64,000 nt of DNA from positions 19,325 through 83,324 of IMG/VR virus record IMGVR_UViG_2706796350_000001; one strand, 5' to 3'. A model generated the notes under the pieces. That model made no database searches. It saw only the letters and a program-made list of their open reading frames with translations, and was not told the origin of the DNA. This document shows positions 1 through 64,000 of this stretch, in pieces. The translations under genes were made by a program, and so were the position numbers. This DNA comes from a virus. Taxonomy: Duplodnaviria > Caudoviricetes. Numbering within the stretch: the first letter of the stretch is position 1; each line of letters opens with the position of its first letter.

Positions 1-47
1 ACAACTGAATACGGACATCTGCAAACACACTGGAAAGTGAGATCGAA

Positions 48-623
48 ATGGCTACACAGCGACGTACCCGCCCCCGTCCGGCGAAGAAGACCACTCCCCC
101 GGCACAGCGCGTAGACGCGCCTGTGGAGGTCGATGAGGTCGAACCCGCCACCAACACCCAGGAACCCGCCGACATCGACGCAGCGGACGAGCTGGGCGGT
201 GTTTTGGACGCCGACAGCACTGTTCCCGACGCCGGTCCCCCGACCGATGACGACGAGAGTGGTGAAGACGACGCAGACGATGTGTCGGATGAGGTCGACG
301 ACGAGGATCACGAAGACGCCATCTACAACTCGGAGTTCCGCACGTTCTGGAACGAGTACGTAGAGACCAACGGCATCAACCTGCCCGAGGGCCACGTTCT
401 GTTCCCCGACGAACCGCTGACGTTCAAGGGCAACACCCTTCGCGGTTCCGTCGTCGAGGTGAGCGAGGACATCTACCGCATGGTGATCCCATTCCGCTCG
501 AAGCGCCCGACGTTCGTTCTCGTGGCTCGTGCCGGAACCATCGTGCCCAAGGCCAAGTTCGTCACCGCCGAGGACTACCGCACTGCAACGCAGGGTGCCC
601 TCGACGTTCTGCTCGGAGAGTGA
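48..623 (+). CDS. Virion-associated hypothetical protein (acidic N-terminal half), upstream of head-tail adaptor
   Basis: 191-aa ORF with SD GGAAAGTGAG and strong GC3 bias; first gene of the structural operon in this window. Confidence 0.7.
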   Translation: MATQRRTRPRPAKKTTPPAQRVDAPVEVDEVEPATNTQEPADIDAADELGGVLDADSTVPDAGPPTDDDESGEDDADDVSDEVDDEDHEDAIYNSEFRTFWNEYVETNGINLPEGHVLFPDEPLTFKGNTLRGSVVEVSEDIYRMVIPFRSKRPTFVLVARAGTIVPKAKFVTAEDYRTATQGALDVLLGE

Positions 624-626
624 CCG

Positions 627-1202
627 ATGGGTGTCGTCACAGTTCCCGAGTTGAAGAACTACCTATCTGGCCTGAACATCACCGACATTCAGGAGCAGAG
701 TCTTGAAACGATCATCGGTGGTGTCCAGTCGGAACTCGAACGACACCTCAACCGACCGGTCCAGCGTCAGCGCGTCATGGAAGAGGCCGATGCCGATCAC
801 GCAGGAAACGTCTACCTTGGCGTGACTCCCATCGTGGAGGTCTACGGCATCTATCCGGTGGGCATGGACGGGGGGCCAGACCTCGTTCATCCTATCGGTA
901 ATTCGGCAAATCCTATGGGCAGCATCTTCCGGCGCAACTCGAACTACCTGAAGCTCGGAGGCGTTGTCGGCGGTGCGGTGTACGTCGACTACCTCGGCGG
1001 CATCAACGGCGATCAAAACCCCGGCCTGAAGCTCGCGATCATGCGTGTGGCGGCACGGGAGTACATGCACAACCACGGGGACTCGATGTCGTTGTCGAAC
1101 ACCGAATCGCGCCCCGAGTCTGATCCGACGCCGACGCCTAAAGGCTGGACCGCAGATGAGTTGCGGCAGTTCGACCGTCTCCGTAGGCGGACGGTGCTGT
1201 GA
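627..1202 (+). CDS. Head-to-tail adaptor / connector
   Basis: VTVPELKNYL N-terminus, Y..G mid-motif and W..DEL..FDRLRRR C-terminus, typical of gp6-like adaptors; position. Confidence 0.7.
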   Translation: MGVVTVPELKNYLSGLNITDIQEQSLETIIGGVQSELERHLNRPVQRQRVMEEADADHAGNVYLGVTPIVEVYGIYPVGMDGGPDLVHPIGNSANPMGSIFRRNSNYLKLGGVVGGAVYVDYLGGINGDQNPGLKLAIMRVAAREYMHNHGDSMSLSNTESRPESDPTPTPKGWTADELRQFDRLRRRTVL

Positions 1203-1672
1203 GCGTCGACATCGTTGTCTCTGGTGGCACGGGGCGGGCACGAGACAGGCTCAGGACGATCAAGACCCGAGCCGCCTATCCAGACGCCGCATGGAGGGCC
1301 GTGGGCCGTTATCTGGCCCGCGAGGTGGACAAGCAGTTCATCACCCGTGGTGCGAACTTCGGGACGCCCTGGAAGCCTCTGGCGTCCAGCACGATCATGC
1401 AGAAGCGCATGGCCGGTTTCCCCGCTCAGCCATTGGTTCGTACCGGCGGCATGAAGCGAGGGTTTCTCTATCCGGCAATCGTTAAGAACGCCAGAGGTTC
1501 GACGGCATCGTTCGGTAGTGGAGACATCATCGCGACATATCAGCACATGGGTACGAGCTTGAACGGCAAGCCGCACATTCCCGCACGCAAGATTATGAAG
1601 GTGACTCCGAAGATGCGTAAAGATGTTCGACGCATTCTCGCTCGCTACCTGATCGATGGAGCAACGACATGA
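1199..1672 (+). CDS. Virion morphogenesis / tail completion protein (Mu gpG-like)
   Basis: W.PLA.ST...K, PLVRTG, YA..HQ.G-like and IPAR motifs; GTGA overlap with previous gene. Confidence 0.7.
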   Translation: MSVDIVVSGGTGRARDRLRTIKTRAAYPDAAWRAVGRYLAREVDKQFITRGANFGTPWKPLASSTIMQKRMAGFPAQPLVRTGGMKRGFLYPAIVKNARGSTASFGSGDIIATYQHMGTSLNGKPHIPARKIMKVTPKMRKDVRRILARYLIDGATT

Positions 1673-2364
1673 CCACACCGACGCCTCCGCCGGACATGAA
1701 CCTGGCAGACCCCAACCGGACGTTGCGGGGTGCGAGTGCAGTTCGATACGGAATTGCCAAGTACCTGAAGGACTCGTACACCGAGACCCGCAACCGCTGT
1801 CTCAACGGATGGAAGATGCAGGGTTCCGAACTCCCGCCTATCGCGATCTTCAGTCCGTTCGACAACATTCAGATCACCAACAACGATAAGCCGATGCTCG
1901 GTGTCGATCCCGTTACGTCCGGTCAGTACAAGACCTCGGACCGCAACGTGTACGGCAGCAACGAGTACCGGCCCACGTACAGCATGCGTGTGACAATCTG
2001 GCTCTTCAGCCCGGACGACGAGTCGGGGAATCCACTCGATGCAGCACGCACACAGGTGATCCGGCAGCGTGACGATCAGCTCGCCGTCCTGAAGACCGCC
2101 ATCCTTGCGCGACCTTCTCTGGCTACCGAAACGCTTTACGTTCCTGCGGAAACCATTCAGGAAACGTACCTCGCACCGACAGCGGCCCCGAACAACTCGA
2201 AGCGTTGGTTGATCGCAGGCCAACTATCATTCGATGTGCAGGCCGACGAGTGGGTCACATTCGATGCCGTTGGTCGAGTAGTCGGATCGAAGATCGGTGT
2301 GGATACGGAGGTGTTACTCAATCACGATCGGCCCCCGTTCAATAACGTCAACTTGCTCCCGTGA
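1669..2364 (+). CDS. Putative tail terminator / neck protein
   Basis: 231-aa ORF coupled by ATGA overlap, between morphogenesis gene and sheath. Confidence 0.5.
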   Translation: MTTPTPPPDMNLADPNRTLRGASAVRYGIAKYLKDSYTETRNRCLNGWKMQGSELPPIAIFSPFDNIQITNNDKPMLGVDPVTSGQYKTSDRNVYGSNEYRPTYSMRVTIWLFSPDDESGNPLDAARTQVIRQRDDQLAVLKTAILARPSLATETLYVPAETIQETYLAPTAAPNNSKRWLIAGQLSFDVQADEWVTFDAVGRVVGSKIGVDTEVLLNHDRPPFNNVNLLP

Positions 2365-2378
2365 AGGAGGGACAACAA

Positions 2379-2708
2379 ATGAAGCTCGTATTCAATCCGA
2401 GCCAGACGGATTCGGTTGTCTACAGTGACGACGGCTTGATGGTCGCTCCCGGTGAGTGGGCCTATCTCGACGACGACACCTACCGCCGTATCGACAACTT
2501 GCTCAACACTCGAAAGCTGGTGGAGGTGGAAGTTCCGGCAACCATGCCGAGCAACATCGCTCCCGGTGCAGCCGCAGCCATGAAGCGTGCGATCGAGGAT
2601 CGACAGGCTCCGAACGTTGCGGAATCGACCGACGAGGACGACACCCCGTCGCCGGTACGCAATACTGGTCGCAGCCGCAACACCACCACCAAGAAGAAGG
2701 AGGCATAG
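2379..2708 (+). CDS. Hypothetical structural-region protein
   Basis: AAGGAGG SD at 2364-2370 supports ATG 2379 rather than the ORF-track start. Confidence 0.65.
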   Translation: MKLVFNPSQTDSVVYSDDGLMVAPGEWAYLDDDTYRRIDNLLNTRKLVEVEVPATMPSNIAPGAAAAMKRAIEDRQAPNVAESTDEDDTPSPVRNTGRSRNTTTKKKEA

Positions 2709-2711
2709 CAA

Positions 2712-4160
2712 ATGCCCGGTGTGAACGTAACTACCTCCGTCAAGAACGGGCCGTCGACCCCACTGCGCTCGGCGTCCGGCCAGGCGTTCTTCAGCGGTCT
2801 GGCAGAGCGGGGTCCGAGTGACGCCGCGATCCTGATCCGTGGTCTGGCCGACTACGAGTCGGTCTTCGGCAAGCGCCCCGCCTACGGGTATCTCTACGAC
2901 ACTGTGAAGACGTTCTTCGATGAGGGCGGCGAGCAGGCGTACGTGACCCGAGTCGTCGGCCCTGACGCCACCAAGGGCACCATCGTGCTCGTGGACCGCG
3001 CCACCCCGACCCCAGCCAATACTCTGACGTTCGATGCAGCGTCGGCGGGTGCATGGTCGGGCGACCTGAAGATCGCAGTGGAGGACGGATCGATTGCCGA
3101 TTCGGTGAAGGTCACGGTTCTCCTTCGCGGCGAGCCGGTCGAGGTTCAGAACAACCTCCGCACTCCCGCACAGATCGCACAGCGTTTCTCGACTTCCGTG
3201 TTCGTCGATGTCACCAACATGGGCAGCACGTCGGTCGGCGTTCTCGCCCTTCCGGCGGTCGGTGTTTACACAGTGACGGCGGGAGACGACAAGCGCAGCG
3301 TCGTCCAGTCGGAGAACTACATCGCTTCGTTGGAGAACTTCACTGAAGGTCTCGGTGACGGTGCGGTTGCGATCCCCGGCGTCGGTCCGTCCGTTCACGA
3401 CGGTCTCGTGGCGCACGCCAAGAAGAACCGCCGTATCGCCCTCCTGTCGCACAACGACGGCGCAACGAAGACCGAGCTTGCTCAGACGGTCACCGCCGTG
3501 GACGACGACTCTGCGGGCCTGTTCGCTCCGTGGATTCAGGTCAACGACGGTGCAGGCGGCATCCGCAACTCGCCGCCCGAGGGATTCGTCGCAGCGTGTC
3601 GCGCTCGTGCACACGACACCGTGGGCGCATGGCGAGCACCGGCAGGTGGCATTGCCATCGCACGTAACGTCCTCGGCGTTGCAACGGAATACACCAAGCA
3701 GGAAACGGAGTCCCTGGACGCCGCCCGTGTGTCGGTGATCCGCCGTGTGTCGCAGAGCCTCCGCCTGTACGGTTGGCGGTCGCTGTCGTCGGACGAGCAG
3801 AACTACGGCTTCCTGTCGGCCCGTGACGTTCTGAACCGTCTGGTCGTGGAGTCGGAGAAGCGGCTCGAAGATTACGTCTTCGCTCCCATCGACTCGAAGA
3901 ACCAGCTCCTGTCCGCGATCAACGCCGAACTGGTGGGCATCGTGGAGCCGATGCGTCAGGCCGGTGGTCTGTACGAGCAGATCGACGCCAACGGTCAGCA
4001 GATCGACCCCGGCTACATGATCGAGACCGGCAACACCGTGAACAGCGCACAGTCCCTCGCGAACAACGAGGTCCGTGCCCGTCTCTCGGTCCGACTGTCC
4101 CCGACCGGCGCACTCGTGTCGCTCGACATCGTGAAGGTCTCCTTGCTCTCCGGTCTCTGA
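2712..4160 (+). CDS. Tail sheath protein
   Basis: MPGVNV start, FF.G.AERGP, Y.DTVKTFFDEGG..AYV.RV, PP.G.VAA..AR, WG.RSLS and R.LN..V motifs of contractile sheaths. Confidence 0.92.
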   Translation: MPGVNVTTSVKNGPSTPLRSASGQAFFSGLAERGPSDAAILIRGLADYESVFGKRPAYGYLYDTVKTFFDEGGEQAYVTRVVGPDATKGTIVLVDRATPTPANTLTFDAASAGAWSGDLKIAVEDGSIADSVKVTVLLRGEPVEVQNNLRTPAQIAQRFSTSVFVDVTNMGSTSVGVLALPAVGVYTVTAGDDKRSVVQSENYIASLENFTEGLGDGAVAIPGVGPSVHDGLVAHAKKNRRIALLSHNDGATKTELAQTVTAVDDDSAGLFAPWIQVNDGAGGIRNSPPEGFVAACRARAHDTVGAWRAPAGGIAIARNVLGVATEYTKQETESLDAARVSVIRRVSQSLRLYGWRSLSSDEQNYGFLSARDVLNRLVVESEKRLEDYVFAPIDSKNQLLSAINAELVGIVEPMRQAGGLYEQIDANGQQIDPGYMIETGNTVNSAQSLANNEVRARLSVRLSPTGALVSLDIVKVSLLSGL

Positions 4161-4202
4161 TCGGTTGCAGGAACTTCCAAACTCAAGTAAGGAGATACCA
4201 AA

Positions 4203-4610
4203 ATGGCAAAGAGCGCACAGCGGCAATTCCTCATCAAGGTTGCCGGAATCGATGGGTACTTCGCAGCCAAGTCGGGCGGCGACATCTCGTCGGACACGAA
4301 CAAGGTCTACGACGGCGGCAGCGACACTCCCGACGTGCTCGCAGGACCGGCAGAGGCGGACAACATCACCGTCTCCCGCTCGTACGACTACCAGCGCGAC
4401 GGGGCGGTTCTGAAGCGCCTCCGTAAGCAGGTGGGTCGTTGGTCGACCACCGTGTCGATCACCGCCACTGACCGCGACCTCGTGGCTATCGCGGAGCCGC
4501 AGGTCTACCCCGATGCTCTTCTCGTCGGCCTGACCGAACCGGAGACCGACGCGTCGTCCGGTGACGCAGCCGAATACGAGTTGGAGTTCGCGATCGGATC
4601 GTTCGTCTAG
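4203..4610 (+). CDS. Tail tube protein (T4 gp19-like fold)
   Basis: 135 aa directly after sheath; F..KSGG, ITVSR.YD..RD and D.SSGDAAEYELEF pattern. Confidence 0.85.
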   Translation: MAKSAQRQFLIKVAGIDGYFAAKSGGDISSDTNKVYDGGSDTPDVLAGPAEADNITVSRSYDYQRDGAVLKRLRKQVGRWSTTVSITATDRDLVAIAEPQVYPDALLVGLTEPETDASSGDAAEYELEFAIGSFV

Positions 4611-4625
4611 GCGATCCCCATGATT

Positions 4626-4668
4626 GTGACGGAGGGCGTTTCGCAGATGGGCGTCCTCCGTCACTCTT
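4626..4668 (+). terminator. Long hairpin after tail tube gene (terminator / attenuator)
   Basis: GTGACGGAGGGCG (4626-4638) pairs with CGTCCTCCGTCAC (4652-4664) with one G-U, followed by TCTT. Confidence 0.6.
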
Positions 4669-4710
4669 ACATCTGCACTACATCTGCAAATGTTTTAGGA
4701 GACAACCAAA

Positions 4711-5280
4711 ATGGCTGACGCCAACTACACCCCACAGATCAACACCGGCGGCGGAGTGGACGACACGTTCACCGAACCGACCAGCAACGTCGTACTCGGT
4801 TCCGGCCTCGACATCCTTCAGGAAGCTCTGAAAGAGAATGTCCGGCTGGACACGTACAGCTACTCGGTTCCGGCACGCAAGACCCTTCGCCTGATCCTCG
4901 ATCCCAACATCGACGGTGAACAGTTCCAGCGTTGGCAGCGCAGCTCGATCATCGGCAAGGCACGCGGCAACGATTCGCAGGTCGATTCGGTCAAGCTCGC
5001 AGCCGTCGTCATCGCGAACTGCACGGCGGGTGTGGAGGTTCGGCATCCCAGTGGTGAGTACACCGAAGTCCGCGACTCCAACGGTGGTGCTCTGGACTTC
5101 CGCAACCCCGAGTTCCGAAAGATGCTCGTGGGCGATGACCCCGTGTCGTCGGCATCGCAGCTCGTCCGCAAGTTGTTCGGCAACGACGGGCACATGCTCG
5201 AATGCTCCCGTGACCTGATGACACAGGCCGGTTACGGGGATGAGGACGAAGAAGGCGGTTACGGCGACCCTTTGGAGTGA
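4711..5280 (+). CDS. Tail assembly chaperone (short form)
   Basis: Between tube and tape measure; SD AGGAG; ends just after the slippery heptamer. Confidence 0.75.
   Translation: MADANYTPQINTGGGVDDTFTEPTSNVVLGSGLDILQEALKENVRLDTYSYSVPARKTLRLILDPNIDGEQFQRWQRSSIIGKARGNDSQVDSVKLAAVVIANCTAGVEVRHPSGEYTEVRDSNGGALDFRNPEFRKMLVGDDPVSSASQLVRKLFGNDGHMLECSRDLMTQAGYGDEDEEGGYGDPLE
5268..5274 (+). promoter_or_regulatory. Programmed -1 ribosomal frameshift site C CCT TTG
   Basis: X XXY YYZ heptamer in frame (gaC CCT TTG gag tga); the -1 frame CCC TTT GGA GTG ACG is continuous with ORF 5277-5477. Confidence 0.8.
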
Positions 5281-5477
5281 CGTTCCTGAAGGGCCAGTCG
5301 ACGTTGCGGCTTGGTGCACAGATCGCGTCGGAGTTTCGCTTGGACCCGATCACGGTGCTCAACTCCACATCGCTCGAATGGCAAGTCAGGCTCGCTGCCT
5401 TTGAGTACATCCGCGAAGAGAAGAAGAAAGAAGCGGACAAGATGAAGGCAGAGTCCAAACGAGGTAGACGGAAGTAA
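5277..5477 (+). CDS. Tail assembly chaperone C-terminal extension (frameshift product 4711-5274 joined to the -1 frame ending 5477)
   Basis: 66-aa ORF in the -1 frame of the chaperone, immediately before tape measure. Confidence 0.75.
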   Translation: MTFLKGQSTLRLGAQIASEFRLDPITVLNSTSLEWQVRLAAFEYIREEKKKEADKMKAESKRGRRK

Positions 5478-5517
5478 TTGGGGCTGACTCGGACAGCTCG
5501 ACACGAGAGGAAACACA

Positions 5518-8500
5518 ATGCCAGGATCAGATGACGAAACAATCATCGTTAGGGCGATCCTCCGTGACGAGTTGTCCGATCAGGCCAACCGTGTAGACGA
5601 GAGTCTTACCAATTTGCGTAGCAGCATGGATGAGACCGCGAGTTCCACGGACAACTTGACGGATGCTGAACGTCGCAATCAGCAACAGTCCGAGCGCACT
5701 GCACGACAGATCGCATCGGAGAACCGCGCCCGTGATGAGCGCGGTCGATTCATCCGTACGGAAACGACGGAAGTCAACAACAACAGCTCGTCGTTGCGAC
5801 GCAACACCCGTGAGCGTTCCGCCTCGAACAAGATCGCGGCCAAATCCACGAAGTCGTTCGGCAAGCTCTTGGGACTTTTTGGGCAGTTCGCAAAGGTCGG
5901 GACGATGCTCGATGCAGTCGTCACGGCAGCCCCCGGCGTCATGGCCCTCGGTGCAGCAGGTGTTGCGGCTGGTGCCGGTCTTTCGCAGCTCTCCGGCGCA
6001 GCACTGCCGTTGCCCGCCCTCATGCTTGGTGTTGGTCAAGCAATGGGAGTGATGAAGATGGCGACGGCGGGCATGGGCGATGCAGTCAAGGCGCTCTCTA
6101 GTGGCGAGTTTGATAAGTTTGCCGAAGCCACAAAGGATATGAGCCCAGCAGCTATCGCCACTGCTAAGTCTCTCGGTGAGATGGGTCAGCAGTTCTCTGA
6201 GATGAAGAAGGAAATCCAGGGAAAGGTATTTGAAGGACTCAGCGCCAGGTTTGACACATTGGGCAAAAACATCATGCCCGCAGTCAAAGCCTCGTTCATG
6301 GGTACCGCCGAAGGTATCAACACAGGCGTCAAGGCTCTTCTGGACTTCACCAATTCGGCACAGGGACTCCGACAGGTCAAGACGATCCTCGCCGGTACGT
6401 CCACCATCTCGAAGGACTTCGCAATCGGAATGGGTGATGCGGGTCGAGCAGCGATCGGCATGCTCTCTGCCACCATGCCGGTAGCCAAACAGATGTCTGA
6501 ACAGCTCCGTGCTGGCATGAACGGCCTCGCCAACTCCATTCAGGCCAACCAGGGCAAGATCACCGCATTCGCGCAACGAGGCTATGACTTGTTCCGTCGA
6601 ATCGTCGGTGTGCTTGTTGACCTCGGCAAGGGCATTTTCAATATCGGCAAACAGTCGCTGGGTCTCGCCGGGTTCATGGGCAAGGGTATCGAGGACATGG
6701 CTCGTAAGTTTGAGCAGTGGACTAGCTCTGTCGAAGGCCAGAACAAGATCGGCCAGGTGTTTGCGCAAGCTAAGCCTGTACTCGAAGCGGTTGGTCGCCT
6801 GATCGGTGTCGTTGCTACCGAGTTTGGAAAGTTGGCAACTAACGCAGGCAACAACCAGAATCTCGTCAACCTGATCGACAAGTTGGCGGAGATGGTTCCG
6901 ATCATGGCCGACATCGCGCAACAGGCGGGTGGCAACTTCCTGCCGAGTCTTATGAAGATTGCGGATGCGGTTCTCCGCATTGTCGAGGGCATGGACACGA
7001 TGGGTCCGATGGCGATCCTGATGTCTGCCGTCGCAGAGCCGACCGCGATCCTAGCCGACGCGTTCACTGCGCTCCCCGGACCGATCCAACAGACGATCGG
7101 TTATCTCGTCATGTTCGGCCTTGCCGTGAAGACCGCAGCAGCGTCGGCACTCGGGCAGTACATCCTTCAGACTCAGTTCGCTACGGCATGGACCAACTAC
7201 TTCAAGCTGGCTCTGTCTAGCGCCATGACTCGCATGAAGGCGTTTGCAGCGGCGAAGATGGCTACCGCACTCACCGCGATCAAGACCGGATTCATGGCAG
7301 CGGCAACGGCAGTGCGTGCATTTAGCATGTCTCTGCTTTCGTTCCTGTTCACGAACCCTATTGGCTGGATCATCCTCGCTGTGATCGCACTCGTCGCGGT
7401 CTTCGTGATCCTGTGGAAGAAATGCGAGGGCTTCCGCAACGTCGTCAAGGCAATCGGACAATGGTTTGTCGATGTCTGGAACAACACACTCTTTCCCATC
7501 ATCATGAAGGTGTGGGAGTGGATGAAGATGGCATGGGACAAGGTGTATGCCGTCGTGAGCACCGTGGTCATGGCGATCGTGAACTGGTTCCGCTCGAACT
7601 GGGACACCATCAAGGCGATCGCGATGGGAGTCTTCAACGCACTAAAGCTGTACGTGACGATCATGTTCAACATCTACAAGGCGATCTTCCTCGCCATCGT
7701 TGCGGTTGTGAAGTTCGTTTTCAATCTCATCAAAACGATTGTCACCACCGCGTTCAATGTGATCAAGGCCGTCGTACTCTTCTTCGCCCCAGTCTTCATC
7801 GGAGCGTTCAAGCTGTTCGTGTCTGTCGTGCGCCTCGTGTTCACGGTCATCAAGGCGATCATCACGGTGGCATTCGCGGTCATCAAGCTCATCGTACTGG
7901 TTGTCATTTACGCAATCATCCAAGCGTGGAAGGGACTCGTTGCCGTCTGGCGATTCATTTGGAGCATCGTGATGGCAGTTGTTCGACCTATCTGGGCAGC
8001 GATCAAGATAGGCTGGACGTTCCTCTGGAACACCATCAAGACTGTCTTTATGGCGGTGTGGAACGCGATCCTCGCAGTCATCCGGTTCCTCGCCCCGATC
8101 GTCCAGGGTGTGATGAACTTTGTCTCGATGATCTTCACTACCGCGTGGAACATCATCAAGATGGTTGCCTCGGTAGTCTTCAACGCCATCGCCGCAGTCA
8201 TCCGCACCATCATTGGAGTGGTTATGACAGTTGGCGGCGCGATCCGCAGTGGGTTCTCGTCTGCATGGAACTTTGTTTCAGGGATTGTGAGTTCCGTAGT
8301 TGGAACAATCCGAGGGATCATCGATACGATCTCTGGCGTCGTTACCCGTGTTGCTGGTTCTGTTCGTAGTGGTTTCGAGGGTGCGTTTAACGCGGTCAAG
8401 AACGTGGTCGGTGGGGTCATCGACACCATCAAGGGATGGATCGACAGCATCACCAGCAAGATCAACTCGATGAAGGATGGCATCGTCGGAGTGCTGGACA

Positions 8501-8937
8501 CGATCAACCCATTCAACTTTGCTGGTGGTCCGATCACCGCAGGTACAACTTCGTATGTCGGCGAGCTTGGCCCCGAGGCGTTCGTTACGCACACCGGCAA
8601 GGTGGAGATGATTGGTGAGCGCGGTATGGAGCTTCGTACCTTCAACCGCCCCGGCTACATCGTCCCGAACCACGTGCTCAACGGCGTTGCTGACTCTTCG
8701 GTTCCGAAGGGCGTGATGAACAAGCTCGCCAAGGCGAACGCACCGCAGCCGACGATGGGCACTCAGACCAGCGCAGCCGGTCACAGCCGCTTGTCCTCGA
8801 ACGACTACATGAAGGGTCAGCAGGGAGGCGGCAACAACTACACGATCAATATCCACGGCAGCGGCAGCAACGAGATTCGTACCGCCGTCGTGGCCGCAGT
8901 CCGAGACATCGAGCGCAGCAACAAGGAGCGTGACTGA
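5518..8937 (+). CDS. Tape measure protein
   Basis: 1139 aa, Ala/Gly-rich amphipathic repeats with periodic W/F, hydrophobic central region, C-terminal FAGGP...VGELGPE motif. Confidence 0.93.
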   Translation: MPGSDDETIIVRAILRDELSDQANRVDESLTNLRSSMDETASSTDNLTDAERRNQQQSERTARQIASENRARDERGRFIRTETTEVNNNSSSLRRNTRERSASNKIAAKSTKSFGKLLGLFGQFAKVGTMLDAVVTAAPGVMALGAAGVAAGAGLSQLSGAALPLPALMLGVGQAMGVMKMATAGMGDAVKALSSGEFDKFAEATKDMSPAAIATAKSLGEMGQQFSEMKKEIQGKVFEGLSARFDTLGKNIMPAVKASFMGTAEGINTGVKALLDFTNSAQGLRQVKTILAGTSTISKDFAIGMGDAGRAAIGMLSATMPVAKQMSEQLRAGMNGLANSIQANQGKITAFAQRGYDLFRRIVGVLVDLGKGIFNIGKQSLGLAGFMGKGIEDMARKFEQWTSSVEGQNKIGQVFAQAKPVLEAVGRLIGVVATEFGKLATNAGNNQNLVNLIDKLAEMVPIMADIAQQAGGNFLPSLMKIADAVLRIVEGMDTMGPMAILMSAVAEPTAILADAFTALPGPIQQTIGYLVMFGLAVKTAAASALGQYILQTQFATAWTNYFKLALSSAMTRMKAFAAAKMATALTAIKTGFMAAATAVRAFSMSLLSFLFTNPIGWIILAVIALVAVFVILWKKCEGFRNVVKAIGQWFVDVWNNTLFPIIMKVWEWMKMAWDKVYAVVSTVVMAIVNWFRSNWDTIKAIAMGVFNALKLYVTIMFNIYKAIFLAIVAVVKFVFNLIKTIVTTAFNVIKAVVLFFAPVFIGAFKLFVSVVRLVFTVIKAIITVAFAVIKLIVLVVIYAIIQAWKGLVAVWRFIWSIVMAVVRPIWAAIKIGWTFLWNTIKTVFMAVWNAILAVIRFLAPIVQGVMNFVSMIFTTAWNIIKMVASVVFNAIAAVIRTIIGVVMTVGGAIRSGFSSAWNFVSGIVSSVVGTIRGIIDTISGVVTRVAGSVRSGFEGAFNAVKNVVGGVIDTIKGWIDSITSKINSMKDGIVGVLDTINPFNFAGGPITAGTTSYVGELGPEAFVTHTGKVEMIGERGMELRTFNRPGYIVPNHVLNGVADSSVPKGVMNKLAKANAPQPTMGTQTSAAGHSRLSSNDYMKGQQGGGNNYTINIHGSGSNEIRTAVVAAVRDIERSNKERD

Positions 8938-8939
8938 GT

Positions 8940-9737
8940 ATGCCGTCTGTACAGATCATCGTCCCCAAGTACGACTCCAAGTCGGGGCGTCCCAAGATGA
9001 TTCTCATGGGATCGAACGGCGATATGTTCTCGGTCCCGTGGGCACCACGTTCGGTCCAGCACTCGAACCTCGGAGAAGAGGTAGTCGAAGTCGAGCGCGC
9101 CGGTCGGTATCCCGAACTCATGGTGAAGAATCCGCAACTTCACAAAATGTCCTTCGGCCTCACCCTTGGCAAGGACATCAACGTATCGATCGAGCCTGAG
9201 CTGAAGCGCCTGGAAGCCATCATCAAGGCCGGTGGATGGATTCAGATTCTCTACGGTCAGCGGGAAACCGGTTTGTGGAAAAACGTAGGGTTCTCGTACG
9301 AGTCTGTGGAACGCGAGCCGATCCAGAACCAGATCAGCCGTGCCACGGTCTCGCTGGACTTCACCGAGGTACCTGATGCGCGAGTGACAGTTGCCAAGTT
9401 CTCAAACGACTTCAACTTCCGAGATGATGCGGTGACTGCGTCCATCTCTCAGTCCCTCGTCGAACTCGCCAAGACCACCAGAGCCATTTCTACGGGGTCG
9501 AACACCAATACGGGCACAAGTACTAGCGGGCCTGCCAATAGCGGCACAGGGGGCAACACAGGGGCCGGAGGAAGCACCACCACGACGCCGCCACACATCG
9601 TTCAGTCGGGGGAGACCCTGTTGTCGATCGCGCAGAAGTACTACGGCCAGTACGGCGAGCAGTTCTGGCGGCTCATCGGTGACTACAACAAGGTCATCGG
9701 TTCACTCAACATCGGGCAGATTCTGAGAATCCCGTGA
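8940..9737 (+). CDS. LysM-domain baseplate / tube-initiator protein
   Basis: C-terminal LysM (HIVQSGETLLSIAQKYYG...NKV...LNIGQILRIP) after tape measure, as in contractile tail modules. Confidence 0.8.
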   Translation: MPSVQIIVPKYDSKSGRPKMILMGSNGDMFSVPWAPRSVQHSNLGEEVVEVERAGRYPELMVKNPQLHKMSFGLTLGKDINVSIEPELKRLEAIIKAGGWIQILYGQRETGLWKNVGFSYESVEREPIQNQISRATVSLDFTEVPDARVTVAKFSNDFNFRDDAVTASISQSLVELAKTTRAISTGSNTNTGTSTSGPANSGTGGNTGAGGSTTTTPPHIVQSGETLLSIAQKYYGQYGEQFWRLIGDYNKVIGSLNIGQILRIP

Positions 9738-10192
9738 GCTATTCTACTATGGTACTTATGTCTAAGACTCGCGGTAAGCAAATTAAGCCAACCAAGTTGC
9801 AAGCAGTCATACAAGCCGGATTGCCAAAAGACGAATGCTGGCTCTACCCTGGTGCACTCGACAAAGATGGCTATGCCTACGCATATGACCAGACGACAGG
9901 CAAGAGCGGACGCGGTGCACGAATTGCCTATCGACTCACATTTGGTGATGTGCCAGACGACATGGTGGTAGATCACGTGTCGGCTCGAAATTGTGTAAGC
10001 CGAGCTTGCGTAAACCCCTACCATCTTGAAGCTGTATCACAGGCCACGAATGTCCAGCGATCAAAGAGTTCAACGAAACGATCCTGCAAGCATGGGCATG
10101 TGTACACCAAAGCAAACACCTATTACACCAAAGAGGGATGGCGGCAGTGTCGCGTTTGTCAACGACGACGTAGTAAGCGTAGGGAGCCGTAA
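9734..10192 (+). mobile_element. Free-standing HNH endonuclease in the tail module
   Basis: DHV....CV..ACVNP.HLEAVS...N (HNH) plus C-terminal CKHGH...NTY...GWRQCRVC; visibly more AT-rich codons than neighbours. Confidence 0.9.
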
Positions 10193-10193
10193 C

Positions 10194-11555
10194 ATGGTCG
10201 GCTTTAGCCCGTTCTTCAACGAGTTGGTGATCGAGGGCGGTAAGCCGCTGGGTGCAACTACCGCTCAGATGTTGCTGTCTGCCAGCTACTCGTTTGGCAT
10301 CGACAGTAACTCCGACATGACCTTCGAGATGCTTGACCCGAACTACGCCTACCTCACGTCGTTCTCTGGCGATCGTGGACCTATCGGCAAAGGGGCCAAG
10401 TATGACAACATCTCGTACACGGTCAGCGGGTTCAGTGCTACCGGAGGACCGGCAGGCAACGGTGCAGTCACATACAAACTGCAACCTCTTGCGATTGAGA
10501 AGCTGCGTAAGATCACCGGACCACTGAATCGCAAGAACATCAGCGCCTCCCAGTACGTCATCGACGCGGCCAAGCGACAGAAACTCAACGTCGTCGCGCA
10601 ACCGTCGTCCAAGAAACCGTCGATCGAGCGCGATACGAAAGACGGCCTCGGTAGCGGCGACGAGCGCAACGAATGGACCACCATCCTCGGTTTGGCCGGG
10701 GAAGAAGGCTATATCGCGTACGAGTGCCTGAACACCCTGTACTTCGCGTCCCCTAAGTGGCTCTTCGAGAACCGCCCGAACGTGAACGTCTATTGGGCCG
10801 GTGCACTCAACACGATTGGTAGTTCGCGCAAGCATGCAATGCTCAAAGCACCTGACGTTGGGTTCGGTAGCCAGAACACCGAAGACGAGATCGGCTTCAG
10901 TCTTCCGATCGAAGCGGCGGGAAGTATCCTCCCAGGCCACACGATCACCGTTCATGGTGTACCAAAGATCGCCAAGAAGCTCTTGGTTACAGAAGTCACG
11001 TATCCCGTTGCAGGGCAGGGAGACTTCACGGTCAAAGCCAAAATGCCATGGACGGTCGAGAAGTCCGAGCGTCGGAAGCCACAACCACCTATGGACATCG
11101 GCACGATCGGTGGAGGTGGACGCGGCGGTGTCGGTATGGGCGGTAGCGGTAAGGGAAAGAGGTTCTACGCTACTGAGATTTGCAATGCCGCAAAGGAACG
11201 CAACCTCGGTCGCGATGGTGCGCGTAACGGGATCGCTACGGCACTTGTCGAGACCAACCTAACGATGTATGCCAACTACGCAGTTCCCGAATCTCTGAAG
11301 TACCCGCACGACGCGGTTGGTAGTGACCACGACTCCGTGGGACTGTTCCAGCAGCGACAGGCCGGTTGGGGAACACTCGCTCAGCGCATGAATCCACGTG
11401 CCTCGGCTGGTCTGTTCTTCAACAAGATGATGACGTTCAACTGGCGAGCAATGGACCCTGGTGCCGCGTGCCAGCGAGTCCAGGTGTCCGCCTACCCCGG
11501 TCGGTATTCGCAGCGCATGGGCGAGGCGAATCAGTGGGTCGCACAGGTTTACTGA
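10194..11555 (+). CDS. Baseplate hub protein 1 with C-terminal lysozyme-like / transglycosylase domain
   Basis: Start reassigned to ATG 10194 (SD AGGGAG). gp27/gpD-like hub region; Gly linker; IATALVET...HDSVGLFQQR..GWG...RM.P..SA..FF hydrolase-type motif. Confidence 0.75.
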   Translation: MVGFSPFFNELVIEGGKPLGATTAQMLLSASYSFGIDSNSDMTFEMLDPNYAYLTSFSGDRGPIGKGAKYDNISYTVSGFSATGGPAGNGAVTYKLQPLAIEKLRKITGPLNRKNISASQYVIDAAKRQKLNVVAQPSSKKPSIERDTKDGLGSGDERNEWTTILGLAGEEGYIAYECLNTLYFASPKWLFENRPNVNVYWAGALNTIGSSRKHAMLKAPDVGFGSQNTEDEIGFSLPIEAAGSILPGHTITVHGVPKIAKKLLVTEVTYPVAGQGDFTVKAKMPWTVEKSERRKPQPPMDIGTIGGGGRGGVGMGGSGKGKRFYATEICNAAKERNLGRDGARNGIATALVETNLTMYANYAVPESLKYPHDAVGSDHDSVGLFQQRQAGWGTLAQRMNPRASAGLFFNKMMTFNWRAMDPGAACQRVQVSAYPGRYSQRMGEANQWVAQVY

Positions 11556-11570
11556 TAAAGGGCAAATGAA

Positions 11571-12917
11571 ATGACTAACACCAATCTCTTCCAGCGTCTC
11601 ACCGTCGAAGGTGGCGGTTACCGCAAGGACACAGAGCGCATGCTCTTGTCTGCCGATCTGTCGCTAACGACCGACCAGGCGTCCGAGATGAGCTTCGCCC
11701 TCAACGATCCGAACTGGGCGTTCATCGAGTCGTTCAAGGGTGATCGCGGTCCGATCGGCAAGAAAGCCATGTACGGCACCTCGATGCCGTTGTTCGTGTC
11801 CAGTTTCTCTCTCGACGGCGGTCCGTCCGGCTTGGGCGGCACCACTCTGAAGCTGCAACCAGGCGGTATCGGTCGCGCACGCAACATCAAGGGTGCACTC
11901 AACCGACAGAACATCAGTGCTACGCAATATGCGAAAGACGCCGCCGCTCACTGTGGCATGAAGTTCATCGGACAGGACACCAAGAAACGACCATCGATCG
12001 CTCGTGACGTGGCAAGCAAGGAAGACAAGAACGCGGAAGCGAATGAGTGGACCACGCTGAAGCGACTTGCGGGTGAAGAGGGTTATCTGCTTTACGAATC
12101 CCTGAACACGTTGTACTTCGCCACCCCGCAGTGGCTCTTCGACAAGCAGCCGACCATTACCGTTGGCTGGGGCACCTCAGTCAGTAACGACATCTTCCGG
12201 CTGATGGATTTGCCAGACATCGAGATGTCGACTTCGCAAAAGACAGACGATACGATCTCGTTCACGCTGCCGATTGAAGCTGCGGGAAAGATCATGCCTG
12301 GTAATGGGATTCTCGTAAAGGGAATCTTCAAGGCCATGTCGGACAAGAAGATGCTCGTTACCGAAGTCAGCTATCCGCTGGCTGGTCTCGGTGATGTTCA
12401 GGTCAAGGCGCGGTACCCGTGGAAGGTCGAGAAACAGGAGGCCGGGTCGACAGGGGCTAAGAGGCCGGGTGGCGGTACTGGTGCCGGTTCTGGTCTGGCA
12501 GGCAACACGGATGGCGAGCGGGCGTGCAACGCATGTCTGAAGTGGGTCGGTAAGGCTCCGTATGCGTGGGGTGGCGGCGGGTACAACGGTCCGACTCGGG
12601 GCATCCGCGATGGCGGATACGCCGATCAGATGGGCGATTACAACAAGGTTGGGTTCGACTGCTCTGGTCTGATGCAGTACGGCTGGTACCAAGGCTCCCG
12701 TGGTCGCGTGAAGCTACCGCGTGTTACGTACGCTCAGAAAAACGCTGGACCTCAGATTCCCGCAGGCAATGCGCGCCCAGGCGATCTGCTCTTGTCGAAC
12801 GGTGATGGGCACGTGGGTATGTATATCGGCGGTGGGAAGATGGTGGAAGCTCAGATGTCAGGAACGATGGTCATGGTCTCTAAGATGAGAGCTTCATACG
12901 CAGTACGAATCACTTAG
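11571..12917 (+). CDS. Baseplate hub protein 2 with C-terminal NlpC/P60 peptidase
   Basis: Paralogous to hub 1 over the N-terminal part; G.PY.WGG, GFDCSGLMQY and HVGMY catalytic Cys/His motifs. Confidence 0.85.
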   Translation: MTNTNLFQRLTVEGGGYRKDTERMLLSADLSLTTDQASEMSFALNDPNWAFIESFKGDRGPIGKKAMYGTSMPLFVSSFSLDGGPSGLGGTTLKLQPGGIGRARNIKGALNRQNISATQYAKDAAAHCGMKFIGQDTKKRPSIARDVASKEDKNAEANEWTTLKRLAGEEGYLLYESLNTLYFATPQWLFDKQPTITVGWGTSVSNDIFRLMDLPDIEMSTSQKTDDTISFTLPIEAAGKIMPGNGILVKGIFKAMSDKKMLVTEVSYPLAGLGDVQVKARYPWKVEKQEAGSTGAKRPGGGTGAGSGLAGNTDGERACNACLKWVGKAPYAWGGGGYNGPTRGIRDGGYADQMGDYNKVGFDCSGLMQYGWYQGSRGRVKLPRVTYAQKNAGPQIPAGNARPGDLLLSNGDGHVGMYIGGGKMVEAQMSGTMVMVSKMRASYAVRIT

Positions 12918-12929
12918 GAGAGTGGCGAA

Positions 12930-13370
12930 ATGGCAGGCGCGTTCTACGGCGGTGGTCACAGCACCAAGTCGGCCCTCGATGTCGCATTCTGGTGTCAGCA
13001 GAACGTGGCGACCTACTACAGCGAGGGTGACGTGTTCGTACCGCCGTCTGCGCCCGTCGTCGACATGACCCTCGCCTATCAGTCACTGGCATATGCCGTC
13101 GAACAGGCCGGAGCGTTCATCCCCACTGACTACTTCGACCTGATGGCCCTCCTACAGTCCACGAACTCGATCGTGGCCCCAGATGTCGCCGCAAGCACGC
13201 GGGGCGCTCTCCTGATCAACAAGGGGGTCGTTTGCCTGTCCCTCGGGGACCGCCGCCGGATCATCGTGGAAGAGAACTACCGACTCGCTCAGAAGTACAT
13301 GGACCCCGGTATCGACTTCCTCACCACGTTCGAGAACGGCGCACTCATTCCGGGGGTGGCGTACCTGTGA
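12930..13370 (+). CDS. Hypothetical baseplate-region protein
   Basis: 146-aa ORF with SD AGGAG and codon bias. Confidence 0.65.
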   Translation: MAGAFYGGGHSTKSALDVAFWCQQNVATYYSEGDVFVPPSAPVVDMTLAYQSLAYAVEQAGAFIPTDYFDLMALLQSTNSIVAPDVAASTRGALLINKGVVCLSLGDRRRIIVEENYRLAQKYMDPGIDFLTTFENGALIPGVAYL

Positions 13371-13768
13371 GGACTTTCTTCGTCGCTACTGTCGTTGGCA
13401 AATCGGATAACGACTCTGGCTACATGGTGGAAGTGTTCACCGGAGGCCAGGTCGTGACGTATGGACCCATGCACTTCATCGCCGGTACCGACCGCATGTA
13501 CGCATCGGAGTTCGACGGCGGCAACGCGGCCACGCTCCCACCGGCTCCATCGGACATCCGCAACCCCGTGGCTCCCGACCCATACAAGTCCGGCGACAAG
13601 GTTTTGATTGCCAATTACCTATACCGAGACCAATTCATCATCGTCGGGCGGTACGTGGACATGCACCCCGAACCGTACGAGCTGATCCAAGTGGATACAG
13701 ACGGGGACGGCGTTACTGACCTTATTGAACGCAGTTACGAAGACGAGATCGAGGAACCGACACCATGA
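13367..13768 (+). CDS. Putative baseplate spike / gpV-like OB-fold protein
   Basis: GTG 13367 overlaps previous stop; ATVVG...MVEV and GDKVLIA....QFIIVG pattern; sits before gp25-like gene. Confidence 0.55.
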   Translation: MRTFFVATVVGKSDNDSGYMVEVFTGGQVVTYGPMHFIAGTDRMYASEFDGGNAATLPPAPSDIRNPVAPDPYKSGDKVLIANYLYRDQFIIVGRYVDMHPEPYELIQVDTDGDGVTDLIERSYEDEIEEPTP

Positions 13769-14088
13769 GCACGCAACTACTTTCCTTCCCATTCCGCCTG
13801 GACAAGCAGGGATACGCCGTCACGAACGACGACGAGTCCGATGTCTATTGCGCCGAGCGACTGTCCGTTCTCTTGGGAACCAGGCCGGGTGAACGACAGA
13901 TGGCACCAGCCTTCGGAGTCAACGATCCGGCGTTCGAGGGCTTCACCGCTTCGGCACTCTCCGTGCAGGTGGCCCAGTATGGTCTACCCGTAGAGATCAC
14001 ACGCATTCGCCGGTCTTACTTGAACGATGCACAGGAAAACGTGGTCGTCGAGTTCAACATGGCGCAGGGCGCGGTAAGGAGCAATTGA
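13765..14088 (+). CDS. Baseplate wedge protein, gp25/gpW-like
   Basis: LSFPFR, L.VLLGTRPGER.M.P.FG motifs. Confidence 0.88.
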   Translation: MSTQLLSFPFRLDKQGYAVTNDDESDVYCAERLSVLLGTRPGERQMAPAFGVNDPAFEGFTASALSVQVAQYGLPVEITRIRRSYLNDAQENVVVEFNMAQGAVRSN

Positions 14089-14089
14089 T

Positions 14090-15247
14090 ATGACGACCGG
14101 TGGAAGCACGCCCGACCTCTCGCAGTATGTCGAACTGCGGCTGTACGACAAAGACCCCAACGACATCCTCCGTACCGCGATCACGGAGTTGCAATCCCGC
14201 ATGCCGGGGTGGAACCCCCGCGAGGACAACACCGAAGTGATGCTTATGGAGGCACTGGCGGTGGCAGTCAGTGAATCGGTGTATGCGATCAACCGACTCC
14301 CGAACGCGATCATGACCGCCCTGATGCGTCTGTACGGCATCGAGCGGGATGCAGGTGCGTTTGCCACCACCACAGTCGAGTTCCAGGTCGTCAATACGAT
14401 GGGCTACACCATTCCGGCACGCACTCGTCTGTTGCTTCCGCCGGAACAGGGATACGGCAGCACGGTCTTCGAGACCACTGCCGCTCTGACGATCCCATAC
14501 GGCATGACCTCGGGAACGATCCCCGTGACGGCTACTGAGGTTACTGATGTCGTAAACGGTGTCCCGCCAGCCACTCGGTTTCAGGTGCTCGATCAGCTTC
14601 AGTACGTGAATGGTGTGGTCAACACAGAGATCGTGCTGGGTGGCCGCGTCCCCGAGAGTGACAAGGCGTGGTTCAACCGTGGTGTGCAGCGATTCGGGCG
14701 TCTCACCGACACCCTGGTCACCCCGAACCACTTCGAGCTTGCGGCGCTGGAAGACCCGACCGTTCGGCGTGCTCGTGCCCTCGACAACTTCGATTCGACC
14801 CTCGGCACCGGAGTACCGGGCGATCATCCCGGCCACCTGACTCTCGCTCTGTACGGCGACGGCGGCATCATGCCTGCGGTAGAGAAACAAGCCGTCATCG
14901 ACAGCTTCACGACCCGCAAGTTCGCGCCTCTGATCCTTCACACGGTCGATCCGGTGATCACCACCGTGAACGTGAACGTGCGAGTAAAGCCGAATCGTGG
15001 ATACCCGAACGAGCGCGTTGTAGATGCAGTGTCGACGGCGGTCCGCAACTGGCTCAACACAGACGTGTGGCCGTGGAAAGCGACGGTCTACTACAACGAG
15101 CTGATGGGCGTTGTTGCCGAACTTCCAGAAGTCGACTACGTGACGCAGTTGATCGAGCCAGCGAGCGATGTCTACCTGGCTGGTTCCGCTCCCCTCGCCA
15201 ATCTCGGGACGATCAACGTATCGATCGCGAGTGAAGCCAATGTCTAA
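14090..15247 (+). CDS. Baseplate J-like wedge protein
   Basis: G..R..GAFATT.V.F, GG...ESD, T...FE..AL..P.V.RA motifs; 385 aa. Confidence 0.9.
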   Translation: MTTGGSTPDLSQYVELRLYDKDPNDILRTAITELQSRMPGWNPREDNTEVMLMEALAVAVSESVYAINRLPNAIMTALMRLYGIERDAGAFATTTVEFQVVNTMGYTIPARTRLLLPPEQGYGSTVFETTAALTIPYGMTSGTIPVTATEVTDVVNGVPPATRFQVLDQLQYVNGVVNTEIVLGGRVPESDKAWFNRGVQRFGRLTDTLVTPNHFELAALEDPTVRRARALDNFDSTLGTGVPGDHPGHLTLALYGDGGIMPAVEKQAVIDSFTTRKFAPLILHTVDPVITTVNVNVRVKPNRGYPNERVVDAVSTAVRNWLNTDVWPWKATVYYNELMGVVAELPEVDYVTQLIEPASDVYLAGSAPLANLGTINVSIASEANV

Positions 15248-16412
15248 CGAACCGATCTACAGCGTCACTACGGAGCGTATCTACGACAAGTTGCCGGACG
15301 TGTACCGGGAGACCGATGCACAGCAGGACTACGCGTTCAAGCGGTACATCTCATCGTTGGGTGACATCTTGGGTGATGTCGACTTGCTCATCGAGCGATT
15401 TCGGTACCGTTCACAGATCGAGCTGGAATACCGAAAGCGTTACGCACAGCGGCATACCCGTTACGAGCATCCGAACCGGATTGCCAACGCCCCGGTACTC
15501 GGGTCTACGTCTGATCTGGTCGACCCGCGTTCAGCCGACAAGGAATGGTTGATGTGGCTCGGTCAGCTTGTCGGCGTTCAGGTCGGAGTGAACGACACCG
15601 ACTACGACACTCGCGACTCGATCTACTACGCGTCCGCCGGTTATCGTGCGGGGTCCAAAGACGCTCTCGAAAAAGCCGCTCGCAGTGTACTGAGTGGTTC
15701 TCGGTATGCGGTGGCGCTGCCGCACACCAAGGTCGTCAGCGGACAGCTCGTGCCGGGTACAGTCTGGGACTTGACGATGCTCACTCGACAGGATGAATCC
15801 CCGTCGTCGTTCATCCTCTTGCAGGCGGTGAACAAGCCGAACTTGAAGCCTGCGGGTGTGCGCCTCTATCACCGCACCTACACGGCGTCTTGGGATGCTC
15901 TGGAAGCGGCACTGCCCTACTGGAACGACTGGAACACCTCGACATGGGGCCAGATCGAAATGGCGGGTATCTCGTACACCGGTATCGCAGGGAACGTCAT
16001 CACCAACCCGTCGTTCGAGGAAAACATCGACGGATGGACCGCAAGCGGTGCCATCACTCTCACTCGAAGCGGTGGTGGTGTGGACGGCACCGGATACCTC
16101 CGTGGCGACATGTCCGGCACTGGTGCCAAGGCGATCACTTCGCCGACGTTTGCCATGACGGCTAACGAGGCGTGGGTGTACGGGTTCACATACCGATGCA
16201 CTGTCCCGAGCCGCGTCGAACTCATGCTGGCCGACACCGTTGTGGTGACGACTCCACTTGATGCGACAGGCCCGAACGAGTGGAAGCGACTCAACACGGG
16301 AATCATCCCGACAGATGCGGGAAATTACAAACTGAGAATCGCCAGCGATAATGGTGACGTGAACACGTCGATCAGTCTCGATGCGTTCCTCGTTCGCAAA
16401 GCAGCAAGCTAA
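15240..16412 (+). CDS. Baseplate wedge protein (P2 gpI-like) with C-terminal carbohydrate-binding-like domain
   Basis: ATG 15240; YDKLPDVYRETD, DP.SAD.EWL.WLGQLVG, KPAGV motifs; C-terminal NVITNPSFE..IDGWT...LDAF (CBM4/9-like). Confidence 0.75.
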   Translation: MSNEPIYSVTTERIYDKLPDVYRETDAQQDYAFKRYISSLGDILGDVDLLIERFRYRSQIELEYRKRYAQRHTRYEHPNRIANAPVLGSTSDLVDPRSADKEWLMWLGQLVGVQVGVNDTDYDTRDSIYYASAGYRAGSKDALEKAARSVLSGSRYAVALPHTKVVSGQLVPGTVWDLTMLTRQDESPSSFILLQAVNKPNLKPAGVRLYHRTYTASWDALEAALPYWNDWNTSTWGQIEMAGISYTGIAGNVITNPSFEENIDGWTASGAITLTRSGGGVDGTGYLRGDMSGTGAKAITSPTFAMTANEAWVYGFTYRCTVPSRVELMLADTVVVTTPLDATGPNEWKRLNTGIIPTDAGNYKLRIASDNGDVNTSISLDAFLVRKAAS

Positions 16413-16429
16413 CTAAGGGAGATTGAGAG

Positions 16430-18412
16430 ATGACTGAAACACGCACCCCACGGATGCGACTCCCGCAGTGGTCGTCGGGTACTACCGATTCGCCGTCGCG
16501 GGAAGACTTCAACGAGGCGTTCTTCAACCTGGAAAAGTGGGCAGGCCGTTTCGAGTATGGCCCGCTCGATGATCGCCCGTCGCCGGAAGTCGAGGGGCGG
16601 TACTACGTTGACACTGATGGTGTGATCTACCGCGACACCGGCACTCAGTGGGCACAGGTCGGGTTCCCCAAGAACGCGGTGAAGATCACCAAGACCGAGG
16701 GCAACGATCCGGCATTGTGGATCGACCTCCCCGCAGGCACGACCGCCGATGCGATCCGAACGACTCACGACAACAAGAATCGTTTCCGCGTACAGGCAAA
16801 CGGTGATGTCGTGGCGTCGTCCACTCGGCTGTACCAGTCGGATGCAGCGGCCCCCGCGAACAACCTCCCTCACACGGTCGGCGTCACGTCGAAGTCGGCC
16901 AATGCGTCGGGAGTGACGGTCTACGGTGCGATGGCGCAGTCCGGCAACCTCATCGAGACGAAGACCTCGACAAGCGCGGACCTAACGCAGATCACGGCCA
17001 GCGGTGATGTGAACACCCTCGGTCGTCTGATGGCCGGTTCGCTCACCCCGCAGGACGCTCAGCTCTACATTCAGAACTCGGGCACCACACGCCCCGCACT
17101 GTTGGCGCGAACCAACACCACTCTGCCGAATGCGAACACGGCAGTCGCAGTCGAGAACCAGTCCGGTGCTACTCAGCTTCTGAAGTTGGATAACAGCGGT
17201 CGACTTGCCGTTGGTAATCGAGACAACAAGGCGATCAATGCAGCGGACAACGTTGCGGTCAACTCGAACTACACCGCGACCAACTCGGGCACCAGTTCGC
17301 TGATTCAGGCACAGCTCGTCTTCCGCAACACGGCAAGCGGGTTCGGTGTCGGCGGTCTCGTGGTCCGCCAGCAGCCCGGTGATACGTCGGCGGGATCGAG
17401 TCTTGGTGTCGTGGCCGGTACGGCGGGTGCCGATGGTCTGGCCCCCGAGCGTGTTCGTTTCGGTGTGAACGACGCCAAGCACGGCGCACGGTTCGTCGCC
17501 AACGAGCCTGATTGGGCACCTGTCGTCGTTCGTGGTGCGGTGAGTCAGGCCGCAGACCTTCTCCTGGCCCAGGACAGCGACGAGAACAAGGTGGCCGGTA
17601 TCAACTACCGGGGTGACGGTGTTCTTCGCTCTCTGGCGACTACAGGCACCGGTTTGAACGCCTTCAGTGGACCGATCACGTCGGCGGGAGAGATTCAGGG
17701 CACGAACCTGCGAGTTATCCAGGGATCGGGCAACAACGCGGGGGTTCTCTCCCAGATCAAAACGACGGCCACCACCGGACAGCACTTTCTCGCTCAGGAC
17801 GAGAACGGTGCGGCGAAAGCACGTCTGAACCGAGACGGAACTCTCGAAATCGGTATGGACACCAACGCAGTTGCCGCCGGTGCCGTCCTCTTGACGATGC
17901 GCGGCCAGCAGTACCGCCAGAACGGGCGCAAGTTGCAGAGTTACGACCAGGCAGCACAGCGGTGGTCGACGTTCGAGTCTGCGTTCGCCGCCGAGTACTA
18001 CACGCAGACTTCGCAGAGCGTGAAGAACGCATGGGTGGCGATCAACTGGTTCGGTGAGACCAACGACACCGAGAACGCATTCGGATTCACCAGCGGGAGT
18101 TCCAAGATCACGGTGCCGTTCACCGGTTGGTACGACGTGCGTGCTCTGGCCCACTGCTCGATGAACTTCACAGGAGCCGGTTCTGCCACTTTCCGAATCA
18201 ACAACAACCTCGAACTGAAGTACCGCCGTGACTACGCGAAAGCAGTCGGCTTCGATGTCGTCACTCTCTCGCTGAACGACCTGGTTTACCTGAATGCCAA
18301 TGACACATTGGAGTTCATGATCCAGATCGACTCGTTCTTCTTCACGGCCAATACCCTGAACTCGGGGGACTACCGATCGCGCTGTGCGATTCGCTTTGCC
18401 GGATACGCCTGA
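16430..18412 (+). CDS. Tail fibre / receptor-binding protein with C1q/TNF-like C-terminal head
   Basis: T.TPRMRLPQW N-terminal anchor, repeated beta modules, C-terminal KITVPFTGWYDV...LVYLNANDTLEF. Confidence 0.75.
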   Translation: MTETRTPRMRLPQWSSGTTDSPSREDFNEAFFNLEKWAGRFEYGPLDDRPSPEVEGRYYVDTDGVIYRDTGTQWAQVGFPKNAVKITKTEGNDPALWIDLPAGTTADAIRTTHDNKNRFRVQANGDVVASSTRLYQSDAAAPANNLPHTVGVTSKSANASGVTVYGAMAQSGNLIETKTSTSADLTQITASGDVNTLGRLMAGSLTPQDAQLYIQNSGTTRPALLARTNTTLPNANTAVAVENQSGATQLLKLDNSGRLAVGNRDNKAINAADNVAVNSNYTATNSGTSSLIQAQLVFRNTASGFGVGGLVVRQQPGDTSAGSSLGVVAGTAGADGLAPERVRFGVNDAKHGARFVANEPDWAPVVVRGAVSQAADLLLAQDSDENKVAGINYRGDGVLRSLATTGTGLNAFSGPITSAGEIQGTNLRVIQGSGNNAGVLSQIKTTATTGQHFLAQDENGAAKARLNRDGTLEIGMDTNAVAAGAVLLTMRGQQYRQNGRKLQSYDQAAQRWSTFESAFAAEYYTQTSQSVKNAWVAINWFGETNDTENAFGFTSGSSKITVPFTGWYDVRALAHCSMNFTGAGSATFRINNNLELKYRRDYAKAVGFDVVTLSLNDLVYLNANDTLEFMIQIDSFFFTANTLNSGDYRSRCAIRFAGYA

Positions 18413-18444
18413 TGAGCTGGAACATCAAACAGGAAAGAGAAGAA

Positions 18445-18813
18445 ATGGACATCGTGGATAACCGATCGATTAGCAAAGACTCCACCCTCATCGACAGCGA
18501 AGTCGTCGATGGTGCAGACGTGAAGGAGTGGGGGCCGGAAGACGGCAACGAGACCCCGAACCCCGAACCGTCGCTGAGCTTCGGCACCAAGGCGGTCTTG
18601 TCTGGTGAAGAGACGCGGCAGATCATCCTCGACCGGATCAAGGAGCACGAGTCGACGATCGCCGCTGAAGAGTGCTTGCTGTTCGAGTGCCAGCACGGGC
18701 AGTCGGAGTCGGCCAAAGAGGAACTGACGGCCCGAATCGCAGCACGATACGACCTCGTGCAGGCGTACGTGAACGAGTACAACCGTATTTACGGAGGTTC
18801 TGAAAATGGCTGA
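18445..18813 (+). CDS. Hypothetical protein after tail fibre (possible fibre chaperone)
   Basis: SD AGGAAAG before ATG 18445; alternative start 18412 overlaps the fibre stop. Confidence 0.6.
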   Translation: MDIVDNRSISKDSTLIDSEVVDGADVKEWGPEDGNETPNPEPSLSFGTKAVLSGEETRQIILDRIKEHESTIAAEECLLFECQHGQSESAKEELTARIAARYDLVQAYVNEYNRIYGGSENG

Positions 18814-21800
18814 TCGCGTAGGTATCGACTTCTCCGCCAACGAGATCGATCCTGCCGCCATCAAGGCAGCGGGAGTCGAAGCCGTCATCAACTACATCTC
18901 GGAAGCGCGCCCGTCTGCTCCGTGGATGAAGGCTGTGAAGCCGATGAAGGCGGAGTACGCAAAGCGACTTCGAGACGCGGGCATTCAGATCGTCTCGAAT
19001 TACCAGTACGGGAAAACCGGGGATGCCACTCCGTCTGACTGGCGTGGTGGATACGAAGCGGGGAAGCGCCACGGTGCAATCGCCCTCTCGAACCACTGGA
19101 AGGCCGGGGGCACTCCGTGGCGTCCCTGCTACGCGCCATGTGACGACAACCCGACGATGGATGAGGTGACGAAGTACGTCCTGCCGTTCATCAAGGGCTG
19201 GGCAGAGGTCTGGGGCAAGGAATACACCGGCATCTACTGCAACGCTCAGACATGGGATTGGCTGAAGTCTCTCGGTGCCCCCGTTACCTGGTTCTGGCAA
19301 CACAACTGGGATGGCAAGGCCGAGCACCCCCACCACCCCGACGCCCACATGCACCAAGTTCGGATCGACAAAGACCGAGTGGGCGGAACCGGCGTCGACT
19401 GGAACATTCTCTTGAAGGCTGACTATGGACAATGGTCGCTTTCCAAGAACCCCAATCCAATCGAGAAGTTCCCGATCGTCGACATGATTAAGACATCGGG
19501 AGTCGGATACAACGCTGGCAACAGTGGCCGTCTTCGCGTTTACCTGCACTCGTCGGAGGGCAAGGATTGGGTGTCGACTGCCCGAGGCACGATGCAGTAT
19601 CAGGCGACCAGTCAGACTGGCTCGTATCACTACCTGATCGACGACAATGAGATCATCCAGACCATCGCGCTGAACAACAGCGCGTGGGCGGTTCTCTCGG
19701 ACAACGACGTGTCGATCAACATCTGCCTCGTCCTGTCGTCCGGCGCAACTGGATACGGCATCACAGCACGCGAGAACCAGCCGAAATCGCGAGCACAGTG
19801 GCTGGAACACGAGAAGATGTTGAAGATGCTCCGGTTCCTGATCGATCACGTGTGTAGGGAAACGGGAATCCCCAAGACTCGTGTTGACATCAAGGGTGTC
19901 GGCCAAAACAAGCGCGGGGTCTCGTCGCACAACAACTACACCTACGGCTCGGTGGTACTGAAGGGGTTCAAGGACGGTACGCATTGGGATATTCCCGATA
20001 CGTTCCCGTACTCGTACGTCCTGGAAGGTTCCGTGGAGCCGACGAAGCCGATCGATCCCAACGCTTGGCCGTTGCCGGTCGGTTACTACTACGGCCCTCT
20101 CGACGGTCCAGAGCAGTCGATCAGCGGCCAGTTCTCGGGCGACCTACCGGAGTGGAAAGACGGTCTCGGTCGCTGGCAGACCAAGGTCGGCATCACCGCC
20201 TCGAAGAAGTGGGACGCGCAGACCGCAGATGCAGTTGCCAAGCTCCAAAAGGCGAAGGGTTGGTTCACTGACTCGAACAAGATGAAGGGCCTGCTCGCCA
20301 AGGGGGAGTGGGATTCCGTCATCACGGGTGGTTGGAAGATCACCGACGCCAAGCCTGAGGCTCCTGATCCGACGAAGCCGTTCGTGCCCACTCCGAAGCC
20401 GACTGGTCGATTCATGCCGCTGGTCGAGGGCACGTACAAGATCGGGTCGGGATATGGCCCGCGAGATGGTGGCTTCCATCGTGGCCTGGACTTCGAGGCC
20501 AAGGACGGGACGCCGTTTTATGCCATGCAGGCCGGAACCGTGCTCTACATCGGCCCCGCAGACGGTTACGGGCAGTGGATCGTGGTCGACTCTGACAACG
20601 CGCAGGGTGCCGGGTGTGTCGAGTACGGGCACATGTGGAACGCGTTTGCCACAGGACTAAAGATTGGGTCTCGTGTCCAGGCAGGGCAGTTGCTGGGATA
20701 CGTCGGTTCCAACGGTGAGTCGACCGGCCCTCACTTGCATGTCGCGGTTCATCCGTACGAGTACAACCCAAAGGTCTACGTCAATCCCGCAGACTGGTTG
20801 AGGAACGCCAAGAAACACGTCGCGCCATCCGGTAGCGACGACAACAAGGAGGTACCCCCTGTGACGAATCCTGAACAGCCAGCATCGGAGCGCGCCGTCA
20901 AGGTGTCCGATCTGACCGGCGATGGACTCTCCGACCGTTTCGGAATGCGAGCAACCGATCTCGGTGCAATGATCGAAGCGCCGAACGGCAAGCTCGTCGC
21001 CGTCTTCGGAGATACCTGGAAGGATCGAGTGGGCGGCATCGATTGGCGCGCACCCGTCATCCTCATCGGCAGCAAGGGCGCGAACGGCGTCATTCAGTGG
21101 GAGCGTGCCGGTGGCAGCGACCCCAACTACGCACGGCAGTTGTGGGCCTACACCCACGACTCTCCGCCGTGGACCAAGGGCGGTATCTCGACCGTTCTCC
21201 CATCCGATCTTTTGCGAATCGGCAACACCCTCTACCTGCACGTGATGGTTAACAAGGGTTTCCCGACTGTCGCGTGGACCGAGATTTGGAAGTCCGAAGA
21301 CAGCGGTATCTCGTGGACCCACCTCGGTGAGAACAGCAAGCTCTCCGGCACAGCAGGCAACGGTCTGTTGCAGTGCCTCTCGTGGGACTACAACGCGGAC
21401 GACGACTATGTGTACGCGGTCTCGACCGGATTCCAGCGTGACAAGGGTATTGTTCTCCGTCGCTTCCGCCCGACGCAGATCAACAACCAGTCTCTCTGGC
21501 AGGTATGGAACTACAACGGCACATGGGGGTGGCGCACTAACGTCAACCCCTCGGTGATCACCCCATCCGGCGAGAAGTGGGGAGAGCTGACTCTTCGCAA
21601 GTTGGCAAACGGTTGGGTTCTCGGCGGACTCTCGATGCACAGCCTCGGGCTGTCCTACCGAGTGCTCTCGTCCCCGACCGCGAATCTGTACACGACACCG
21701 GCAAAGCGACTCATCTGGGGTTGCGAATGGCCGGAAGAGGATCACACGGTCGGCAAGGTCGCGCAGACCTACGGCGGCTACATCGTCCCCGGCTCGAAGT

Positions 21801-22069
21801 TGGGTGTCGATGGCGGCGTCGACATCGTGGTCTCGCAGTGGAACACCACAGTGGGATGGCCCTACAAGGTCATGCAGTTCCGTGGCACCCTCCCCGCCGT
21901 ATGGCCGGACGTGGTTCGCCCCGACGCCTCTGCTGTTCTGGACGCGGCAGACAATCTCACGACGGCGATGGACACCTACAAGGGCGGCGTTGCAGCGACC
22001 GGCCCAGAGGCCCGCCAGATCGCCGTTGTGAACGCAGAACTCGACAAGCTGGAAGGAATCATCCGATGA
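18806..22069 (+). CDS. lysA: Multidomain endolysin: DUF1906 (GH25-like) + amidase_2 + PG-binding + M23 peptidase + DUF4185/GH183 D-arabinanase-like
   Basis: DFSA/QIVSNYQ (DUF1906); LHSSEG...SHNNY (amidase); WPLP.GYYYGP..G (PG-binding); HRGLD...HLH (M23); TDLG....NG.L..VFGDT, YGGYI.P, VSQW (DUF4185). Confidence 0.88.
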   Translation: MADRVGIDFSANEIDPAAIKAAGVEAVINYISEARPSAPWMKAVKPMKAEYAKRLRDAGIQIVSNYQYGKTGDATPSDWRGGYEAGKRHGAIALSNHWKAGGTPWRPCYAPCDDNPTMDEVTKYVLPFIKGWAEVWGKEYTGIYCNAQTWDWLKSLGAPVTWFWQHNWDGKAEHPHHPDAHMHQVRIDKDRVGGTGVDWNILLKADYGQWSLSKNPNPIEKFPIVDMIKTSGVGYNAGNSGRLRVYLHSSEGKDWVSTARGTMQYQATSQTGSYHYLIDDNEIIQTIALNNSAWAVLSDNDVSINICLVLSSGATGYGITARENQPKSRAQWLEHEKMLKMLRFLIDHVCRETGIPKTRVDIKGVGQNKRGVSSHNNYTYGSVVLKGFKDGTHWDIPDTFPYSYVLEGSVEPTKPIDPNAWPLPVGYYYGPLDGPEQSISGQFSGDLPEWKDGLGRWQTKVGITASKKWDAQTADAVAKLQKAKGWFTDSNKMKGLLAKGEWDSVITGGWKITDAKPEAPDPTKPFVPTPKPTGRFMPLVEGTYKIGSGYGPRDGGFHRGLDFEAKDGTPFYAMQAGTVLYIGPADGYGQWIVVDSDNAQGAGCVEYGHMWNAFATGLKIGSRVQAGQLLGYVGSNGESTGPHLHVAVHPYEYNPKVYVNPADWLRNAKKHVAPSGSDDNKEVPPVTNPEQPASERAVKVSDLTGDGLSDRFGMRATDLGAMIEAPNGKLVAVFGDTWKDRVGGIDWRAPVILIGSKGANGVIQWERAGGSDPNYARQLWAYTHDSPPWTKGGISTVLPSDLLRIGNTLYLHVMVNKGFPTVAWTEIWKSEDSGISWTHLGENSKLSGTAGNGLLQCLSWDYNADDDYVYAVSTGFQRDKGIVLRRFRPTQINNQSLWQVWNYNGTWGWRTNVNPSVITPSGEKWGELTLRKLANGWVLGGLSMHSLGLSYRVLSSPTANLYTTPAKRLIWGCEWPEEDHTVGKVAQTYGGYIVPGSKLGVDGGVDIVVSQWNTTVGWPYKVMQFRGTLPAVWPDVVRPDASAVLDAADNLTTAMDTYKGGVAATGPEARQIAVVNAELDKLEGIIR
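20846..20863 (+). promoter_or_regulatory. Internal in-frame translation start within lysin (SD AAGGAGGT + GTG)
   Basis: AAGGAGGT 20846-20853, 7-nt spacer, in-frame GTG 20861 in the linker between M23 and DUF4185. Confidence 0.65.
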
Positions 22070-22575
22070 CCGAAAACAACGCTTACAACGGCACACAGCT
22101 GCCCGAGACATTCAAGGGATATGTGCCGCCGGTTCCCGGTGTCACTCCCGGTCCCGCTGACATTCAGAACGCACTCGCAGGGTGGGCGCAGCGGGAGTTG
22201 GCTAAGCAGTCCTGGTACCGGAAGTCGGCAAACACTGTCAACGCAGCAATCGGAGGTCTCACTACTCTTGCCGCGTCGATGGCGACCTTCTATGTGACTC
22301 AGGGAACCGAAGTCCCTCAGTGGCTCACCATCGTCATCGCGGTGGTCGGCTTCGTGGGAACCATCATCGGAGTCAAGAACACCAAGAACGGTTTCACGTA
22401 CCAGGGAGCGGCACAGGTCCAGCAGGCCATTCTCGACCCCGCCGTCCTCGGAACCGTTCAGCGTGTTCTGGCTTCCGAGCCGTTCCCCGAGCATGTTGCG
22501 GAACCGGCGATCGACAAGGCGGCAGAGGCATCGCGCATGTGGATCGAGAACACTGCAAATGGATCGCGGCCATGA
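22066..22575 (+). CDS. Holin-like membrane protein (2 TM)
   Basis: ATGA overlap with lysin; WYRKSANTV..AIGG followed by two hydrophobic helices. Confidence 0.7.
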   Translation: MTENNAYNGTQLPETFKGYVPPVPGVTPGPADIQNALAGWAQRELAKQSWYRKSANTVNAAIGGLTTLAASMATFYVTQGTEVPQWLTIVIAVVGFVGTIIGVKNTKNGFTYQGAAQVQQAILDPAVLGTVQRVLASEPFPEHVAEPAIDKAAEASRMWIENTANGSRP

Positions 22576-22883
22576 GCACTGAAGAGATCGCACGGGTTGT
22601 CGCCGCAGCCCTGAACGAGTTCGACGGTTCGCCAGATTGGGAATCGTTGGATGAGCGTTCTCAGCAAATCATCATGCACGGCGTCCGCGTCATCCAAGAG
22701 GGCAATGATGAATCGGAACTGTATCGGCAGACAGCCGCCGCCGAGATTGGTGATGCATCGATCGACACCAGTCGGGAGTGGGCGAAGTTGGCACCACTTG
22801 ATCGCCGTCGTTGGTTTCTGTTCGCCGCTGTGGTGCGCTCACTCAGCACAGAACAGGAGCTATTCGATGTCGAGCCGCGATAA
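22572..22883 (+). CDS. Hypothetical protein in lysis cassette
   Basis: ATGA coupling to holin; 103 aa. Confidence 0.6.
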   Translation: MSTEEIARVVAAALNEFDGSPDWESLDERSQQIIMHGVRVIQEGNDESELYRQTAAAEIGDASIDTSREWAKLAPLDRRRWFLFAAVVRSLSTEQELFDVEPR

Positions 22884-23394
22884 CGACGACCAGGCAACGG
22901 GAGAGGAAAGCGTGCCATACATGGCAGGTCGCAAACGTGATCGAATCCGGCATCTAATGTCGGTGACGCTCGGTGCACTTTTCCTGATTCTGGGAACTGC
23001 CTATCTCAATCCTGATCAGTTGGTCCGCAATCCCAACCCAGGAAAGAGATCGGCTCAGAACAGCGTCGTCATCTACATAGAGAACCTGACAGCCGTCCCT
23101 GTTTGGGGAGTCGCGTTCTTCGCTACAGGAGTGCTTCTGCTTTTGGCAGTTGCGCATTGGCGGAGGTACCTGCCGTCAGCACATCTTGTCGGTGGCTGTG
23201 TGATGGTTGGCTACTCTGTAGCGTCCTATACAACCGCGATCATCAATGAGGGGACGTACATCGTCTCTGCGACCCTTGCCGCCAGCATCGCGTTGCTCAA
23301 CCTTCTAATGATGCTGTCGTACACATCTCCACAGACAGAATCGAAGGGGGTCAACCAGAACACTGAGTCGCAGCACGATGAGGAGATCGAGTAA
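22867..23394 (+). CDS. 4-TM membrane protein (lysis-cassette accessory)
   Basis: Four hydrophobic segments; start reassigned to ATG 22867 (SD AGGAG). Confidence 0.7.
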   Translation: MSSRDNDDQATGEESVPYMAGRKRDRIRHLMSVTLGALFLILGTAYLNPDQLVRNPNPGKRSAQNSVVIYIENLTAVPVWGVAFFATGVLLLLAVAHWRRYLPSAHLVGGCVMVGYSVASYTTAIINEGTYIVSATLAASIALLNLLMMLSYTSPQTESKGVNQNTESQHDEEIE

Positions 23395-23778
23395 ATGAAT
23401 GAACTTATTGCATCTATCTTCTCAGGACTCAGTGTTCTGATCACCGCCATTGGTGGTGTTGTAGTTCTCCGACGCCGGAAAGTGGAAGAGGACGAGCGGC
23501 AAGACAATATGGAGCTTCGGTATCTCCGTCGTGACAATGCCGCGCTGAAGCAATACAACCTCTCGGCCACCATGCACATGTATCGGTTGGAGCTTCGACT
23601 CGCACGGTTGGGTGAAGAACCACCAGCCAGGCCATCGGAGCTTGCGGAAGACCCCGATCTTCCCGACCGTCCTGTTCGCCACACTTTCGAGTTGGGCGAA
23701 GGGTTCGGACCGATCCCACCTTCAGGCTCTTCAGGAAGGATCACTGTCGAGGGGTCAGTGGTCGATTCAGACGAGTAG
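23395..23778 (+). CDS. N-terminal TM + coiled-coil membrane protein (lysis-cassette accessory)
   Basis: ELIASIFSGLSVLITAIGGVVVL-RRRK signal-anchor followed by a heptad region. Confidence 0.7.
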   Translation: MNELIASIFSGLSVLITAIGGVVVLRRRKVEEDERQDNMELRYLRRDNAALKQYNLSATMHMYRLELRLARLGEEPPARPSELAEDPDLPDRPVRHTFELGEGFGPIPPSGSSGRITVEGSVVDSDE

Positions 23779-23786
23779 GAGAATGC

Positions 23787-23843
23787 GAAACGCCCCGCCG
23801 TTCTCACCGGGACAAGGTGACTCAGGAACAGGCGGGGCGTTTC
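23787..23843. terminator. Bidirectional terminator-like hairpin between convergent operons
   Basis: Perfect 13-bp inverted repeat GAAACGCCCCGCC / GGCGGGGCGTTTC with additional inner pairing. Confidence 0.8.
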
Positions 23844-23890
23844 TTCCAATGCACGTGTTATGGGCGCGACTCCAACACACGCTGTAGATA

Positions 23891-24346
23891 CTACACAGAC
23901 CTTTCCAGGTATTCAATCGCTCTCTGCATACGTTTCGGGTCGTCGGCAAAGAACCCCAGCCCTCGGTTGCAACTGATGCACAGTAGACCTCGAACCTTCC
24001 CTGTCTCGTGGCAGTGGTCCACGCACAAGGTGTACGGCATTTTTCGACGGCAGATAGCGCATCGACCACGCTGCCTCTTCAGGCGCTGACTGAACCAAGT
24101 TACCGTGACGCCGTATCTGCTCAGGCGGTCTTTACGCAGGTCTAGCGCAGTTCTGACGCGTTTAGTGTGCGCCTTTCTAGCATGCGCTTTACGCAACTCA
24201 CGGTGCTCTTCGTTGTCGGCGTATCGCTTGCGCGCTTTACTGTTGTAGCAAGCACGACAACTCGGCAGGTGGCCGCTCTTGTACCTGTCGCTAGGTGGAA
24301 ACTCTTCGGCACCTTTGCTTGCGTTGCAAGTCTTACAGGTGTTCAT
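23891..24346 (-). CDS. Recombination endonuclease VII
   Basis: CAIC.....LCVDHCHETGKVRGLLC.SCN.GLG.F.DD....RAIEYL; N-terminal CxxC...CxxC. Confidence 0.92.
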   Translation of the reverse strand: MNTCKTCNASKGAEEFPPSDRYKSGHLPSCRACYNSKARKRYADNEEHRELRKAHARKAHTKRVRTALDLRKDRLSRYGVTVTWFSQRLKRQRGRCAICRRKMPYTLCVDHCHETGKVRGLLCISCNRGLGFFADDPKRMQRAIEYLERSV

Positions 24347-25290
24347 CGGATTACCTTAGCCTCCGCCAACATCTTTTGAATGGTCGACTGGCTCAGATCG
24401 TTCGCGTCTTTCGCTTTACGCGGCGCGGTAGTCCAATCCACCGTCGATACCTCGAACCATCGCCGCAGGTCTGTACTGCGTTTGCGAATCCACTTGCCAG
24501 TGTTCTCGTCACGTTTCCAGCCAAGGCAGCGTTGCGAAACCTCTTGCCCCGCTCGATCGTTGTCGAAGAACATCGTGATCTTGCGAACTCCCAACATGCG
24601 AAGTTGCTTGATCTGATCGGACGACACCGAACTCCCGTAGATCGCCATCGCCGGGACGCCGGACTGCCACACCGTCATGGCATCGATAGCACCCTCTGTA
24701 AGGGCCACAGACGGCACGTCGGGCATATCTGCGACCAACCAGCTACCGAACAGATGCTCGCGCTTGTGGAAGCCTTTGGGGTACCGGTAGCGGTTCCTCA
24801 TGTCAGGGTCCAGGTAACGGCGACACAGACCGATCAACTCACCGTTCATGTCGCGGATGGGAATAGTCATCGCATCTCGGATCACGTCGTACCCAAGATC
24901 AAACTTGTCGACGGTCGCTTGCTCGAATCCCCGATCGGACCAGTGCCGGGACGGCAACGAGAACTGAGCGAGCTGATCTTCGCTCATACGCGTTTCGGAA
25001 CATACAGGACGCTCTAGGTCACCAATCGCCCGGTAGAGGACATCGAGTCCGACACCCATTGATCGATAACTGACTCCAAAGCGAGACTCAAGCCCCCGTA
25101 TCGAGCCGGACGCTCCGCAACTGAAACAGACGTAGAGTCCTTTGTCGAGGTTGAACTGGAAGCTGGGGGAGTGGTCTTCGTGGAACGGGCAAAGCGCCAG
25201 GGCCTCCGAACCAGTGATCGTGTGGACATTCAAATACCTCTCTGCGAAGTTGCCGTACTTGTGTTGACTGAGATTCATCGCCGTAGTCAC
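24343..25290 (-). CDS. dnaG: DNA primase (CHC2 Zn finger + TOPRIM)
   Basis: LCPFHEDHSPS...CFSCG; TEGAIDAM; FFDNDRAG. Confidence 0.93.
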   Translation of the reverse strand: MTTAMNLSQHKYGNFAERYLNVHTITGSEALALCPFHEDHSPSFQFNLDKGLYVCFSCGASGSIRGLESRFGVSYRSMGVGLDVLYRAIGDLERPVCSETRMSEDQLAQFSLPSRHWSDRGFEQATVDKFDLGYDVIRDAMTIPIRDMNGELIGLCRRYLDPDMRNRYRYPKGFHKREHLFGSWLVADMPDVPSVALTEGAIDAMTVWQSGVPAMAIYGSSVSSDQIKQLRMLGVRKITMFFDNDRAGQEVSQRCLGWKRDENTGKWIRKRSTDLRRWFEVSTVDWTTAPRKAKDANDLSQSTIQKMLAEAKVIR

Positions 25291-26705
25291 TTGATCCGCC
25301 TACGCAACTTGCGACCCGACGCACCGGCCAAAGTCTCTTGCTGTGTGGATTTGATCTTGCTCGTGGAAACCGGCTCACTGCGCTTGCGTGCCTTCGGTCC
25401 CTTGCCCATCTCTTCCATCAGTTTGTCGCGACGGTCGGCATCCTGATCCATGATGTCCTCGGCGCGGTTCTTGCTGACTTCTTCGATGAGTCCGTTGTCC
25501 AGGTCCACGTGCATGTACCAGCAGTAACCCGAGCGACCGTGGCGGTACTTTGCCATCTTTGCCATCGTGACACGATCACTCCGCTTCTTCAGCGTGATCA
25601 CGGCGTCGGCGTCCTGCCCGATAGCGTCAGCCTGTGCGATGGTCTCAGCGCCAGGCGGTTCCTTCGACGGCTCCGAACCACTGCGGTTCAACTGTGCTGC
25701 GGCGACCATGCCAACGCCGTATTGTCCGGCGAGTTGCTTCAGGTCTTTACTGAAATGCCCGATGTCCTGCCACCCTCCGTCACCTCTGGTCTTTGCCAAG
25801 GTGAGGTAATCGAGGTAGTAGACATCGGGCTTGTTGCGTTCCAGATGTGCGGCGATCTCCATCGCGCCGATATTGCGTGTGTCTGTGACGGTGATCGAGC
25901 CTTTGATCTGGTTCGGAAGGTCTTCGAGGAAACGTCGGTAGCTCTTCAGGTCGTATCCCTTGCCCTGAGACAGTTGGACTGACTGGAAGACTGCACGACC
26001 ATAAGACGACGAAAGCAGGTTGTGAAGCCTCATCGTCACTTCGGTCTTGGACATCTCCAAAGCGGCGAAGTGCGCCTTGTAACCTCCGGTGATCGCACCG
26101 CATGCCATCGCGGCCAGCATCCACGACTTGCCTTCACCGAGGCGTGCACCCACGACCCAAAGCTGACCGGGGCCGACACCGCCCGTGAACTCGTCCAGGG
26201 TGCTCATACCGGTGGGAACACCAGACTGCCCAAACTGCTCTGCCCGTAGCTTGCGGGCTTTCACCTCGTTGTAGGTGGACTTCCAGTCGGCCAGCACGTC
26301 GACTTCATCGCTACCGCCCATGTCCCCGGCGATCTTCACGATGCCAGACTGCGCTAGCTCACAAGCCTCCTGAACCTTGCCCTGCGAAAGCAGGTCGGCT
26401 TGGTCACGAAGGTGCTCAGTCAGGCGTGCACGTGTGTGCTCGATCTTGACCTCGGATACGAAGTGCTTGATGTCGTCCACATCTCGAATGCGGAACTTAG
26501 GAAACGCTCGGGTGAATGCGAGCTTCGATGGTGCCTTGCGGTACTTGCTAAAGAACCGGGCGATCCATTCCCACTCGTCGTTGTGAACATGAAACATGTC
26601 CTCGACTGCGCCCTCGGCGAGAGCGGTCTTGACATCCTGTGTCTTGATGACGCTGCTGATAAGCAGAGCCTCTGGCGAAACTGCCATAAGGTTTTGTCCC
26701 TTCAA
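25287..26705 (-). CDS. dnaB: DnaB-like replicative helicase
   Basis: TG...LDEFTGG..PGQLWVVGARLGEGKS, ALEMS, LDYL, AQLNR, QDAD, KYRHG; probable start MAVSP near 26687. Confidence 0.93.
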   Translation of the reverse strand: MKGQNLMAVSPEALLISSVIKTQDVKTALAEGAVEDMFHVHNDEWEWIARFFSKYRKAPSKLAFTRAFPKFRIRDVDDIKHFVSEVKIEHTRARLTEHLRDQADLLSQGKVQEACELAQSGIVKIAGDMGGSDEVDVLADWKSTYNEVKARKLRAEQFGQSGVPTGMSTLDEFTGGVGPGQLWVVGARLGEGKSWMLAAMACGAITGGYKAHFAALEMSKTEVTMRLHNLLSSSYGRAVFQSVQLSQGKGYDLKSYRRFLEDLPNQIKGSITVTDTRNIGAMEIAAHLERNKPDVYYLDYLTLAKTRGDGGWQDIGHFSKDLKQLAGQYGVGMVAAAQLNRSGSEPSKEPPGAETIAQADAIGQDADAVITLKKRSDRVTMAKMAKYRHGRSGYCWYMHVDLDNGLIEEVSKNRAEDIMDQDADRRDKLMEEMGKGPKARKRSEPVSTSKIKSTQQETLAGASGRKLRRRIK

Positions 26706-26918
26706 TGTGTGTTACGTCGCGCAACGTTGTACGTGCATTGATTCTCGTTATTCAATTTTGGAAACCGGGCGGACGCCAGTTACTCAGGTAGACCTGGGCG
26801 ACAGGTTCCAAGGGCAGAGTCTTGGCTTATGCCTTCGCACCGGTACCCGCCCGGTAACGAACAACAATACACCCGCACGATATGCCGCCTGTATGCCCTT
26901 GTAAGCGCCGGTAACCGT

Positions 26919-27107
26919 TCATCCCGGTACTTGTTCCCCCGTGCCGTATTCGTCCTTCAGAACCAACATCCCAGCCGATGCGAGAGCGGCTGCTAGTCGG
27001 AACACTGCACCGGCAGTGAGCTTCTGCGGTGGCACGTTCACGAACACGACGCCCTCACGGATTGAGATTTCACCGATGAACTCAGAACCAGGTTCAGTAG
27101 GTTGCAT
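26919..27107 (-). CDS. Small hypothetical protein
   Basis: 62 aa with SD AGGAGA 5 nt upstream. Confidence 0.6.
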   Translation of the reverse strand: MQPTEPGSEFIGEISIREGVVFVNVPPQKLTAGAVFRLAAALASAGMLVLKDEYGTGEQVPG

Positions 27108-27186
27108 AATTGTCTCCTGATACAGAACACCGGCCCCGCCGTTATCAGCAGAGCCGGTGTTTGTGAAGCCGGTAAACCGGAGTCAT

Positions 27187-27654
27187 TCACTTCTTCTTGC
27201 GACCGCGAGTCTTCTTCTCGACCTTCACGAGCTGCCACGAAGCCTGAACCTCGTACTCACCCGTTGCCAGCATGCGGGAAAGAATCGACGAGACCATCGA
27301 AGGCGTGTACTTGTCCTTGCCGGTACGAGTGGTCAGCCCGTTGACCTTCTTGATTTCCTTCTCGGCCAGTGCGTTGATTTCCGCACGGTCCGAAGCGCCG
27401 GTCACGAGGGTGGTGGCGATGATGGCCGAATCGGTGCCGACCTGGAAGCCCTCATCGGTGTACTCGATGGGATGCGGTTCGTAGGTCTGAGCCGTCTTCT
27501 TGGCGGCGGGCTTCCGAGTGGTCGCCTTGGTGGTCGTGGCCTTCTTGTTGGCCGGTGCTCGCTTTGCCGGGGTGGCCTTCCGAGCAGTGGTGGTCTTCTT
27601 GGTGGCAGGAGCCGAACGCTTACGGGGTGTCGGCTTCTTCTTCGCTGCGGCCAT
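27187..27654 (-). CDS. Histone-H1-like Lys/Ala-rich tail fused to a small helical DNA-binding-like domain
   Basis: N-terminal ~55 aa of KKPTPRK/PAKR/PAAKK repeats; basic C-terminus. Confidence 0.75.
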   Translation of the reverse strand: MAAAKKKPTPRKRSAPATKKTTTARKATPAKRAPANKKATTTKATTRKPAAKKTAQTYEPHPIEYTDEGFQVGTDSAIIATTLVTGASDRAEINALAEKEIKKVNGLTTRTGKDKYTPSMVSSILSRMLATGEYEVQASWQLVKVEKKTRGRKKK

Positions 27655-27723
27655 GTTGTCCTCACTAGGTTTGGTGGGTTAGCAGTTCCTCGGTGTTGAC
27701 GAACTGATGAACTAACGACACAG

Positions 27724-27753
27724 ACACTACACCTAAGTTGTCCACAGTGGCAA
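27724..27753 (-). promoter_or_regulatory. Leftward SigA-type promoter candidate
   Basis: Minus strand TTGCCA-N18-TAGTGT upstream of the histone-like gene. Confidence 0.45.
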
Positions 27754-27779
27754 ACATGCAGCTAGAACCGATATTGCAA

Positions 27780-28060
27780 ACTTACTCAACCAAGTTTTAA
27801 ACCTGCATGGACTCTCTACTTATATATCTATCTTTATCTCTATAGGGGGTAAGTACTTTATTAACTTACTCGATCTATGTAAGTACTTCTGTAATTACTC
27901 ATCTACCAAAACTATAACTTATAGAACTAACGTATCTGGACTCTAAACCAGCCCTATGCAAGTCTAAACCAGTACTTTTAGGGTTGTAGCAAAGTGCTTG
28001 CAATTGCAAATAAGCCTTTGACCAGGGGTTTTAGTAACTTCAGGATCACATATAAGGGAA
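27780..28060. other. AT-rich putative replication origin / control region
   Basis: About 32% GC at 27841-27900; GTAAGTACTT x2, TCTAAACCAG x2, palindromes CTATAACTTATAG and TTGCAATTGCAA; lies at the strand switch next to dnaB/dnaG. Confidence 0.55.
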
Positions 28061-28063
28061 CAG

Positions 28064-28092
28064 TTGACATCACTATCCACATAGGGCATAAT
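28064..28092 (+). promoter_or_regulatory. Strong SigA-type promoter
   Basis: TTGACA (28064-28069) - 17 nt - CATAAT (28087-28092). Confidence 0.85.
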
Positions 28093-28098
28093 AGATCA

Positions 28099-28660
28099 TG
28101 CAAGACGTTGAAAACTAAAGCAGCGGACAGAGTAAGCGGCAACGCCCCTTCGGAAGATACGGGCCGGGCCGCAACGCGAGAGCCACTGAATATCGAAAAT
28201 GGATCTAGCTGGTGAACCCAACGAGGTCTGTGCATGTACTGCGATCACCCGATACGGGGTGGCACGCGAGCTTCTGGACATAGGTAGACAGAACGCATGC
28301 ATGGGCCTGCGGGGATAGATACGAGTGACAGACGTATCGACACTGCCAAAATCGCCAAGTGATGCGCGTGAGAACAGCAGTCATCCGTTTCGGAGTGGAA
28401 GTTAAAGCCTGTAGGGGCGAAGTACAACCGGAGCGACGATGACCCTTGCGGGTGTGCATGTGATGCGAGAAGTAGCGGAATCAGAAATCACGGTGCTGGT
28501 GTAGCGACAGACAGCTACCCCTCAGATCGACCGAGTGCGCAATCGTTTAGCCGAGGTTGCGGCGCATTCGGGGATACCTAAACCATCGGCCCTACCTTAT
28601 GGGTAGACCGTCCGACACTTGGCAACAACTGCCGCTGTAGTGAGCCAAGTGTCGAGGCGG
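28099..28660 (+). ncRNA. Candidate large structured non-coding RNA or long 5-prime leader (~560 nt)
   Basis: No credible ORF between promoter and gene 28709; many helices including a 14-bp stem with 4 G-U pairs, a 10-bp stem and an 11-bp stem. Confidence 0.55.
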
Positions 28661-28708
28661 TGTTCCATGAGTCAGGAAAACCACCAACAGCAACATTAAG
28701 GAGTCACC

Positions 28709-29047
28709 ATGACTACACGTACCGCAACATTTGCACGCCGCCGCTTCACCGTCGAGAACATCGCAGGGCAGGACGTGCGCTTGCATCAGGGGTCGCCGTT
28801 CTGCGACCCGACCGGCGAAGCACCGATCGAGCTTCCGTTCGTCACTGAAAAGATCAGCGAGCGTCGATCGCACGGAACGTGCATCGTGGACGGGTACTAC
28901 TACGAGGTCAACTACTACCCGCACAACTACGCTTCCACTGGCGAGAACTGGTACGTGCTGGGCGTGGAAGACGAGCACGGAACCGAGATTCACTACTCGG
29001 AGCACCGCACCATAGAAGACGCTAAGGCGTACGCAGCACTGATCTAG
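28709..29047 (+). CDS. Hypothetical early protein
   Basis: SD AAGGAG; strong codon bias. Confidence 0.75.
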   Translation: MTTRTATFARRRFTVENIAGQDVRLHQGSPFCDPTGEAPIELPFVTEKISERRSHGTCIVDGYYYEVNYYPHNYASTGENWYVLGVEDEHGTEIHYSEHRTIEDAKAYAALI

Positions 29048-29057
29048 AAAGCTCCGG

Positions 29058-29279
29058 GTGCCCAAGATGATGTCACGAGCTGATTTTGTCAACGTCGCTA
29101 GCGTCCTGAACAAAGAGAAGCTATCCGTGAAGGCGGTAACTGCGATCGCAAACGAACTCGATCGTATCTACCCGGCGTTCGACAGAGAACGGTTTCTGGA
29201 ACAAGCAATCAATCCAGAGTGTTCCCTACCCATCAAGAAACAACGATCCACGAAAGTGAGCGGTACTAAAAATGCGTAA
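29058..29279 (+). CDS. Hypothetical protein
   Basis: 73-aa ORF; start could be ATG 29067. Confidence 0.55.
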   Translation: MPKMMSRADFVNVASVLNKEKLSVKAVTAIANELDRIYPAFDRERFLEQAINPECSLPIKKQRSTKVSGTKNA

Positions 29280-29652
29280 GTTCATCGGAGCAACGATCAT
29301 CTTCGCGGGAGCGGTTACTGCCGGACTCACCGCGTGCACGCCGGATTCGACCACAGTCCAGAGCACCTACGACCCCAGCAGGGCGATCGTTTCTCCGGCA
29401 CCGAACGTCGATCCCCGAACTCCCGAGCAGCGGTACCTCGACAAGCTGAGGGATGCGGGGTTGTCGATCGCAGACAACGACCGCGCCGTCCTCCTTGGTC
29501 GCATGATCTGCCAGATGTACTCCAACGGCAACGATGACGTGACGGTACAGAACGCAATCGCCCTCATCGTCCAGAACAGCCGGACCGCAGCAGGTCGCGG
29601 TTCCGAGATCGTCGCAATTTCCCGCAATGCATTCTGCCCGGAGGTTTACTGA
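29272..29652 (+). CDS. DUF732-like lipoprotein
   Basis: Signal peptide with LTAC lipobox; EQRYLD.LRDAG....D.AV.LGR.IC pattern. Confidence 0.75.
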   Translation: MRKFIGATIIFAGAVTAGLTACTPDSTTVQSTYDPSRAIVSPAPNVDPRTPEQRYLDKLRDAGLSIADNDRAVLLGRMICQMYSNGNDDVTVQNAIALIVQNSRTAAGRGSEIVAISRNAFCPEVY

Positions 29653-29654
29653 AC

Positions 29655-29930
29655 ATGGCACAGCAGCGTAACCAGAGCCAGGCGACCCGCGAAGGAACGG
29701 TGCTCGTCTATCAGGGCGACTTGTTCCGATTCTGCAACCGGGAGTGGATGTGCCTGGACAATCCGATCGGTAATTCGCTCCGGGTGCCGGGGATGAGCCG
29801 CAAACGCCGTCGCTACCGAGGCGATGACGGATCGGCCCCGCTGGACTACCAGAGCGGTTGCGTGATCGTTGCGCCGACGATGGAGTTGTGGCGCTGGAAC
29901 ATCGAACGTCATGAATGGGAGAACATCTAA
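29655..29930 (+). CDS. Hypothetical protein
   Basis: 91-aa ORF in operon. Confidence 0.6.
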   Translation: MAQQRNQSQATREGTVLVYQGDLFRFCNREWMCLDNPIGNSLRVPGMSRKRRRYRGDDGSAPLDYQSGCVIVAPTMELWRWNIERHEWENI

Positions 29931-30094
29931 TGGAGCATGTTTGCCGAGACTTCCGGTTCTCACCACCGGGAAGTTTCGAGTTCGTTTACCGCTGCGTCGA
30001 ATGCAACAAGGTGAAGGACTCCGATCCGTGGCCGTGCGTCGGCAACGGCAACCGGGAGGACAGCGCCGCAGGAATCCCGATTGGTCGCATGTAA
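29930..30094 (+). CDS. Small Cys-rich protein (not in ORF track)
   Basis: TAATG coupling; MEHVCRDF...YRCVECNKVK...PC, 54 aa. Confidence 0.5.
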   Translation: MEHVCRDFRFSPPGSFEFVYRCVECNKVKDSDPWPCVGNGNREDSAAGIPIGRM

Positions 30095-30144
30095 CCGATC
30101 ATCACCAACTCACCAACAAACACCAATCAATTAGGAGAATCACA

Positions 30145-30603
30145 ATGAGCGTTCACACCACCATCGCAATGTCCAGCTTCCCGAGCACCCTGCCGGTCGG
30201 TTCGGTTCCCGAGTCCGACTGGTCGCTGCGTCGTCGCAAGGGCAACCGAGTTCGGTACCAGAACAACGTCACCGCAGTGTGGGACAGCAAGTTCTCCCTC
30301 GAACCGGGCGACGTTCTGTACCGCGAGATCGATCCCGAGCTGTACGGCGAGGTTCAGGAGGCCCCGAACAGCCGCCTGACGGACACGCTGAAGCCCGAGG
30401 TGACGGTCAAGGCGTCCAACACCGCACCGGGCGACTTCGAGGCCGACAAGGTCACCGTGGAGGTGTCCACGACGGTGCCGCTCGAAGAGCACACCCGCGA
30501 CGACCTCCGCGCACTCTGCAAGCAGTTCAAGTTGACCGGCTACGGCAAGCTCAACAAGGCCGGTTTGATCGCCTTGCTGAACGAGAACGGCGTCTTGTCG
30601 TAG
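30145..30603 (+). CDS. Protein with C-terminal Rho_N/HeH-like helical domain
   Basis: SD AGGAGA before ATG 30145; LEEHTRDDLRALCKQFKLTGYGKLNKAGLIALL. Confidence 0.75.
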   Translation: MSVHTTIAMSSFPSTLPVGSVPESDWSLRRRKGNRVRYQNNVTAVWDSKFSLEPGDVLYREIDPELYGEVQEAPNSRLTDTLKPEVTVKASNTAPGDFEADKVTVEVSTTVPLEEHTRDDLRALCKQFKLTGYGKLNKAGLIALLNENGVLS

Positions 30604-30654
30604 GTCGCTGATACAAACACAAACCAACCCCGCAACGAAACAGGAGAGTAAGAC

Positions 30655-31854
30655 ATGACCGCAGCACGCACCCGAGTTCGCAAGCCCGCCGTGAAGAAAG
30701 AGGTCGCAGCACCGCGCCAGGCAATCATCCCCGAGAAGTCGTTCTACGATTCGTACGTCAGTCGAGTGGTCATCGCGGGCGACAAGGCGCGGGGTAGCAA
30801 AGACCTCACCGACTTCGACATCTTCGAGCGCGCTTTCGCACGTAACGAAAACGTTCTGCTCGAAGGCCCGACCGGTTGCGCGAAGACCTCAGCGATTCTG
30901 GCTTACGCAGCCTACAAAGAGGTGCCGTTCTACGCGATCCCGTCGAACATCGGCATCGAGCCTTCGCAGTTGTTCGGCAAGTTCGTGCCCATGCCGAACG
31001 GATCGATCGAGTGGGTGGACGGCCCGGTCACGTCGATCGTTCGCAACGGAGGTGTCTTGCTGATCAATGAAGTCAACTTCATGCCGGACCGAGTGGCAAC
31101 GGTTCTGTTCGGTCTGCTGGACAAGCGTCGACAGATCACTCTGCTGGATCACAACGCCGAAGTGATCGACGCCAACGAGGACTTGCTGATCGTCGCGGAC
31201 ATGAACCCCGAATACGAGGGCACGCGTCCACTGAACAAGGCGTTTCGCAACCGGTTCTCCGTCCAGATTCCGTGGGGGTACGACAACGAGGTCGAGAAGA
31301 AGTTGCTGAAGTCCAAGTCTCTGATCGACATGGCCGAAAAGCTCCGGGTCGACGCCGACAACGGCGGCTTGGAGACGCCGTGCAGCACGAACATGCTGAT
31401 GGAGTTCGAGAGCAACTACAACGACATGGGGTATGACTACGCCGCGTTCATGTTCATCTCGCACTACCAGGCCGAAGAGCGTGGAGCGGTTCGCCTGATC
31501 ATGGACACCTACCGCGACAACCTGGACCGCGAGCTTGACGAGAAGGCTCGTAAGGCCGAAGAGCGTGCACGTAAGGCCGAGGAACGGAAGTTGGCAAAGC
31601 TGCGCAAGGAGCTTGAAAGCCTGATCGATCCGGTTCGCGAGGACAAGCAGCGCGTCGTGGAAGCCGACGATCCCGAGAACGAGGGGCACAAGACCTACGT
31701 TCTGGTCGACGATGAGTGGGGCATCGAGGGTCTGGACTGGGAATGGACCGACGAGGACGACGACTCCGACGACGATGATTCGGAAGAAGAGTCGGACGAC
31801 GATGTTGCGTTCGATGACGACGACGAAGACGACGAGCTGGACAACGCTTTCTGA
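30655..31854 (+). CDS. MoxR-type AAA+ ATPase with acidic tail
   Basis: Walker A GPTGCAKT, Walker B variant LLINE, DMNP.YEG...LN.AF.NRF; D/E-rich C-terminus. Confidence 0.9.
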   Translation: MTAARTRVRKPAVKKEVAAPRQAIIPEKSFYDSYVSRVVIAGDKARGSKDLTDFDIFERAFARNENVLLEGPTGCAKTSAILAYAAYKEVPFYAIPSNIGIEPSQLFGKFVPMPNGSIEWVDGPVTSIVRNGGVLLINEVNFMPDRVATVLFGLLDKRRQITLLDHNAEVIDANEDLLIVADMNPEYEGTRPLNKAFRNRFSVQIPWGYDNEVEKKLLKSKSLIDMAEKLRVDADNGGLETPCSTNMLMEFESNYNDMGYDYAAFMFISHYQAEERGAVRLIMDTYRDNLDRELDEKARKAEERARKAEERKLAKLRKELESLIDPVREDKQRVVEADDPENEGHKTYVLVDDEWGIEGLDWEWTDEDDDSDDDDSEEESDDDVAFDDDDEDDELDNAF

Positions 31855-31896
31855 GTCTTAGCCAGCATCGCAAACCAAACCTGAAAGGAGCGTGAC

Positions 31897-33810
31897 ATGA
31901 AGATCACCAAACGATCGATGATGCTGACGAAAGAAGAGGAGAACACGGTTCGCCTTACCCAACTCGGGCAGGTCTTCGCCACCGCAGACTCCGCACTTGC
32001 CGGACGACGCGTGTCAGTGAAGATCGTCCCCGAGGCGGATCAGACGTACGGCGACGGCACTCCGGCGTACACGGTCAACGGCACGCATGTGACGATCAAC
32101 GAGCTTCCCGGTCATCCCGACTTTCTGAGCACGTCGGGTCTGGTGGTGGCAAACGGTCTGAACTATCACGAGCTTTGCCATGTTCTGTACACGCCGGGGC
32201 ACAAGACCCAACTCGCGCAGAAGGTCGTTCAGACCGGAGGCATGGCGGCAGCCCAGGCGTACAACCTCCTGGAAGATCAGCGCATCGAAGGGATCATGAC
32301 GACTCGGTTCACCACCACCAAGCACTACCTCACGGCGACGGTGGCCGAGTATTTCCTGAACGTCAACTGGCAAGCACGCGGTCGCAATAACCTGGAAGAG
32401 TGCTTGGCGGAATCGTGGCCGATCGTTTACGGTCGCCGCTACCTCCCCCAGCACATGCGCGATCACTTCCGCACGGTAGCGAACGATCCGGCTTATCGTA
32501 ACTGGACAGTCGCGAACCTCCGTCGCATGGAAGCAATCATCGACGAGTACGTCAAGATTCGCTTCGGCAAGATCATGAACGTGATGACGCTCAACCACGC
32601 GCACAGCTTGATCGTGGAGTTCACAGACCTGCTGTCCAAGGGCAAGCGCAAGAACGATCCCGACTCGACCAGCAACGGTCTGCCTAACCCTTTCGCTCAT
32701 CCCAAGGCAGTCGACGGCGGAAGCTCCGGGTGTGCAGACGCCGGAATGGCCGGTGCCGAGGGCCAGAGCAAGAAGGGCGATACCCCGGCCAAGAGTGATG
32801 GCGGCGGTAAGGGCGTCGATGACGGATCGGATACCGGCTCGGGTGATGGTTCGGATTCGCCGGATGAGGGAGCGGGCAACGGTTCTAGCGCTGGTGATGG
32901 CAGCAGTGGACCGGGAGGGCCGGACACGATCGGCGCTTTGCGTAAGGCACTGAACGGTGCCATGCAGGACGCCGAGGTTGTGGCGAACACCGCGCAGCAG
33001 AACCGAACCCTCAACAGCAAGGGTGACAAGTTCAATGGTGTGTTGGCGAGCACGAACTACACCAATCACAAGTCGTACCCCGAGTACTCGCAGCAGGCTG
33101 GTGCATTCCGCAAGCAGCTTTCCCGTATCTCGGAAGACGCTGATCCCGGTTTCGACCGAGGTCACGATTCGGGTCGACTGAACATCATGCGAGCTGTTCG
33201 TGGTGATTCGATCGATACCGTTTTCGACTTGTGGAAAGAGGGAAAGCAGGACGCGTCAAGCATCGAGCTGGTCGTGTTGTTGGATCGTTCGTATTCGATG
33301 TCGCAACTGATGGCTCAGGCGTGTCAGGCCGCATGGTCGATCAAGTACGGCATCGACGGTCTGGGAGGTGACGCCCGTTGTTCGGTGATCACCTTCGGGA
33401 GCCAGGCGTCATACCTGTACCGGCCTAATGATGTGGCAACCTCACAGCCGCGTCACGTGTCGTCCAACGGTGGCACCACGGTCGAACCGGCAGCGATGGA
33501 GGCGTTGCGGATCATGGCCCGAAGCGAGCGGAAGAAGAAGATTCTGATTTCCGTATCGGACGGAGGGTGGGATGACCGGGAAGAAGCAACCGAGGTCATC
33601 AAGCGAATGCGAGCGGGTGGAGTCACCACTGCGGCGTTGTTCTTGCAGGACGACACCACTGCTCGATTCATCAAGGGTATGGACAGCGGGAGCCGGAAGG
33701 ACTACCTCGACGTGATGCGCAACGAACACGAGATGTTCGTCCTTGGTGATTCGCCGAACTCCATCACCATGCTTGGCAAGAGCCTGGTGAAGGCAGCAAT
33801 GCGTCGGTGA
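31897..33810 (+). CDS. vWA-domain protein with N-terminal HExxH motif (MoxR partner)
   Basis: NYHELCHVLYT, YNLLEDQRIE, Gly/Asp linker, MIDAS LLDRSYSM...GGT...SDG. Confidence 0.88.
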   Translation: MKITKRSMMLTKEEENTVRLTQLGQVFATADSALAGRRVSVKIVPEADQTYGDGTPAYTVNGTHVTINELPGHPDFLSTSGLVVANGLNYHELCHVLYTPGHKTQLAQKVVQTGGMAAAQAYNLLEDQRIEGIMTTRFTTTKHYLTATVAEYFLNVNWQARGRNNLEECLAESWPIVYGRRYLPQHMRDHFRTVANDPAYRNWTVANLRRMEAIIDEYVKIRFGKIMNVMTLNHAHSLIVEFTDLLSKGKRKNDPDSTSNGLPNPFAHPKAVDGGSSGCADAGMAGAEGQSKKGDTPAKSDGGGKGVDDGSDTGSGDGSDSPDEGAGNGSSAGDGSSGPGGPDTIGALRKALNGAMQDAEVVANTAQQNRTLNSKGDKFNGVLASTNYTNHKSYPEYSQQAGAFRKQLSRISEDADPGFDRGHDSGRLNIMRAVRGDSIDTVFDLWKEGKQDASSIELVVLLDRSYSMSQLMAQACQAAWSIKYGIDGLGGDARCSVITFGSQASYLYRPNDVATSQPRHVSSNGGTTVEPAAMEALRIMARSERKKKILISVSDGGWDDREEATEVIKRMRAGGVTTAALFLQDDTTARFIKGMDSGSRKDYLDVMRNEHEMFVLGDSPNSITMLGKSLVKAAMRR

Positions 33811-33949
33811 CCCCGGCGCTCCGGGTGGTCGTACTTGCGGTAACGACCTGAGATTGCGCGCTAAGCAGGTATTGGGCGCGAACGTATCCGCTCAGTCTCA
33901 GGTGACCACCATTACCGGAACTACGAAACAGAGAAAGGTAGCGCCCGTC

Positions 33950-34495
33950 ATGGGTATGGAAAACAACAGACTCGCAGCCGACATCAGCGACTTGATCGAC
34001 AAGGGTGAGTTCAACAGTCGTCAGTTGTCGCTGATCGAAGTTGCGTGCCGTAAGGAGCGTTCTCGTATCGGTCCGCATGGGCGATTCGGGACGGAGCCGG
34101 AAGGTCGCAAGCACAAGCGTTTGCGGCGTCGCACACCGGAAGACGTTTCGGCGGAGTTGGCTGAACGCTTTGGTAAAGCGGCACCGGACGAGAAGCTGGA
34201 CGTCAATGTCCCGGCGCAGGCAAGCTCAGGTTACTGCCTGACGACGTTGGACAGAAGGCCGAACGTGGCGAACATCGAGCACAACGGCAAGTACTACTAC
34301 ACGCACGAACTGAAACGTGAGTTCGTAAACAAGATATTCGTCACCACGATGATTCCCCGGCTGAGTCGTCTTCAGTGCCGAGTTTCCAAAGTCAACCGCA
34401 CTCGTGCGGTGATTGAGGTCGAGGGCCATGCCCGCGATTACACCATCCCTCTGCGAATCATCATCGCTATCTACTTGAATGGAGAGTTCCTGTGA
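33950..34495 (+). CDS. Hypothetical protein
   Basis: SD GAAAGG before ATG 33950/33956. Confidence 0.6.
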   Translation: MGMENNRLAADISDLIDKGEFNSRQLSLIEVACRKERSRIGPHGRFGTEPEGRKHKRLRRRTPEDVSAELAERFGKAAPDEKLDVNVPAQASSGYCLTTLDRRPNVANIEHNGKYYYTHELKREFVNKIFVTTMIPRLSRLQCRVSKVNRTRAVIEVEGHARDYTIPLRIIIAIYLNGEFL

Positions 34496-34926
34496 GCACC
34501 GCACCCGAGAAGAAGACGAAGAAGGTCACCATGCGGAAGCGCCGCAGCGATTCGCCGGAGGAAAACCTTCGCCGTATTGCCGCGTTGCGTAAGCGGCAGG
34601 ACGAGATCGGCGCACAGATCAAAGAGCGCCAGGACGAGTTGCTGAAGCAATTGGAGACCAGCGAACTCGACAAGCTCATCTTCAAGGACGAAGAGGATGG
34701 TGTCACGATCACGGGAACTGTCGTGCGGTCGGAGACAGTCAGCATGGACGAAGAAGCGCTGAAGAAGAAGGTCGGCGCGAGCACGTGGAAGAAGATCACG
34801 TCGCTGGTTCTGGACAAGAAGAAGCTCGACATCGCCATGTCGTCCGGCGACGTGTCACTGACCGATGTCGCGGCGGTGAGCACGACTACGCCGCGTTCAC
34901 CGTACATCCGAGTCACGGTTAAGTGA
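34492..34926 (+). CDS. Hypothetical coiled-coil protein
   Basis: 144 aa, GTGA coupling. Confidence 0.7.
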   Translation: MSTAPEKKTKKVTMRKRRSDSPEENLRRIAALRKRQDEIGAQIKERQDELLKQLETSELDKLIFKDEEDGVTITGTVVRSETVSMDEEALKKKVGASTWKKITSLVLDKKKLDIAMSSGDVSLTDVAAVSTTTPRSPYIRVTVK

Positions 34927-34938
34927 AGGGTTTGAGAG

Positions 34939-35232
34939 ATGCCTGAAGACATTATCGACCAGATCGACGTTCGCTTCGAGCATTGCCGTATCTACGGTCA
35001 CATGTGGGACTCGATGACGATCACGTTCTTGGAAGGTCGCCAGTACCTCGATCACCTTCGTTGCGAACGGTGCGGGACTGAACGGCGAGACAAGGTGAAC
35101 TTGTTGAACGGGTTGACTGTGAGTCGGGCGTACACCTACACGGTCGGCTACAAACTCAAGAACGGCGGGTGGGACGCGGCAGCGCGTGGCCGTCTGCGGA
35201 TGCGAGCGTACGAGAAGAGGACGGCGCTATGA
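34939..35232 (+). CDS. Zn-binding hypothetical protein
   Basis: C...GH.W...CERCG. Confidence 0.7.
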   Translation: MPEDIIDQIDVRFEHCRIYGHMWDSMTITFLEGRQYLDHLRCERCGTERRDKVNLLNGLTVSRAYTYTVGYKLKNGGWDAAARGRLRMRAYEKRTAL

Positions 35233-35447
35233 CCGACACGATGCACACCGTACGGATGGGGACTCTGAATCGGTTCAACGGACCGTGCCTTTACAGTTTC
35301 CCCACGCGGAAGGCAGCAGTGAGGTTCGCAACGACGCATGCACAAATCGCTCCGGGTCGCGTCGTCATCGTGAAAGACCCGAGCGGAAGAATCATCAAGC
35401 GATTCGGCAAACGCCGGTCACTCGCACCGAAGGGAAAGGTCGCGTGA
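35229..35447 (+). CDS. Small hypothetical protein
   Basis: ATGA coupling, 72 aa. Confidence 0.55.
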   Translation: MTDTMHTVRMGTLNRFNGPCLYSFPTRKAAVRFATTHAQIAPGRVVIVKDPSGRIIKRFGKRRSLAPKGKVA

Positions 35448-35554
35448 ATGCAGTAGGAGCAGTTCTTGGGCTAGTGATTGTCCTGTGCCTCGTTGCACTC
35501 GCAGTTACCGGCACAGTGTGGTGCATTGCCAAGATCATCAAGAGCTTACGATGA
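35444..35554 (+). CDS. Small single-TM protein
   Basis: GTGA coupling; 36 aa, hydrophobic. Confidence 0.5.
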   Translation: MNAVGAVLGLVIVLCLVALAVTGTVWCIAKIIKSLR

Positions 35555-35775
35555 TTCTGCTGTACCTGATTCTGAGGGACATGCTGAAGCTGTCCCTGTA
35601 CGTGTTGGAAGGATTGGTCAAACTCTTCATGTGGGTTTGCCTAGTTCTCTATCGCGGTATAGAACTCGCCGTTACAGCATATGTCGAACGAAAGGATGCG
35701 AACGATGGCACTCACGAAGAAGGCACCTATCAAGAAGGTGCGGCGCAGCAAGCCCGTTACTCAGATCGACGATAA
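35551..35775 (+). CDS. Small membrane protein
   Basis: ATGA coupling; hydrophobic N-terminal half; overlaps next gene by about 70 nt. Confidence 0.45.
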   Translation: MILLYLILRDMLKLSLYVLEGLVKLFMWVCLVLYRGIELAVTAYVERKDANDGTHEEGTYQEGAAQQARYSDRR

Positions 35776-36514
35776 GCCCAAGGGCGAACCGAAGTCCGAG
35801 GGTGTGGTGGTCGTGGACAAGGCGATGGAGCCGTATGACGGTGACCTTCCCGATTCGATGGAGCACTACCGCGACGACCTCCACCTGATACCGGTGGCCG
35901 ATCGTCCTAGTGATCCGGCGTTCCCGAAACTCGCAAAGGGTTGCTACCCGCCGGAGACGTACTACGTGTTCGATGTTGAGACCCGGCGGTGCACGCACAT
36001 GTACTCGATCGACGCGCAGGGTGTGGGGATCGCTTGGGACGTGGACTACGGAGGCCGGTACTTCACCCGCATCACGAAGCCGCTCCGGTGCCCTCGGTTT
36101 GTGGAGTACTGCTACGACTCGTCGGTGGCACTGTCGAACCGGGAGGACTGGAACCGGGCGCACAAGAACTACCTCGGGTCTCTCAGCTCGAACGTAGGCG
36201 GATCAGACGCACAACCGGACCACCGACAGGCACCACGGGCCAAACGACCGCTACAGGGCAAGCCAGCGGCCAAAACGGCGGTATCCGGTGGACGTACCAA
36301 CGTCGCGCCGACCACAGCACCGAAGAAGAGCCTTGGGCAGCGCAAGTCACTGAAGCGTGCGCCGGTCGAGAGGTCTACGTTGCTGACGGACAAGGGGTTG
36401 GATACTCGGGCGCTGGATGACGCGGCCAAGAGCATGTCTGAGCGGTTGACGGGCAAGCTGGGCGGTAGCGAGAAGCGCCCGCTGAAGAAGAAGACCCTAC
36501 GCAAGAGAGGCTGA
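35705..36514 (+). CDS. Hypothetical protein with basic N- and C-terminal tails
   Basis: MALTKKAPIKKVRR start (SD GAAAGG); globular core; K/R-rich C-terminus. Confidence 0.65.
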   Translation: MALTKKAPIKKVRRSKPVTQIDDKPKGEPKSEGVVVVDKAMEPYDGDLPDSMEHYRDDLHLIPVADRPSDPAFPKLAKGCYPPETYYVFDVETRRCTHMYSIDAQGVGIAWDVDYGGRYFTRITKPLRCPRFVEYCYDSSVALSNREDWNRAHKNYLGSLSSNVGGSDAQPDHRQAPRAKRPLQGKPAAKTAVSGGRTNVAPTTAPKKSLGQRKSLKRAPVERSTLLTDKGLDTRALDDAAKSMSERLTGKLGGSEKRPLKKKTLRKRG

Positions 36515-36518
36515 AACG

Positions 36519-37058
36519 ATGGACTTCAACCCGCTGAACGGATCGAACGGAACGGGACGCGGCGGTGAGGAATACATCGTCCGCTCGTATGCAGAGATTC
36601 TGGAAAGCAACGGCCTGAGCACGTGTCCGTTCAACATTACCGCGTGCCGACTGTCCGTCATGGCTTGCGAACATCTGGATGCGAGTCTTGGCAATGACTT
36701 CAACTTCCAGGTCTTGTACTCGGAAACGATCGACGCGCCTGTGTTGTACGTCGGCGTTCACGACAGCGAAGGTGGGTTCTCGCCGATGCTGATGGTGATG
36801 ACTTCCGAGTTCATCGGGCGGCTGCGTCTGTACTGCGGTGGTCCCGATTGCAATCACGAGGCGTGTGAAGCAATGCCCGAAGCACTAAAGGAGCAGGTGC
36901 ATAAGCAGACGGTGAAAGCACTACGGGACGAAGAGCCGGAGGTGGACACGACAGACTTTGCGCCTATAGTGGATAGCATCGCCGACGAGTTGCCCTCGTT
37001 CGAGGACTTGGCAAAGTACTATCAACTCGGGGATGAAGGCGAAACGAAAGGAGGTTAG
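36519..37058 (+). CDS. Hypothetical protein
   Basis: 179 aa, SD GAGG. Confidence 0.7.
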   Translation: MDFNPLNGSNGTGRGGEEYIVRSYAEILESNGLSTCPFNITACRLSVMACEHLDASLGNDFNFQVLYSETIDAPVLYVGVHDSEGGFSPMLMVMTSEFIGRLRLYCGGPDCNHEACEAMPEALKEQVHKQTVKALRDEEPEVDTTDFAPIVDSIADELPSFEDLAKYYQLGDEGETKGG

Positions 37059-37303
37059 TGATGGAAGCGACAGGGTTCATGTCGCAGATACCGGAAGGAT
37101 GGTTCACCCGTTCACAGGTAGCAGCGAGGATCGGCAAGTCGGTAGACACGATTCGTCGTTGGCATGCGAGTGGCATCTATAAGTCCACCCGGCAAGAGCA
37201 GTTCGGTTCGGTAAATGTCTGGTTGTATTCCGAGGAGGATGTCGCGGCCATGAAGCACATAGCCCGAACGATTCGACCAGGACGAGTAGCGAAGGAGGAC
37301 TGA
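37058..37303 (+). CDS. MerR-like helix-turn-helix DNA-binding protein
   Basis: FTRSQVAARIGKSVDTIRRW...G.......WLYSEEDV. Confidence 0.85.
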   Translation: MMEATGFMSQIPEGWFTRSQVAARIGKSVDTIRRWHASGIYKSTRQEQFGSVNVWLYSEEDVAAMKHIARTIRPGRVAKED

Positions 37304-37654
37304 ATGCTGATCTATTGCTCACGTGGCTGTGGGTATCCGATCGAGGTGACACAAGAAGTCATCGATGAGGCGACATCACACGGTGTGCCGGTCCAGGTGT
37401 CTCATGAAGCGGGTAAGTGCCCTGGCGACTCCGGGTTGCCGGATCACCGGTACCGCATGACGGTGACTGTGGAACGAGAGCCGAACCCCGAAACGGGTGA
37501 AGGAGGTGAAACGTATCTGCTCACGAAGGTGGGAGGGTTCACCGATGCCAACACACTGTCTGACGCGTTCGATAAGTTGACCGAGATGCTTGGCGAACAG
37601 TGGCAGAAGGTCAGTGAAATGAAGTACCTTGCCGAGCAGAACTTGGGCGGGTAA
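37304..37654 (+). CDS. Hypothetical protein (CxxxC...H...C)
   Basis: SD AAGGAGG; 116 aa. Confidence 0.7.
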   Translation: MLIYCSRGCGYPIEVTQEVIDEATSHGVPVQVSHEAGKCPGDSGLPDHRYRMTVTVEREPNPETGEGGETYLLTKVGGFTDANTLSDAFDKLTEMLGEQWQKVSEMKYLAEQNLGG

Positions 37655-37664
37655 CCAGGAAAGA

Positions 37665-37693
37665 TTGCGCCCTATGTATTAACGACGTAGAAT
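37665..37693 (+). promoter_or_regulatory. SigA-type promoter candidate upstream of SSB
   Basis: TTGCGC-N17-TAGAAT in the intergenic gap. Confidence 0.6.
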
Positions 37694-37744
37694 CGACAGC
37701 GCACGACAGCGCGACTACCAACACACGGAAGCGAGAAACAACTC

Positions 37745-38419
37745 ATGGTTTTGGTGAAAGCCAGCAAGGCCGGTTCGATCAAAAAGCTCAAGTCGAGCCT
37801 GAAGAAGGGCGGCGGTGGAGCATTCATCCGCAACGTCCCCAAGGATGGATCACTCACTGTTCGGTTCCTCACGGAACCGGAAGAGTGGGTGGAGTACCAG
37901 GAGTACTACGTCGAGGGCATGGAACCGGCGTTCTTCCCCGCGTTCGAGGGTCTGGACCCCGACGTGGTGGCAGAAGCACGTAAACCCTCCAAGCGGTACC
38001 TGGCGTGTGTCGTCGACCGCGACTCCAACGAAGTTGTTCCGGTCAAGATGCCGAAGTCTCTGGTCGAGTCCCTGATGAAGAAGTACGACAAGTACGAGAC
38101 CATCATGGACCGCGACTATGAACTGGTTCGCGACGGTGAGGGTTTCGACACCACCTACGAAGCGATCCCCGAAGCTCCGAAGAAGATGAACGTCAGTCAG
38201 TATGACGTTCTGGACCTGATGGACGTTCTGAACAAGCAGGTTCCGAGCAGCCTGACCGGAGAAGACGATGACGACGAGGACGAGGACGACACGCCCCCGT
38301 GGAAGGACGACGACAAGCCGGTCGCGTCCAAGCGTCGGGGCAAGCTGGGCAGCAAGACTTCCACCCCGGCGAAGAAGACCCGAGGCACGGCAGCACGACG
38401 CCGCCGTCTCAGCAAGTAA
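37745..38419 (+). CDS. Single-stranded DNA-binding protein (phage type)
   Basis: FIRNVPKDGSLTVRFLTEPEEW, DRDYELVRDGEG..TTY, acidic DDDDEDED stretch followed by a basic tail. Confidence 0.65.
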   Translation: MVLVKASKAGSIKKLKSSLKKGGGGAFIRNVPKDGSLTVRFLTEPEEWVEYQEYYVEGMEPAFFPAFEGLDPDVVAEARKPSKRYLACVVDRDSNEVVPVKMPKSLVESLMKKYDKYETIMDRDYELVRDGEGFDTTYEAIPEAPKKMNVSQYDVLDLMDVLNKQVPSSLTGEDDDDEDEDDTPPWKDDDKPVASKRRGKLGSKTSTPAKKTRGTAARRRRLSK

Positions 38420-38482
38420 TTGCCAACCCCGGTAATTACTCAACGTTCGACAACACCAAACACCGAAAGAGGTAAATCCAAC

Positions 38483-39235
38483 ATGGCTGCAAAGAGCAAC
38501 ACCACCGCTGACTTCACCGAGTTCGTTCGTTCGCTGCGCGATCTGTGCGACCAGTTCCTCGGGGACGACACCAAGGCCCCGAAGTCGAAGAAGGCGGACG
38601 CCGACGACGAGGATGACGCCACCGAGGCCCCCGGCCCGAAGTGGTCGGAGGCGGCACTGAAGACGATGCCGCTCGCGAAGTTGCGGGAACTCGCAATCGC
38701 AGAGGGCTACGAAGAGGATGAGGTGTCCGAAGCCAAGAAGCCGGAGTTGATCGAGGCCCTGCTCGACGATGACGAGTCGGAAGAGCCGGAAGACGAAGAC
38801 GCCGAAGACGACGAGTCGGAGGACGAGGACGAAGGCGACGAGGAAGACGAGGATGAAGAGGGGGAGGTCGACGAGGACGAGGAACTGGAAGCCGAGCGCG
38901 AAGAGCTGATGGGCCTCTCGCTTGCCAAGCTGCGTAAGACGGCACGCGATGACTACAACGCAACTCCCGCCGAGCTGAAGGGCCTCGACAAGGAGGGCAT
39001 CGTCGACCTGATCCTCGGGGCCGAAGAAGAAGACGACTCGGATGTGGGCATCGACGAAGAGAGCGATGAGGACGAGGACGGCTACACCGAAGACGAGCTG
39101 GACGGCATGGAACTCGCAGAACTGCGTGAGGTTCTGGACGAGTGGGAGGTCGACTACAGCCCGAAGGCACGCAAGGCGACGCTCATCAAGCTGATCCTGG
39201 AAGCCCAGGACGAGGAAGAGTACGAAGACGAGTGA
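38483..39235 (+). CDS. Highly acidic protein with three HeH/SAP/Rho_N-like repeats
   Basis: Three M.LA.LR.......K..LI..IL repeats separated by D/E tracts; SD GAAAGAGG before ATG 38483. Confidence 0.75.
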   Translation: MAAKSNTTADFTEFVRSLRDLCDQFLGDDTKAPKSKKADADDEDDATEAPGPKWSEAALKTMPLAKLRELAIAEGYEEDEVSEAKKPELIEALLDDDESEEPEDEDAEDDESEDEDEGDEEDEDEEGEVDEDEELEAEREELMGLSLAKLRKTARDDYNATPAELKGLDKEGIVDLILGAEEEDDSDVGIDEESDEDEDGYTEDELDGMELAELREVLDEWEVDYSPKARKATLIKLILEAQDEEEYEDE

Positions 39236-39642
39236 CCGCCGAATGGAACCTCACCAGTGAACAGGTTCGTGAAGCAGTTCGTGATCACGGGCATGTCATT
39301 GGTGAGGGTCTATTCGACACAAGCGGGTTGAGTGATTTACTTGATGCGCTAAACCAATCGGCGGAAACGCCAACGAGAGAAAGTAAGCATATGGCAGGCA
39401 AGCTCAACAAGTCGCAGGTCTACTCGATCCTCTGGCAGTGGAAGGCCGAGGTGGACGAGGGAACGCAGACCGTCCAACTGTCCGAACAGCAGGCAACCAA
39501 TGCCGAGCGAGCGATCAGCAAGCTGCGCCGGGAACTGGCCGAAGAGTACGACGACATCGGCAAGGCAGACGTGGTGGTCTTCGAGGTGTCGCGTGGTGCC
39601 TCGGACATCGACGTGCTGCGGGAGAACGACGCCGAAGAGTGA
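39232..39642 (+). CDS. Hypothetical protein
   Basis: GTGA coupling at 39232; alternative start ATG 39391. Confidence 0.55.
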   Translation: MTAEWNLTSEQVREAVRDHGHVIGEGLFDTSGLSDLLDALNQSAETPTRESKHMAGKLNKSQVYSILWQWKAEVDEGTQTVQLSEQQATNAERAISKLRRELAEEYDDIGKADVVVFEVSRGASDIDVLRENDAEE

Positions 39643-39653
39643 TCGGCGGCGGT

Positions 39654-39714
39654 TGAGTAAAGCCGGGGTAGGTGCGCGTGGGGATGCGTAATCTACTCCG
39701 GCTTTACTCATTTC
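39654..39714 (+). terminator. Long hairpin (terminator or processing site)
   Basis: 18-bp stem 39654-39671 / 39693-39710 with one G-U, followed by TTTC. Confidence 0.65.
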
Positions 39715-39830
39715 AGTGAACCGGATTTCGCTCCGGGTGGTCATGGGTACCGGAAGTCCTCGGCTAAGTGCAGCAACCGTCACACGTAAGCCCACACCAC
39801 AAACAGATACAACCGAAACAGGAGAAGGCA

Positions 39831-40127
39831 ATGGGAAGCGCACCGAACCACAACTACGACCGGATCATCCTCCCTGGCAACCAGGGCATGTACGTCCTCA
39901 TGTATTCCGATATTTCACAGATCAAGATCGCCAGCAAGCAGCACATTCTCTTGCCGTTGTCGATGCACGGGCAGACACAGGCAGCTCCGGCACAGGGCAC
40001 CGATGTGTTCTTGCGTGCCGACCGCTATCGTCTCGACGACCCTTACCCGTTTCGCGAATCGCCAGACGACTATGTGTGCATCCGGCGCTCCGAGTACGAC
40101 GCGCTGAAGGCGACACTCGGAGAGTGA
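39831..40127 (+). CDS. Hypothetical protein
   Basis: SD AGGAG before ATG 39831. Confidence 0.65.
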   Translation: MGSAPNHNYDRIILPGNQGMYVLMYSDISQIKIASKQHILLPLSMHGQTQAAPAQGTDVFLRADRYRLDDPYPFRESPDDYVCIRRSEYDALKATLGE

Positions 40128-40128
40128 C

Positions 40129-40611
40129 ATGGAAACAACACATCGTGTGATCGCAGAGACCGACACTGGCACGTTCGTTCTGCTGTTTCGTGGGAGTGAA
40201 GACGATTGCCTGAAGTACCACAGAGAGATCGCCAACCGGGAAGTCAAAGAACAGCCGACCAGTCGCCACGACCTCGACAACATGATCCCTCCTGGCACGA
40301 CTGTCTACGTCGCGACCATTGACCTCCGAACCGTGCTTACAGGCCGCGAGCGTGCCTATGAGGTGGTCGGAAAGCCCCTTGCAGCAGTGACGGAAGTCGA
40401 CGTGAGGATCGAGATACTGCGGTCGGTCGATACCGGCAGCGAACTGACTCACCGCTACGCACGTCGTCACGGGGTAGGCAACGTCAAGGCGGTTCGAGAC
40501 ATTCGCGCAGAGTTGTGGCGTCTCTGGTACGACACGCACGTCGAGACAGTTGCCGAAGGTCTAAAAGTTATCAGCGACAAGTTGAAGGAGCAGCCACATG
40601 GGCAAGGATGA
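40129..40611 (+). CDS. Hypothetical protein
   Basis: 160 aa, SD GGAG. Confidence 0.65.
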   Translation: METTHRVIAETDTGTFVLLFRGSEDDCLKYHREIANREVKEQPTSRHDLDNMIPPGTTVYVATIDLRTVLTGRERAYEVVGKPLAAVTEVDVRIEILRSVDTGSELTHRYARRHGVGNVKAVRDIRAELWRLWYDTHVETVAEGLKVISDKLKEQPHGQG

Positions 40612-41002
40612 CGTACCGGAGCACTACACCATGGAAGACATGGAATACGTGCGTGACCAAGCACTGAAAGATTTATTCACAGAGGACATCTACCGTGCGG
40701 ACCAGCTAAAGGGCGGGAGCATTGGTCTCTTCCAGCAACAGACGCCTGGTTTCAATCAGTCGCCGTCACCATCGCTCGTTCATCACACTAGTGCAGGCAC
40801 CAGCACGAACAACATGACGGTGGCGAGCAAGGATGAGATCGTCAGTGACGCGCTCAATGCACACCGTACTCAGATCGACAAAGCACAAGAGCGTATTGCC
40901 GATCTGGAAAAAGAGGTGGCGGAACTGAAGCAATACGTTCGTGAGCTTTCCGCAGCCGTCAACCGTCGGCCGGTGCTGAAGAAGCGGGGCGAGACGCAAT
41001 GA
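40598..41002 (+). CDS. Hypothetical protein with C-terminal coiled coil
   Basis: SD AAGGAG; heptads RTQIDKAQERIADLEKEVAELK. Confidence 0.65.
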   Translation: MGKDDVPEHYTMEDMEYVRDQALKDLFTEDIYRADQLKGGSIGLFQQQTPGFNQSPSPSLVHHTSAGTSTNNMTVASKDEIVSDALNAHRTQIDKAQERIADLEKEVAELKQYVRELSAAVNRRPVLKKRGETQ

Positions 41003-41190
41003 CGGGACACGAAAAGCAACTAGCAAGCGCACTCCTGCAAGGTTGGGACATCGCGGAAGAGCCAGTCAAGTCTGTGAAGGTCAAGCCGAACACCACCTAC
41101 TACCTCTTGGTGCACGGGTGGTCGTGCAGTCAGTGCGCGGCACGAGTCACGGTTGGTGACTTCAGTAAGCATGCAAGGAGACACAAATGA
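40999..41190 (+). CDS. Small C2H2-like Zn-finger protein
   Basis: CSQC...FSKHARRH. Confidence 0.6.
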   Translation: MTGHEKQLASALLQGWDIAEEPVKSVKVKPNTTYYLLVHGWSCSQCAARVTVGDFSKHARRHK

Positions 41191-41483
41191 GGCAAGAAGA
41201 CTGGAACCCCGCCGCTCACCCCATGCTGATCGAGGCAAACATTGGGCCGATGCAGATACAAGCACCTGTCCCGAGGGTTATTGAGAACGGCAAAAACGGG
41301 CCGAACAAAGTTGGCGTTGCTGCCGAGGCATGGCAGTCGCTAGATGCAAAAGTACGATTGCATGCTTGTATTTTGTGCGGAGCGGTTGTCACCCAGAACA
41401 CGTGGACGATGCACAACAACTGGCACGACGAGAACAAGCGACCTGTCAAGCGTGTCAGGTCGACACAACAGAAGGGAGAGTAG
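41187..41483 (+). CDS. Small Zn-finger protein
   Basis: CILCG...H..WH. Confidence 0.6.
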   Translation: MRQEDWNPAAHPMLIEANIGPMQIQAPVPRVIENGKNGPNKVGVAAEAWQSLDAKVRLHACILCGAVVTQNTWTMHNNWHDENKRPVKRVRSTQQKGE

Positions 41484-41486
41484 GTA

Positions 41487-41921
41487 ATGGCTACGCGATG
41501 GGACAAGCTCAGCACTTGGGACCGTTTGCTGAGCAACGTAAACAAGTGTGGGCCACGTAAATCTCATATGCCGACTCGTTGCTGGGTATGGACTGGCGCT
41601 GTTCGCGGTCGGTACGGCCAGATGAAGGTAAGAGGGCGCACCTTGCGCGTTCACCGAGTTGCTTACGCAGAATGTAAAGACGGCATACCAAACGGCCTCC
41701 ACGTAGACCACCTATGCCGTACTACTTTGTGCGTACGCCCTTCGCACTTGGAGGCAGTTACTCAAAAAGAGAATAACGAAAGAACGTATGAGCGCGAGTG
41801 CCAGAAGGGGCACCAGTGGACCGATGACTCGACATATGTACGCAGTGATGGCACGAGAGAGTGCCGTATCTGTCGACGCGAAACAGAACGGAGGCGCTAT
41901 GCCCGGCGCAGTACCACGTAG
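41487..41921 (+). mobile_element. Free-standing HNH endonuclease upstream of dnaE
   Basis: CWVWTG..G.YG, HRVAY, VDHLC....CVRPSHLEAVT..EN, CQKGH...CRIC. Confidence 0.92.
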
Positions 41922-44730
41922 TGACACGAAGTTTTTCCATGTGCATTGCCATTCTCAGTTCAGTCCATTGGATGGAACCGCAGCGGTTGATCTCATGGTT
42001 AAGAAGGCGGTCGAGCTTGGACAGCCAGCATTGGCACTTACTGATCATGGCAATATGGCAGGCGCGGTCAAGTTGTACCTCAATGCCAAGCAAGCAGGCA
42101 TACAGCCGTGGATCGGAGTGGAGGGATACCTAATCGACCCGACGCGTGACGATTGGGAAGCTCCCGAACGAAAGGCACCGCCGGTCAAGAGGTTCCACTA
42201 CTGCGTCCTGGCATTGAATGAGCGCGGATACATGGGGTTGGTGAAGTTCAACTCGATGACGCACACCCGACCACGATTCAATCGGTTCCCGCGCAACACA
42301 CTCTCGGACCTGATCACACTCGGCAAGGAGTACGGGGATGACCTCGTGTTGACAACCGGGTGCTACTTCGGCCTCATCCAGCAGTTGATCGCACGCGGGC
42401 AGAAAGACCTCGCAGAGCGGTATATCGGCATGCTGTCGGCAGTGTTTCCGCACATGTTTGTGGAGTTGCAGAACCACAACATCTGTCACGACGATCAGCC
42501 GGAAGACGAAGAGCTGATCGGGATGGACGACGACGACATGGTGCAAGCATTGGTCGAGATCGCAGCACACCATGCCTTGCCTGTCATCGCCACGCAGGAC
42601 TCGCACTACCTGAAGCAGAACCAGAAGGGCGCACACAGCCTGATGAAGCGGATGGTTTACTCATCTGCGGAAGACGGTTTTCCTGGGGACTCGTTCCATC
42701 TGGCGTCGGCGGAATGGGTGGCCGAGCACTACGACCAGGATGTCTGGGACCAGGTTGAGGACGGGTTCTACGAACTGTTCCATCTGCACGACCTGAGCAT
42801 CGAGCCGTTGGACAACTACCGTCCACGTGTCCCTACGGAGTCGAAGACACCGAACAAGGACATTCGACGGGCGGCACTGAAGCAATTGCGAGCACTCGGG
42901 TTTGATCAGGTGCAGACATACATGGACCGCATGAACCACGAACTCAGCGTGATCAAGACACTGGGCATGGCGAACTACTTTGTCATCGTCGGAGACGGTG
43001 TGAAGTGGTGCCAATCCAACGGCATCATGGTTGAGTCACGTGGTTCGGCAAACGGGTCGTTGGTCTGTTATCTGCTCGGTATCACGCAGGTCGATCCGAT
43101 CAAGTGGGGTGGACTGTTCGAGCGATTCCTGTCGACGGACCGGACGAAGCCGCCAGACATCGATATCGACATCGAGGACGAGGGTCGCGGTCGTCTGCTC
43201 GAATACTGGCTCAGCAAGTACGGCGCGGTGCAGATCGGCACATGGGGTCTGCTCGGTACAACGGTCGACCCCGAAACCGGGGAAGAGAAGGGTTCGGTTC
43301 TTCAGACGTGGATCACGTCGAAGCGTCGTGAGTGCGAGCAGATCGCGAAGGAGTGGGCAGACCGTAAGGAGATGTTCGGTAAGAAGCGACCGAACGGCGG
43401 GGAGATCACTGCATACGGTCGTGGCATCTTCAACAAGACCTATGCAGACGTTCAGAGCTTGGAAGACGTGCGTCGGGTAGCGCCGGATGACTACAAGCAT
43501 TTGCGTGAGTTGTCCACGATGGGTTCGGTCTACAAGTCGTACGGAGTGCATGCCGGTGGTGTGCTGTTGTCTGGCGACGACATCAAGATCGAGGACTACA
43601 TACCGACCATGTTGGTTGCATCATCCAACACTCGTGTGTCGCAGTATGCGATGGATGACGTGGAGGCGTTCGGTTTGCTGAAGATGGACGTTCTCGGGCA
43701 GTCGTCGTTGCGGATGATGAAGCTCTGCCAGGAACTCATCGGTGTGGACGATCCCACGGACTTCTCGTGGATTCCCGAAGACGAACCAGAGGCGACCAAG
43801 CTACTGCGTGATGGCCGCACCAAGACCGGCGTGTTCCACTTTGAGGGATACACAAAGGCAAAGGGTGGCCGCGAGATGAAGGTCAGGTCCACCGAGGATG
43901 CAGTCATGGTCCAGGCGCTCTACATGCCGGGTGCCATGAACTCGGGACAGACCGCCGACTACATCAAACGTCGGTTCTCTGCTGCCGAGCGTCGGAAGAT
44001 CACGTACATATCGCCGGAGTTTGAGAGTGCGCTATCGCGAACGTACGGAACGGTGATCTTTCAGGAGAGTATTATTGAGATCATGCGCAACTTCGGTCTC
44101 GACATAGCTACGATCAACGTGTTCTTCAAAGTGGTGAAGGACTCAGGTCGCGGTGCCGTCGAGCGCAACCGAGAGCGCATGGCACAGGTGCGAGGCAAGT
44201 TCGACAAGGCAGTGTCGGCGCGAGGCGTCGATCCCGACGAAGCTTGGGAGATGCTTGCTGGTTTTGCAAGTTACGGGTTCAACCGTGCACACGCGTCGGG
44301 GTACGGGATCAGGAGTTACCGAACTGCGTATCTTAAGGCGCACTACAAGGTCGAGTTTATGACCGCGTTGCTTCAGACGTGGGCAGGTCGAGACAAGGAG
44401 AAGGATTACATCAGGGAGGCCCGGAGGATCGGCCTGCGCCTACTTCCACCGGACGTGAACGTGAGTGGGCCGTCTTGGACCCTAGATCGAACCAGGAAAG
44501 ACGTTATCCGCAAGGGACTGGTTTCTATATCAGGCGTTGGTATGAGGGCAGCAGAGGCGATTTCTGCCGAAGCGCCGTTCACGAGCATCGAAGACCTGAT
44601 CGAGCGAGTTCCGGCGCGATCAATGACAGGAGGTAAGCGATGGCTAGAGACAGGGGAGTGGTCCGGCATCCTCGAAAAGTTGAAGGACGCCGAAGCACTC
44701 GAAAGTCTGTTGAGCAGTGGCGACAAGTAG
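41899..44730 (+). CDS. dnaE: DNA polymerase III alpha subunit (PHP + Pol core + HhH)
   Basis: SD GGAGG before ATG 41899; HVHCHS..S.LDG, TDHG, SRGSANGS, PDIDID, GVHAGG, LLKMDVLG, SYGFNRAHA. Confidence 0.95.
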   Translation: MPGAVPRSDTKFFHVHCHSQFSPLDGTAAVDLMVKKAVELGQPALALTDHGNMAGAVKLYLNAKQAGIQPWIGVEGYLIDPTRDDWEAPERKAPPVKRFHYCVLALNERGYMGLVKFNSMTHTRPRFNRFPRNTLSDLITLGKEYGDDLVLTTGCYFGLIQQLIARGQKDLAERYIGMLSAVFPHMFVELQNHNICHDDQPEDEELIGMDDDDMVQALVEIAAHHALPVIATQDSHYLKQNQKGAHSLMKRMVYSSAEDGFPGDSFHLASAEWVAEHYDQDVWDQVEDGFYELFHLHDLSIEPLDNYRPRVPTESKTPNKDIRRAALKQLRALGFDQVQTYMDRMNHELSVIKTLGMANYFVIVGDGVKWCQSNGIMVESRGSANGSLVCYLLGITQVDPIKWGGLFERFLSTDRTKPPDIDIDIEDEGRGRLLEYWLSKYGAVQIGTWGLLGTTVDPETGEEKGSVLQTWITSKRRECEQIAKEWADRKEMFGKKRPNGGEITAYGRGIFNKTYADVQSLEDVRRVAPDDYKHLRELSTMGSVYKSYGVHAGGVLLSGDDIKIEDYIPTMLVASSNTRVSQYAMDDVEAFGLLKMDVLGQSSLRMMKLCQELIGVDDPTDFSWIPEDEPEATKLLRDGRTKTGVFHFEGYTKAKGGREMKVRSTEDAVMVQALYMPGAMNSGQTADYIKRRFSAAERRKITYISPEFESALSRTYGTVIFQESIIEIMRNFGLDIATINVFFKVVKDSGRGAVERNRERMAQVRGKFDKAVSARGVDPDEAWEMLAGFASYGFNRAHASGYGIRSYRTAYLKAHYKVEFMTALLQTWAGRDKEKDYIREARRIGLRLLPPDVNVSGPSWTLDRTRKDVIRKGLVSISGVGMRAAEAISAEAPFTSIEDLIERVPARSMTGGKRWLETGEWSGILEKLKDAEALESLLSSGDK

Positions 44731-45173
44731 GGGGTACCTATTACGAGGTTTCAAGTTTGGGCAACGTGCGTAGCTGGTCACGCAAGCAGCAGGGGAGGTT
44801 GTTGTCCCCTGCTGCCCGTTCTCGCACTAGTGATCACTTGTCAGTGGTCATCGAAGGCAAGTCGGTGCTCGTGCACCGTTTGGTAGCCGAGGCGTTCTTG
44901 GGAGCGCCGCCGTCGGATAAGCCACTTGTCCTACATCGTGATGGCAACCCACTCAACAACAAGGTGACCAACCTGAAGTACGGAACCTCTTCAGAGAACC
45001 GCCTGGATTCTGTGAGTCATGAAACGTGTCCCTGGTCTCGCAAGACCCACTGTCCGCAAGGACACGAGTACACACCAAGCAACACGTACATCTACAAGGG
45101 CACGCGAGCTTGTAAGGAGTGTCGGCGAGAAACTGCGCGTAAGTGGTATTTGCAAAACAGGAAAGGCAAGTGA
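44640..45173 (+). mobile_element. NUMOD4-HNH homing endonuclease overlapping the dnaE 3-prime end
   Basis: EQW..V...YEVSSLGNVRS (NUMOD4), VHRLVAEAF, H.DGNPLNN...NL; SD AGGAGGT 44628-44634 lies inside dnaE. Confidence 0.9.
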
Positions 45174-45176
45174 CAA

Positions 45177-45425
45177 GTGGCACATGAAAACAACGGAGCG
45201 ATGTTCTCCGACCTGGAACGAATGGAGAGACGCCTTGCGACTTACGCAGCGACCGTCGGATACATGCTTGGGGAGAACACACCATTGCAGCACGAGTTGC
45301 AGGGAGCGCAACGAAGTGTCAAATCCGCGAGTGCTCGACTGGAACGCATGGCTGAGTTGGTTCCTGCGCTGGACGACATTGCTAGCCGTAGTGCTGGTAA
45401 CGCTACTGGTCAGAGTGGTGTTTAG
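45177..45425 (+). CDS. Hypothetical protein
   Basis: 82 aa. Confidence 0.55.
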   Translation: MAHENNGAMFSDLERMERRLATYAATVGYMLGENTPLQHELQGAQRSVKSASARLERMAELVPALDDIASRSAGNATGQSGV

Positions 45426-45588
45426 TCGTAGGTCTGTCGCGATGTCGGTACGAAGAGCTACCGTTCTAGCGACAGCGGCACAAATCCTGGAACAGATGGG
45501 CGAGGAAAAGTTGTCCAGCCAGGTAGCCAAAGTGGCAAACAAAGTTTATTACGATGCACAAATCGAGAAAGGCAGGATCAAGAAGTGA
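45418..45588 (+). CDS. Small hypothetical protein
   Basis: 56 aa filling the gap, overlap coupling at both ends. Confidence 0.4.
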   Translation: MFSRRSVAMSVRRATVLATAAQILEQMGEEKLSSQVAKVANKVYYDAQIEKGRIKK

Positions 45589-45806
45589 AGCACTACGAGG
45601 GTGTCACCGCAAAGACGTTCAAGTGCCCCGACTGCCAGGCGGCTCCGGGTGGCGAGTGCACGGTTCCGACCGACAACTCGCGTAAGCCGGTGCGGTGGTT
45701 CCATAACGCACGTGAGCGCCTGGTCGATGAAGTGAAGTACAACGACCGGTGCATGCCCGAGTGGGAATATCACTCGACCCCGCACAAGGGATGCGTGCTG
45801 CGATGA
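45585..45806 (+). CDS. Zn-finger protein
   Basis: CPDCQA.PG.EC......H.AR pattern common in actinophages. Confidence 0.7.
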   Translation: MKHYEGVTAKTFKCPDCQAAPGGECTVPTDNSRKPVRWFHNARERLVDEVKYNDRCMPEWEYHSTPHKGCVLR

Positions 45807-46009
45807 GCAAGTACGGGGAAAAGCACAAGTCGCGGACGGCGACGTGCACTGCGAAGGACAACTCGGGAAAGCGGTGCACCCTACCCGGCGTGAGGTTGGC
45901 GCACACGATCGCCGGTCTGCAATGGCACTGCGAAGAGCACTACGCGCAGAAGATCGCAGCCGGTGACCCGCATAACCCGATCAGGAGCAAACCAATGGGG
46001 TACCAGTGA
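45803..46009 (+). CDS. Small Cys/His-rich protein
   Basis: ATGA coupling; C.AK...GKRC...C..H. Confidence 0.55.
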   Translation: MSKYGEKHKSRTATCTAKDNSGKRCTLPGVRLAHTIAGLQWHCEEHYAQKIAAGDPHNPIRSKPMGYQ

Positions 46010-46233
46010 TGGGTGACGTGAGGTTCTTCCTCGCTACGTGCATCATGCGCCCGTTGCAGCCGGTCGTGAATTGGTGGGATCACAAAATGGTCCCGAGGAT
46101 GTACCAGCTCGAAGATCACGACTGGAACTTCATGGGCGAGCGCATCAGGTGTCGGAACTGTGGTGAATACGCAAACATGTTCACCCTGCTCCGCATCTGG
46201 TGGTCATTACGGAAGATACGAAAGAGGGTCTAG
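46006..46233 (+). CDS. Small hypothetical protein (H...C..C)
   Basis: 75 aa, coupled. Confidence 0.5.
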   Translation: MMGDVRFFLATCIMRPLQPVVNWWDHKMVPRMYQLEDHDWNFMGERIRCRNCGEYANMFTLLRIWWSLRKIRKRV

Positions 46234-46235
46234 CC

Positions 46236-46628
46236 ATGTTGAGCCGCAAGATCGTCTTGCCCGTGTGTGATCGCCGTTTGGTTGAGCGGCAAAGGGCACA
46301 GTGGCGTCGTGCGTGGACTACAGGTCCAGAGCGCGGGCCGAAGTACGAGTACCCGTGTTGGGTCTGTGGCGAGCTTGGTGAGATTGGAGTTGCGGGGTTC
46401 GGAACCAAAGGGACACTCATCCGACCCCGCAACTTCCAACACGCCGACTGTTACGAGTCGGTTGACGAATATCAAAAAATGATCTGGCGAATACGAGACA
46501 CCAAGCACGTGTTGCGCAGGGCACAGCGGCGCAAGTCAAAACGTTCATACGATCGCGAGGCGTTGCGTCAGCGCCGGTATGACTTGGGACTCGACACCAG
46601 CACTGGAAAGCAAAGGAAAGCGCGCTAA
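46236..46628 (+). CDS. Zn-binding hypothetical protein
   Basis: CWVCG...H.DC; SD GAGGG before ATG 46236. Confidence 0.55.
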   Translation: MLSRKIVLPVCDRRLVERQRAQWRRAWTTGPERGPKYEYPCWVCGELGEIGVAGFGTKGTLIRPRNFQHADCYESVDEYQKMIWRIRDTKHVLRRAQRRKSKRSYDREALRQRRYDLGLDTSTGKQRKAR

Positions 46629-47792
46629 ATGGCAAGCAAGGCAGAGCAGCTTCGGAACATGGTAAACACAACACTGAAGAGCGATGCACTCGTCAGCGGC
46701 AACCACAACCGATTCAAGACGACCTATACGTCGACCGGCGTTCTCCCGTTCGACATCCTGTGGCACGGCGGAATCCCCCGAGGCCGGTTCGTGGAAATCT
46801 ATGGCGACTGGTCGACGCTGAAAAGTTACGTGGCCCTCATGTCGATCGCTAGCTTCCAGCGAGAGGGGAAGATCGCCGCGTTGATCGATACAGAGCATTC
46901 GTTCGATAGTGATTGGGCACAGTCGTGCGGGGTGAACCTCAACGACCTGATCCTGTTGCAGCCAACTTCGGGAGAAATCGCAATGGATCATGCGGAAACG
47001 TTGATCCGTGGTGAGTGCGACCTGATCGTGTTCGATTCGGTTGCAGCGATGACCCCGCAGGCCGAGCAGTCGAAACGATTGGCCGGTGAGAACGTCCAGC
47101 CTGCTCGTATCGCCCAACTCATGTCAGCAGCGTTGCGTCGTCTGATGACCGCCAATACCGACTGCTCAATGATCTGGATCAACCAGTTGCGTGTGAATGT
47201 CGGCGTCACGTTCGGCTCCAACGAGGCACTGCCGGGTGGCAAAGCACTGCCGTACTACGCGAGCTTCAGGACTTCGGTTCGTAAGACCGGCAAACTCACA
47301 ATCCCGCACAAGACATTCGATGGCGAGAAGTGGGTCGACACCAAGAAACAGGTCGGGCAAAAGTTCAAGGCCGAGTTGGTCAAGTCGAAGTTGTCGCGAC
47401 CGTTCACGGAAGAGCACTTCATCTGGTCGCTGGAATCGGGCGCGCTCGATCTTGTCGGCTACCTCATTTCAAAGGGGATCGAAGCCGGTCTCGTCACTCA
47501 GAAGGGCAACACATGGTCTTACGGAAGTCACAAAGCAGTCGGTCGCGAGAAGTTCCGCCTACTGATCACGAACGATCCGAAGATCGCCCTAGACCTCGAA
47601 AACGACGTGCGCGACCATCACGGAATCCCGCGAGTCAAGAAGACGACCGCACGGGAACAGGTCACAACGAAGGTAGGGGAGTCGATGCAGCCGAAGAAGG
47701 TAGTGGCAGCCAAACGATCCCCGTTCCCTGGAAATCGAGAAGCCCCCAAGAAGAAGGTAGGCGCTCAGAAAAAGCAGTTGCGAAAAAGGTAG
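46629..47792 (+). CDS. recA: RecA/UvsX-like recombinase
   Basis: STG...D....GGIPRGRFVEIYG, IDTEH, FDSVAAM, INQLR, GG.AL.YYAS.R; Walker A is GDWSTLKS. Confidence 0.93.
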   Translation: MASKAEQLRNMVNTTLKSDALVSGNHNRFKTTYTSTGVLPFDILWHGGIPRGRFVEIYGDWSTLKSYVALMSIASFQREGKIAALIDTEHSFDSDWAQSCGVNLNDLILLQPTSGEIAMDHAETLIRGECDLIVFDSVAAMTPQAEQSKRLAGENVQPARIAQLMSAALRRLMTANTDCSMIWINQLRVNVGVTFGSNEALPGGKALPYYASFRTSVRKTGKLTIPHKTFDGEKWVDTKKQVGQKFKAELVKSKLSRPFTEEHFIWSLESGALDLVGYLISKGIEAGLVTQKGNTWSYGSHKAVGREKFRLLITNDPKIALDLENDVRDHHGIPRVKKTTAREQVTTKVGESMQPKKVVAAKRSPFPGNREAPKKKVGAQKKQLRKR

Positions 47793-48025
47793 GAGCAAGG
47801 CTCCATCCAAACAGCGGAGCAGGAAAGATTAAGTGGGATGCCTCTAACGAAGAAGCGATCTATGAGTTCAAAAAAGCCAGCAAGTCGCATACGCTCGTTG
47901 GCCGGTATCTCGAAAGTCTCTTCATCACAGCAGCTCGTCAAGGCAAAGAAGCGCGCTATGTCGTTACCTTTGAGGAAGCGGGAATCACGGTCGAGTGCGT
48001 TATACGACGAACAGGTAATAGTTAG
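47513..48025 (+). CDS. Hjc-like PD-(D/E)xK Holliday junction resolvase; start codon unclear
   Basis: GRRSEKAVAKK.GAR.HPNSGA.KIK.D.....YEFK; nearest in-frame ATG/GTG/TTG is 47513, deep inside recA. Confidence 0.7.
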   Translation: MVLRKSQSSRSREVPPTDHERSEDRPRPRKRRARPSRNPASQEDDRTGTGHNEGRGVDAAEEGSGSQTIPVPWKSRSPQEEGRRSEKAVAKKVGARLHPNSGAGKIKWDASNEEAIYEFKKASKSHTLVGRYLESLFITAARQGKEARYVVTFEEAGITVECVIRRTGNS

Positions 48026-48392
48026 GTTGCTGCAACGATCCGAGGTAGACGGCGATTGTTTAATATTGCCAAGTTCTATAAATGATAACGGATACGCGAC
48101 TTGCTCTTATCATCGTAAGACTTGGTCGGTGCATCGGCTGTCTTACACGTTGTTCGTTGGAGCTATACCTGATGGGTTGCACATCGACCACTTAAAAGGC
48201 GTTTGCAGTAATCGCAATTGCTGGGCACCGTCTCATCTAGAAGCAGTTACGCAAACCGAGAACAACAACAGGACACGTAGGGACCGTTGTAAGAGTGGGC
48301 ACTTGTTGACTGATGACAACTTGATAGTCGAGAAGGGCGGTAACCGCAGGTGCAAAACATGTCGTACTAAATGGCAAAAGAGCTACAAGTAG
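47958..48392 (+). mobile_element. Free-standing HNH endonuclease
   Basis: DCLI...NGYA, VHRLSY, IDHL...C.NRNCW.PSHLEAVT..EN, CKSGH...RRCKTC; start uncertain. Confidence 0.88.
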
Positions 48393-48410
48393 TTATCTGA
48401 AAGGAGAGGG

Positions 48411-48557
48411 ATGATGGGCGAATACACATGTTTCAACTGCCGTAAAGGCATCGACTGGGATCAATACTCAGAAGAGTGGTTCCACCTGGAATCGGAGCAG
48501 AGCGCGTGCAACTCCGACGACAGCCCCGGCACATCAGCGGAGCCGGATCGTGACTAG
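48411..48557 (+). CDS. Small Cys-containing protein (not in ORF track)
   Basis: SD GAAAGGAG; MMGEYTCFNC...WFH...C, 48 aa. Confidence 0.55.
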   Translation: MMGEYTCFNCRKGIDWDQYSEEWFHLESEQSACNSDDSPGTSAEPDRD

Positions 48558-48861
48558 CGACGATCCACAGCTCGATCTGAACGTGCTGCCAACGGTCCAC
48601 GAAGTGTTCCGTGCAGCACACGAGCGACGCGAATGGACGCGGTTGCATTCACATCGTATGGAGATGTTGCTGACCCGTGTTCGCTATCTACGCAACGCCG
48701 AGTACGATCCTGCACTCGCCAAGCGCGTTGATGAGTTCACAAAAGGGTACAGCAAGATGTACAAGAGCGAGCTGATACGTGTGATCTTGTACGCGGAGTG
48801 GGAGATCGAGCACTTCGAGAAAACTGGAAAGGTGACCATCGGTCACTGGAAAGAGAAATGA
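48550..48861 (+). CDS. Hypothetical protein
   Basis: 103 aa, coupled. Confidence 0.6.
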   Translation: MTSDDPQLDLNVLPTVHEVFRAAHERREWTRLHSHRMEMLLTRVRYLRNAEYDPALAKRVDEFTKGYSKMYKSELIRVILYAEWEIEHFEKTGKVTIGHWKEK

Positions 48862-49130
48862 TCATGACCCTTCAGGACTTCGTTCACGTACTGATCTTCA
48901 TCGTGATGTTGCTGCTCGGTGCCGCGTTGTTGTGCGCACTCGGGACTTGCATCTATGTGGCGCGACTTCGGTGGCCCGAGACCAAGCGCAACAACAAAAT
49001 GGGTGAGAGTGCCAAGTCAGACGTTCGTTTGATGGCCGTCTGCTCAGTGATCTTCGCCTTCGCGTTGGGTGTAGTCGTGTGGCTACTCGGTCAGGCTGTA
49101 CAAGACTGGGGAGTATTCGGATGGGCATAA
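48858..49130 (+). CDS. 2-TM membrane protein
   Basis: Two hydrophobic helices; ATGA coupling. Confidence 0.65.
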   Translation: MIMTLQDFVHVLIFIVMLLLGAALLCALGTCIYVARLRWPETKRNNKMGESAKSDVRLMAVCSVIFAFALGVVVWLLGQAVQDWGVFGWA

Positions 49131-49948
49131 GTATTGCCAAGTTGGTCAAAGAGGCGAAGAAGGTCGACACCATCGTCACGCGCCCGATCACCGACTGGTT
49201 GCTCACGCACGGCGATGACGCGTTTTCTCCCGAAGTGGTCACCTACATTGCCGACCAGCTACAAACTCAGCCACGTGTCCGTACAGGGTCGTTTTCGGGT
49301 GCCGCTGCGGGCATGTGTCTGCGTCGTCAGGAGCTTGCGTTCGCCGGAGTGCCGGGTGAACCCATCGACCCACAGCTCAGGAACATCTTCAACGACGGTA
49401 AGTGGAGACACCTACGGTGGCAGGCGATGTTGCTCGAAACGGGAATCATCACTGACCCCGAGTACCTGGTGCAGTGGCCTAAGTTCCTTTCACGCGGATC
49501 GTTGGATGCACGCGGTGAGGTGCCGATGGACCATCACAAGCCGACGTGGCGGGGCAAAGAGTTCGGCTTTGAACTGAAAGGTGTGTCGACGTTCCAGTAC
49601 GGGGAGTTGAAGAAGAACGGCCCGATGGACAAGCACATGAGGCAGATTCACCACTACTTCGTCCTTGGCAACTTCGATCTGTTCAGCATCGTCTACGAGG
49701 ACAAGACGACGCAGGATTGGATCGAGTGGGTAGTCGAGCCGGATCGTAAGTTGTTGATCGAGGCCGAGAACGACATGCGTGAACTCGCAAAGGCAGTCAA
49801 GAGCCGAAAGCTCCACGGTATGCAACCCGCATGTATCAAGCGCAAGGGGATCGAGTTCAACGATTGCCCGTTCGGTGGTGCGCGTGGGGAGTGTGTCAAG
49901 GCACTTACCAAGTTACCGAAGGGGTTCTCATGGCCGAAGGCAGCGTGA
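49121..49948 (+). CDS. Cas4-family / PD-(D/E)xK exonuclease
   Basis: FSG...GMCLR, F.DG...H..WQ, G.LD, FELK, Q...Y, and C-terminal C...C...C cluster. Confidence 0.85.
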   Translation: MGISIAKLVKEAKKVDTIVTRPITDWLLTHGDDAFSPEVVTYIADQLQTQPRVRTGSFSGAAAGMCLRRQELAFAGVPGEPIDPQLRNIFNDGKWRHLRWQAMLLETGIITDPEYLVQWPKFLSRGSLDARGEVPMDHHKPTWRGKEFGFELKGVSTFQYGELKKNGPMDKHMRQIHHYFVLGNFDLFSIVYEDKTTQDWIEWVVEPDRKLLIEAENDMRELAKAVKSRKLHGMQPACIKRKGIEFNDCPFGGARGECVKALTKLPKGFSWPKAA

Positions 49949-49953
49949 TCTGA

Positions 49954-50118
49954 ATGACTCTGTTCTGGTTGGTAGTTGGATCGATCTTGGTGCACTCGGC
50001 ACTCTACGTGTTCCTGTTGCGGTCCCAAGAGAAGAACGCACTGATGTACCGATGGTTCGAGCGGGTGTTTGAGCGTATTGCCAAAACCTTGTTCGGCTGG
50101 ATAGATAGGGAGGGGTAA
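49954..50118 (+). CDS. Small membrane protein (not in ORF track)
   Basis: MTLFWLVVGSILVHSALYVFLL, 54 aa. Confidence 0.5.
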   Translation: MTLFWLVVGSILVHSALYVFLLRSQEKNALMYRWFERVFERIAKTLFGWIDREG

Positions 50119-50555
50119 TGGCAGGTAAGCATCTGCCGCACGCTCGCAAGGTCGGTAAGAAACCAGCGGGCGACGCGGTGAAGAAGAAGCTCAGGGCGAT
50201 TCGTCTTGGCGACGGTATGCCGTCGTTGCCGGAGATGGAAAACGAACTGATTGACATGACCAACGTTCTCTTGGGTCGGGACACACCGCCGGTCGGTGGT
50301 CTGATGAGTCTCATGGAGACCGCAGATGTGTACTACGCACGTGCAGCAGAGATGACGATGTTGTTGCAAGCCGCAGAGCGTAAGGGAACGGTCACGCGTG
50401 GTTCGGCGCACTACAAGTTCAGGACTGGTGAGCTGCGCACGTTCTTGGAAATGGCTAAGCGTGCGTCGGAGTTGGGCAGTCGACGGATCACGTTCGAGCA
50501 GATGCGGAGCGAGGCAGAGCGCAATGGGCGAGACTCCCGAAATTACCCCGATTGA
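50118..50555 (+). CDS. Conserved-type hypothetical protein
   Basis: SD GGGAGG; 145 aa, helical. Confidence 0.7.
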   Translation: MAGKHLPHARKVGKKPAGDAVKKKLRAIRLGDGMPSLPEMENELIDMTNVLLGRDTPPVGGLMSLMETADVYYARAAEMTMLLQAAERKGTVTRGSAHYKFRTGELRTFLEMAKRASELGSRRITFEQMRSEAERNGRDSRNYPD

Positions 50556-51234
50556 GATTAGCTTGGAAGAACTTGCCGAACTCGAAAAGGCAGGGGCCGA
50601 TCCCGTAACCCTACAAAGGGGTATGGCGTCACTCAGCGAAGCGATGGCCGAACTGCCTTCGATGATCGAGAGAGCGGCTAAGTCAATCGGGAGCATGAAC
50701 CGCAGTGTGTCTCGGTTAGCACAAAAGACACACCGAAGCCGTATCCAGAGGGTTAATGGTTTCGCGATGGACGAAGACTCACTACTAGCAAGGAGAACCG
50801 GAATGGGAAATCGAGTAATCAAGGCTAAGAAGGCGAAGGGTTTGGGGGACTCGGTGCGTAGCCGGGAACCCCGGTTCATGTGCCCCGATCACCGCGAGCG
50901 TCTGGTGTTCTCGAAGCTGAACCAGGTATGGGAGTGCCCGTCGCCGGGGTGCAACAAGCGCAAGCTCCCGTCGATGGACCGCACCGACACCACGATCATC
51001 AAGTCGGCACCTCGGGTCGTCGGTCGGCAGGACGAGGACGGTGACATCCATTGGTATCTCAACTTCATGGAAGAGAACATCATGGTGGAGCTTCCCTTCC
51101 AGTCAACGGGAGCCACCGCAGAGGGGTCTAGCGTGAGCGTCACGTACACAACGGACGATCAAGCAGTGTTCGGACCCAAGGGCGAGAAGATCGACTTGGG
51201 GCAGCTTTCAGAGCCGGAACCCGATACCATCTGA
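50524..51234 (+). CDS. Hypothetical protein with Zn ribbon
   Basis: CPDH...WECPSPGC; start ATG 50524. Confidence 0.6.
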   Translation: MGETPEITPIEISLEELAELEKAGADPVTLQRGMASLSEAMAELPSMIERAAKSIGSMNRSVSRLAQKTHRSRIQRVNGFAMDEDSLLARRTGMGNRVIKAKKAKGLGDSVRSREPRFMCPDHRERLVFSKLNQVWECPSPGCNKRKLPSMDRTDTTIIKSAPRVVGRQDEDGDIHWYLNFMEENIMVELPFQSTGATAEGSSVSVTYTTDDQAVFGPKGEKIDLGQLSEPEPDTI

Positions 51235-51238
51235 TCTC

Positions 51239-51829
51239 ATGGCCGAACAGATCATCATCGGGATTGACCCCAGCTCAGTGAAGATAGCGTTGGTTGTCAC
51301 ATACGGGAGCGATACCTCCCGTGTGGACGCCAATATTTACAAACTTCGCAAAGAGCAGGACTTCGCACTACGTTGCGGGTTCGCGTACAAGACCGTGAGC
51401 CGGGAACTGAAGCGACTTGCCGCGAGGCACCCCGATGCTGAACTGTTCGCGTTCATCGAAGAGCCAGTGGTGGGCCGTGGTGGTGCCTATTCGACCATCT
51501 CGCAGTCGAAAGTCCACGGTGCCATCATCGCCGCCTGTTACTGCTCTGGCGTCGTCGTGAAGACGAGCGGGGTCAACAACGCCACGGCCAAGAAACAGAT
51601 CGTCGGAGCAGGTAACGCATCCAAGACCGACATTCGGAGGTGGGCAAAGGTTTACTGGGGCAACCTTGAAGAGCAGATCGTGAAGTTCAACAAGGGAGAC
51701 CAGCAGGACATCGCAGACGCCGGGATGATCAACCGGTATGGATGGAAAGTCGTCCAGACTCAGAACAAGTTGGCACGTTACAAAAACAAGCGGAGCGTGA
51801 AGCGCCGCAGGATCACACGAAAGGTGTAG
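51239..51829 (+). CDS. ruvC: RuvC-like Holliday junction resolvase
   Basis: IIIGIDP, FIEEP, AKK.IVG.GNASK, DIADA. Confidence 0.88.
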   Translation: MAEQIIIGIDPSSVKIALVVTYGSDTSRVDANIYKLRKEQDFALRCGFAYKTVSRELKRLAARHPDAELFAFIEEPVVGRGGAYSTISQSKVHGAIIAACYCSGVVVKTSGVNNATAKKQIVGAGNASKTDIRRWAKVYWGNLEEQIVKFNKGDQQDIADAGMINRYGWKVVQTQNKLARYKNKRSVKRRRITRKV

Positions 51830-51833
51830 AGAA

Positions 51834-53396
51834 GTGACCACAGCTAAGAAGCCGCCGCTCCGCAAGAAGAAGCCGAAGGCCATCTCGGTCATCGAGACAA
51901 AGCCGATCCAGATGGCAGAGTTGCAGATGTACCACAAGAATCCGCGAATCGGCAATGTCAATGCCATCGCCGCGTCTTTGGAAGAGTCCGGCCAGTTCAA
52001 GCCGATCGTGGTGAACATCGGCACGCACACCAGCCGTAAGAACGAGATTCTGGCCGGTAACCATACCTTCATGGGGATGAAGAAGCTCGGTGAGAAACTG
52101 ATCTACGCATCGTTCGTGGACGTGGATGAGCAACAGGCGACAAAGATCGTCCTGGCCGACAATAAAGTGGCGGACCTCGGTACCTACGATGAGAAGATCA
52201 TCGCGGACCTGTTCGAGTCCCTTCCTGACATCGCCGGTACGGGTTACTCGCAGGAAGAGTTCGAGGACATCATGTCCAGTGTCTCTGTCGACATTTCCGA
52301 TTCCTCAAAGTACGACTCCAATGTCGATGTGGACAACCTCATCGGTGGCATCAGCATGGAGAACGAGGAGCAGGAACGTCGCGAAGACACGATGACGGAT
52401 CGTGAGCGGTACAAGGCCGAGCGCGAGTCGGACGACGACGGCGAAGAGGAACGGTCCACTCGCATCACGGCATCCGACGACACTGACGAAGAGCTGTCAG
52501 TGGACGCAGACGAGCAGCAGATCGACAAGCTCGCGGAACTTCAGGTCGTTCTCGAAATGAAAGAGGACAACGTTTGGAAGAACCCAAACGACTTTTACGG
52601 TATCCCCCGTATCCCCGAACGATCGATCCTCAAACAGTTCCCCAAGGACATCGTGACGTGGATCGGTCACCAGTACACCGAGCAGAAGCCGGGACGCCAC
52701 TACCTGTACAACTACTCGCTGGGCGGCACCAAGAATCTCGACTTCAGCAAGACGATCCTCGCGTTCAACACCTACGACACCAAGTTCATCTCGTGGTGGG
52801 AGACCCCGGCGTACAACTTGGCCCGTCTCATGGTGAAGGGACTCACGACTGCCGTGGTCCCCGACTTCAGCTACTACTACACCGAGGCGCGAATCCATCA
52901 CCTGTGGGGTGTGTACCGAGCGAACTGGTTGGGCCGATTCTTCGCAGAGGCCGGTCTTCAGGTCGTCCCGCGTCTTCAGTGGGACTTCCGTGATCCCGAG
53001 TTCATGGAGACCGCACTGCCGGGTGTCCCGCTCAACACACCGACCCTCGAATGTTCCATTCAGAACATCAACGAAGAAGAGGACCGCAAGAAGGCGGCGA
53101 AGCAACTTCGCGACCTGTTGGAGCACATCAAGCCCGAGCAGTTCATGGTCTACGGCGGCAACCCTGCACGCCGTCTCGTGGAGGAAAGCGGGTGGAAGGG
53201 CGAAGTGCTCCACGTGCTCTCATACGCCAATGCACGGCGTGAATCCGGTGCTTACGACCGCAAGGAGGGCAAGGCATCGTTGACCGCCAAGCAGAAGAAG
53301 GAGCTGCGCGAGAAGTACGGTGCCAAGGAGTCTTCGGTTCGCGAAGACGGGGAAGATGTCGACGAGAACGAATACATCGACGAGGACGACATCTAG
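51834..53396 (+). CDS. ParB-like N-terminal domain + acidic linker + DUF4417-like domain
   Basis: Y.KNPR..NV.AIA.SL...GQ.KPIV, ILAGNH, ADN; C-terminal D..F..WW..P, PDFSYY, W.VYR..W.G, VVP.L.W. Confidence 0.8.
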   Translation: MTTAKKPPLRKKKPKAISVIETKPIQMAELQMYHKNPRIGNVNAIAASLEESGQFKPIVVNIGTHTSRKNEILAGNHTFMGMKKLGEKLIYASFVDVDEQQATKIVLADNKVADLGTYDEKIIADLFESLPDIAGTGYSQEEFEDIMSSVSVDISDSSKYDSNVDVDNLIGGISMENEEQERREDTMTDRERYKAERESDDDGEEERSTRITASDDTDEELSVDADEQQIDKLAELQVVLEMKEDNVWKNPNDFYGIPRIPERSILKQFPKDIVTWIGHQYTEQKPGRHYLYNYSLGGTKNLDFSKTILAFNTYDTKFISWWETPAYNLARLMVKGLTTAVVPDFSYYYTEARIHHLWGVYRANWLGRFFAEAGLQVVPRLQWDFRDPEFMETALPGVPLNTPTLECSIQNINEEEDRKKAAKQLRDLLEHIKPEQFMVYGGNPARRLVEESGWKGEVLHVLSYANARRESGAYDRKEGKASLTAKQKKELREKYGAKESSVREDGEDVDENEYIDEDDI

Positions 53397-53418
53397 AGTT
53401 TGGTACGTTGCGAATGCA

Positions 53419-53438
53419 CCACACATGTGAATGTGTGG
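53419..53438. promoter_or_regulatory. 20-bp palindrome (operator or hairpin) upstream of the histone-like gene
   Basis: CCACACAT-gtga-ATGTGTGG. Confidence 0.5.
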
Positions 53439-53534
53439 CACAATCGCCAGTACGTGTTCAACACGAGGGTCGGATCACCGTAATGAACGAGCGTTGCGGG
53501 TCCGGTTCCAACCAACACAGTGAAGGAGATGGAC

Positions 53535-53882
53535 ATGCTGAACGACGTTCTCAGCATCGAGGTCGATCCGACCAACACCGACGACGACATCACCGTCGAG
53601 GGCGCGGGTAACGGCACCGGTGGCGGCGGCGGTCGCAAGGGCGGCGGCTCCAAAAAGCGTTCTGCCAAGAAGGGCCGAAGCTCGAAGAAGACGTCTCGTA
53701 AGGGCGCTCCCGCCAAGAAGGGTCGCAGCTCGAAGAAGTCGACCGCTACCAAGCGTGGTCGTGGGGCACCGGCCAAGAAGGGACGTGGCGCTCCCGCGAA
53801 GAAGGCAGCCACCAAGCGTGGCGCTCCGGCCAAGAAGACGGCACGTAAGCAGCCTCCGGCCAAGAAGCGTCGTAACGGGTAA
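53535..53882 (+). CDS. Histone-H1-like basic protein with acidic leader and Gly linker
   Basis: SD AAGGAG 6 nt before ATG 53535; five PAKK repeats, RGRG motifs. Confidence 0.85.
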   Translation: MLNDVLSIEVDPTNTDDDITVEGAGNGTGGGGGRKGGGSKKRSAKKGRSSKKTSRKGAPAKKGRSSKKSTATKRGRGAPAKKGRGAPAKKAATKRGAPAKKTARKQPPAKKRRNG

Positions 53883-53931
53883 CCGAGGTCGCCCCGTCTA
53901 GGTGACGGGCATCCGGCGCACAACAGCAGCA

Positions 53932-53970
53932 AGGCCCCGCCCTCACTCATAGGGGGCGGGGTTTTGTTGT
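53932..53970 (+). terminator. Rho-independent terminator
   Basis: AGGCCCCGCCC / GGGCGGGGTTT stem followed by TGTTGTT. Confidence 0.8.
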
Positions 53971-53995
53971 TCTTGTAAACGATCAAGGAGAGGTC

Positions 53996-54478
53996 ATGTT
54001 CATCGAACACGTGCCGGTCGACGAAGTTCACGAGCGCTGTGGCTTGTTCCTGAAGACGCCGGGAATCACGACGGTCCCGCATACAGAGGCAGTTCGCCCC
54101 ATTCACTACGTCGGTGAGGTCATTGAGTTGCCCAACCGGGCTGATGACACGTTAGACAACTTTGTAATACATCAGAGTGATGTCGACAAGGCGCTGAAGT
54201 GGGTAGGTCGGACCCATGAGGAAGTGCTTGGGTTCTGGCACACACACCCGAGCGGATCGTTGCGTCATCCATCCCAGGCAGACCTAGACAGCGTTTCTCT
54301 CGGAGACAAGGCGTGGTGGCATTGCGTTTTCATCTGTGAGACAGGCACGATGTCTTGGTACGACTACTACGAGAACCAACATGACTTCAAGGACAGTTGG
54401 GGAGACGATGTTCCCTGGCGTCTGGTGAAGTTGCGGAAGAAGAAGTTCCTCCGCAAGAGGGCGTATAGCACCGCCTAG
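53996..54478 (+). CDS. JAB/MPN+ (Mov34) metalloprotease domain protein
   Basis: ERCG, LGFWHTHP.....PSQAD JAMM motif; SD AAGGAGAGG. Confidence 0.88.
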   Translation: MFIEHVPVDEVHERCGLFLKTPGITTVPHTEAVRPIHYVGEVIELPNRADDTLDNFVIHQSDVDKALKWVGRTHEEVLGFWHTHPSGSLRHPSQADLDSVSLGDKAWWHCVFICETGTMSWYDYYENQHDFKDSWGDDVPWRLVKLRKKKFLRKRAYSTA

Positions 54479-54505
54479 CAATAACCGAAATAGGAGATCA
54501 CAGAA

Positions 54506-55408
54506 ATGACCGCACCATTCCCAGAAGGTCCGTACGATCTGAATGCCAGCCAGTACAGCATTCTCGAATGGATCGAAATCCCCGATCCGGCAGACAGCAC
54601 TCGTCGGTTCCGTGTGAACATGACGTTCCTGCTCTCGAACTACAACTGCACGTTTGGCGCTGGGTGCCCTGGTATCAAGCCGCAGATCGAGAATGGGCGA
54701 CATGATGCCGGATGCTGTGTGCAGGGAGCCGGGTACCACGGGCCGGAAGATGTTGCTAACGTCGCAAAGTGGTTCAAGAAGCTCACGTTCAAGGACATGC
54801 CGGAAGACAAACTCCGTCATGCACGTGAACACGGGTGGTCGGTGTCCAACGCGAGCGGGGAGCCGTACAAGACCCGCAAGCTCAATGGCGCGTGCATCTT
54901 CGCCAACGAGAAGTCGGACGACCCCGATGCACCGCCGTCAGGTTGTGCGTTTCACCATCTCGCTAATCGCCTTGGCGTGAGCCATGTGGAGGTGAAGCCG
55001 ACGACGTGTTGGCAGGTTCCGTTGCTCGTTGGCGAGTACGGCGGCGAAACGTCTGCACAACCAGACCACGACCTCATCACGATCACGGCGCAAGGACGTG
55101 GGGAGTGGGGCGGTGTCTACCCCGACGACTACAGCGACCTCGATCAGGTCACGGACGGTCGATACCTCGGTTGGTGGTGCACCGACACGCCCGACGCGTA
55201 CAACGGCAAGCAGAAGGCGTACGTCTACTTTGAGACCGAGCTTCGGAAGATCATGGGCGATCCCGCCTACGAGCAGTTGGCACGCGTTGCGGTGGCATAC
55301 GGCAAACGACGGTCCCAGATGCCCGGAGAGCGCGTGAACGGGGGTGCGCCGACAGTCGCCACCGTGCAGTCCCTCGTCGCGTCTCTGAAGGCCAAGCAGA
55401 AGGCGTAA
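54506..55408 (+). CDS. DUF3109/YkgJ-like cysteine-cluster protein, host-like
   Basis: C.FG.GC...GCC..GA, GACIF, GCAFH, KP..CWQ.P, WWC; 8 Cys; resembles a conserved actinobacterial family. Confidence 0.75.
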   Translation: MTAPFPEGPYDLNASQYSILEWIEIPDPADSTRRFRVNMTFLLSNYNCTFGAGCPGIKPQIENGRHDAGCCVQGAGYHGPEDVANVAKWFKKLTFKDMPEDKLRHAREHGWSVSNASGEPYKTRKLNGACIFANEKSDDPDAPPSGCAFHHLANRLGVSHVEVKPTTCWQVPLLVGEYGGETSAQPDHDLITITAQGRGEWGGVYPDDYSDLDQVTDGRYLGWWCTDTPDAYNGKQKAYVYFETELRKIMGDPAYEQLARVAVAYGKRRSQMPGERVNGGAPTVATVQSLVASLKAKQKA

Positions 55409-55423
55409 TGGCATGATGATGGT

Positions 55424-55466
55424 GGGTCGCGCTCCGGTTTCACGGCCATGTGCCGGAGTGCGGCCC
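55424..55466. terminator. GC-rich hairpin without U-tract
   Basis: 14-bp stem 55424-55437 / 55453-55466 with 2 G-U pairs. Confidence 0.5.
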
Positions 55467-55489
55467 CCAACACATGAAGGAGAGGCGCG

Positions 55490-56233
55490 ATGACTGCACC
55501 GGGCGACACTCAGCTCGAAGACGTTTTGGTAATTCGTGGTCGGATTCTGAGCCGCACCGGGCAGGCACGTTTCCGCCAGATCGTTTTCCATTTTGCCGAA
55601 CTCAACAGGGATGACGCTACGAAGGTGACGCGACTCCCCGAGGCGATCACTGTTCCGATGGATCAGACCGGACTGTTCGAGGTAGCGATCAATCCCTCGA
55701 CCAACGGTGGCGGCTTCATCATCAAGGCGGTACTCACCACCTTCAGCGGGGAAATCTTTACCGACTTTCGTACTCTTCCAGCAACAGGCACCGTCGATTA
55801 CTTCCAGTGCCCGCGAGCTACCTCTCTGGACAACATTCGTTGGCCTAACGGCGAGACTCCTGTTCTCGTGTCGGACTACAACAAGCCCGGTGGCCCGTTG
55901 CAGCTCACCGACGAGGGCACGATTGACGACAGTCATATCCCGCCCGATTTTCTCCGTATCGACGATCCACGCTTGGAAGACATCGGGCTGAACCTCAGTA
56001 ACTACGTCACGAAGGTGTACTACGAGGCAGATCAGCTTGCACGGCGATCAATCACGATCCCGTTCACGAACCTCGACGTTTGGGAATACACGCACAACAT
56101 GGGATACCGCCCTCTTGTTGCGTGCATCGACCAAGGAGGGGATGAGGTACATGGCGCGGTGACTTACCCTGATACCGCGACCGTACGCGTCGAGTGGGAC
56201 GCGCCAACCAGCGGAACCATGATCGTTCGATAA
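55490..56233 (+). CDS. Virion fibre/collar-associated protein
   Basis: N-terminal Ig-like beta domain as in actinophage minor tail proteins; C-terminal W..THNMG..P.V.C.D..G..V.G.V.Y module. Confidence 0.65.
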   Translation: MTAPGDTQLEDVLVIRGRILSRTGQARFRQIVFHFAELNRDDATKVTRLPEAITVPMDQTGLFEVAINPSTNGGGFIIKAVLTTFSGEIFTDFRTLPATGTVDYFQCPRATSLDNIRWPNGETPVLVSDYNKPGGPLQLTDEGTIDDSHIPPDFLRIDDPRLEDIGLNLSNYVTKVYYEADQLARRSITIPFTNLDVWEYTHNMGYRPLVACIDQGGDEVHGAVTYPDTATVRVEWDAPTSGTMIVR

Positions 56234-56246
56234 GGAGAGAAACACT

Positions 56247-57362
56247 ATGAGTGCAATCCGGTACGGAAAGCGCATTGATCTTCAGGGGAACCAGATTCTC
56301 AACGCGGTAGTCCATTCGGACGCCGGTCTGCCGACCCCGACAGCCGCCCTCACGGGTTCATTGCGGTACAACACGTCCGACAGCCGCCTCTACGTCTGCA
56401 ACGGCACGACGTGGGAACTGAGGGCCACTAACGCCGATGCCCTTCAGGGATTCAGCCCCGCACAACTCCGTGACCGTGGAACGCACACCGGCACGCAGGA
56501 CGTGGCAACGATCAGCGGACTCGACGCCAAGATCGATAGTCGTCCGGTCTCGAACTTCGCCGCAGCCACCAAGGACGTGTCGCTCGGCAACTTCAAGATC
56601 ACGAATCTTGCAAACGGTGTGAGCAACAACGACGCCATCAACGTCAGTCAGCTCGACGCAGTTCGTCAGATCGCGATGAGTGCGGCAGTCGGCACCGCGA
56701 TCAAGGCACCGGTTCTGGCCGTGGCGATCACCAACCAGAACCTCGCAGCGGTGGGCACCATCGACGGCGTGACCATCCCGACCTCGGGCCGATTCCTGTT
56801 GGCTGGACAGACTGACTCGACGCAGAACGGCATCTACTACAAGAACGGCGGTGGAGCGGCCATCCGTGCCACGGACGCCGACGAGACGGGTGAACTCCTG
56901 CCCGGTACGCAGGTGTTCGTCACGCAGGGCACCGCGAACGGGGACTCGTCGTGGGCCATCGTGTCGGATGCACCCATCACCATCGGAGCATCGGCACAGC
57001 AGTGGGCCAAGGTGCCGGGTTCCTCGGGCACTTCGTACACGTGGGGTAACGGCCTACAGAACAGTGCAGGCACCATCTCGGTCAAGGCCGGTGTGGGCAT
57101 CAACGTCTCGGACGGCAACGTCAACATCGACACCGCCCTCGTGGTCCGCAAGTCGGCACAGGCGGTACCGGGAGGCACTAGCCCCGTCACGATCACCCAC
57201 GGGCTGAACACGAGCGACATCATTCAGGTGCAGCTCCGTGAAGTCGCGACTGGCGATCTCGTGTTCGTCGGCGTTACAGTCACCGGAGCGAATACCATTT
57301 CGCTCGACTTCGATGCGGCGACGGTCCCTGCTGGCACCTACCGCGTTGCGGTCGCCGGATAA
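56247..57362 (+). CDS. Fibre/whisker-like structural protein
   Basis: HTGTQ...TISGL, NLANG....DAIN..QL, TIDGV......FLL.GQTD..QNGIY....RATDAD; C-terminal THGLNT module. Confidence 0.75.
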   Translation: MSAIRYGKRIDLQGNQILNAVVHSDAGLPTPTAALTGSLRYNTSDSRLYVCNGTTWELRATNADALQGFSPAQLRDRGTHTGTQDVATISGLDAKIDSRPVSNFAAATKDVSLGNFKITNLANGVSNNDAINVSQLDAVRQIAMSAAVGTAIKAPVLAVAITNQNLAAVGTIDGVTIPTSGRFLLAGQTDSTQNGIYYKNGGGAAIRATDADETGELLPGTQVFVTQGTANGDSSWAIVSDAPITIGASAQQWAKVPGSSGTSYTWGNGLQNSAGTISVKAGVGINVSDGNVNIDTALVVRKSAQAVPGGTSPVTITHGLNTSDIIQVQLREVATGDLVFVGVTVTGANTISLDFDAATVPAGTYRVAVAG

Positions 57363-57469
57363 GCAAAGAGAGCAAGGGTCGCCCTGCCGGTAACGATCGG
57401 TATCCGCTGAGTGGCAGATAGTGGACCGATGACCCTGCCTCGCTAATCCTTTTCCTGAAGGAGGAAACG

Positions 57470-59032
57470 GTGCCACGTCTACGCAGCGTAGGTAAGCAAG
57501 CAGCGAACCCCCTCGACATCGCACAGATGCGTGATGTCACCGCAGTCGCCTCGACGGCAGCGGCAACGTACGTCCCGCTCACATCTGGCAACCAGCCGCA
57601 GGGTTACGGTCGACTCGACAACAACTCTCGTTTGCTGAACGCACAGTTGCCGACTGATCCCTCTGTCACCACATTGACTACATCGGGAAAGACCACCGCA
57701 GCATCACTCGATGTCACTGGTGTGTCGGCATTGGCGGGAGTCACTGCAACAACGGTGGCGGCAACCGGCGCGATCACGAGTGCATCTCTCAATGTCGGCT
57801 CAGGTGCAGTCACAGCGGCCACGATGAATGTTCCCGAGAACACAGCGACGACGTTCAAGGCCAAAGCGACCACGCTCGATTCGTTGAGTGTGTCTGGTGC
57901 TACCAATGTCGCCGCACTCACGGCATCTGGCGCAACGTCCCTACAGTCCGCCACAACGACTGATCTCACGTCGTCCGGTGGTCTGACTGCCACGGGCGAA
58001 GTTAAGGGCGGCACGGTCCGCTCAACGGGTAGTTTGATCGTCGCAGGTGCGTCCTCGTTGCAAGCGGTAACGGTTGCTGGTCAACTCAGCGCCGCAGGCA
58101 TCACCGCATCGGGAGTGATCCGTGGTGACTCGGGATTCCGTTTGGGAGTCAACCAAGCACTGTCGCAAGTTGATGGCTCGAACAACAACGTCCCTGTGAA
58201 GATCACGGGCGGTATCGATGTAAGCAACGGTGCACTCACGAACGTTTCGTCATTGTCCGGCCCTGCTGTACTTGCGATCAACTCCGCGATTACTGCAACT
58301 GGCAAAGGAACGTTCAGTGATTTGGAGTCGTCCAGTGACCTGAAGATCAACGGAGCGCTCACAGGCGTGGTCGATCTTTCTATTTCTGGCAATCTCAATG
58401 CAACAGGTGTCGGCAAGAAAATTACAACCACGGCATTGCAGACTGGAACTCTCAACGCAACCGGCGCTTCTACCCTCGCGAGTACTTCGGCGTCGTCCTT
58501 GTCTGTGTCTGGAACGTCGACCCTCACAGGGACTGTGACGATCCCTGACGGAACAGCAACGAACCATCCAGTCTCATACGGTCAGTACTTCCCGTATACG
58601 AATGTCCGTATCCCGAGCGCCAACCCAAGCACGGCGCACAACACCTGGACGCTACTCGGTCTGGATGTTTGGGAGATCAACGATGGCGGTGTAACAACCA
58701 ACAACACGACTTTCACCGTTCAGTCAGGTTTTCAGGGGCTGTATCGAGTCGGGCTTTCGTTGAAGTTCGCAAACAAGGCGAGCACAGGGTCAAAGATCGG
58801 GTGCATCACCAAGAACTCGACGCTGGCAACAAATAGCGTGCCGGATGCCTCTTACTCTGTGGCTATCGCATGGCAGGACACCATCTCTAACGACGGGTTC
58901 CTCAGCTGCTCTTCTGTCGTGTATCTGGACGCAGGGGATGTTTTGCGAGCTTACGCATTCCAGTTCACCAACGGCGCATTGCTCATCATGAAGGGCAACT
59001 GCCGCTTCGAGATGACACGCCTTCACAAGTGA
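57470..59032 (+). CDS. Long fibre protein, S/T/A/G-rich beta repeats with C1q/TNF-like head
   Basis: Low-complexity shaft; C-terminal FTVQSGFQGLYRV...VVYLDAGDVLRAYAFQ. Confidence 0.75.
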   Translation: MPRLRSVGKQAANPLDIAQMRDVTAVASTAAATYVPLTSGNQPQGYGRLDNNSRLLNAQLPTDPSVTTLTTSGKTTAASLDVTGVSALAGVTATTVAATGAITSASLNVGSGAVTAATMNVPENTATTFKAKATTLDSLSVSGATNVAALTASGATSLQSATTTDLTSSGGLTATGEVKGGTVRSTGSLIVAGASSLQAVTVAGQLSAAGITASGVIRGDSGFRLGVNQALSQVDGSNNNVPVKITGGIDVSNGALTNVSSLSGPAVLAINSAITATGKGTFSDLESSSDLKINGALTGVVDLSISGNLNATGVGKKITTTALQTGTLNATGASTLASTSASSLSVSGTSTLTGTVTIPDGTATNHPVSYGQYFPYTNVRIPSANPSTAHNTWTLLGLDVWEINDGGVTTNNTTFTVQSGFQGLYRVGLSLKFANKASTGSKIGCITKNSTLATNSVPDASYSVAIAWQDTISNDGFLSCSSVVYLDAGDVLRAYAFQFTNGALLIMKGNCRFEMTRLHK

Positions 59033-59045
59033 AAATAGGAGAACC

Positions 59046-59528
59046 ATGGCTGCCTTGAACTTGGTCGACGGTGACGACGAGCCTGAAGGGGTTTTGTCTA
59101 ACACGTTGGTGATACAGCAAACGCAAGACATAGAGGTCGTTTCGTGGAAAGACAAAGCGATGTGCCACGGCCTCCATGAAGTCTTCGACTTGGATAACGA
59201 GCGCAAGTCGACCAAGGACGAGCGCAAACGCCGCAGACATGAGAACCGCGCCAAGGCAAGGGTGGCGCGGTCTCTCTGTATGGACTGCCCGGTATTCCAG
59301 CAGTGTTGGGACGACGCATGGGAGAGCGACGCGGTGGGCGTCATCCGTGCAGGGGCAGTGCTCAACAGTGACATCCGTGCCGTTCGCGAGAAGCGGTTGA
59401 CCAACGCAATGAACCAGTACAGGAGCAGCAATGACGAATCCCAACGTGACCGACGAAAAAACGGTCGAGCAGCGCCGAAGCGAAATCCTGGAAGAGCTAA
59501 GTCTTCCGCAAGACTCCAAAGCGTCTGA
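59046..59528 (+). CDS. whiB: WhiB-family transcription factor (divergent)
   Basis: WKDKAMC...A..LC.DCPV.QQC four-Cys pattern; GVIRAG in place of G(V/I)WGG. Confidence 0.8.
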   Translation: MAALNLVDGDDEPEGVLSNTLVIQQTQDIEVVSWKDKAMCHGLHEVFDLDNERKSTKDERKRRRHENRAKARVARSLCMDCPVFQQCWDDAWESDAVGVIRAGAVLNSDIRAVREKRLTNAMNQYRSSNDESQRDRRKNGRAAPKRNPGRAKSSARLQSV

Positions 59529-59673
59529 CGTCATCCAGTGCGTGATCAACTCCACGGGTCATCACTGCACTCTCTTCGACCTGATGGTGCTTGCCCAAAT
59601 CTTCGACGGGAACATTCAGCTCTACGTTACGGATAACGAGAAAACGAGTGTGGGTAATCCACGTCCGTTGTGA
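59431..59673 (+). CDS. Hypothetical protein overlapping the WhiB tail
   Basis: SD AGGAG 5 nt before ATG; 80 aa. Confidence 0.55.
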   Translation: MTNPNVTDEKTVEQRRSEILEELSLPQDSKASDVIQCVINSTGHHCTLFDLMVLAQIFDGNIQLYVTDNEKTSVGNPRPL

Positions 59674-59748
59674 CCTCTACGCGGTGTAGTTTGAACGTAC
59701 TAGCGCACATAACAAAGCGCGGAGCGTAACTACGGGAGGTGCCGAGCG

Positions 59749-59967
59749 ATGTCTTGGTGGAGTAAAGCTAAGGAACGACAGAAGACGAACACTGTCGAAG
59801 TCCAGTTGCTGAAGGGGCTGATAGCGAACCAGCACTTCATCACGGATCGCATGGAGACCATCGCAAAGGAAATCTCTGGTTCGTTGATGGAGATTCGCAA
59901 AGCGACGGACGGATGCAAGGACTGTCACGAGAAGCATCCCTGTGACAACCCGGCCCCTAAGCGCTAG
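59749..59967 (+). CDS. Small hypothetical protein
   Basis: SD GGGAGG; 72 aa. Confidence 0.65.
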   Translation: MSWWSKAKERQKTNTVEVQLLKGLIANQHFITDRMETIAKEISGSLMEIRKATDGCKDCHEKHPCDNPAPKR

Positions 59968-60043
59968 ACTCAGCATCACTCGCCCGTGACAGAGATCGGG
60001 CGGGGAGCAAGAAAATAAAAAGACACTGAAGTCTTTACGTCAC

Positions 60044-60086
60044 CAGCAGACCCTCGGTAGCCCAACAGCCGCCGGGGGTTTGTTGT
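60044..60086 (+). terminator. Rho-independent terminator
   Basis: AGACCCTCGGT / GCCGGGGGTTT stem followed by GTTGT. Confidence 0.7.
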
Positions 60087-60094
60087 ATCTGCGG

Positions 60095-60333
60095 CCAGGA
60101 CAGGGTCGAACTCGTGCCTGTGTGCCATTCTGCGGGGCGATCACCCTATCGGCGGGGAATCCCAACCCATATGCCCTCGTAGACCGTGTGGCGGGAATCT
60201 AGACCTACTCCACAGTCAGTCCTGGGGATAGGATCACTCTCAGCATGTCCATGCGCCATCTGACGTGCGGGAATTACGTACCGAAACGAGACGGAAAGAG
60301 CGGGTAGACCACAGCACATCCTCGTTTACAGAT
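60095..60333 (+). ncRNA. Candidate structured intergenic RNA with predicted pseudoknot
   Basis: Crossing helices 60095-60101/60219-60225 and 60145-60150/60227-60232, plus a three-way junction at 60258-60333. Confidence 0.35.
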
Positions 60334-60357
60334 TCGGGGAAAGCGCGGGAGAAGAAC

Positions 60358-60708
60358 ATGAACTACTGCATCGTAGTAATGACGGCGTTGACACTCATCG
60401 GCCTGACACTGTCTGGGATCGGGTATCTCATCGGGTATCGGGCGGGATTCAAGGACGCAACCCTAGAGATGACCCTGGTGGAGGAATGGGGAGAGTTTCG
60501 TAGGGAGAGGCGGGAAGGTTTCGCACAGGTGGCCCAGGAGTTCGCACAGGAGCACGGGGAAGTAGGTGTCGTGGTGGAGCTGCATGGGATCGATCTGAGC
60601 GTGGATGAGTACATAGGGGGCACTGAAGCACCCATCTACACGGGGCTGAGACCGTTCAAGCCCTGGTGGAGCGTGTGGAACCCTTACCGCACTCACAAAG
60701 TCGCCTAG
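60358..60708 (+). CDS. N-terminal TM membrane protein
   Basis: CIVVMTALTLIGLTLSGIGYLIGYR.GFK. Confidence 0.6.
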   Translation: MNYCIVVMTALTLIGLTLSGIGYLIGYRAGFKDATLEMTLVEEWGEFRRERREGFAQVAQEFAQEHGEVGVVVELHGIDLSVDEYIGGTEAPIYTGLRPFKPWWSVWNPYRTHKVA

Positions 60709-60821
60709 CAGGAAAACTGGTGTAGCAGGGAGTTGCATCAGCCGTTTCTGGACTGAAGGGGAACACCCCGAGTACCTTGTATGAAACACAGGGAAGCCCA
60801 GTTACAGGAGATGGCAAAGAC

Positions 60822-61733
60822 ATGACCAATCCCGCACCACTCGTTCCGAAGAAAATCAATCGGAAGACGGGAAAGCCGGTAAGTAGGAGATCGGGGCAGG
60901 AACGGTATCCGTGGGACAAGATTCGGCGGGACTACATCGAGGGTGTTCCTGTACCCGGTACCAAGGACGAACGGGTATGGCCCAATCTCAAAGACCTTGG
61001 GGAAGACTATGGGGTTCCGTATCCCCGCATGCGTAAGAGGTCCGCAGCAGAACGTTGGACTGCCCACAAGGAGGCGGCACAGAACGTAGCGCGACTTGCA
61101 CGCATGAAGAAGCGGGCGGAACAGATCGAGACCAACGCGCTTGACTTCGACGAGAAGTCCTACAACGTAGCGAAACTCGGTATGTCCCTTGTCGCTGGCC
61201 GTATGGCAGAGATCGGTCAGGAAATGCAGGTCAAGAAGCAGTTCCGCGATCAGGCAATCGCAGACCTCCAATCAGGCTTGCCCGTACCGAAGGAAGACCT
61301 GTACTCGTCCATCCGGTATCAGGAACTGGAAGGGTTGGCCGGTGCGGCAGAGAGGTTCCAGTCCATCGGCATGAAGGCACTTGGTACTGACTCCCAGCGG
61401 ATCGACATCAACAACATCGGTGGCGGTGATACCAACGTCTCCATCGTGAACGTGTCTAACGAATTGGCACGTGACGATGCAGAGCGTCTTGGTGACGTCT
61501 TCGCGGCTATGAACGAAGCGGGTCTGTTGCCCAAGGAGGTTCTAGACGCCGTGACCATCGTGGATGCCGAGGTGGAAGAGAACGACATCCCCTCCGATCT
61601 GGCAGACGCACAGCAAGAGGCGATCGAAGCGACCGCACATACCGAAACAGAAGAAGGAGAAGCCGATGGTGAAGAAGACGACGGTGATGAGGATTGGGAA
61701 GATGAGGAAGGAATGGACACAGACGCAGAGTAA
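60822..61733 (+). CDS. Terminase small subunit-like HTH protein with acidic tail
   Basis: WDKIRRDYIEG...LKDLGEDYGV.Y..MRKRS..ERW N-terminal HTH; coiled coil; D/E tail. Confidence 0.65.
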   Translation: MTNPAPLVPKKINRKTGKPVSRRSGQERYPWDKIRRDYIEGVPVPGTKDERVWPNLKDLGEDYGVPYPRMRKRSAAERWTAHKEAAQNVARLARMKKRAEQIETNALDFDEKSYNVAKLGMSLVAGRMAEIGQEMQVKKQFRDQAIADLQSGLPVPKEDLYSSIRYQELEGLAGAAERFQSIGMKALGTDSQRIDINNIGGGDTNVSIVNVSNELARDDAERLGDVFAAMNEAGLLPKEVLDAVTIVDAEVEENDIPSDLADAQQEAIEATAHTETEEGEADGEEDDGDEDWEDEEGMDTDAE

Positions 61734-61751
61734 GCGTCTGGCCTGATCTGC

Positions 61752-62006
61752 ATGGCTAAGAGAGTTGTCGTTCACGTGTTCGCACCGTCTTCCGATCACA
61801 TGGGGCGATGTGCGGAATGCAAGCGGGAGTTCATGCACAAGAACCATCCGCACTGGTTCTCCCAGGGAGTGAAGAAACCCGATACGTGTGAATGTGGTGG
61901 GCCAAGAGGTTCACGTGCACACCGTTACTGGAACAGCGAAAGAGGCAGGGCATATGAACTGGATGGACGAAAGACAACGAACGTGCGCCCCAACGAGGCC
62001 GCGTGA
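61752..62006 (+). CDS. Zn-binding small protein
   Basis: CAEC....H..H...CECG....H. Confidence 0.55.
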   Translation: MAKRVVVHVFAPSSDHMGRCAECKREFMHKNHPHWFSQGVKKPDTCECGGPRGSRAHRYWNSERGRAYELDGRKTTNVRPNEAA

Positions 62007-62127
62007 GCAGGGGCGAAACACGCCCCAGATCGAACGCTGCGGGAGTTGTGGGCACTTCACGTCAGTCAGTGCCAAGGGGGTGTGTGATCGATGCAGGCGG
62101 AACGAGGGTCGACAGGGCACCAACTGA
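61954..62127 (+). CDS. Small CxxC-CxxC protein
   Basis: CGSCG...CDRC; overlaps previous ORF. Confidence 0.45.
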   Translation: MNWMDERQRTCAPTRPREQGRNTPQIERCGSCGHFTSVSAKGVCDRCRRNEGRQGTN

Positions 62128-62384
62128 TGACACAACTGAATGGGTTACGCATGCTCGACGATGATCAGACAGCGCGCAACCTGAAGAAGGTGCGGGTAGT
62201 AATTGCCGCCCTCTCAACGCTTGCCCTGATCACTACTGGCCTCGTGTACTGGGTAGCCGATGAAGTGCACGACACGGCAGACCCCACGGAGTGCGCACGG
62301 GTTTATCCCCTGCCGGTCTGTGCAGAGATGGGCGACTGTGTGTGGGATTACCAAAGCTGTACGTACGTAACGATTGAAAGGTGA
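62127..62384 (+). CDS. Single-TM protein with Cys-rich C-terminus
   Basis: TGATG coupling; VVIAALSTLALITTGLVYWV. Confidence 0.55.
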   Translation: MTQLNGLRMLDDDQTARNLKKVRVVIAALSTLALITTGLVYWVADEVHDTADPTECARVYPLPVCAEMGDCVWDYQSCTYVTIER

Positions 62385-62515
62385 ATGGCATGGAGCCGAA
62401 CGAGAACAAGGAAACACCCGCAACGTTTCGTGACACCAACGGAGTTGAGTGGGAGTACGACGAAGCTGCACGGCAGTGGGTGCGTGTCGACGAGAAGGCA
62501 GACAGCAATGGATAA
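62381..62515 (+). CDS. Small hypothetical protein (not in ORF track)
   Basis: GTGA coupling; ...MEPNENKETPATFRDTNGVEWEYDEAARQWVRV. Confidence 0.5.
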   Translation: MNGMEPNENKETPATFRDTNGVEWEYDEAARQWVRVDEKADSNG

Positions 62516-62870
62516 GTCAGAAGTCTTAGACACCGCGAAAGAGTTGGTATGCGGACAGCGTGCAGACGATTACGGGGATGCCAAGGAGAACTTCGATCGC
62601 ATCGCACGTCTATGGGCACCATTGCTCGGCGTGGATGAAGTGACCCCGCAACAGGTAGCCCTGTGTCTCGCCGCACTGAAGATGGCGCGGCTGGTAACCA
62701 GTCCGAACCACGAAGACTCATGGGTTGATCTAGCGGGGTATGCGGCGCTAGGCGGTGATGTTGCCCTCGACACTGTTCGTTTGCCGGGATCAGCAGAACC
62801 CAACCCTGTTGACGAGGTACTGCGAACCATGAAGTCGATGGGTCGAGACGAACGGAGCTACACGGTATGA
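62508..62870 (+). CDS. DUF6378-like phage protein
   Basis: VL..A.ELV.G.R.DDYG....NF..IA.LW, LKMAR, H.DSWVDLAGYAALG. Confidence 0.85.
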   Translation: MDKSEVLDTAKELVCGQRADDYGDAKENFDRIARLWAPLLGVDEVTPQQVALCLAALKMARLVTSPNHEDSWVDLAGYAALGGDVALDTVRLPGSAEPNPVDEVLRTMKSMGRDERSYTV

Positions 62871-63003
62871 ACCCCTGGTACGCGGGACTGATTGCACCTT
62901 AGACGCCCTGGACAGGTACCAGCAGTGGTTAACAGAGGACGGGATCACTAAGCTGATCGATGCGGCCCGTTACTTTGCCAACACACATAACTAGGAGCAA
63001 CAC

Positions 63004-63216
63004 ATGACCTCGATGCCATTCCATCCCGCGTTCGGGAGTTCCAAGAGTGGAGCGGATCGCAAGACCAAGGTCACGAACGAGAAGAACATTCACCACGTCC
63101 CTGCCAATGAGCAGCGAACCTTGTCGAAGTTCGACCAGGAGAACGAACGGCGGGACAGAATGGAAGCGGCACGGGAAGAACGTGCACGGCAACGAGAGGA
63201 GCGGAAGAACCGATGA
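63004..63216 (+). CDS. Small hypothetical protein
   Basis: SD AGGAG; 70 aa. Confidence 0.65.
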   Translation: MTSMPFHPAFGSSKSGADRKTKVTNEKNIHHVPANEQRTLSKFDQENERRDRMEAAREERARQREERKNR

Positions 63217-63503
63217 CGATGGAACATTTGCAATGCCTGGGAGACGGCGGGCATCACTGGGAACCGCAAGTCCCCGGCGAGAGAAACACTTGCCGAAACT
63301 GCGGATACAAAGGGCTCGTCTTCGAGAAGGAACAGGACACGATGACTAACAAGGTCGGCAAGTACAAGGTCGAGGTGCACAACGACACCGTGACCCTGGA
63401 CATCGACGGCACGGTGTACTCGATGTCACCCGGCCAAGCATCCCGCCTTACCGGCTTGCTCATGAAGGCCGGTCTGTCCGCAGCGATGAACGTGGACCTC
63501 TGA
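63213..63503 (+). CDS. Small Zn-binding protein
   Basis: C....HHW...CRNCG. Confidence 0.6.
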   Translation: MTMEHLQCLGDGGHHWEPQVPGERNTCRNCGYKGLVFEKEQDTMTNKVGKYKVEVHNDTVTLDIDGTVYSMSPGQASRLTGLLMKAGLSAAMNVDL

Positions 63504-63664
63504 TGAAGGTTTCGCGGAAGTTCGACAAGAAGACGATGAACCTGAAAGAGCTGAAGCAGTTCATCGAAACAGCAGAAGCGGCGGGGTGTACTCCCGAAGC
63601 CCGTATCAATGTGGTGGAGGGGTTCAAGGTCCGCACCCTCGAAGCGGAGATGCAGGAGACATGA
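63503..63664 (+). CDS. Small hypothetical protein (not in ORF track)
   Basis: TGATG coupling; MKVSRKFDKKTMNLKELKQF, 53 aa. Confidence 0.55.
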   Translation: MKVSRKFDKKTMNLKELKQFIETAEAAGCTPEARINVVEGFKVRTLEAEMQET

Positions 63665-63680
63665 TGCCAAAGGAGTTGCC

Positions 63681-63824
63681 ATGTGCACCACAGTGATGAT
63701 GCCGCAGTCGTTCGCCGGTCTCCCGCCCGTCCGTCGTGTGTTGCTGTGTGGCGACTACGAGTGCACGGACTTCCGAACCGATAGCGAACTGGCAGATCAG
63801 TTCGAGCGAGAGGACCACTACTGA
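63681..63824 (+). CDS. Small hypothetical protein
   Basis: SD AAGGAG; 47 aa. Confidence 0.5.
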   Translation: MCTTVMMPQSFAGLPPVRRVLLCGDYECTDFRTDSELADQFEREDHY

Positions 63825-64000
63825 TGTCGCATGGATTGGGAGAGCTGTGTCGTTTCGTATGGGACGGGCCGGGACCGGGAGAAAACAAGAACCGGCACAC
63901 GTGCTTCCGTATTAAGGATCACGAGGGCGCACACAAGTGTCTGTGCTGTACGTCTTACGAACAGAACCCGTCAGGTGGACCCGACACACCCCAAGCGTCT

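What the first reader, a model, noticed from the sequence alone, without database searches (positions are those of the whole stretch)
18806..22069. All-in-one 1087-aa lysin: muramidase + amidase + M23 peptidase + D-arabinanase-like domain
Seen: motifs of DUF1906 (about 18806-19440), amidase_2 (about 19530-20010), a PG-binding module, M23 (HRGLD/HLH, about 20430-20800) and DUF4185 (about 20890-21890). Established: DUF4185 proteins are GH183 endo-D-arabinanases acting on mycobacterial-type arabinogalactan and LAM. Inference: one polypeptide attacks three peptidoglycan bond types and also severs the arabinan that anchors the mycomembrane. GH183 in actinophage lysins may already be reported, so novelty needs checking; the construct is attractive as an anti-mycobacterial enzyme.
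Basis: partly seen in the sequence, partly recalled or inferred. Interest (0 to 1): 0.72.

Follow-up and report, generated by a model that had tools for sequence, protein, structure and literature searches.

The report
Giant phage lysin with arabinan cutter
This is a real, very large phage cell-wall-destroying enzyme that joins three peptidoglycan-attacking modules to one that cuts the arabinan of mycolic-acid bacteria, but the design, and the arabinan-cutting activity of a phage version of the last module, are already published.

Summary
Window 18806-22069 (+) is one intact 1087-aa ORF. Pfam finds four domains over threshold at the stated places: Rv2525c-like/DUF1906, Amidase_2, M23 and DUF4185. 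A peptidoglycan-binding-like three-helix module sits between amidase and M23.

The C-terminal domain is GH183 on three counts:
- HMM E-value 7e-58.
- Both catalytic Asp residues invariant in 19 of 19 relatives.
- Predicted propeller fold closest to AraH2 and EndoMA1.

The gene has no hydrophobic segment and overlaps a holin-like gene by ATGA. It is a holin-dependent lysin A of a Gordonia-type myophage.

It is not new:
- The same four-motif lysin was described for Gordonia phage GMA6 in 2015 (PMC4524720).
- It was described again for three other Gordonia phages in 2022 (PMC9671378).
- The GMA6 DUF4185 domain was shown to be an endo-D-arabinanase in 2023 (PMC10115798).

A full-length PHROG family and 15 annotated phage records also exist. 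The "muramidase" label is unproven.

One lead remains. Of 14 GH183-bearing phage records, 6 lack a LysB-family gene, though this phage has one.

The parts
18793..18797 (+). Shine-Dalgarno-like GGAGG, 8 nt before the start codon
   Evidence: Read directly from the sequence
18806..22069 (+). Lysin A gene, 1087 codons plus stop (protein P0001)
   Evidence: ORF list and translation. Full-length match to phrog_28089 'endolysin', 2266.7 bits. No hydrophobic 19-mer above KD 1.6, maximum 1.26
18824..19438 (+). N-terminal Rv2525c-like (DUF1906, GH25-like) glycoside-hydrolase-like domain, aa 7-211
   Evidence: Pfam PF08924 E 7.9e-34. Matches PDB 4pmq Rv2525c at E 3.7e-49 over aa 7-211. D8, D113 and D188 conserved in 17 of 17 relatives that have the domain
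19535..20011 (+). Amidase_2 (N-acetylmuramoyl-L-alanine amidase) domain, aa 244-402
   Evidence: Pfam PF01510 E 3e-8, or 1.6e-9 on the piece alone. H248 and H375 conserved in 18 of 19, and Y274, D390 and H393 in 19 of 19 aligned proteins
20048..20344 (+). Conserved three-helix module, peptidoglycan-binding-like, aa 415-513
   Evidence: Conserved in 19 of 19 relatives. Model pLDDT 71.7. VIA-align top 12 rows are PG-binding-type domains, Z 5.3-7.6. Pfam PG_binding_1 only E 0.37. Foldseek found nothing at E <= 0.001
20405..20839 (+). M23 zinc endopeptidase domain, aa 534-678
   Evidence: Pfam PF01551 E 1.8e-21. PDB 9gy1 E 7e-23. H558, D562, H643 and H645 kept in all 10 proteins with this domain aligned at this place
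20903..21895 (+). GH183 (DUF4185) endo-D-arabinanase domain, aa 700-1030; catalytic Asp pair D718 and D736
   Evidence: Pfam PF13810 E 7.3e-58. D718 and D736 invariant in 19 of 19. Model pLDDT 86. Foldseek top hits 8an0 AraH2 (E 8.5e-18) and 8ic1/8hhv EndoMA1 (E about 1e-17)
21896..22066 (+). C-terminal 57-aa extension, two predicted helices, function unknown
   Evidence: Helices at piece residues 353-374 and 381-398, pLDDT 54-64. Absent from the DQ-type relatives. An extension of like length occurs in P0007 and P0011-P0014 at only 12-27% identity
22066..22575 (+). Holin-like membrane protein gene (169 aa); its ATG overlaps the lysin stop as ATGA
   Evidence: phrog_3428 'holin' E 1.4e-27. Sequence and translation. 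Hydrophobic segment at aa 82-106
18412..18813 (+). Upstream 133-aa ORF of unknown function, overlaps the lysin start by 8 nt
   Evidence: ORF list. No PHROG hit. A gene of like size sits at the same place in Schomber and ChisanaKitsune

Best explanation
The gene encodes the lysin A (endolysin) of a Gordonia-type contractile-tailed phage. The protein is made in the cytoplasm without an export signal. It reaches the wall when the holin-like protein encoded by the overlapping next gene opens the membrane.

It then takes the mycolyl-arabinogalactan-peptidoglycan wall apart at several levels:
- The Amidase_2 domain cuts the peptide stem from MurNAc.
- The M23 domain cuts within the peptide cross-links.
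- The Rv2525c-like domain probably cuts the glycan strand.
- The middle three-helix module probably holds the enzyme on peptidoglycan.
- The C-terminal GH183 propeller cuts the alpha-1,5 D-arabinan backbone with retention, using D718 and D736. This severs the tether between peptidoglycan and the mycolic-acid outer membrane.

Shown here: the ORF, the domain identities, the intact catalytic motifs, the fold and the gene context. Shown by others on a phage homologue: endo-D-arabinanase activity of the DUF4185 domain. Inferred: the order of events, the activity of each peptidoglycan domain, the binding role of the middle module, and any role of the helical tail.
For: - ORF and domains over Pfam cut-offs.
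- Full-length endolysin PHROG.
- Fifteen phage records hold a homologue covering 95% of the protein, all annotated lysin A or endolysin.
- Gene order is the same as in Schomber and ChisanaKitsune: baseplate and tail genes, lysin A, membrane proteins, then primase and helicase on the other strand.
- ATGA overlap with a phrog_3428 holin-like gene.
- No hydrophobic segment in the lysin.
- GH183: D718 and D736 invariant in 19 of 19, spaced 18 residues like D170 and D188 of DgGH4185b, whose Ala mutants are inactive (PMC10115798, passages).
- Model pLDDT 86, with AraH2 and EndoMA1 as best structural matches.
- The DUF4185 domain of Gordonia phage GMA6 cleaved mycobacterial arabinogalactan in an endo fashion (PMC10115798, passages).
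- All 31 phage records with this domain are from Gordonia, Rhodococcus or Mycobacterium phages, whose hosts have arabinogalactan.
- M23 and Amidase_2 metal-site residues are conserved.
Against: - No experiment was run on this protein here.
- The N-terminal family has no established activity (PMC10480492).
- The Amidase_2 hit is modest (34.5 bits), the Pfam match stops before the last expected ligand, and PDB amidases match only at E 0.02 or weaker.
- The gene lies directly after tail and baseplate genes, so a virion-borne role is not excluded by position alone.
- The phage also carries a LysB-family esterase gene (G000:C1:13599-14291, outside the window), so the arabinanase is not the only way to free the outer membrane.
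- The authors of PMC10115798 found the multidomain proteins poorly soluble and assayed only truncated domains, so the activity of the full-length protein is untested.
Confidence: 0.85

Rival explanations
1. The protein is carried in the virion, at the tail tip or baseplate, and acts from outside during infection. It would drill through arabinogalactan and peptidoglycan for DNA entry rather than cause lysis at the end of the cycle.
For: The gene follows the baseplate J, minor tail and 660-aa tail-region genes directly. In Stormageddon, Finch and Clawz the homologue also follows a virion or tail gene. An arabinan cutter would help entry, an idea raised in general terms in PMC10115798 (introduction passage).
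Against: - An ATGA overlap couples it to a holin-like gene.
- All 15 full-length homologues are annotated lysin A or endolysin.
- The tail module already has its own wall-hydrolase-like genes at 8940-9737 and 10026-11555.
- The one mass-spectrometry row I saw for GMA6 names orf20 only, and the paper's text adds orf43, not the lysin. I did not read that table in full.
Confidence: 0.06
2. The GH183 propeller serves mainly as a cell-wall-targeting module. It would bind arabinan to position the peptidoglycan hydrolases, taking the C-terminal place where lysin A proteins usually carry a wall-binding domain. Catalysis would be of little importance.
For: It occupies the C-terminal position typical of wall-binding domains. 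[quoted passage not shown]
Against: - Both catalytic Asp residues and many active-site columns are invariant in 19 of 19.
- The phage domain is catalytically active in vitro (PMC10115798).
- A separate binding-like module already exists at aa 415-513.
Confidence: 0.05
3. The long gene gives more than one product, by internal starts or by cleavage at the proline-rich linkers. The working enzymes would then be smaller single- or two-domain proteins, as in phages that encode the same modules as separate genes.
For: - Split versions exist: Tonitrus encodes amidase, peptidase and GH183 hydrolase as three adjacent genes, and Myrna and Phabba encode lysin A and the GH183 protein as two.
- Proline-rich linkers flank the M23 domain.
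- Multidomain proteins were poorly soluble when expressed whole (PMC10115798).
- Two products from one mycobacteriophage lysA gene are known for Ms6; this is recalled and was not checked here.
Against: Nothing in the sequence shows an internal ribosome site or a protease site, and I did not look for them systematically. The fused form is conserved in 10 protein clusters.
Confidence: 0.08

Closest known systems
Orf45 lysin of Gordonia phage GMA6 (Dyson et al. 2015, PMC4524720) and its DUF4185 domain 'PhageGH4185' (Al-Jourani et al. 2023, PMC10115798)
   Same: Same four motifs in the same order: cd06418 BacA-like, pfam01510, pfam01551, pfam13810. Listed size 1088, equal to 1087 codons plus stop (sections 19-20 read, S1 table row seen). 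The DUF4185 domain was expressed alone and cleaved arabinogalactan as an endo-D-arabinanase (passages).
   Different: No sequence of that protein was available to the tools, so I made no residue-by-residue comparison. I cite the window's record by its handle only and make no statement on its origin. The 2015 paper left pfam13810 as 'unknown function'. The 2023 paper never uses the words lysin or endolysin (0 occurrences).
Lysin A of Gordonia phages ChisanaKitsune gp56, DalanDe gp55 and Clawz gp65 (Pham 5603; Pollenz et al. 2022, PMC9671378), and the other annotated records (Schomber, Stormageddon, Chidiebere and others)
   Same: About 1,060-1,100 aa with the same domain order. ChisanaKitsune gp56 gives the same four Pfam families. 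Identity to P0001 is 57-60% over 95% of its length. The gene neighbourhood is the same.
   Different: - That paper called the C-terminal domain 'GH43' from an HHpred hit to 4HBS. Here 4hbs ranks fourth, below the GH183 structures.
- P0001 is a mosaic relative to these: 75-87% identical in the front half and 46-59% in the back half.
- P0001 carries a 57-aa helical tail that the DQ-type proteins lack.
- The Clawz type lacks the M23 domain.
GH183 endo-D-arabinofuranases: AraH2/Rv3707c (PDB 8an0), EndoMA1 (8hhv, 8ic1) and EatA (9mz5)
   Same: Pfam DUF4185, five-bladed propeller, two catalytic Asp residues about 18 apart. Sequence E-values are 3e-21 to 4e-17 and Foldseek E-values 8.5e-18 to 1e-16.
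   Different: Those are secreted bacterial enzymes for housekeeping, nutrition or a type VII toxin. Here the domain has no signal peptide and is fused to three peptidoglycan hydrolase modules in a phage lysis cassette. Identity is only 20-22% in the structural alignments.
Split forms: Mycobacterium phages Myrna gp243/gp244 and Phabba; Rhodococcus phage Tonitrus gp50-52
   Same: The same modules sit next to one another in the lysis region. The GH183 part is 31-33% identical to that of P0001.
   Different: The modules are encoded as separate genes. These three phages have no LysB-family gene.
Lysin B (mycolylarabinogalactan esterase; D29 gp12; phrog_102)
   Same: Same presumed task: freeing the mycolic-acid outer membrane from the wall at lysis.
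   Different: It is a serine esterase that cuts the mycolate-arabinan ester, not a glycosidase. It is unrelated in sequence. The window's phage has its own LysB-family gene elsewhere in the genome.
Rv2525c of M. tuberculosis (PDB 4pmq)
   Same: The N-terminal domain aligns over aa 7-211 at E 3.7e-49.
   Different: [quoted passage not shown]

Membership tests
GH183 / DUF4185 endo-D-arabinanase | Match to Pfam PF13810 above the gathering score | tested here: met
   196.6 bits against 39.5, profile positions 8-309 of 309
GH183 / DUF4185 endo-D-arabinanase | Two catalytic aspartates (D170/D188 of DgGH4185b, D39/D56 of Rv3707c) | tested here: met
   D718 in TDLG and D736 in FGDT, 18 apart, invariant in 19 of 19. 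They align with the ADLG and FGDS motifs of 9mz5 and 8an0. The mutant data come from PMC10115798
GH183 / DUF4185 endo-D-arabinanase | Five-bladed beta-propeller fold like solved GH183 enzymes | tested here: met
   Model pLDDT 86, pTM 0.82. Best Foldseek hits are 8an0 (E 8.5e-18, TM 0.80 on the target), 8ic1 and 8hhv
GH183 / DUF4185 endo-D-arabinanase | Endo cleavage of D-arabinan in arabinogalactan or LAM | not testable with these tools
   Shown in vitro for the DUF4185 domain of Gordonia phage GMA6 (PMC10115798), not for this protein here
Peptidase M23 | Pfam PF01551 above cut-off, with the HxxxD and HxH zinc and catalytic motifs | tested here: met
   76.6 bits against 28.7. H558, D562, H643 and H645 present and kept in the 10 proteins with the domain at this place
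Amidase_2 (N-acetylmuramoyl-L-alanine amidase) | Pfam PF01510 above cut-off | tested here: met
   34.5 bits against 26; 38.6 bits on the piece alone
Amidase_2 (N-acetylmuramoyl-L-alanine amidase) | Complete zinc site (His, His, Cys or Asp) and catalytic Tyr | tested here: inconclusive
   H248, Y274, H375, D390 and H393 are conserved in 18-19 of 19. The Pfam match ends at profile position 116-119 of 131, and PDB amidases align only over aa 38-86 of the piece at E 0.02 or weaker. The residue roles are assigned from recall of T7 lysozyme
Rv2525c-like glycoside-hydrolase-like domain (PF08924, former DUF1906) | Pfam match above cut-off and similarity to the solved Rv2525c | tested here: met
   117.9 bits against 27.2; 4pmq E 3.7e-49
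GH25 muramidase | Match to Pfam Glyco_hydro_25 (PF01183) | tested here: not met
   PF01183 is not among the hits at E <= 1
GH25 muramidase | Demonstrated muramidase activity of the Rv2525c-like family | not testable with these tools
   Rv2525c activity 'has not been established' (PMC10480492). D8, D113 and D188 are conserved in 17 of 17, but the D-x-E acid of GH25 (recalled) has no clear counterpart
PG_binding_1 peptidoglycan-binding domain | Pfam PF01471 above cut-off | tested here: not met
   E 0.37, 11.5 bits against 23, only 23 residues matched
PG_binding_1 peptidoglycan-binding domain | Three-helix fold like solved PG-binding domains | tested here: inconclusive
   Model pLDDT 71.7. Foldseek best E is 0.55. 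The VIA-align top 12 of 48,161 chains all carry PG-binding-type domains (by entry title or, for some, by recall): Z 5.3-7.6, best 6tci at Z 7.6, rmsd 2.0, 66 aligned. That is below the tool's caution level of 8
Holin-dependent phage endolysin (lysin A) | Sits in a lysis cassette next to a holin-type membrane protein and has no export signal of its own | tested here: met
   ATGA overlap with a phrog_3428 holin-like gene. Maximum 19-residue hydropathy is 1.26, with no segment at or above 1.6. Homologues in Clawz, Stormageddon and Finch are followed by genes annotated holin

The most novel reading that the evidence does not exclude
In phages of mycolic-acid bacteria the GH183 arabinanase may be a second, interchangeable way to free the outer mycomembrane at lysis, standing in for lysin B.

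I examined 14 GH183-bearing records: the window's genome plus 13 of the 23 distinct phages found. Six of them, representing 4 of 7 lineages, have no LysB-family (phrog_102) gene: Clawz, Stormageddon, RedWattleHog, Myrna, Phabba and Tonitrus.

Two of these are the published unexplained exceptions:
- Myrna is the only LysB-less mycobacteriophage without a GH19 lysin.
- Clawz is the only 1 of 16 Gordonia reference phages without lysB.

The window's phage keeps both enzymes, so it would cut the mycolyl-arabinan tether at both ends. I did not find this link stated in the searches.
Probability: 0.35. Interest if true: 0.5.

Novelty: already known. Interest (0 to 1): 0.15.

Why it matters
The finding itself adds nothing new. 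The four-module lysin and the arabinanase activity of a phage GH183 domain are in print, and the gene is routinely annotated lysin A.

Three smaller points come out of the check:
- The 2022 description mislabels the C-terminal domain as GH43, and the 2023 enzymology paper never mentions lysis. The two literatures have not been joined in the papers I could search.
- GH183 may explain why some Mycobacteriales phages do without lysin B. This is testable with standard phage genetics in laboratory strains.
- The domain-by-domain mosaic shows that the arabinanase is a portable lysis module, found fused or as a separate gene across Gordonia, Rhodococcus and Mycobacterium phages.

Tried and rejected
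- **LysB via Pfam.** Searching the phage's own genome with Cutinase (PF01083) and PE-PPE (PF08237) found nothing. PF01083 also missed the annotated lysin B of ChisanaKitsune, so these blanks say nothing. I replaced them with phrog_102. D29 gp12 matches it at E 1.2e-76, and it finds the annotated gene in ChisanaKitsune.
- **LysB via D29 gp12.** Used as a single query, D29 LysB found nothing in five records, the positive control included. Uninformative.
- **LysB replacement in this phage.** The idea that the arabinanase replaces LysB here is rejected. A 230-aa LysB-family ORF with a GYSLG motif lies at G000:C1:13599-14291.
- **Widening the sample in IMG/VR.** The nine-sequence alignment was too diverse to search with. 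A five-sequence alignment returned only two loci. Dropped.
- **Foldseek on the aa 403-534 module.** No match at E <= 0.001. The VIA-align wide search gave the PG-binding lead.
- **Papers.** 'GMA6' and 'PhageGH4185' do not occur in the five held supplementary files of PMC10115798, so I could not see the construct's boundaries. The Rv2525c structure paper is not held.
- **Virion association.** The held mass-spectrometry table of PMC4524720 shows one row labelled GMA6, for orf20. I did not read the table in full, so this is inconclusive.
- **Earlier notes of this scan.** None for this genome.
- **BNR_6.** The Pfam hit at E 0.45 is only the Asp-box of a propeller blade and is below threshold.

Full report
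**1. The observation**

Window 18806-22069 on the + strand is a single open frame of 1087 codons. A GGAGG box lies 8 nt before the ATG.
- Rv2525c_GlyHyd-like (the former DUF1906): aa 18-200, E 7.9e-34.
- Amidase_2: aa 247-372, E 3e-8.
- Peptidase_M23: aa 557-650, E 1.8e-21.
- DUF4185: aa 710-1026, E 7.3e-58.

The HRGLD and HLH motifs are at aa 558-562 and 643-645.

- Pfam PG_binding_1 reaches only E 0.37, 11.5 bits against a cut-off of 23.
- Foldseek on a model of aa 403-534 (pLDDT 71.7) gave nothing at E <= 0.001.
- The stretch aa 415-513 is nevertheless conserved in all 19 aligned relatives.
- The VIA-align search over 48,161 chains put twelve peptidoglycan-binding-type three-helix domains on top, at Z 5.3-7.6. 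The best was the SleB N-terminal domain: Z 7.6, rmsd 2.0 A, 66 aligned.
- That is below the tool's caution level of 8, so I call it PG-binding-like, not a member.

**2. What the C-terminal domain is**

Three independent lines say GH183.
- The HMM score is 196.6 bits.
- The sequence matches the solved GH183 enzymes EatA (9mz5, E 3e-21) and AraH2 (8an0, E 4e-17). An AlphaFold2 model of aa 689-1087 (pLDDT 86, pTM 0.82) has AraH2 and EndoMA1 (8ic1, 8hhv) as its three best Foldseek matches, at E 8.5e-18 to 1.1e-16.
- The two aspartates that Al-Jourani et al. showed to be essential (D170 and D188 of DgGH4185b, equal to D39 and D56 of Rv3707c; PMC10115798, passages) correspond to D718 and D736. They are 18 residues apart in TDLG and FGDT, and both are invariant in 19 of 19 relatives.

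**3. The other domains**

- *M23.* It keeps H558, D562, H643 and H645, and aligns with a solved M23 peptidase at E 7e-23.
- *Amidase_2.* It keeps H248, Y274, H375, D390 and H393 in 18-19 of 19 sequences. The Pfam match stops short of the last ligand and PDB amidases match only weakly, so the zinc site is inferred.
- *N-terminal domain.* It matches Rv2525c at E 3.7e-49. It is not a Pfam GH25 member (no hit at E <= 1). A 2023 paper says the activity of Rv2525c 'has not been established' (PMC10480492, passage). 'Muramidase' is therefore a hypothesis.

**4. Context and mechanism**

The window lies in an 83,324-base virus record (G000, estimated complete). Upstream are a tape measure, baseplate wedge and J-like genes, and two large tail-region genes. 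The lysin stop overlaps, as ATGA, the start of a 169-aa holin-like gene (phrog_3428, E 1.4e-27). Further on, primase and helicase lie on the other strand. Gordonia phages Schomber and ChisanaKitsune have the same order.

The lysin has no hydrophobic stretch: maximum 19-residue hydropathy is 1.26. So it is a cytoplasmic, holin-dependent endolysin.

The most likely mechanism follows. After the holin acts, the amidase and M23 modules cut the peptide part of peptidoglycan. The Rv2525c-like module perhaps cuts the glycan. The middle module holds the enzyme on the wall. The GH183 propeller cuts the D-arabinan that ties the mycolate outer membrane to peptidoglycan.

Domain identities and context are shown here. 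The arabinanase activity is shown by others on a phage homologue. The rest is inferred.

**5. What is already known**

- Dyson et al. [quoted passage not shown] They list cd06418, pfam01510, pfam01551 and pfam13810, and a size of 1088. That is the same motif order and the same length in codons as the ORF here. I make no statement on the origin of the window's record.
- Pollenz et al. 2022 (PMC9671378, passages) describe the roughly 1,100-aa four-domain LysA of ChisanaKitsune, DalanDe and Clawz. They call the last domain GH43.
- Al-Jourani et al. 2023 (PMC10115798, passages) expressed the DUF4185 domain of GMA6 and showed endo-D-arabinanase activity on arabinogalactan. They founded GH183 on this family, and they note the poor solubility of the multidomain proteins.
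- PHROGs v4 has a full-length family (phrog_28089).
- In the phage collection, 15 records cover at least 80% of the protein at 57-60% identity, all annotated lysin A or endolysin. The GH183 domain alone is found in 31 records, all from Gordonia (20), Rhodococcus (6) or Mycobacterium (5) phages.
- In the large protein database, 10 clusters including this one have all four Pfam domains, and 9 more combine DUF4185 with other lysin modules.

The finding is therefore already known.

**6. What I found beyond the finding**

*Mosaic.* The protein's front half is 75-87% identical to the DQ-type lysins and its back half 46-59%.

*C-terminal extension.* A 57-aa two-helix extension is missing from those lysins. 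A counterpart of like length occurs in P0007 and in the Clawz/Soos type, at only 12-27% identity.

*Lysin B.* I asked whether the arabinanase replaces lysin B. In this phage it does not. A 230-aa LysB-family ORF with a GYSLG motif lies at G000:C1:13599-14291. I then scored other records with phrog_102. That profile is validated by D29 gp12 (E 1.2e-76) and finds the annotated ChisanaKitsune gene. I examined 14 GH183-bearing records: G000 plus 13 of the 23 distinct phages.
- Eight have a LysB-family gene: G000, Schomber, ChisanaKitsune, DalanDe, ScarletRaider, Finch, Trina and NiceHouse.
- Six do not: Clawz, Stormageddon, RedWattleHog, Myrna, Phabba and Tonitrus.
- By lineage, 4 of 7 lack it.

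For comparison:
- Payne and Hatfull name 10 LysB-less phages in a study of 224 lysins (PMC3314691, passage).
- Catalao and Pimentel note that all LysB-less phages except Myrna have a GH19 lysin (PMC6116114, passage).
- Pollenz et al. find lysB in 15 of 16 Gordonia reference phages, the exception being Clawz.

Both exceptions carry GH183. The sample is small, related phages are not independent, and other esterase families could have been missed. This is a lead, not a result. I did not find it stated in the searches. These cover only the held library, and the supplements of PMC10115798 held no mention of the phage construct.

**7. Verdict**

Novelty: already known. Interest: low (0.15). The only reading with some novelty is the possible interchangeability of GH183 and lysin B across Mycobacteriales phages, at probability about 0.35.

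Noticed in passing
window 18806-22069, by domain: Divergence from the closest full-length relatives is uneven. The GH25-like and Amidase_2 parts are 75-87% identical to P0002-P0006 and P0008-P0010. The PG-binding-like, M23 and GH183 parts are only 46-59% identical. The GH183 part is closest to the Clawz/Soos type (P0011, 63%) and to P0007 (62%). This looks like intragenic mosaicism. At the DNA level only the first 1324 nt match other phages by megablast, at 77%.
   Followed up: partly
window 21896-22066: A 57-aa C-terminal extension with two predicted helices (pLDDT 54-64) is absent from the DQ-type lysins. An extension of similar length occurs in P0007 and in the Clawz/Soos-type lysins, with a similar ending (L-E/D-x-x-I-R/Q). 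Its function is unknown. PMC9671378 notes that the Clawz holin-like protein lacks the coiled-coil end seen in ChisanaKitsune, which may or may not be connected.
   Followed up: partly
G000:C1:13599-14291 (outside the window, locus L004:1492-2184): A 230-aa LysB-family esterase gene with a GYSLG motif lies about 24 kb upstream of lysin A. It sits between a minor-tail-like gene and head genes, as in ChisanaKitsune.
   Followed up: yes
window 8940-9737 and 10026-11555: Two tail-module genes carry wall-hydrolase-like ends: phrog_380 'endolysin' at aa 197-265, and an aa 373-509 domain shared with tape-measure and endolysin families. These are probably entry enzymes, separate from lysin A.
   Followed up: no
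phage records (loci L005-L010, L014-L018): The GH183 module occurs in three forms. It is fused in Clawz, Stormageddon, Finch and the DQ type. It is a separate gene after lysin A in Myrna, Phabba and Tonitrus. It stands alone outside any lysis cassette, next to thymidylate synthase genes, in Trina and NiceHouse.
   Followed up: partly
PMC9671378: The 2022 paper labels the C-terminal domain of these lysins GH43 on the strength of PDB 4HBS. In the fold search 4hbs ranks fourth (E 1.4e-11), behind three GH183 structures released in 2023. The label is outdated.
   Followed up: yes

Follow-up and report, generated by a model that had tools for sequence, protein, structure and literature searches.

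The window analysed here, a stretch of 64,000 nucleotides, was taken from an IMG/VR virus record of 83.3 kb, in which it occupies bases 19325-83324. Its structural and lysis genes are followed by a block of leftward replication genes, an AT-rich divergence region and a rightward early operon, at the head of which lies the region described in this study. The features referred to below, numbered from the first base of the window, are the following.

up to ~23.8 kb, rightward: structural and lysis genes
23891-26705, leftward: endonuclease VII, primase and DnaB helicase (DnaB at 25287-26705)
27187-27654, minus strand: basic ORF of 155 aa, first gene of the leftward replication operon
27700-28060: AT-rich divergence region with 37-44% G+C, which separates the promoter from the leftward replication genes; given as context and outside the RNA
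28064-28092, plus strand: early promoter of the SigA/sigma-70 type, TTGACA-17-CATAAT, 11/12 consensus positions
28099-28708, plus strand: the whole putative untranslated structured leader RNA, ~610 nt, beginning at the predicted start and ending one base ahead of the ATG
28106-28123, plus strand: rrn-type boxA/boxC-like box with the core TTGAAAACT at 28108-28116, ~10 nt past the predicted start
28136-28172, plus strand: predicted hairpin of the 5' domain (MFE; helix 28136-40/28168-72)
28224-28308, plus strand: three-way-junction module (match of models R1/R2 at 28229-28303, 80 and 56 bits)
28318-28338, plus strand: hairpin GATACG/CGTATC with the invariant 7-nt loop GUGACAG (28325-28331)
28420-28468, plus strand: central conserved single-stranded blocks, collinear k-mers shared with the uncultured relative L002
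28603-28665, plus strand: 3' domain (model R3, 75.9 bits)
28709-29047, plus strand: first early ORF, 112 aa, with the Shine-Dalgarno sequence AAGGAG at 28698-28703 and the ATG at 28709

The rightward operon is longer than 35 kb and includes genes for an AAA ATPase (PHROG label 'porphyrin biosynthesis', AAA-ATPase in the annotation of relatives) and a CobT-like protein. As judged by DnaB, the nearest named relatives are Gordonia phages (64%) and the Brevibacterium phage Cantare (49-50%), and the phage of the window is therefore regarded as an actinobacteriophage. Since a blastn search of the RNA region against 50,697 phage records gave no match, relatives were gathered via the neighbouring DnaB protein. 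Every DnaB-defined relative fetched shows the same synteny, with DnaB and primase leftward and the AAA ATPase/CobT-like genes rightward, and each has a gap of 0.4-1.24 kb without called genes at the syntenic place. The gap measures ~900-1,240 nt in all but three loci, namely L021 (655 nt), Cantare (~660 nt) and DalanDe (~400 nt). Parts of the RNA are recognisable in 9 metagenomic contigs and in 9 cultured Gordonia phages of the Chidiebere group; 11 records of these cultured phages contain it, and GenBank leaves the gap, which in Chidiebere (MN586022) separates genes 69 and 70, unannotated.

On the left of the gap, the basic 155-aa ORF is kept in all relatives with 46-81% identity across the C-terminal 80 residues, and a PHROG search with it gave no match. 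The adjoining AT-rich region contains short blocks that are conserved among relatives whose flanks no longer align, and operators or an origin may sit there. On the right, relatives of the 112-aa ORF are absent from the IMG/VR viral contigs and from all 13 related loci; in general, the gene directly 3' of the RNA varies between phages. As this ORF is an orphan and the 3' domain of the RNA is kept, the RNA is better conserved than the gene that follows it.

Most of the gap DNA is unalignable among relatives. What remains are short identical blocks, collinear and split by differing stretches, which is the pattern that would be expected of a structured RNA. In pattern scans of IMG/VR, one core pattern retrieved only an already known relative and the strict pattern of the three-way-junction module found nothing; a second pattern gave 4 matches, all of them within coding regions and judged to be due to chance.

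The promoter consists of the -35 hexamer TTGACA (28064-28069), a spacer of 17 nt and the -10 hexamer CATAAT (28087-28092), and predicts a transcription start at ~28099. Within the spacer, the box CATAGGGC adjoins the -10 hexamer and is kept in six uncultured relatives (L002 and L008-L012). Lying within 28080-28094, it is nearly invariant in these six, though the -35 region drifts. The Gordonia phages have a related TTGACT promoter with the spacer CATAGGCG ahead of the -10. Conservation of the spacer box suggests an extra contact, e.g. with a regulator or as a discriminator-like element.

The initial annotation had described this promoter and, behind it, about 610 nt without a credible ORF up to the Shine-Dalgarno sequence at 28698, which is what we find as well. 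Between 28099 and 28708 no plus-strand ORF exceeds 39 aa, and the short ORFs of 26-39 aa that do exist are not conserved. Six-frame peptides gave matches solely in the stretch that is 88% identical at the DNA level to L009, and there in all six frames; conservation is not frame-specific, and the region is non-coding. An intrinsic terminator was sought within 28099-28708, ahead of the first ORF, and none was found. The GC skew is +0.10 to +0.21 throughout 28050-28650, unlike in the flanks.

Structure and family status of the RNA

Folding was compared with dinucleotide shuffles, one of the checks that had been proposed together with the initial annotation. The plus strand reaches an MFE of -222.7 kcal/mol compared with -194.6 +/- 5.6 for the shuffles (z -5.05), the minus strand of the same region a z of -1.56. 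This strand-specific stability agrees with the earlier view that the frequent G-U pairs point to selection at the RNA level. For the Chidiebere RNA the z-score is -2.76 versus -0.27 on the other strand, and for L002 it is -0.55, which is not significant. The MFE z-scores are uneven between relatives and were hence not used as main evidence.

A second proposed check, the covariance-model search against Rfam 15, gave no match for the window at the gathering score, none in 27600-28800 at E<=10 and, for six relatives searched over the homologous region, none at E<=5. The families tested without a match in the window include GOLLD, ROOL, OLE, HEARO, raiA, T-box, riboswitches and ribozymes as well as group I/II introns, tmRNA, RNase P, 6S and Y RNA. 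By eye, the initial annotation had seen no resemblance to tmRNA, RNase P or group I/II cores.

Strong covariation among homologues, the third point to be checked, was found in three separate elements, namely the three-way junction, the GUGACAG hairpin and the long helix of the 3' domain. The alignments were built through covariance models because plain MAFFT misaligned the modules. As such alignments lean towards their model, we relied on controls in which the pairing partner was slid and on an independent RNAalifold run. The relatives are few and related, by which shuffle controls overstate significance; slid-partner controls are fairer, and the structure passes them. Divergence in the middle of the RNA precludes reliable alignment there, and the covariation tests were confined to the three elements.

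The three-way-junction module spans ~80 nt. In detail, its order is P1, UA-CUGCGAYC, P2, GCACGCKAGCU, P3, CG and P1', with P1 at 28230-37/28295-302 (extendable to 28224/28308), P2 at 28240-28268 and P3 at 28272-28293, the latter carrying a conserved 12-nt loop (28277-28288). Invariant parts are the two junction strands, CUGCGAYC and GCACGCKAGCU, and the base of P2 (UGCG with CGCG). The first covariance model was made from 5 copies and the second from its 14 matches. True copies score 50-73 bits and always lie on the RNA strand. The window has one copy, L002, L008, L009 and L010 have two in tandem, and the Gordonia phages have two strong copies and a weak third. In 13 distinct copies, 95.4% of cells are paired compared with 72% in shuffled and 21-59% in slid-partner controls, and changes on both sides occur in 10 of the 19 module pairs. 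The independent RNAalifold run predicted the same junction. Models R2 and R3 match only this locus and only this strand. Among 185,579 species genomes, the strict module pattern found 4 matches, all at <=19 bits compared with 50-73 bits for true copies, which were taken as chance. A tandem-module pattern gave 18 matches in JGI metagenomes, none of them real; one of these, L040, is an unrelated 27-nt tandem repeat.

The GUGACAG hairpin shows compensatory change in all six of its pairs (8 sequences), with 83% of cells paired versus 44% in shuffled and 25-35% in slid controls, and is found in the distant relatives L011 and L012 too. Watson-Crick partners of its loop and of the P3 loop were sought within the RNA, and none is conserved.

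The 3' domain of the window is made up of GACCGU, helix H1 (28613-23/28644-54), the loop AACAAC-NN-CCG...GUGA and GGCGG. Across the family, H1 comprises 11-13 bp, its loop carries AACAAC-NN-CCG and GUGA, and GCGG follows. Paired cells of H1 amount to 96.8% compared with 77% after shuffling, and six of nine pairs show compensatory changes. R3 matches all clade members and also L011, L012 and L020; on the complete genomes of Chidiebere and UBSmoodge it matches this locus alone, and on the whole genome of the Brevibacterium phage Cantare the 3' domain was not found. A pseudoknot could form between the CCG of the loop and a CGG directly 3' of H1, both of them invariant. The domain ends 40-100 nt ahead of the first start codon, and several relatives have extra hairpins inserted into its loop. 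In L008 (~2522-2532, minus strand) and L017 (~2397-2407, minus strand) such an extra hairpin, absent from the window, bears the 10-nt loop GAUCACCUCC, which equals the 16S rRNA 3' end (compared with L039) and is unique in each 10-kb locus.

Other parts of the RNA are less evenly distributed. The stretch 28078-28210 (~130 nt), which includes the 5' domain, is 88% identical to L009 by blastn, the remainder being beyond DNA alignment. The 5' domain is wholly missing from L002 and L010. Phages appear to exchange domains of this RNA in a modular fashion. In the centre, the blocks AAGUACAACC (28420-29) and GUGAUGCGA (28460-68) are separated by variable hairpins; the former recurs in L008-L010, the latter in L002 only.

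The coordinates given in the initial annotation hold. Of the helices that it had found by hand, those at 28224-28237/28295-28308, 28318-28338 and 28613-28623/28644-28654 covary in relatives; those at 28136-40/28168-72, 28501-18, 28531-40/28562-71 and 28592-606 are present in the single-sequence MFE structure, and the helix 28380-85/28438-43 is not found in it.

We define the family by the module, the GUGACAG hairpin and the 3' domain, which follow one another in this order on a single strand, past the early promoter and ahead of the first early ORF. In the window these elements lie at 28229-28303, 28318-28338 and 28603-28665, and the same order occurs in L002, L008, L009, L010 and the Gordonia phages. 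L011 and L012 are without the module, and L020 has the 3' domain alone. The RNA measures ~610 nt in the window and ~600-830 nt in relatives. We regard it as almost certain that this is a real conserved RNA structure and as highly probable that the RNA is part of the early 5' leader. On comparative sequence evidence it represents a new RNA family, large, structured and composed of several domains, which is uncatalogued in Rfam. In the literature searched we found neither a description of this RNA nor a transcriptome or RNA report for these phages. Untranslated transcription units headed by boxA and early non-coding leaders of actinophages are known kinds; what is new is the RNA family.

The rrn-type box at the 5' end

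The 5' ends of the family resemble the nut site of the mycobacterial rrn leader. The labels boxA and boxC for the actinobacterial rrn sequence follow the usage attributed to Arnvig 2004 and Beuth 2005. Allowing 0-3 mismatches, the rrn-leader 20-mer is present in 43 of 301 Actinomycetota genomes, often in several copies each, whereas the reversed 20-mer, used as a control, gave about a dozen scattered single matches. (The 43 genomes include 4 unpublished ones, G049, G083, G089 and G121, on which the claims made here do not rest.) The rrn box of three loci is found ~135-150 nt ahead of 16S, and the 16S-23S spacer contains a variant of it.

Nucleotides 3-30 of the predicted L002 transcript agree with the actinobacterial rrn leader at 25 of 28 positions. 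In L002, L008, L011 and L012, no other place in the 10-kb locus, on either strand, matches the rrn box as well as the one at transcript nt 9-52, with scores of 15-17/20 overall (17/20 in L008, 16/20 in L011 and 15/20 in L012). In the window, L002 and L008-L012 the box falls within nt 7-52 of the predicted transcript; the best candidate of the Gordonia phages scores 13/20 and lies ~110 nt into the RNA. As judged from these matches, the family carries, in several relatives, a close copy of the rrn leader box of the host clade.

In the window itself the box is degenerate, matching ungapped at 13/20, a score that 94 places in the window reach equally. The pattern TTGANAACT has two matches in the 64 kb, and the box is one of them. 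Its 12-nt core TTGAAAACTAAA (28108-28119) equals the rrn variant of three genomes (G065, G130 and G144, with sizes of 1.3-2.2 Mb), which are the sole ones with that variant among the 301 sampled Actinomycetota genomes. This core variant differs from the Mycobacteriales-type box that L002 copies. The box variant might serve as a clue to the host.

One further likeness to rRNA was set aside. At transcript nt 90-105, L017 has a 16-nt perfect complement of a variable region of actinobacterial 16S rRNA (15/16 in Chidiebere), which is possibly due to chance given its GC-richness and the small search space, and it was not used.

Possible function and alternative explanations

The clade of phages that has this RNA in the 5' part of its predicted early rightward transcript comprises the Chidiebere-group Gordonia phages and uncultured relatives. 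An untranslated RNA of 600-800 nt is an obvious target of Rho, a problem that rRNA operons answer with boxA. In the scheme that we infer for this clade, from the transcription start through Nus loading and Rho protection to protein binding and any processing, the near-consensus SigA promoter would fire early, and the nascent RNA would expose the rrn-leader-like boxA/boxC within its first 10-50 nt. As happens in rRNA operons, the box would load NusB/S10 together with NusA/NusG onto RNA polymerase. So modified, the polymerase would pass the 600-800 nt of untranslated, G-rich, folded RNA, escaping Rho termination, and would continue into the rightward operon, which exceeds 35 kb; that it would run on into this operon follows from the lack of a terminator ahead of the first ORF. 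The folded body, with its 1-3 modules, the GUGACAG loop and the 3' domain beside the first RBS, may bind a host or phage protein and may constitute an abundant early RNA, possibly processed.

Taken as a whole, the reading of the locus as a unit like an rRNA operon, in which Nus-modified polymerase transcribes a folded leader and then the early operon, the body perhaps acting as a protein platform, has in our estimate a probability of about 0.5. Nus loading by the box is slightly favoured for the family as a whole, whereas for the window's own copy of the box it is only tentatively proposed. To form the Rho-blocking rrn antitermination complex, boxA is both required and enough (PMC13753749), and the boxC of rrn is bound by NusA of M. 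tuberculosis (PMC2724277). The positive GC skew fits a structured RNA that is a poor substrate of Rho. Of the initial proposals of a new large ncRNA, a structured leader or an antiterminator, all three find support, in the missing Rfam match, the covariation, the lack of a terminator and the rrn box of relatives.

Because a boxA needs just ~12 nt, this reading accounts for the box but not for a body of 600 nt. The body is suggested to have a job of its own, either in trans or for the operon as a whole, for three reasons: the 3' domain is kept while the following gene is not, close relatives differ by the gain, loss and duplication of domains, and there are invariant loops without a Watson-Crick partner inside the RNA. 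A role as a protein platform appears to us the most likely one by analogy with the abundant, stable and toxic Pleft RNA of the L5 type, but as an assignment it is doubtful.

Other explanations account for parts of these data. If the modules were ligand-binding aptamers in tandem, or if the 3' domain served as a translational switch, the RNA would be a cis-acting sensor by which the early operon is tuned to a host metabolite or state. Invariant junction nucleotides combined with variable helices are indeed typical of aptamers, the 1-3 module copies recall tandem riboswitches, and the 3' domain ends near the start codon, at a distance of 40-100 nt. However, the module itself is ~400 nt upstream of the ORF, no terminator, anti-terminator or SD-sequestering partner was found nearby, the module was not found in bacterial genomes (the 185,579 species genomes mentioned above), and the following gene is not conserved, which makes a sensor unlikely. 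A typical riboswitch in particular is ruled out by the missing expression platform, the absence from the cellular genomes searched and the varying downstream gene. We consider it still less probable that an ornate RNA acts alone and without protein, either as a ribozyme or as a self-assembling oligomer like ROOL and GOLLD. Those RNAs are alike in size, in having multi-stem junctions and many conserved unpaired nucleotides, and in occurring in phages (PMC12286853), and invariant loops without Watson-Crick partners would fit tertiary or intermolecular contacts, but no ribozyme or ornate RNA of Rfam matched even at E<=10, the phage RNA is joined to an mRNA, unlike GOLLD and ROOL, and domains that come and go among close relatives would be unusual in a catalytic core.

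Similarly improbable is the idea of a pseudo-rRNA unit, in which promoter, rrn box and a folded RNA mimicking rRNA binding sites by its modules and loops would sequester the Nus/rrn machinery itself, ribosomal proteins or assembly factors, by which the phage would, early in infection, divert the translation or ribosome production of its host. The loop that copies the 16S 3' end in some relatives was counted towards it, and if true, it would represent a new class of viral RNA decoy against ribosome biogenesis. A transcript that primes or activates a replication origin, in the manner of ColE1 RNA II or the origin transcripts of T4 and T7, is very improbable: the AT-rich block is upstream of the promoter and outside the transcript, transcription heads away from the replication genes and straight into the early ORFs, and the conserved features are RNA helices and loops instead of a hybrid-forming tract, even though the RNA does adjoin an AT-rich, repeat-bearing region and replication genes and R-loops are favoured by G-rich RNA. 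Finally, that there is no RNA structure at all, and that DNA-level protein-binding repeats or small coding genes are conserved instead, hardly deserves credence. Junction strands recurring 1-3 times do have an iteron-like appearance, and ORFs of 26-39 aa exist; yet in three elements pairing is maintained through compensatory change, with the slid controls collapsing, G-U pairs and strand-specific stability point to RNA, and the conservation is not frame-specific.

Among known systems, the rrn leader antiterminator with boxA/boxC and the Nus complex is alike in that a box just past a strong promoter heads a long untranslated structured RNA. It differs in that the phage box precedes an mRNA and not rRNA; moreover, the box of the window is degenerate. 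The copy of the rrn box suggests that these phages may borrow the rRNA antitermination system of their hosts, of which we know no prior description for actinobacteriophages. Lambda nut and HK022 put act on the polymerase that made them, nut requiring the N protein and a boxB hairpin and put consisting of two hairpins of ~65 nt. These sites also lie just downstream of early promoters (for nut, see PMC2724277), but neither has a conserved body of 600 nt, and no sequence likeness to the present RNA was seen.

A comparable setting is that of the Pleft early ncRNA of cluster A mycobacteriophages (L5, D29 and StarStuff), ~500 nt without ORFs, which is abundant, stable and toxic and which, as here, comes from an ORF-free actinophage region directly downstream of an early lytic promoter (PMC5712189). 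The two RNAs differ in that they share no motif and that the L5 RNA has no reported covarying architecture. For homology, the module model alone was tried: R2 reached <=10.7 bits on L5 50500-52297 with filters off. GOLLD, ROOL and OLE are alike in their 600-800 nt, conserved unpaired nucleotides and multi-stem junctions, and GOLLD and ROOL in their phage setting as well (PMC12286853). They differ in showing no covariance-model similarity, and the present RNA is an operon leader, modular and varying between close relatives.

The locus gives a handle on a puzzle of actinophages, namely why a long abundant ncRNA follows early lytic promoters, as Pleft does in L5 and D29. Few RNAs are both large and rich in conserved structure, and most of those have been found to do unusual things. 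The nine cultured Gordonia phages with the RNA belong to the SEA-PHAGES collection and have an easily grown host, so that expression, partners and deletion phenotype of the RNA are testable.

A minor observation concerns a possible long-range pairing of the box. A helix between UGUUUGAU and AUCAAACA was not seen in the window and shows no covariation. In L002, however, UGUUUGAU, the boxA core (~1281-1288, minus strand), can pair with AUCAAACA (~608-615, minus strand) just before the first RBS, as is also the case in L008, and in the MFE structure of L002 this pairing closes the entire RNA, like the leader-trailer helix of pre-16S rRNA.

Follow-up and report, generated by a model that had tools for sequence, protein, structure and literature searches.

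A conserved actinophage gene module that may mature a polycationic, histone H1-like DNA-binding protein

Introduction

Adenovirus pVII is cut by the adenoviral protease, and in phage T4 gp21 removes an N-terminal targeting sequence from the internal proteins IPI-III. RiPP cassettes combine a leader-core precursor with a modifying enzyme, a leader peptidase and an attenuator hairpin after the precursor gene. Among the cysteine-cluster proteins, the lysine methylase FliB carries a [4Fe-4S] cluster and has eight conserved Cys (PMC8598068), and the DUF3109 protein DpdM acts on DNA, where it N-methylates preQ1 at its aminomethyl group (10.1101/2023.04.13.536721). A search of the literature on DUF3109 and Rv0495c found only DpdM and a single preprint on a redox phenotype: an Rv0495c deletion mutant of Mycobacterium tuberculosis has altered ROS and NAD+/NADH, that is, a redox imbalance, and this is the sole published phenotype. 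Mycobacterial HupB/HBHA-type tails are lysine-methylated, and the study concerned shows the modification and names no enzyme (PMC8467707).

Here we describe three adjacent genes in a window of 64,000 nt (the whole stretch of DNA that was analysed), the source of which is Gordonia phage GMA6. The genes had been singled out in an earlier reading of the letters alone (hereafter the sequence-only reading) as a candidate protein-modification system, in which a peptidase and a lysine-modifying enzyme would act on a histone-like peptide.

Locus and Recurrence of the Module

The genes and hairpins that are given below with coordinates lie on the plus strand. The module is preceded by genes for a RuvC-like resolvase (51239..51829; phrog_159, E 8e-14) and for a protein with ParB_N and DUF4417 domains (51834..53396; Pfam DUF4417 E 5.6e-18 and ParB_N E 4e-4; phrog_940 E 8e-108). 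The module itself encodes a basic protein of 115 aa (53535-53882), a JAB/JAMM metallopeptidase of 160 aa (53996-54478) and an eight-Cys Rv0495c/DUF3109-family protein of 300 aa (54506..55408), here called the Cys protein. The three adjacent open reading frames that the sequence-only reading had listed, with a palindrome upstream and a closing hairpin, were all found where it had placed them. At 56247..57362 follows a virion gene, head-decoration or fibre-like (phrog_2647 ‘head decoration’, E 3.7e-123), so that the module abuts late structural genes. Judged by eye, peptides of GMA4 orf66 from virion mass spectrometry (PMC4524720) resemble the product of this downstream gene.

The three genes are a genuine module: side by side they recur in 12 distinct phage contexts and in two gene orders, with identity of the Cys protein to that of the window down to 34%, and the module loci comprise the window, 11 Gordonia phages and L006, L007, L008, L010, L011, L044 and L045. 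Besides GMA6, no fewer than ten actinobacterial phage lineages carry the full trio. Of the 12 phage contexts, 11 have a JAB (the window and 10 of the 11 relatives' loci scanned), and a basic ORF is present in the window and in all 11 relatives' loci with DNA. Three metagenomic representatives (P0073, P0130 and P0088) encode JAB::Cys-protein fusions with the JAMM residues intact; the contig of P0130 has no called basic gene between an arginase-family gene and the fusion. The sequence-only reading had required synteny of the three genes in relatives, and this is strongly upheld, with recurrence in 12 contexts, swapped gene orders, fusions and a conserved hairpin. In all 11 GenBank Gordonia phages the trio genes are annotated as ‘hypothetical’.

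The surroundings recur as well. Wherever upstream sequence is present, a ParB-DUF4417 gene precedes the module, in most loci immediately 5' of the basic gene; it was found upstream in L002, L003, L006, L007, L008, L009, L010, L011, L044 and L045, and a RuvC gene occupies the equivalent position in L002, L003, L009 and L010. An agmatinase-like gene, a source of putrescine, adjoins the module in five lineages; in GMA6 none adjoins it.

Between the ParB stop codon and the basic gene lies an imperfect palindrome (arms 53410-53426 and 53431-53447), the centre of which is a perfect 8+8 core with a 4-nt spacer, CCACACAT-GTGA-ATGTGTGG. The relatives' loci that were compared have no palindrome in common, and the element at 53410..53447 does not count among the conserved features of the module; it is a candidate either for a hairpin at the end of the ParB gene or for an operator. 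Directly 3' of the basic gene stands a terminator-like hairpin with a T-tract (53920..53985; stem 53920-53942/53954-53976, then TTTTGTTGTT), which locates the terminator that the sequence-only reading had given to this gene. A simple terminator scan missed the hairpin at 53920-53976 solely because its loop has 11 nt. A strong GC hairpin was found 3' of the basic gene in 10 of 10 loci folded, and in the window it reads as a putative attenuator that separates the substrate gene from the enzyme genes. The closing hairpin (55424-55437/55453-55466) has 14-nt arms and is without a T-tract.

Precursor Architecture of the Basic Protein

The start of the basic protein at the ATG at 53535 is supported because a ribosome-binding site (AAGGAG) lies 6 nt upstream and because relatives share the MLNDVL start. 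Three parts can be told apart. The acidic leader (aa 1-22, MLNDVLSIEVDPTNTDDDITVE; 53535..53600) contains seven D/E and no K/R. It is followed by a Gly-rich linker (aa 23-38; 53601..53648), which begins at G23, has Gly at 11 of its 16 positions and is the proposed region of cleavage by JAB. The remainder (aa 39-115; 53649..53882 with the stop codon) is a polycationic core with five PAKK repeats, 22 K and 11 R (43% K/R, net charge about +32) and no hydrophobic or aromatic residue. The basic composition and the repeats are thus as the sequence-only reading had described them, and its ‘roughly one-half K/R’ slightly overstated the fraction.

The leader is conserved in the Gordonia phages and in L008, and in the alignment of basic proteins its distal motif is kept in every leader-bearing relative. 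This short motif, consisting of three hydrophobic residues, E/S/T, an invariant Gly and A/S, is the sole conserved part of the basic protein; the invariant residue is G23 of (E/S/T)-G-(A/S)-G. In L045 a single ORF runs from an agmatinase-like domain through ...DMDTDDIIEGG... into a basic tail, which implies that the leader motif also works as an internal junction. The L009 basic protein is leaderless: it starts with MGGTAGGGKK at the Gly linker, four codons past an in-frame stop. L009 has no JAB in its 16.7-kb incomplete contig and retains the Cys protein, and the covariation of leader and JAB rests on this single incomplete contig. The motif as the sole conserved part and the leaderless protein at a locus lacking JAB both support the division into leader, linker and core that had been proposed from the letters.

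The basic protein had no Pfam or PHROG match. The NCBIfam model hist_H1_lk_Burk matched it with E 0.0048 and 17.2 bits against a cutoff of 80, and its likeness to histone H1-like proteins is one of composition only. A second protein with an H1-like tail is encoded in the early divergent region of GMA6.

The JAB/JAMM Metallopeptidase

The call of a JAMM metalloprotease made from the sequence was confirmed by Pfam Prok-JAB (PF14464; E 7.6e-9, 35.9 bits against a cutoff of 25), and the orthologues of L006, L008, L010 and L011 likewise exceed the cutoff. A homologue search with JAB as the query returned only JAB itself, and the JAB alignment was assembled from the module loci. The residues of the JAMM motif E...HxH...S..D (E13, H82, H84, S93 and D96) are invariant in nine sequences including the three fusions, and from these conserved residues the enzyme is predicted to be catalytically intact. 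The AF2 model (pLDDT 78) gave PfJAMM1-SAMP2 (5lda) as best match in a Foldseek search of the PDB (E 1.2e-5, probability 1.0), followed by Cap3, Rpn11 and BRCC36, and NCBIfam desampylase matched JAB weakly (E 5e-6). The nearest structures, PfJAMM1-SAMP2, Cap3 and Rpn11, are enzymes that cut after Gly-Gly tails. PADLOC gave only weak JAB matches and hence no evidence of a known defence or counter-defence system.

Affiliation of the Cys Protein

All eight Cys of the Cys protein are invariant in 32 homologues. The DUF3109 model PF11307.13 scores 16.7 bits against it, below the cutoff of 33.5, and matches seven of the 32 family members, whereas PF11307.14 ‘Rv0495c’ (Pfam 38, precomputed) is listed for the Cys protein and all 57 homologues. 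The sequence-only reading had given the family the DUF3109 name only. Cellular homologues from Gaiellales/Thermoleophilia-type MAGs (270-275 aa) are 40-44% identical over about 89% of the length. With a profile from our own alignment the family was detected in 21 of 151 sampled Actinomycetota genomes, compared with 1 of 151 for PF11307.13. In the Atlas, its structural neighbour is a cluster labelled ‘Rv0495c-like’ (TM 0.73). On these comparisons the actinobacterial Rv0495c/DUF3109 family is the closest family of the Cys protein, and we assign it there.

The AF2 model of the Cys protein has pLDDT 85 and pTM 0.86. Neither Foldseek against the PDB (best E 0.28) nor VIA-align wide (best Z 2.6) returned a credible match for it, so the PDB provides no clue to its function. 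In three homologues inteins sit exactly before the invariant C225, which marks a functional site there.

The sequence-only reading had further called the protein FliB/YkgJ-like. No HMM match was obtained: the PF03692 HMM matched none of the 32 family members at E <= 10, and at the same limit NCBIfam gave no relevant match, FliB included. Alignment of the 32-sequence family by hhalign with E. coli YkgJ alone, or with 16 PF03692 sequences, was not significant. With a 157-sequence PF03692 profile, hhalign gave a score of 30.3 (E 4.4e-4, probability 33.5%) over 93 columns with six Cys aligned, against 7.6-14.2 for shuffled controls. In BFVD the third-ranking match is a ‘Zinc- or iron-chelating domain’ protein (E 9.7e-3, probability 0.72), and the nearest named Atlas clusters are all YkgJ, with a feature score of 0.77 that is a lead only. 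The N-terminal spacing C48-x5-C54-x15-C70-C71 is much wider than CxxCxxCC of YkgJ or CX4CX3CC of FliB, in the same order. The earlier label is supported in part only, through the profile likeness to PF03692, by which the Cys protein appears to be only a remote relative of the YkgJ/CxxCxxCC proteins.

Proposed Maturation of the Polycation

We propose, with moderate confidence, that this conserved actinophage module makes and matures a polycationic, histone H1/protamine-like DNA-binding protein. The module, the fusions, the intact catalytic residues and the conservation of the motif were observed directly. We infer that JAB cleaves, what reaction the Cys protein carries out and which DNA is the target, as well as lysine methylation and a role in chromatin or packaging. 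The basic protein, with its own ribosome-binding site and the terminator-like hairpin after its gene, would be produced in excess. It would be made as a precursor, in which the acidic leader ends in a strand-like motif (three hydrophobics, E/S/T, Gly-Ala/Ser-Gly) and is followed by the Gly-rich linker. JAB would recognise this leader in the way that related enzymes recognise ubiquitin-like proteins by their Gly-Gly tail, and would cut at the Gly motif to free the basic tail; that it cuts the leader of the basic protein is likely. The Cys protein may be a metal-binding enzyme (probably Fe-S or Zn) that shares this pathway with JAB, with which it probably forms a complex, and would act on the Lys/Arg-rich tail. 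Its likeliest chemistry would be N-methylation of amines, by analogy with FliB and DpdM, the only characterised members of the YkgJ/DUF3109 group. The mature polycation would then coat or condense DNA, the likeliest target being the phage genome, where it could serve as counter-ion for replication or packaging.

Several observations count against this reading. The Cys protein has no HMM match to PF03692 or FliB, its hhalign probability is low and its N-terminal Cys are spaced differently, and the P0130 fusion lacks a called basic neighbour. Redox imbalance is the sole phenotype reported for Rv0495c. Cellular Rv0495c homologues stand alone, with neither a JAB nor a basic neighbour, and JAB was found at none of the 22 cellular loci with a homologue of the Cys protein. 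In addition, the charge of the leader, about -7.5, is insufficient to neutralise a core of about +32.

A more far-reaching version, which we consider quite unlikely, would make the whole Rv0495c/DUF3109 family FliB-like, metal-cluster-dependent protein N-methyltransferases for Lys/Ala/Pro-rich polycationic tails. The phage enzyme would act on the protamine-like protein that the phage itself encodes and methylate it ahead of its release by JAB, and cellular Rv0495c, as in M. tuberculosis, would methylate tails of the HupB/HBHA type. If this were true, the phage module would be the genomic clue that assigns a function to a conserved mycobacterial DUF.

The module has the look of a hitherto undescribed system in which a DNA-coating protein is matured. 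A search of the literature gave no description of this combination of a polycation precursor, a JAB and an Rv0495c-like Cys protein, to which an agmatinase-like enzyme is often added. If the proposal is true, it would be an unusual use of a JAMM enzyme, namely as a dedicated pro-protein convertase that has no ubiquitin-like partner. The module also offers a first testable handle and a candidate substrate for the Rv0495c family, which is without known biochemical function, occurs in about one-seventh of the sampled Actinomycetota genomes and is present in M. tuberculosis. A polycation that is packaged or coats DNA would be a phage counterpart of adenovirus pVII and the protamines, and would be relevant to the neutralisation of DNA charge in phages whose hosts are poor in polyamines.

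Alternative Explanations

The polycation may be processed as proposed and yet act inside the cell instead of as a packaged counter-ion: it could compact or silence the host nucleoid (host shut-off) or shield replicating phage DNA from restriction or CRISPR, with the leader keeping it inert until JAB activates it. We consider this possible, if doubtful. The genes close a block of recombination and replication genes (RecA, RuvC, ParB) and do not lie inside a head module, and the second protein with an H1-like tail, at the early divergent region, would fit such a role. Structural genes, however, follow directly downstream, and the agmatinase-like neighbours suggest a supply of counter-ions. The virion analysis of GMA6 reported three major proteins only, orf20, orf29 and orf43 (PMC4524720); the absence of the basic protein from that report agrees with an intracellular effector, but the method could not have detected it and is uninformative here, because trypsin would destroy a polycation. 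It is unlikely that JAB and the Cys protein act elsewhere, be it on a host protein or in deubiquitinase-like counter-defence against CBASS Cap2/Cap3 or Bil, with the basic protein a mere neighbouring nucleoid-type protein whose N-terminal motif is otherwise used. JAB does match Cap3 and CBASS JAB models weakly, the Cys family exists stand-alone in cells, and one fusion-bearing contig has no called basic gene beside the fusion. Yet these defence-JAB matches are far under the family thresholds, every phage locus with DNA has a basic gene alongside, the variant lacking a leader comes from the locus where JAB is missing, and a JAB-type motif is found exactly at the domain junction of L045.

The remaining explanations centre on the Cys protein. 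As a host-derived redox or Fe-S sensing factor that tunes host physiology, in the manner of Rv0495c in redox homeostasis, it would have a regulatory link only to JAB and the basic protein. The eight invariant Cys and the altered ROS and NAD+/NADH of the M. tuberculosis mutant would be in line with this, but the phenotype is pleiotropic and yields no biochemical activity, and neither the fusions to a peptidase nor the retention beside a polycation gene across phages at 34-70% identity would be explained; we consider it very unlikely. We regard as still more improbable that the Cys protein is a DpdM-like N-methylator of an amine-bearing hypermodified base, with JAB and the agmatinase-like enzyme in a DNA hypermodification pathway and the basic protein unrelated to it. 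The phage protein DpdM, a DUF3109 member, does methylate DNA at preQ1, agmatinase-like genes could feed putrescine to putrescinyl-type bases, and ParB/DUF4417 and recombination genes adjoin the module. Against this, the DUF3109 model PF11307.13 matches the Cys protein weakly, the GMA6 module has no adjoining agmatinase-like gene, and the JAB fusions and the protein-type cleavage motif point to a protein substrate. DpdM-like 7-deazaguanine modification was considered as the main reading and rejected, because no TGT/DpdA homologue was found in the GMA6 genome.

Relation to Described Systems

The proposed maturation can be set beside several described systems. With the JAMM/MPN+ isopeptidases (the desampylases PfJAMM1/HvJAMM1, CBASS Cap3, Rpn11 and Mec+/CysO) the phage JAB shares the fold and the E...HxH...S..D zinc site, and the element that it is proposed to act on, an extended strand with small residues at its end (E-G-A-G), is similar to the C-terminal tail of ubiquitin-like proteins. 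It differs in what stands N-terminal to the putative cleavage site: not a beta-grasp ubiquitin-like protein, but a leader of some 22 aa or, in L045, an enzyme domain. In some phages JAB is fused to an Rv0495c-like domain. No E1 or E2 was seen in those nearby genes that were examined. Adenovirus pVII and T4 IPI-III are likewise basic DNA-binding proteins with a short N-terminal pro-segment that is removed by a virus-encoded protease, a cleavage that is proposed for the phage module. There is no sequence relationship to them, the phage protease is a dedicated JAMM enzyme and not a capsid maturation protease, and the Cys-cluster enzyme is an addition.

The genetic logic of RiPP cassettes is the same, with a precursor gene followed by a hairpin and enzyme genes, and with a conserved leader and a variable core. 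The phage core is a disordered polycation of 77-140 aa, however, and not a small bioactive peptide, and Pfam, PHROG and NCBIfam gave no RiPP domain, RRE or known RiPP enzyme class in the module. Of the ‘RiPP-like’ character proposed in the sequence-only reading, the leader and core, the adjacent enzymes and the hairpin hold; we use the term as an analogy, because the core in the window is a polycation of 77 aa and not a small peptide. The core has its PAKK/AAKK composition in common with the tails, rich in Lys, Ala and Pro, of actinobacterial HupB/Hlp, HBHA and histone H1, whereas the basic protein has neither the HU fold nor the coiled-coil domain of HupB/Hlp and HBHA.

FliB, the YkgJ/CxxCxxCC proteins (PF03692) and DpdM are also Cys-cluster proteins, and their motif order C...CC...C...C...[KR]PxxC aligns with that of the phage Cys protein. 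FliB and DpdM methylate primary amines, and the core of the phage protein's neighbour is 29% Lys. The phage protein has about threefold the length of YkgJ, carries a helical domain at its C-terminus and differs in the spacing of the first Cys. The cellular Rv0495c/DUF3109 proteins (PF11307) have the same eight Cys; they occur alone, whereas those of phages are linked with JAB, or joined to it in one polypeptide, beside a gene for a polycation.

Gene Organization of the GMA6 Locus

The window corresponds to the right-hand 64 kb of the 83,324-bp virus record, and the Cys protein encoded there matches A0A0K0NLF2 of Gordonia phage GMA6 at 100% identity. The basic protein gene (53535-53882, + strand) encodes 115 aa, and its start was placed at the ATG at 53535 because of an AAGGAG ribosome-binding site and the identical MLNDVL start in relatives. 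The protein consists of a 22-aa leader with seven D/E and no K/R residues, a linker in which 11 of 16 residues are Gly, and a 77-aa core that contains 22 K and 11 R (43%), five PAKK repeats and no hydrophobic or aromatic residues. On the same strand follow the JAB gene (53996-54478), which scores above the Pfam Prok-JAB threshold, and the gene for the Cys protein with its eight Cys (54506-55408). The palindrome at 53410-53447, the terminator-like hairpin with a T-tract at 53920-53985 and the closing hairpin at 55424-55466 were all confirmed. The three ORFs and all DNA features described in the sequence-only reading were borne out at this locus.

Elsewhere in the window, a second protein, encoded at the divergent early region (27190-27651, - strand), has an H1-like stretch rich in K/A/P/T. 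This stretch lies N-terminal to a folded domain, and the protein has neither the leader motif nor a PHROG match. A polyacidic protein (37% D/E; 38420-39235, + strand) is encoded next to an SSB-like gene, and its PHROG matches are restricted to weak Arc-like or endonuclease VII-like ones at the C-terminus.

Conservation of the Trio

The three genes form a unit. The basic and Cys genes were matched by 11 GenBank Gordonia phages at ~66% nucleotide identity, and FlyingTortilla and Gray have the order ParB, basic, Cys, JAB, with JAB and Cys swapped relative to GMA6. The annotated GTG start of Gray gp114 (L003:4904-5314) gives 136 aa, and a conserved MLNDIL start lies 33 codons further downstream; the deposited ORF is probably over-extended at its 5' end, as the MLNDIL start matches GMA6 and FlyingTortilla. 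Searches anchored on the Cys protein turned up further contexts in metagenomic and IMG/VR contigs. In the related loci L008, L006, L007, L011, L010, L044 and L045, the basic ORF, JAB and Cys protein are adjacent and located downstream of ParB_N-DUF4417 and usually also RuvC, at Cys-protein identities from 70% down to 34%. An HMM built from the module's JABs detected a JAB in 10 of 11 relatives' loci (11 of 12 phage contexts including the window) and none in the 22 cellular loci with a Cys-protein homologue.

In three Cys-protein homologues (P0073, P0130 and P0088; 412-440 aa) a JAB is naturally fused to the Cys protein, and the JAMM residues are intact. In several loci the JAB gene overlaps the Cys gene or directly adjoins it, which suggests translational coupling. 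A strong GC hairpin, mostly with a T-rich tail, separates the basic gene from the enzyme genes in all 10 loci folded, and the DNA sequences are unrelated. Such a layout would be expected if the substrate is abundant and the enzymes are needed only in catalytic amounts. Given the fusions, the gene overlaps and the recurrent hairpin, the functional link within the trio is strong. The three genes proposed as a system in the sequence-only reading are thus syntenic in relatives, and recur across phages in two gene orders and with fused enzymes.

In L006, a Logan contig, the gene calls of the source lack the JAB gene (4251-4703), which overlaps the start called for the 377-aa Cys gene; that start may be too far upstream. 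The ParB_N-DUF4417 fusion protein (window 51834-53396) is encoded upstream of the module wherever upstream sequence is known, in most loci immediately 5' of the basic gene. In PADLOC, its N-terminal part (residues 28-163) weakly matched 'Type II methyltransferase' (E 7e-9).

Leader Motif and Proposed Cleavage by JAB

Low complexity precludes alignment of the basic tails, but the N-terminal parts have one common motif. It reads DDDITVEGAG (GMA6), EDIAVEGAG (L008), ATVVVEGAG (L006), DDALVVSGAA (L011), EVFASGSG (L010), GDVILATGS (L043) or EDIDGAGGG (L044); G23 is invariant in the alignment. In L045 a single ORF runs from an agmatinase-like domain through an acidic stretch ending in DMDTDDIIEGG to a basic tail. 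The motif thus also occurs as an internal junction, as would be expected of a processing site. The basic protein of L009 starts with MGGTAGGGKK at the Gly linker, four codons past an in-frame stop. No JAB was found in this 16.7-kb contig, itself a fragment, and the Cys gene still adjoins the basic gene. Judged from this one fragment, leader and JAB appear to come and go together, with the Cys protein staying with the basic tail. Both the module and the leader-core precursor logic proposed earlier stand up well.

JAB residues E13, H82, H84, S93 and D96 are invariant. The best structural match of its AF2 model (pLDDT 78) was PfJAMM1 bound to the ubiquitin-like SAMP2, followed by Cap3, Rpn11, BRCC36 and bacterial Ubl-deubiquitinases; NCBIfam gave a weak desampylase match. 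All of these enzymes grip an extended tail with a Gly-Gly end and cleave behind it. By analogy, JAB would bind the strand-like leader and cut at or after G23-A-G25. Among the genes examined around the module we noted no E1, E2 or beta-grasp member, so JAB would be a pro-protein convertase and not a deubiquitinase. Cleavage of the basic precursor by JAB is somewhat more likely than not.

The Cys Protein and Its Relation to YkgJ, FliB and DpdM

A phmmer search of 1.8 billion representatives gave 626 relatives of the Cys protein, and all 57 homologues from a word-indexed search were flagged PF11307.14 'Rv0495c'. The nearest cellular relatives (40-44% identity, 270-275 aa) belong to Gaiellaceae/Thermoleophilia-type MAGs and other Actinomycetota. 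Searched with the family alignment, 21 of 151 sampled Actinomycetota genomes contain the family; the Pfam PF11307.13 (DUF3109) model almost wholly misses the actinobacterial Rv0495c-type proteins (1 of 151) and matched only Bacteroides among 14 control genomes. All eight Cys are invariant. In P0061, P0071 and P0142, a Hint/intein domain interrupts the protein precisely at the junction of W224 with C225, itself invariant (...GWW/C-intein-HN/CTDTPDAY; window equivalent ~55177/55178). C225 would thus be the +1 nucleophile for splicing, and the insertion site may be a sign of its functional importance. The AF2 model is confident (pLDDT 85, pTM 0.86) and found no counterpart in the PDB. The sole study of Rv0495c describes a pleiotropic redox phenotype. 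In Gaiellales-type cellular loci, the gene 3' of the Rv0495c homologue encodes an FmdB-type Zn-ribbon protein whose tail is rich in Gly, Lys and Ser (L005:5840-6157; L016:3797-4078); it may be a cellular partner or substrate.

The FliB/YkgJ-like label given to this protein holds only in part, as probable remote similarity to the YkgJ/CxxCxxCC group. HMM searches of the family gave no YkgJ (PF03692) or FliB match. In hhalign, a 157-sequence family profile scored 30.3 against 16 PF03692 proteins (E 4.4e-4, probability 33.5%), compared with 7.6-14.2 for the controls (reversed template, 20 column-shuffled templates and an unrelated JAB template), and aligned the first Cys, CC pair, GxCxF, C-x-(F/I)-(H/Y) and [KR]PxxC in order. 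Foldseek against BFVD placed a phage 'Zinc- or iron-chelating domain' protein at rank 3 (probability 0.72), and in the ESM-Atlas the nearest named clusters outside PF11307 were all YkgJ, with a weak score (0.77). Remote homology to this group is probable, short of PF03692 membership or FliB orthology.

FliB, which has eight conserved Cys, methylates lysines of flagellin and depends on a [4Fe-4S] cluster (PMC8598068). The phage DUF3109 protein DpdM acts on preQ1 in DNA, whose aminomethyl group it methylates (10.1101/2023.04.13.536721). Since DpdA/TGT is absent from the GMA6 genome, a DpdM-type role is unlikely. FliB and DpdM each act on a primary amine, and the basic protein, with 29% Lys in its core, would be an amine-rich candidate substrate. 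Lysine methylation by the Cys protein is by this analogy a plausible guess, to which we give a low probability.

Possible Role of the Mature Polycation

The basic core can be likened to histone H1 and HupB tails by composition only. An arginase-family (agmatinase-like) gene adjoins the module in L007 (3027-3956), L011 (1498-2496) and L043 (216-1136), where it lies just 5' of the basic gene, and in the P0130 contig; in L045 it is fused to the basic tail (agmatinase-like/leader motif/basic tail ORF, 1553-2935). The copy in L011 comes nearest to agmatinase, scoring 168 bits with TIGR01230 (cutoff 174). Putrescine, the product of agmatinase, is likewise a DNA counter-ion, and a link of polyamine supply with the polycation is suggested. 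Virion genes are next downstream of the module, of which 56247-57362 matches phrog_2647 'head decoration' (E 4e-123). GMA4 orf66 was detected in virions by MS (PMC4524720), and by eye its reported peptides look similar to the 56247-57362 protein.

Because of the core composition, the agmatinase-like neighbours and the downstream virion genes, we favour a role in which the mature polycation would neutralise the charge of, or condense, the phage genome DNA. Takeover of the host nucleoid, or protection of phage DNA, is almost equally possible, and the published GMA6 virion MS (PMC4524720) does not discriminate between these roles and phage-genome neutralisation or condensation.

Overall, the initial observation was borne out and its interpretation in part, namely for the module and the precursor logic. 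The GMA6 trio is a novel form of known arrangements, viral pro-protein maturation and RiPP-like cassettes, and is built from a JAMM peptidase and a functionally uncharacterised protein family.
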